A stretch of 11,473 nt of DNA from an uncultured Methanosarcinaceae archaeon (GCA_963833425.1 CAWHXP010000001.1:1-11473); one strand, 5' to 3'; positions 1 to 11,473 are shown, counted from the first letter of the stretch. Notes: a model not told the origin generated them from the sequence alone. A program made the numbers and translations.

Positions 1-286
1 CTCTAGGACTTTTACCACGTTCACGGATTGATGTTGTTATCATTCCCAAATCTACCAATTCGTGCAGAGCTCTTGTGAAAGATCTTTTATTGACACCAAA
101 AGTATCCTTTGCTTTCGAACTGGAAATAACAAGATCTTTTTTCGTTTGTTTTAAACCTTTTACGTACCAGATATACAAAGCTAATTTAGTAGCATTTACG
201 TTACCTTGTAGCAGTAAAGCTTTCTGAATCCAAGGAAGTGGAGTATTGGGGATAAAATGACATTTTAATTTTTTATTAATTGTCAT
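1..286 (-). CDS. Small winged-helix DNA-binding protein, partial (runs off window); missed by the ORF track
   Basis: Hand translation from ATG at 286 gives an open frame to the edge: MTINKKLKCHFIPNTPLPWIQKALLLQGNVNATKLALYIWYVKGLKQTKKDLVISSSKAKDTFGVNKRSFTRALHELVDLGMITTSIRERGKSPR. The FGVNKRSFTRALHELVDLGMI segment fits a wHTH recognition helix plus wing. Confidence 0.75.
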   Translation of the reverse strand, partial: MTINKKLKCHFIPNTPLPWIQKALLLQGNVNATKLALYIWYVKGLKQTKKDLVISSSKAKDTFGVNKRSFTRALHELVDLGMITTSIRERGKSPR

Positions 287-347
287 ATTATTTACCTATA
301 TAATATAAAATACTAAAAAAATCTAAAAATAATTAATAGAACGGAGT

Positions 348-408
348 AGAATCCATGTCTATTTAAATAGTCACAGATTCCGATGTAAATAGTCATAAAT
401 TCCTATGT
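348..408. repeat. Iteron-like cluster: two tandem 22-bp imperfect direct repeats plus one inverted copy
   Basis: TAAATAGTCACAGATTCCGATG (364-385) and TAAATAGTCATAAATTCCTATG (386-407) match at 19/22. Positions 348-365 are an inverted copy of the first 18 nt (14/18), creating the palindrome CTATTTAAATAG (359-370). An AT-rich tract (about 262-340) lies immediately to the left. Confidence 0.75.
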
Positions 409-416
409 TGTTTTTA

Positions 417-1121
417 TCAAGCGTCCGAAATTTCAGCTTTAATTTCTTGTATAATTCTTAGGATCTTTTTCCAAGTCTCAACTCCCCTAAGATCAGAATA
501 TCTATCAGGATATTTAATGACATTAGCTTCCGTTTTAATGGAATTACCAGACCCCAAAACTATGGAAGACGCTTTGGTCATTAATTTTTGCGCTTTCAAA
601 ATAATCTCAGCGGCTTCTTCCTCATAACACTCGATAAGAATTGCGTCATGGATAGGAGCAATGAGTTTGATATTATTCTCGACAAGAAGAATGCAAGCGA
701 CTCTGAGAATTTCCGCACCTGTAGCTTGACAAGGGAAATTTTTGATTGTTCTTCCTTCTTTCTTCTCTCCGCCAAAGATGTGCATTTGCCACCCAAAACA
801 GGTAGTGATCCTTCTAAAAAAGAGTGGTATCCAGGACATGATCACACCAAGCCCAATACTTTTGGTAAACTCCTTGTGGTGCCTTAGTAGTTCTTTGGCG
901 TAAGGAGTTGATTTGCCTATACGCAAAGCCAGACTATCGGGACCCATACCATATTGAACCCCCAATACACAAGCTTTAAAAAGGTCTCTTGCAGCTTTAT
1001 GAGTCGATTTTGTTGCTTCCTGTGGCACTGCTCTGGCCTGTTTTGCAAACGCTAGATAAGGATCTCCTGACTCGTAGGCTGCTTTCATTTCAGGATCTTC
1101 GACAAAGCAGCTGCTATACAA
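417..1121 (-). CDS. Family A DNA polymerase, C-terminal part (fingers/palm); continuation of 1085..2167 across a frameshift near 1098
   Basis: Motif B RDLFKACVLGVQYG (R-x3-K-x7-YG), NFPCQATGAE (the N-x-P-x-Q-G element) and motif C IHDA. The genuine sequence probably begins at DPEMK (about 1097); the first 8 ORF residues are out-of-frame filler. Confidence 0.88.
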   Translation of the reverse strand: MYSSCFVEDPEMKAAYESGDPYLAFAKQARAVPQEATKSTHKAARDLFKACVLGVQYGMGPDSLALRIGKSTPYAKELLRHHKEFTKSIGLGVIMSWIPLFFRRITTCFGWQMHIFGGEKKEGRTIKNFPCQATGAEILRVACILLVENNIKLIAPIHDAILIECYEEEAAEIILKAQKLMTKASSIVLGSGNSIKTEANVIKYPDRYSDLRGVETWKKILRIIQEIKAEISDA

Positions 1122-2167
1122 AATTCTTGCTGAGAATAATCAATGTGAGCTAACACTTTGCCTTTTTCAGGTTTAATAAGACTCCTGAGCCAGACAGCAG
1201 GACCAAATATGAATTTACTTGTGCTTGGCTGATTTCTTCCAGTTTTAGAAGCAAACGGCGAAAGTAAGCATCTATTTCTATTGTCAGATCCAACAGAAAT
1301 TTCTGAAAGTTTCAATTGTCCTAAAATATACCGAAGATCTTTAAGCCCCTGTAGTTGCGGATATGAAACAACCATTTCCTTGAAAGTATCATCTTTTATT
1401 TCTAAATTTCCTTTCTCAGTCCTTGGCCAAGAGATCCCATTTTTATTCAAATACTGCTCAAACTTAGAAATCTTGAATATAGTGCCTTCGTAAACTCCAT
1501 AGAAGAGATCTATTTCCTGAATTAATTTCTCCTTAATTAAAGTCCAATTTTCCTTTAAAGCTATTAAAGTTTCAATGTCGATCGGAATTCCATTATATTC
1601 CATTATTGCTACTGCTTCCATATACTTACCGCGAAAAAGTGCTGTGCCAATGTCAAAACTGCTCTCCATTGATATTTTTTTGAATAATTTCGCTGTTTCC
1701 ATGACGTCAGACGCGCAATAATCCATAATGTAGCTTTTTTCTTTTTCAGTATAAGGAGGCCCTTGCATTATCCTTTGTCTAGTACTTTCCTTTTCTGATT
1801 CCGCTATGGCTGCGATTCCATATTGTTGACAAGCTCCCAATAGACTTTTTGAGACACCAGGCAGCCCATTTGTAATTTTTCTAAACTCCGGATACAAATC
1901 AACTACGTGAATGGGCAAAGGCCAGTTTAGAGCTAAATGACAACCCCATTCTGCAGAACTAAAATATGCAACAAATAAATCAGTTTCATCCATAGGGTAT
2001 GGTGGTTTAAGGGTAAGGGGGTTTTTTCCTTCTAACCATACTTTTTTAGTTTCCCCAGAAATAATTTCGTGCGCTACAATACACACAGGTTTCGACGTCT
2101 CTCCCGAATCAGCGATAAATTCGAAGTCTATTACAAAAATATTTTTAAAAATAGGGAGCATTTTCAC
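1085..2167 (-). CDS. Family A DNA polymerase, N-terminal part (3'-5' exonuclease, thumb, motif A); no 5'-3' exonuclease domain
   Basis: ExoI IDFEF, ExoIII YCASDV, ME-x-NGIPID, SKTGRNQPS (TGR motif), LRSLIKP and motif A DYSQQE. The GTG start overlaps the upstream stop (GTGA, 2164-2167). Confidence 0.88.
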   Translation of the reverse strand: MKMLPIFKNIFVIDFEFIADSGETSKPVCIVAHEIISGETKKVWLEGKNPLTLKPPYPMDETDLFVAYFSSAEWGCHLALNWPLPIHVVDLYPEFRKITNGLPGVSKSLLGACQQYGIAAIAESEKESTRQRIMQGPPYTEKEKSYIMDYCASDVMETAKLFKKISMESSFDIGTALFRGKYMEAVAIMEYNGIPIDIETLIALKENWTLIKEKLIQEIDLFYGVYEGTIFKISKFEQYLNKNGISWPRTEKGNLEIKDDTFKEMVVSYPQLQGLKDLRYILGQLKLSEISVGSDNRNRCLLSPFASKTGRNQPSTSKFIFGPAVWLRSLIKPEKGKVLAHIDYSQQEFCIAAALSKILK

Positions 2168-2736
2168 TGCTCCCCTCTAAGTTGCTTCAAGACTGGATGA
2201 TTTATCGAATCAATAATCTTATTTTTAAAAGCAATATTTAAAGCATCTTTTATTGTTTTTGGGTCCTTTGGCCATTTAGGTTCAGGCAACTCACCTTTTG
2301 CTAGGGATATTTCATAAGCACCTAGAGCCTTGTTAGCCTTGATCCGAACCCATTTTTTCGTGCCAATTGCGTATGATTCTCTTCGAGTTCGGTGGTATCC
2401 ATTATCTTTACCGTCTTGATCGGGGAGTGGGACATCTGAAAGGAAAAATATTTTGTGGGTATGTGTTATCAAAGTGTAGATCATTACAGGCTTTAACCTT
2501 CCAATATCCATTACGTCTGAGATCAGCTCTGGAGCTACGATATATTTTTCCTCATCCCCTTCATTCAAATCGAGAAGATACAGTGAGAAAGTCCACTCCG
2601 AGTCGTCTCTAACCCTAAAAAATTCGTATGCATTCGGCTTTCTTATTGGAATGGTAGTGATCAATTTTTCGACCATCATTCCAGCCGCAAAAGTGGGTGA
2701 CAATTTGACACTATCAAAATCGAAATCCACTCTCAT
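2164..2736 (-). CDS. Hypothetical protein translationally coupled to the polymerase; possible ssDNA-binding/replication accessory factor
   Basis: Clean 190-aa ORF with AGGAG upstream and a 4-nt overlap with the polA start. Beta-strand-like pattern with many aromatic and basic residues (TIPIRKPNAYEFFRVR, KKWVRI, PEPKWP). The SSB role is inference from context only. Confidence 0.7.
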   Translation of the reverse strand: MRVDFDFDSVKLSPTFAAGMMVEKLITTIPIRKPNAYEFFRVRDDSEWTFSLYLLDLNEGDEEKYIVAPELISDVMDIGRLKPVMIYTLITHTHKIFFLSDVPLPDQDGKDNGYHRTRRESYAIGTKKWVRIKANKALGAYEISLAKGELPEPKWPKDPKTIKDALNIAFKNKIIDSINHPVLKQLRGEQ

Positions 2737-2770
2737 GGTCTCCTGAAATCTTTCGGATTATGGTTTTTAG

Positions 2771-2932
2771 TCATTCTTTGTTGCCACCTGCAATTTGTAT
2801 AATTCGTTTTGCGATGACTCTTTCCAGGGGGTCAGTGCTCTTCCTCATATGTTCCAAGATGTCAGGATATTGAGAGTTTACACGCTTTGACCATTCCACA
2901 AATAATAAATTACTTTGGGTCATATTTTCCAT
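2771..2932 (-). CDS. Small hypothetical protein (53 aa), below the ORF-track cutoff
   Basis: MENMTQSNLLFVEWSKRVNSQYPDILEHMRKSTDPLERVIAKRIIQIAGGNKE*. AGGAG lies upstream (2944-2948). It fills the gap in the operon between AbrB and the 190-aa ORF and has a helical amphipathic pattern. Confidence 0.7.
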   Translation of the reverse strand: MENMTQSNLLFVEWSKRVNSQYPDILEHMRKSTDPLERVIAKRIIQIAGGNKE

Positions 2933-3158
2933 AGCCGGCACATCTCCTTAAAACGGTGGTTGTTGTCGTTGTTCCGGTCCCCTTAGAGCCTTGGTCGGAC
3001 TGAGGGACCGGGCAAATCTGTAAATTTCCGTCTTCTAATAGTTCGATTCGTACTTGATCACTTTTTTTCATTTCGTTGCTTGTGATCCACTCACTAGGTA
3101 GAGAGACAAAAAACGAACCTCTTACCTGTTGAATTTTTTTATTTTTAAATCTAAACAT
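2910..3158 (-). CDS. AbrB/MazE/SpoVT-family DNA-binding protein
   Basis: KIQQVRGSFFVSLPSEWITSNEMKKSDQVRIELLEDGNLQI matches the swapped-hairpin pattern (GS-x-x-V-x-LP-x-x-W ... D-x-V). The low-complexity C-terminal tail overlaps a hairpin and the next gene. Confidence 0.78.
   Translation of the reverse strand: MFRFKNKKIQQVRGSFFVSLPSEWITSNEMKKSDQVRIELLEDGNLQICPVPQSDQGSKGTGTTTTTTVLRRCAGYGKYDPK
2974..3011 (-). promoter_or_regulatory. GC-rich stem-loop within the AbrB gene tail, upstream of the replication genes
   Basis: CCGGTCCC (2974-2981) pairs with GGGACCGG (3004-3011), extendable by about 4 bp past a 1-nt bulge. It stands out in AT-rich surroundings. Confidence 0.45.
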
Positions 3159-3321
3159 TTTACTACCACTATTTCTTACTTAGGAAATTACATGTATAAA
3201 TATCTGAAAATGATATTCCTCAGGTTGAATATCACCTGGATATTAGAACTAAACTATATCCAGTACCCCTATAAAATGTAAAATAACAAAGCTTAAGATC
3301 CAGCAGTTTATGTAATTTCAT
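3159..3321. promoter_or_regulatory. Divergent promoter/operator region between AbrB and wHTH genes
   Basis: Minus-strand TATA-like TTTATACA (3200-3193). Inverted repeats TGATATTC-N8-GAATATCA (3211-3234) and CTGGATAT-N12-ATATCCAG (3236-3263). Confidence 0.55.
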
Positions 3322-4002
3322 ATGAATGAAGATGAAAATGAACAAAAGAGGAGAATCCGAGGCGAGCGTTTAAATAAAAACGAAGCAAAAATCGAAATTG
3401 TCAAGTACATTCTCATTAAAAATGATGTGGTATCAGGGCCAGATATAATAAAACATATTCAGAAAAAATATAATCTATTAGATGAGAACAACATTAGGTC
3501 TCACTTGAAAGGTTTAAAACAAAAAGGTTGCATCGAAATAATTCCACGAGATCCGGGGTCATATCATAAATGGAAAATTGAAAAATTAGAAACTTTGCGG
3601 AATATACGAAAACACTATCCTGAGATACAATTAAATAGATATGATCAGGCTTTAAATCTAATCCTTGAAGAGCAAATCATTAAAGGATATCCTTGTATAG
3701 ATGCTATTCATGCCAAAGAGCTTCGTATTCAGTTGTCCCATTCGATTCACTTTTTTGATAAGTGCTTGAAAAATAGCTTTAAAACCTTATACGATGATGT
3801 CGAAGATATTTACAGTCTCGGTAAACGTGCAGATTCTTATGAAAATTTCGAAAATCATGCTTATGAATTCCCTACCCAATCTCTAAGCCAGACTCAAGTC
3901 CCCTCTTATTTTTTAGACTTTCTTTGGGATATCTTCTTAAGGATGGAGAGGCATTCGTTATACCCTAATTACCGGTCAGTTAAGGACTATTATAGATTAT
4001 GA
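3322..4002 (+). CDS. N-terminal winged-helix domain protein, putative element regulator
   Basis: IVKYIL...VSGPDIIKHIQKKY...NNIRSHLKGLKQKGCIE is a wHTH pattern. Divergent from the AbrB operon. The C-terminal region is unassigned. Confidence 0.68.
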   Translation: MNEDENEQKRRIRGERLNKNEAKIEIVKYILIKNDVVSGPDIIKHIQKKYNLLDENNIRSHLKGLKQKGCIEIIPRDPGSYHKWKIEKLETLRNIRKHYPEIQLNRYDQALNLILEEQIIKGYPCIDAIHAKELRIQLSHSIHFFDKCLKNSFKTLYDDVEDIYSLGKRADSYENFENHAYEFPTQSLSQTQVPSYFLDFLWDIFLRMERHSLYPNYRSVKDYYRL

Positions 4003-4014
4003 CTAAATAGCAGA

Positions 4015-4690
4015 ACAAGTTGCCCTTCCAGTCACATTTTTTTTAAAAGGGATATATGACTCACACCAATACATTTGCTGCGTCAAAATTTTTGCGAGAC
4101 GAATAAGCTAAGTCAGCAGAAATCTCATTCATTGAGAAGCCTTCTGATGCCTGATTAATCAATTGGCTAAACTGTGGGGAGTCATTGTAATCCCATCAAT
4201 TATGATCACAGAAGCGACTGTGTTGATCTTTACACCCACACATATAAGCCTTAAGGCACTTATGTTCTTTGCTCTGTCCATGTTCCATTTCGTTGCATAT
4301 GAGGAATGTTGTTGATCTGAATCCCGTAGAATCGACGACGAAATTAGTAGCTAATCCGGCTACTGGTAATGCAGATACGTAGACCAATTTCTGTAAAATT
4401 GGAGTAATATTTAGATGTTGAAGAGTTTTGATGGCGCATTGAAATGGGTTGCGTGTTCTATTTGTCCTTTTTCAGTTGCATTCTGAAAGAGACTAAATGA
4501 TGACGGCTGGATAACTGAGAGTACACTTTCTGAATGGCACAGAATAGAGATTCAGGAATTAACAAGCTTGGCCTTCTTATTGTTTGCCTTGGTTCAGGGA
4601 TTGCCACAAATAAATCTTTCAGCAATTCATCAAATAGCTCGACTTCCACATTTTAAGCTTCGTTATGAGCTGTCTATGCTTGTGAGTCAT
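4015..4690 (-). pseudogene. Degraded, truncated DDE transposase (IS5/IS4-like)
   Basis: Fragments across several frames: EVELFDELLKDL...RRPSL...YSQLSSR, VDSTGF (first catalytic D), GVKIN, NDSPQF, EISADLAYSSRKN (second D) and YIPFKKNVTGRA. Multiple frameshifts and in-frame stops. The third acidic residue region and terminal repeats were not seen. Confidence 0.8.
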
Positions 4691-4749
4691 TTGGAATTTG
4701 AAATCAAAAGATGCAATTTTGAGTTTTGGGATCAAGCTCTACGAGAAAG

Positions 4750-5886
4750 TTATTTTCCTGCTTTGAGCATCAACTCCTTTAACTTAGAAATTTCATCAAG
4801 TTCCTGTTTTAACACATTTTTCATTTCCCGGATTTCGTTAAGATCTGCAAATTGCATATAATCGGTTTTTACGGATTCTACAGTGGATGAAACTTCCTGC
4901 GTAAGTGGCAGTCCACATTTAAAACAAAATAAAGCATTTTCTGGATTTATTTCCTTACAACGTGGGCATTTATTAACAGTAAATTTTTTGGGGGCTTCTT
5001 CAGTCTCGATTCCGTGCAATTTAAGTATAGCATTATCCACATCTCTACCTGACATATGCACATATACACTCGCCATATTACTTGATTTAGTCCAGCCTAA
5101 ATATTCTTTTAAAAGTTGTTCAGGTAATTGTTCGGCTAAATGTGTTGCTCGGGCATGTCTAAATGCATGTGGATAAACTCTTTTTGGCTGGATATCTGCT
5201 CTATTTGCTATTTTGTGTAGTTGATCTGCAAGTCCTACAAATGTGATGACTCCAAAAGGAGAATTAGTTGAACAGAATAGGTAAGCATCATGATTATTCT
5301 TTAATGGATGCGTGTCAATCCACTGTTTAAGGTAAGACGAAGCTAATACAAGTCTCACGCGGCGACTTCCTGTTTTCCCTTTCTGTATATTAAGAATTGC
5401 CCCATTCTCGTCAAAAGTCACATGTTTAAGTTGAACTGTTAGTAATTCGCCCCTTCTAGCTCCGCTTTCATAAAAAGTAGCAACTATAGCCCGATCTCTG
5501 TTACTTAGACATGAATCAATTAATTTTTCAATTTCTTCGCGAGTCAAAATATCTTCGGGGATTTTCCCATTTTTTAGCGTCCGCAATTTTATTACGGCTC
5601 CGAGTTCATGATTTATAAAAGTCAAGAATTTTTTTAAAACCGTTCGGATTTTTTGTTGTGTACCAGGCGAGTACTTAACTGCCTTACCAGCTTTGATGTA
5701 TGTATAGGCATTTATAAAATCCAGATAATCGTAAACATCGTCTGTAGTAAATTCCTTTAATTCTCGATCTCCACACCATTCTATGAACTTTATAAGTGTA
5801 TATTCAGCAGTTGCAATTGTCTCTTCCGTAAGTCCATCTGCTTGACACTTCCTTAAGTAATCTTTTAAGATCTTTGAATTATCCAT
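4750..5886 (-). CDS. Tyrosine recombinase/integrase (XerC/D-like) with C-terminal zinc ribbon
   Basis: Full catalytic set: ESGARRGEL (R), GKTG (K), HAFRH (HxxR), LGW, VYVH (Y). CPRC-x10-CFKC followed by a coiled-coil-like tail. Uninterrupted 378 aa. Confidence 0.93.
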   Translation of the reverse strand: MDNSKILKDYLRKCQADGLTEETIATAEYTLIKFIEWCGDRELKEFTTDDVYDYLDFINAYTYIKAGKAVKYSPGTQQKIRTVLKKFLTFINHELGAVIKLRTLKNGKIPEDILTREEIEKLIDSCLSNRDRAIVATFYESGARRGELLTVQLKHVTFDENGAILNIQKGKTGSRRVRLVLASSYLKQWIDTHPLKNNHDAYLFCSTNSPFGVITFVGLADQLHKIANRADIQPKRVYPHAFRHARATHLAEQLPEQLLKEYLGWTKSSNMASVYVHMSGRDVDNAILKLHGIETEEAPKKFTVNKCPRCKEINPENALFCFKCGLPLTQEVSSTVESVKTDYMQFADLNEIREMKNVLKQELDEISKLKELMLKAGK

Positions 5887-5932
5887 ACTAACTTGATGGA
5901 ATTAATCATAGATAAACAATATAGGTATTTAT

Positions 5933-5949
5933 GTTGGTTCAGAACCAAC
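5933..5949. promoter_or_regulatory. Perfect 17-bp palindrome upstream of the integrase
   Basis: GTTGGTTC-A-GAACCAAC, about 47 nt upstream of the integrase ATG and just upstream of a TATA-like TTTATCTA (5916-5909, minus strand). Confidence 0.45.
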
Positions 5950-6334
5950 GAAAAAATTTACATGATCATCATTACAGATCACATCAAACTCAAAACAATA
6001 CCTCTTGCCAATTTTAAAGCGAATATATTTCAAAATCGTTGAATATAACATTGCCTAAAAGAAATTTTTCATGATAATTCACGTAAAAAAATATAGTATC
6101 TTAGAGGATTTCGAGAAGCTCCGAAGTTTTATCACATGATTATAAGTTATATATAAGTTATTCGTGAAAATAGAGGTTTAACAAATCCTCCTTATTTTTA
6201 TAAACACAATGGTTTGAATTCTGTAATTACATTTTAATTCAAAAGCGCAGCAGAATAAAATATGAATCAGTCAGTTAATAAAGTTTCTAGGGAAAATTCA
6301 CGTACCAATGAAAGCTAAGGTATTCGACTGGAAT

Positions 6335-6347
6335 AAAAAAGTGAAAA
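6335..6347 (-). terminator. Putative oligo-T archaeal terminator after porB
   Basis: TTTTCACTTTTTT on the minus strand shortly after the porB stop. The region is AT-rich, so specificity is low. Confidence 0.35.
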
Positions 6348-6355
6348 TTTAGTTT

Positions 6356-7246
6356 TCACTTAAGATCATAGTGTTTTATATTCCAGTCTGCATTATCCTG
6401 AATTTTCTGGATTTCTTCATTACCACCTTCCATGGTGAATAGATGTTTGAATCTTCTTTGAGTTCTCAGGTACTCCTCGACTGGCCTGGGATCCTTGATC
6501 TTTCTGACCTGCGTTATTTCTCCAAATTCCATCTCATACATAGGCCATAGACCGGTTTCTACCGCGAGTTTGGCGATTTCCAAGGTCTTTGAAGTGTCAA
6601 ATCCCCAGCCTGTAGTACATGGAGCGTGGGTATGGATATATGTAGGGCCTACAATTTCTGTGGCTTTTTTTACCTTCCGGATCATGTCTCTTGGGAAGCC
6701 TATAGAGGTTGTGGCTACATACGGAGAGCCATGAGCTGCAATAATAGCTGGCATATTTTTTTTTGGCCGCGGATTTCCAAAGGAAAATTTTCCAGCTGGG
6801 CTCGTTGTGGTACTGGCATCGTATGGAGTTCCACTGCTGCGCTGGATTCCCGTGTTCATGTAGGCTTCGTTGTCCATGCATACATAGGTGAAATCGTGAC
6901 CCCGCTCAAAAGCACCTGAAATGGCACCTATTCCGATGTCCATAGTAGAGCCGTCTCCTCCAATCGCTATTACCTTGATGTCGTTCTTTTTGCCAAGGGC
7001 TTTTAAGGCAGCTTCTACACCTGATGCCACTGCACCTCCGTTTTCAAAGAGAGAGTGAATCCAGGGGATCTTCCAAGATGAAAGTGGGAAAGGCGTTGAC
7101 ATAACTTCAAGGCAGCCGGTAGGATTAACTACAATACAATTAGGACCTGCGCCTATGAGTGTGAATTTTGCAGCAAAGGCATCACAGCAGCCTGCACAAC
7201 CGCTATGCCCCGAAGAAAGATACATTTTTGGTGCAACTTTAGTCAT
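6356..7246 (-). CDS. porB: Pyruvate:ferredoxin oxidoreductase beta subunit (TPP-binding)
   Basis: [18 protein letters not shown]...[16 protein letters not shown]/Mg motif and PCTTGW. ATGA overlap with porA. Confidence 0.93.
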
Positions 7247-8451
7247 AGCAACTCCTCCTTGAGGTCCAGAAACTGGCTTTCAACCATGATTTCAGACTTG
7301 GCAGCTGTCTTGGTTCCTTCAATAACTTTTACAATGCTTTCCATACGAATGTCACGGCCTCCATGACCCAGGGTATAGCCAACTAGCGGTATGCGGACTT
7401 TACTGTTATAGAGGCAAGATTTGGTTTCGGTAAACAGGGCTCCTTCATTTGTTCCTATAGAGATATTCTTATCAAGCACAACAACTGCATGCGCATTCTG
7501 AAGCGCCTCTCTAATCTGCTCCTTAGGAAAGGGCCTAAAAGATCTGACTTTTAAGACGCCAATCTTTTCTCCTTTTGCCCTGTACTGATCCACGACATCT
7601 TTAACAGTCCCAAGAACAGAGCCCATAGCCATGATAACGATTTCAGCATCCTCAATCATGTATCCATCAACAAGTCCACCGTGAAATCTGCCGAAAACTT
7701 CTTCAAACTCCTTCGCCACGGTTTCAATTTTCGGAAGAGCTTTCTGCATTGCTTGTTCTTGCAAGTATCTGAATTCTTCGTAAGTATCAGGCGTTGCAAA
7801 GGCTCCAAAAGTCTTAGGGTCTTCCGGGTCAAGCACATTTTCGGGCTGGAAAGGCTGGAGAAAATTATCAACAAGATTCTGTTCAAGCAGTACAACGGGC
7901 TCATAAACATGCGATAGAATGAAACCATCCATGCAGACCATTCCTGGCAACATGATTTTATGATCCTCTGCAATCTTATATATTTGAGGCAGGGTATCAG
8001 ATGCTTCCTGCACATCTTCTACATAAAGCTGAATCCAGCCGGTATCTCTTTGGGCAATCGCATCCTGATGGTCATTCCATATATTTATAGGAGCACTAAC
8101 TGCCCTGTTTGCAACTGTCATTATGATTGGAAGCCTCATGCCTGAAGCGTTAAAAAGAGCCTCATGCATTAGTAAGAGCCCTTGAGAGGTTGTGGCTGAA
8201 TAGGTTCTTGCGCCTACTACTGCCGCTCCTATCAACGAAGAAATTGCCGAAAATTCTGATTCAACATTTAAATACTCACAGTTGGGTATCTCCCCGTCTG
8301 CTACGAATTGAGCCAGATTTTCAACAATGTGCGTTTGGGGAGTGATCGGATAAGCTGAGATTACGTTTGGCTGACAAATTTTTGCGGAATGGGCCACAGC
8401 ATAAGAACCTTCAACGACGATCATTTTCTCTTTAAAAGCCGGGTTGATCAT
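7243..8451 (-). CDS. porA: Pyruvate:ferredoxin oxidoreductase alpha subunit
   Basis: [22 protein letters not shown]-like [28 protein letters not shown] and RSFRPFP motifs. TAATG overlap with the porD stop. Confidence 0.93.
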
Positions 8452-8783
8452 TATTTAGCCTCCAAAATCATCCCGATTGCATCTTCCGGGCATTCATTTG
8501 CACAGATACCGCAGCCTTTGCAATAATCGTAATCGTACTCGAAAAAGCCATCATCCCTAGGTTTGACTGACATGTCAGGGCATACGATTTCACAGATTCC
8601 ACACTTGGTACACTTTTCATAATTATAAACAGGTCGAAAATTCCTCCAGCCTCCGGTTTTGTTTTTAAGGGTCGAACCAGGTTTACAGACACTGCAGCAT
8701 GTGATTTCCGATTCTCTCGTTTCATGATTCTTTTTTAAGATTTCCGGACATATTTTGCTGTCTTGATCAGCTTCAGTAGTCAT
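8451..8783 (-). CDS. porD: Pyruvate:ferredoxin oxidoreductase delta subunit (2x[4Fe-4S]); in this sequence reads in frame with the porC C-terminus
   Basis: NKTGGWRNFRP, CTKCGICEIVCP and YDYCKGCGICANECP. Internal ATG at 8783 with AAGGA just upstream. Confidence 0.85.
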   Translation of the reverse strand: MTTEADQDSKICPEILKKNHETRESEITCCSVCKPGSTLKNKTGGWRNFRPVYNYEKCTKCGICEIVCPDMSVKPRDDGFFEYDYDYCKGCGICANECPEDAIGMILEAK

Positions 8784-9325
8784 AATCCTTACCCTAATGA
8801 GATCATAAGCTTTTTGAATCGCCTCTGCATTCTTTTCTCCAATTTTTCCTGGAAAACGAGCCTTTATTGCATGATGGATAGAGTCTACTTTTATTTCTTC
8901 AGTTGCGCCCGCAAAAGCTCCAAGGAGGACAGTGTTTACTATGGGATGACCTATAATATCCATTGCCACCTTCGTAGCATCCACGGTCATAACTTTAGCA
9001 GTTGTATTAATTTTCAAACTTTCCGGTTTTTCTGTAGTGTTGACAATAATTACTCCATCTTCTTTTATCCCTTTTGCAACGTTAACAGTTTCAAGGAGGG
9101 TTGATCCTGAACAATAACATAATCAGGAGTGTATATCTGGCTTCGGAGCCTGATTGGATTGTTACTTATCCTGGTAAATGCTTGTACAGGAGCACCTCTG
9201 CGCTCTACCCCAAAAGCAGGAAAGGCCTGGCTAAATTTCCCGTCTTTAAAAGCTGCGACGGAAAGCATTTCAGCCGCGGTGACAGAACCTTGACCTCCTC
9301 GACCATGTATTCTGATTTCCTTCAT
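8784..9325 (-). CDS. porC: Pyruvate:ferredoxin oxidoreductase gamma subunit, frameshifted near 9103
   Basis: [29 protein letters not shown] and [10 protein letters not shown]. Restoring one base at GAT-CA-ACC gives ...[25 protein letters not shown], joining the 8451..9017 frame (...NTVLLGAFA...). RBS AAGGAG upstream. Confidence 0.88.
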
Positions 9326-9433
9326 ATGAATTCTCCTTATTAATCGCTTATTCGGATGTCTTTTGTAACTTTATAGAATGCAGATTTAAAAAAATAAATT
9401 GAAAATTATAGTTCAATTGTTTATGAAAATAAT

Positions 9434-9646
9434 AGCCTGATTGGATTGTTGCTGATCCTGATAAATGTATATCGGAGCATCTCTGCGCTCTACCCCTCAA
9501 GTAGGAAAGACCTAAATAGATTTCCTATCTTTAAAAACCGCGACGAAAAGCGTCTCAGCCGCGGTGACAAATCCTTGACCTCCTCGACCACGTATTCTGA
9601 TTTCCTTCATACGAATTCTCCTTCTTGAATCGCTTATTTGGATGTC
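9434..9646 (-). pseudogene. porC: Degenerate tandem duplicate of the porC 5' end and its leader
   Basis: Aligns end to end with 9147-9360. From ATG 9610 it reads MKEIRIRGRGGQGFVTAAETLFVAVFKDRKSI*, with stops at 9514-9512 and 9499-9497 and a 2-nt deletion further on. RBS AAGGAG retained. Confidence 0.9.
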
Positions 9647-10240
9647 ATTCATAACTATTGATTTATCAGAAACAATTTAAGCATCATACTATTTTTAGGC
9701 ACCACTGCGATATTCGCTACAAGCTCAAAGAATTTAAAACTTAGATTGTTAACTGTGAAATTGTTAATTCATTTCTATTCATTTTTTGATTGATTATAGA
9801 GTAGTTCGATAAAAAGATAATTTCATAAGTTCTGTATCTTATTTATGGGCCTTGTGATGAAACTGTGGAGTTTATCGCGATACTCTTTAGTCAATTTTTA
9901 ATGGATTAATAGTGAAGTTTGGTGATCTAAAAGAATAGAAATAAATCTCCGAACTATCAATCTGGAAACATTCGTATGACTTATTACAATGATCAATAAA
10001 ACCAATCTAGTCATAATTATGTATTCATGCCTTTTGTGCCCAATAGCTCATGGATAATAATGTAAGTTATTATTAGGTTTTCGGTGGGATTAGATAATTT
10101 TATATATATATATTCCCTATTTTATATTTTATTCTGAATGTATTAATCTTCACACTCTTCAAATTTAACTTGTCCTAATAGTTATGTTTTTACTGGATTT
10201 GATTATAAACTAATCTTACTTTTTTAAAAAAATAAATAGT

Positions 10241-11213
10241 TCAATCCTTTTCCTTAAAGGAGCTCCTTATCAGATCAATTATGGTTTTTCCTTCTTTTAG
10301 ACCATTAATCTTCTCCCTAATCTTTCGCGCGCTATGAAACCCTTTTGTAAACCAATGAGCATGCATTCTCAGATTTTGAGAAGATAATAGATTATGTTCA
10401 TCTAGAAGAGTGATATAAGATTCAAAATCTTCAAGCTGTCTAGCTTGCCTGTCCAGTTCCAGCTTTTCCCCGGTTTCCAGATAATACCTAATTCTTCTGA
10501 ATATGAACGGATTTCCCATCGCAGCACGCCCTATCATAAGTCCATCACAGCCTGTGAACTCAATAGTATTTTCTGCAGACTCTTCGTCTTTTATATCACC
10601 GTTTGCAATCACTGGAATTGAAATTTCGCGTTTTACTGCTCTGATAGCTACAAGGTCCGAGCTTCCGGAGTACATCTGCTTTGCCTTCCTGCCATGCACT
10701 GTTATGGCAAGAGCTCCTGCATTTTCGATTAGTTGCGCGATTTCAAGGGTCTTTTCACCTCTTTCCAAAATCCGGATTTTTACAGTTACAGGTGTTTTCA
10801 GGGCATATGTCAGTTCCGAGACTATTTCATAAACAAGCTTTGGAGATTTGAGAAGAGTAGAACCACCCCCTGCCCCTATAACGCATTGTACAGGGCAACC
10901 CATATTTATATCGATGACTTCAGGCCTGTACGCACTTTCAACAAAGATGGCAGCTTCCCGCAGCTTCTCAGTTGAGTTCCCAACAAGCTGAACTCCAAAA
11001 GGCCGGTCATAGGGTGAGCTCAGTCCTTTAAGAAGGGATTTCCGATTTTTGCTGAGCAGAGCATCTGAGTTGATCATTTCGGTGTACGTTACGTCAGCTC
11101 CATGCTGCCGGCATAGCAACCTGAAAGCTAGATTTGTGACTCCTGCCATGGGTGCAAGAAAAAGGTTTCCAGAAGTTGTCGAGCTGACCTATTTTTAATT
11201 TATTGAGCTTCAT
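10241..11213 (-). CDS. dus: tRNA-dihydrouridine synthase (Dus/NifR3 family); probable true start at 11213 with a frameshift near 11180-11187
   Basis: TEMI, DINMGCP (catalytic Cys), TVKIR, TVHGR, IANGDI and MIGRA. In frame upstream of the track's start (11149) is GNLFLAPMAG, the N-terminal Dus motif, but that frame is closed by TAG. MKLNKLKIG from ATG 11213 is in a different frame. Confidence 0.88.
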
Positions 11214-11473
11214 TTTGATACTATTCAAATTACTTTTTTTACAGCTATTTTATGAATTCAGATCTACTGTGATTTGTTAAAACTCAAATAGATTTCGCAC
11301 AATTATTTGAAAAATATAAGAATTTATAAATATCGTCATAAAATCTGGGACTAAAATTGATAAGCTAGAAGGACTTTAGATGCAAAAGAGGAATAAAATA
11401 ATCGAATCGAATGATTGTGAAAACTGGTATCTATATTATTAATTCTGAAAGTTGAGTAAAATTACTATCTTTT

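Follow-up and report, generated by a model that had tools for sequence, protein, structure and literature searches.

The locus studied here raises the question of what a family A DNA polymerase (PolA) gene does beside an integrase gene in the genome of a Methanosarcinaceae archaeon, and whether both belong to an element that copies itself. The window (the whole stretch of DNA that was analysed, 11,473 nt) is an entire contig of this genome. Its positions 1 to ~6140 probably represent the greater part of a mobile element some 7.5 kb long that is integrated in the genome, carries its own helicase-less module of the PolA-SSB type and, we infer, is replicated by it. The element is truncated at the left end of the window, and its right edge is placed at ~6140 by alignments of element copies (A4 and A5).

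Layout and copies of the element

The features are listed from left to right, the first one being read from the twin contig C18.

C18:7183-7605, just left of the window: terminase-small-subunit-like (TerS-like) ORF, 140 aa; residues 1-126 match phrog_4102 'terminase small subunit' (E 4.9e-25)
2..286, minus strand: small winged-helix (wHTH) gene, of whose 106 codons the window holds 1 to 95, the remainder lying past the contig end
349..404: iteron-like cluster, with direct 22-nt repeats at 361-382 and 383-404 and an inverted copy at 349-368
417..2167, minus strand: family A polymerase gene in two frames, 2167-1085 (360 aa) and 1121-417 (234 aa), with a further out-of-frame stretch at 873-821
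2164..2736, minus strand: 190-aa ORF (p190), whose stop overlaps the PolA start
2771..2941, minus strand: small conserved backbone ORF, 56 aa from GTG or 53 aa from the first ATG
2910..3158, minus strand: AbrB/MazE-type (SpoVT-AbrB fold) DNA-binding protein, leading the leftward operon (Pfam PF04014, E 2.3e-6)
3322..4002, plus strand: 226-aa winged-helix protein, divergent from the AbrB operon (LexA_DNA_bind E 9e-4, below cut-off; phrog_1077 'regulator' E 0.0017)
4750..5886, minus strand: intact 378-aa tyrosine integrase carrying a zinc ribbon at its C terminus (Phage_integrase E 1.2e-21)
5887..6140: integrase-proximal end region, in which homology persists among element copies (A4, A5)
from 6356: host genes (por subunits and Dus)

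From the integrase at one end, the element runs through divergent regulators and a cassette of p190, PolA, repeats and wHTH gene to the TerS-like gene beyond the left edge of the window. The minus strand holds the genes for AbrB, the 53/56-aa ORF, the 190-aa ORF and PolA, the 22-nt repeat cluster and the wHTH gene, as well as the integrase gene, beyond which host por follows. An earlier note on this DNA had read the same co-oriented set, together with an intact integrase and neighbouring host genes, and all of these are present as placed. It had also suggested extending the contig to the left to find an attachment site and any primase or helicase. On C18 the element indeed continues, up to the TerS-like gene, but direct-repeat searches for the element ends found no att direct repeat, and profile searches of the element ORFs found no helicase, recognisable primase or Rep-type initiator. 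Across the window and C18, the same kind of search describes the element as an integrase plus its own replication module, with no capsid genes.

The backbone genes are not restricted to this copy. The integrase, which matches the archaeal XerA model with an E-value of 2e-34 and yet stays under the cut-off of that model, has paralogues of 90-95% identity on contigs C21 and C8, and AbrB paralogues are present in further elements of the same genome. Three other elements of the genome have a homologue of the small ORF at the equivalent position, as does L009 (E 9e-21), a locus of another Methanosarcinaceae MAG that shows the same layout with an integrase at a different chromosomal site. The N-terminal 170 aa of the 226-aa wHTH protein, a candidate master regulator, are homologous to 396-406-aa proteins found at the same position in L009 and C8.

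The occurrence of the element is multi-copy and patchy. At least five further copies or remnants are found in the same genome (C18, C21, C5, C7 and C8), with a second intact cassette on C5, and p190 is encoded in 11 of 177 Methanosarcinaceae species genomes, some of them with several copies. Since the gene order recurs in the twin contig, in another contig of the same genome and in other genomes, it is more than a chance arrangement. Sister elements of the genome have the same backbone of integrase, wHTH, AbrB and small ORF, with a primase-helicase and another PolA in the cassette slot. A shared backbone with swapped modules is what one would expect if a cassette of bacterial type had been placed on the backbone of a methanogen element, as the earlier note had proposed.

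The polymerase cassette

The polymerase is recognized by Pfam (DNA_pol_A, E 1.2e-14), by PHROG (phrog_17, E 3e-23 and 5e-16) and by an NCBIfam model. An intact copy of 584 aa is present in the twin contig (C18:4529-6283), from which the window copy differs by three indels (-1 at 1100, -1 at 873 and -2 at 821); the window gene reads as broken, either because it is truly defective or through a mistake in the assembly. In the twin copy and an alignment of 12 sequences (A1), all exonuclease and polymerase motifs are kept and there is no 5'-3' exonuclease domain. In A1, residues D14/E16, Y150/D154, D343/Q346-E348 and H508/D509 vary little or not at all. L402 is invariant as well and lies within K398..L402..Q405 Y406 G407, thus providing a leucine at motif B position 3.

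Leucine at this position (B3) is given as a trait of CHEAP, which Czernecki et al. (2023, PMC10201439) describe as cluster #15 of the family A polymerases and for which an Ideonella dechloratans enzyme (A0A643FCZ2) serves as reference. Over its first 400 aa, this reference shares long near-identical stretches with A1, around the exonuclease motifs, the TGR region and motif A, in a comparison made by eye and carrying no computed score. Judged by its sequence, the polymerase is a proofreading member of the published CHEAP subfamily. For both PolA and p190, dN is far below a saturated dS, and close pairs have dN/dS values of 0.12-0.33; both genes are under purifying selection.

The p190 protein has no family match in Pfam, NCBIfam, PHROG or PADLOC. 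Its AF2 model is an OB fold with a pLDDT of 92.6, for which the top structural matches are the gp32 cores of RB69 and T4. These matches are weak (Z 4.6, rmsd 4.3-4.4, 132-134 aligned residues), and for Z under 5 the comparison tool warns that a shared arrangement may be all that a match reflects; the lower-ranked matches are other ssDNA-binding OB folds. The predicted complex of p190 with PolA scores 0.61 versus 0.00 for the best of three controls, a model confidence and not a measurement, and this score is attained by 116 of 157 solved complexes and by two of 215 mismatched pairs. Contact agreement between runs is at least 85%, with a partner pLDDT of at least 76, and in the predicted contact a conserved N-terminal peptide of p190 docks on the polymerase domain. 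These models make p190 a predicted partner of PolA and a candidate ssDNA-binding subunit.

The tandem repeats of the window adjoin the small wHTH gene and are about two helical turns apart. On C18 there are three copies in direct orientation; relative to these, the window is short of 22 nt at position 396. Relatives carry repeats of unrelated sequence at the same place with a period of 21-23 nt. Under a strict iteron test, the best repeat spacing is 21-25 nt in 20 of 63 loci, and spacings of 21-24 nt give 28 locus-spacing matches versus one in shuffles. The cluster is a candidate origin or operator. The adjacent wHTH protein, complete in the twin contig (C18:6436-6756, 106 aa), belongs to a family with generic Pfam wHTH matches only (GntR, MarR, Crp), and it reaches only E 0.002 against phrog_186 'DnaD-like helicase loader'. 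It is a candidate initiator or regulator binding the repeats next to its gene.

The cassette of p190, PolA, repeats and wHTH is conserved across bacteria and archaea, a context that is new relative to the published account of CHEAP. A relative of this PolA is encoded in 532 stretches of species-representative genomes, from which the best 80 were fetched. Whether the gene set co-occurs in other genomes, on which the earlier note had made its replicon depend, is answered by these best 80 of 532 bacterial and archaeal loci: 74 have p190 as the gene directly upstream of PolA, and 66 have a wHTH gene downstream. One bacterial family of tyrosine integrases is found at 42 of the same 80 loci and an archaeal family at five, and no helicase family is present among their conserved neighbour clusters. 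In 15 bacterial loci the integrase is immediately next to a tRNA or tmRNA gene. Cassette and integrase are essentially the whole element in many of the bacterial loci, as in L017, where everything from tRNA gene through wHTH gene fits into ~5.2 kb.

Beyond these genomes, p190 is found in 12 of 17 close IMG/VR loci, and its profile search returned 5,676 cluster representatives. The element is one copy of a very large and apparently unnamed family of both domains. Searches of 50,697 phage and 72,556 plasmid records found no close homologue of its PolA, the best matches having 28.7% and ~25% identity, respectively; among sequenced isolates, the family is thus not encountered as a free replicon.

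Replication, packaging or cargo

A possible course of replication can be drawn from these parts. The integrase would excise the element as a circle, and the small wHTH protein would bind the iterons beside its own gene, marking or opening the origin. The exposed single strand would be coated by p190, tethered to PolA via the predicted contact of its N-terminal peptide. PolA would then copy the element, either by self-priming like the CcPol-MP PolA-SSB primases or by extending a nick or a primer supplied by the host. With no helicase gene in the element, strand displacement or a rolling-circle mode would be the way in which synthesis advances.

The earlier note had seen here a compact replicon of accessory protein or SSB, PolA, origin and wHTH initiator. 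This idea is supported by the OB fold of p190, weak as its gp32 matches are, by the predicted contact with PolA and by iteron-like repeats that recur in relatives, and none of the outcomes that the note had named as refuting it was observed. The primase-helicase module in the cassette slot of sister elements argues for a replicon. The missing helicase, primase and Rep initiator, the weak OB matches, the lack of an att repeat, the strict iterons in just 20 of 63 loci and the absence of the PolA family from the phage and plasmid records argue against it.

The TerS-like gene opens a further possibility, for which packaging of the element is a step that we infer. The element might be a satellite of a head-tailed archaeal virus, comparable to PICIs or VEIMEs: staying integrated until a hypothetical helper induces it, it would use its own PolA cassette to make concatemers, and the TerS-like protein would divert packaging into helper capsids. 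We regard this as possible, if on balance somewhat improbable. The gene also terminates related elements in L009, C21 and C8, and the genome contains ~30 TerS-like loci, yet no match to TerL (PF03354, PF03237) or to the HK97 capsid (PF05065) in its 80% complete sequence. The order of integrase, divergent regulators, replication module and terS mirrors that of PICIs. Marine VEIMEs, which are packaged in virions, are reported to carry COG0749 polymerases (PMC9618062).

The assignment of the gene itself is less firm. The TerS label comes from a single PHROG family, Pfam and PDB profile searches with the 140-aa protein gave nothing, its AF2 model (pLDDT 50.8) is unusable and its Atlas neighbours include transposase-type HTH clusters. 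Among the best 80 of 532 loci, TerS matches lie downstream of the cassette only in L009, L051, L071 and, weakly, L074. In favour of a satellite stand the TerS match in L071 and L095, a bacterial IMG/VR element in which integrase, p190, PolA and wHTH are followed by two phrog_83 TerS genes.

The satellite reading refines the interpretation as a self-replicating integrative element rather than excluding it. A broader proposal, tentative and in our view unlikely, is that Methanosarcinaceae hold PICI-like satellites of head-tailed archaeal viruses on one backbone of integrase, divergent regulators and a TerS-like gene at the end, some of which replicate via a helicase-less cassette shared with bacteria, a proofreading PolA tethered to a gp32-like OB protein priming and copying from an iteron origin. 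If true, Archaea would for the first time be known to have satellites of tailed viruses, and small integrative elements of bacteria and archaea would, in their thousands, share a replicon type built on PolA.

It is quite unlikely that the cassette does not replicate the element and is cargo of an integrative island, be it for auxiliary DNA repair by the polymerase or for defence against viruses, with p190 and wHTH as sensor or regulator. The authors who named CHEAP describe a cellular auxiliary polymerase with 'no known partners' (PMC10201439), and PADLOC reports a match to the DRT-associated PolA-like model RTasPolA (E 5.9e-30), which covers only the generic polymerase domain. The absence of helicase and primase from the element, and of this PolA family from the plasmid and phage records, would suit such a role. 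However, cassette and integrase make up nearly the entire element in many bacterial loci such as L017, with no other replication or cargo genes, the iterons adjoin the wHTH gene, and sister elements use the same slot for a primase-helicase.

Very unlikely, finally, is that the window copy is defunct or a product of faulty assembly, the contig following a repeat along a path that is redundant, chimeric or full of errors, and its PolA being a pseudogene. In favour of this, the window is a short stand-alone contig, of which 1-6698 overlap C18 (98.5% identity) and 3705-11473 overlap C6 (99.8%). It is identical to C18 from ~1100 to 5500 and diverges in 1-1100, exactly at the PolA indels. Its host porG lacks one base (window 9103) that C6 has and that four public runs also show in their contigs; the contigs obtained from public runs were those of relatives only. 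Against it, C18 has the same order with an intact PolA, C5 a second intact cassette and L009 the same layout in another MAG. The element is therefore real, whatever the state of the window copy. The chimera that the earlier note had considered finds no counterpart in these contigs, as PolA is linked to integrase and por on C18 and to an integrase in the other MAG.

Comparison with known systems

CcPol-MP, reportedly described by Bebel in 2020, is the PolA-SSB primase of SCCmec. As far as the published descriptions go, it resembles the present cassette in that a mobile element pairs a family A polymerase with a small OB-fold protein encoded next to it, beside a site-specific recombinase. Its 3'-5' exonuclease domain is truncated, whereas the domain is full here, with conserved motifs; its OB protein is smaller and encoded downstream, in contrast to the 190 aa encoded upstream here. 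The contact is made there by the N-terminal region of the polymerase, and here, by prediction, by the N-terminal peptide of the partner on the polymerase domain. The CcPol-MP operon includes a helicase gene, absent here, and its recombinase is of the serine type, unlike the tyrosine type found here in hosts that include archaea. Mobile elements of Bacillota are known to carry PolA-SSB primases (Rice 2023, PMC10061031), and the CCPols are placed nearest to CHEAPs by Czernecki et al. (PMC10201439).

With CHEAP, the polymerase shares a size of ~580 aa, a 3'-5' exonuclease domain as well as a polymerase domain, the lack of a 5'-3' exonuclease and the leucine at B3. Unlike in the published account, its gene is part of a conserved cassette that also comprises an OB-fold partner, iterons and a wHTH gene and mostly adjoins an integrase. 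The earlier note had taken PolA to be characteristic of bacteria, phages and organelles, and its premise of novelty proves weaker than assumed. This cassette context is new, but CHEAP had been recorded from Proteobacteria and Methanomicrobia in 2023 (PMC10201439), and PolA-SSB primases (PMC10061031) and satellites with COG0749 polymerases (PMC9618062) were known.

VEIMEs, short for virion-encapsidated integrative mobile elements, come from marine bacteria (Eppley et al. 2022, PMC9618062). A COG0749 DNA polymerase is reported there for 117 of them, 78 belonging to module 6, which also contains TerS genes. They are likewise small, integrase-bearing and devoid of capsid genes, a likeness that was drawn for the polymerase at the level of COG0749. 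That description deals with bacteria, and the packaging of VEIMEs was shown, whereas the archaeal element is known from its genes.

Pipolins are integrative elements with a primer-independent family B polymerase (piPolB). The parallel drawn by the earlier note extends to an integrative element with a DNA polymerase of its own; the polymerase here is of family A, not piPolB, and the accessory genes differ. PICIs, which are bacterial, have an integrase, divergent regulators, a replication module with an origin and terS near the far end, and no capsid genes. They encode a primase-helicase Rep in place of a PolA cassette, and they are about twice as long as the archaeal element. The order of integrase, divergent regulators, replication module and terS-like gene, with its weak TerS assignment, and the lack of capsid genes are common to both.

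Gene content and integrity of the window copy

The window is itself one whole contig of 11,473 nt. Its genome amounts to 4.07 Mb in 21 contigs, with 36% G+C and an estimated completeness of 80%, and its nearest relatives are Methanosarcina and Methanosarcinaceae genomes. The gene set claimed in the earlier note (AbrB, 53-aa ORF, 190-aa ORF, family A polymerase, repeats, winged-helix ORF, integrase and host genes) was located completely in the window:

From 3158, minus strand: AbrB/MazE-type gene (PF04014, E 2.3e-6), first of the leftward genes running down to 2
Minus strand: small ORF of 56 aa with a GTG start, 53 aa if read from the first ATG
Minus strand: p190, a 190-aa ORF whose stop overlaps the PolA start
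Minus strand: family A polymerase (PolA) in two frames, 360 aa and 234 aa (PF00476, E 1.2e-14)
Between PolA and the next ORF: 130-nt spacer with two direct 22-nt repeats (361-382 and 383-404) and one inverted copy
Down to 2, minus strand: winged-helix ORF (wHTH), interrupted by the contig end
3322-4002, direction opposite to the minus-strand genes: 226-aa winged-helix gene
5886-4750, minus strand: intact tyrosine integrase of 378 aa
From 6356 onward: por genes and a Dus gene

Scans of the window for tRNAs and Rfam families gave no matches. For the region 4003-4749, an origin by decay from the C-terminal half of some longer regulator is not supported: in tblastn, homologues of 396 aa and 406 aa matched only 3349-3846.

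Window positions 1-6698 correspond to the start of the twin contig C18 (98.5% identity), and positions 3705-11473 to the start of contig C6 (99.8%). No differences from C18 are present from ~1100 to 5500; the two diverge in 1-1100, where 60 bases are substituted, the window has one 22-nt iteron less, and three indels occur (-1 at 1100, -1 at 873 and -2 at 821). These three indels disrupt the window PolA and replace the stretch carrying the invariant residues W439 and W441, while the C18 PolA is an uninterrupted protein of 584 aa. One C is also missing from the window porG at 9103, being present in C6 and in contigs of four public runs, and the 226-aa gene is split in C6 by single-base differences. 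Taken together, the differences in PolA, porG and the 226-aa gene make single-base indel errors in the assembly plausible, and the PolA frameshift could plausibly be a genuine defect or such an error. The PolA genes of two close copies, L009:6998-8743 in another Methanosarcinaceae MAG and G000:C21:21838-22906 in the same genome, are likewise split at differing positions, which fits either frequent decay of the element or long-read indel errors.

The gene of the por gamma subunit (porG, window 9017-9110) is split into two ORFs, of which 9325-9065 covers PF01558 positions 1-70 and 9017-8451 covers positions 107-173, fused to a ferredoxin-type delta part. Upstream of the por operon, 9434-9656 is a second copy of the porG 5' end (9147-9370), 85% identical, and a 46-aa ORF (9652-9512) is similar to the start of an 86-aa ORF.

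The earlier note had left room for a chimeric contig. The por genes, the integrase and PolA are linked on two contigs, the window and C18, and the integrase is linked to PolA in L009, at a different chromosomal site flanked by an aroA-like gene (read from the N-terminal sequence only) and nifH-like genes. With this recurring linkage, the element is no chimera of the assembly. In contigs from four public runs, all metagenomes, the por genes and the integrase have relatives, and the cassette is sparsely covered; 21 public runs were listed, each with a small share (10% or less) kept as contigs. Joints listed for these runs, being metagenomic and short-sided, were left out of account.

The conserved p190-PolA-repeats-wHTH cassette

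The conserved cassette of p190, PolA, repeats and wHTH is what is new here. Scanning one genome per prokaryotic species revealed at least 532 stretches encoding a PolA relative. In the best 80 of these, a p190 homologue lies directly upstream of PolA in 74 and a member of the winged-helix family downstream in 66, which confirms the co-occurrence of the three genes on which the earlier note depended. These best 80 loci are distributed over bacteria (Pseudomonadota, Planctomycetota, Acidobacteriota, Actinomycetota, Bacillota and others) and archaea (Methanosarcinaceae, Methanoregula and Thermoplasmatota). One bacterial tyrosine-integrase family occurs in 42 of them and the archaeal one in five, and PHROG scans of the loci revealed, on the downstream side, additional integrases together with some serine recombinases. 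Next to the integrase, 15 bacterial loci have a tRNA or tmRNA gene; the 11 archaeal loci scanned have none there. The integrase, the cassette and one or two small genes form the whole element in many bacterial loci, and the element of locus L017 is ~5.2 kb long. The cassette may also serve larger prophage-like elements: TerS and TerL genes follow it in a Bryobacterales chromosome (L051), and a head maturation protease is encoded ~1.4 kb downstream of PolA in Neobacillus mesonae (L018). Neither the cassette nor such an archaeal element was found described in the literature searched, a body with subscription journals and bioRxiv supplements outside it, and the family of PolA-bearing elements is apparently without a name.

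PolA has hundreds of close homologues: of 8,000 candidates scored, 5,747 reached E 0.001 or better. Among them are sequences from Methanosarcina barkeri, Methanosarcina mazei, Methanolobus, Methanosalsum, Methanocalculus and Methanoregula and, at ~50% identity, from Bacillus, Marinobacterium and other bacteria. In Czernecki et al. 2023 (PMC10201439), cluster #15 of the family A polymerases is defined as 'CHEAPs', which occur mainly in Proteobacteria and in some Methanomicrobia, retain every exo and pol motif and carry a Leu at position 3 of motif B. The same paper reports that the I. dechloratans enzyme is highly active both as polymerase and as exonuclease, lists the CHEAPs with 'no known partners' and places them as the subfamily nearest to the CCPols of staphylococcal elements. 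The motif B Leu and the exo and pol motifs are present in our alignment of PolA, which the CHEAP reference sequence from the paper's supplement matches, as compared by eye. On sequence grounds, the PolA of the element is assigned to the published CHEAP subfamily. Since CHEAPs have been published from Methanomicrobia, family A polymerases in methanogens are not themselves new.

In a quick, unrooted maximum-likelihood tree of 76 PolAs, a branch with an SH-aLRT of 98 splits 10 archaeal rows (four Thermoplasmatota, four Methanosarcinaceae/Methanoregula and two from the window's genome) from 66 bacterial ones. The labels group by phylum, with 15 changes versus 39 in shuffles. This topology would fit a single crossing between the domains, in either direction. 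All archaeal rows are deviant in composition, by which their grouping may be inflated. Two loci, L020 and L021, encode identical PolA proteins although their MAGs, which come from one study series, bear the labels Nitrosomonadales and Verrucomicrobiota; either the binning is wrong or the gene was transferred very recently.

The p190 profile identified 5,676 representatives of 50%-identity clusters (among 1.84 billion); 4,181 reached an E of 1e-10 or lower, and the best 150 of the 5,676 are all stand-alone proteins of 183-339 aa. No family in Pfam, NCBIfam, PHROG or PADLOC covers p190, a profile search against PDB sequences gave no match, Foldseek returned nothing at E 0.001 or better, and an Atlas search gave scores under 0.9 with no informative neighbour. 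The predicted structure (pLDDT 92.6, pTM 0.82) is a beta-barrel with helices. Its top structural matches with Foldseek and an exhaustive aligner are the RB69/T4 gp32 cores, at a weak Z of 4.6 (rmsd 4.3-4.4 over 132-134 residues), followed by BRCA2 OB folds, HIN domains, PRD1 P12, RPA and CST. These weak matches of the model support an OB fold but no assignment to a family.

Prediction of a PolA-p190 complex gave a score of 0.61, versus 0.00 for the best of three controls. This value is reached by 116 of 157 solved complexes and by 2 of 215 mismatched pairs, counts that are only roughly valid with our own alignments as input. The runs share at least 85% of contacts, with a partner pLDDT of at least 76. 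In the predicted contact, a conserved N-terminal peptide of p190 (4-18) lies on PolA 172-181, 355-357, 441-460 and 479-498. The downstream wHTH protein is a generic winged helix.

The direct 22-nt repeats between PolA and wHTH number two in the window and three in C18. At the same place, repeats are found twice in L009, five times in L011, three times in L080 and two to three times in L010. The period is 22-23 nt in all of these, but the sequences differ. Over 63 loci, a repeat spacing of 21-24 nt gave 28 locus-spacing hits versus one in shuffles, and the best spacing is 21-25 nt in 20 of the 63. At the level of sequence, this is the pattern of iterons, or of an operator co-evolving with its binding protein.

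Element ends, sister elements and terS-like genes

The wHTH gene, cut by the left end of the window, is complete in C18 (106 aa, end at C18:6756), where it is followed by a 96-aa and then a 140-aa ORF. High-identity homology between the C18 and C21 copies stops right after the wHTH gene. On the integrase side, homology among copies extends ~250 nt beyond the integrase start, to ~window 6140. The boundaries of the element were set by this loss of homology, because short-word BLAST of the flanks of C18, L009 and the C21/window copies recovered no att repeat, only chance-level matches of 10-13 nt. So delimited, the element measures about 7.5 kb. An exact-match circularity test found no terminal repeats in the fetched loci, many of which are cuts of longer contigs. 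The integrase-side end falls within a repeat-rich spacer (5930-6340), where short repeats of ~90-250 nt are shared, at 70-87% identity, with more than 40 sites across the genome and a 40-aa ORF has no Pfam match. Just outside the element, in G000:C18:9400-11300, many reading frames contain long ORFs that overlap one another and are rich in Arg, Gly and Ala. High-G+C DNA shows this pattern, whereas the genome has 36% G+C, and the stretch may be foreign or misassembled.

Further copies of the PolA cassette are present in the same genome: C18, C21 (93.6% identical, also frameshifted), an intact cassette in C5 (53% identical) and remnants in C7 (truncated) and C8 (decayed). Of 177 Methanosarcinaceae species genomes, 11 contain p190 (seven of the 58 from the window's own genus), and a single genome has up to seven matches. 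Close copies show a dN/dS of 0.12-0.33, and diverged elements a dN of 0.16-0.39 with saturated dS.

The same backbone (integrase, wHTH regulator, AbrB, small ORF and terS-like gene) also carries other replication genes in this genome, namely a primase-helicase (phrog_1829, E 1e-60; DUF3987) and, after it, a different PolA in fragments. This shared backbone places the PolA cassette in a replication slot. The sister element G000:C8:399418-412158 (L093) contains a frameshifted integrase, a 396-aa wHTH, AbrB, a small ORF, a terS-like gene, a 791-aa primase-helicase (DUF3987, NrS-1 polymerase HBD), a family A polymerase in three pieces and an MT-A70/ParB-like methyltransferase.

Over its residues 1-126, the 140-aa ORF is similar to phrog_4102 'terminase small subunit' (E 4.9e-25), and the terS-like gene again comes next in C21, L009 and a C8 element, at 65-86% protein identity. 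Its label rests on one PHROG family; profile searches of the protein against PDB and Pfam gave nothing relevant, its AF2 model has a pLDDT of 50.8, and its Atlas neighbours are no more than leads. Genes of this family are found at ~30 loci over 13 contigs of the genome, several of them ending small elements with other replication genes (e.g., C5:156033-160189). No match to TerL or to the HK97 capsid was obtained in this 80% complete genome. Among the best 80 of at least 532 loci, four have a TerS match after the cassette: L009, L071, L051, where TerL is present too, and, weakly, L074.

Searches of 50,697 phage records and 72,556 plasmid records recovered no close PolA homologue; the best phage match has 28.7% identity. 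In IMG/VR, 17 contigs carry close PolA relatives, 12 of them with p190. One of these contigs, L095, has the order int-p190-PolA-wHTH followed by two TerS genes (phrog_83). The 60-kb phage-like contig L100 encodes a 657-aa PolA relative (39% identity) without a p190 homologue beside it, as well as a large terminase, a tail fibre, sigma factors and endonuclease VII.

Relation to known replicons and satellites

Archaeal replication relies on family B and D polymerases. Known archaeal mobile elements use PolB, primase-polymerases, MCM or Rep proteins, and PolA-SSB primases are known from Bacillota only. The analysis supports the reading first proposed from the sequence, of a small integrative element with a PolA-centred cassette at its core, one that bacteria share, and points to one very large family of such elements across both domains. 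Origin binding, priming, strand displacement and packaging are the steps we infer. A self-priming cassette would be a minimal three-protein replicon, interesting both as a tool and for the study of replication. Should the terS-like gene act in packaging, the question of virus satellites in methanogens would arise; according to Zhou et al. 2025, pSSVi and pSSVx were the only archaeal satellites known before that work.

In comparison, Eppley et al. 2022 (PMC9618062) described virion-packaged integrative elements of marine bacteria (VEIMEs). COG0749 is reported in 117 VEIMEs, 78 of them in module 6, which also holds TerS genes. The window element joins two strands of the literature, the CHEAPs, described as 'cellular' and partnerless, and the PolA-SSB primases. 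It is a variant of two established kinds of system, integrative elements that encode a polymerase of their own and PolA-SSB pairs, and is no new category.
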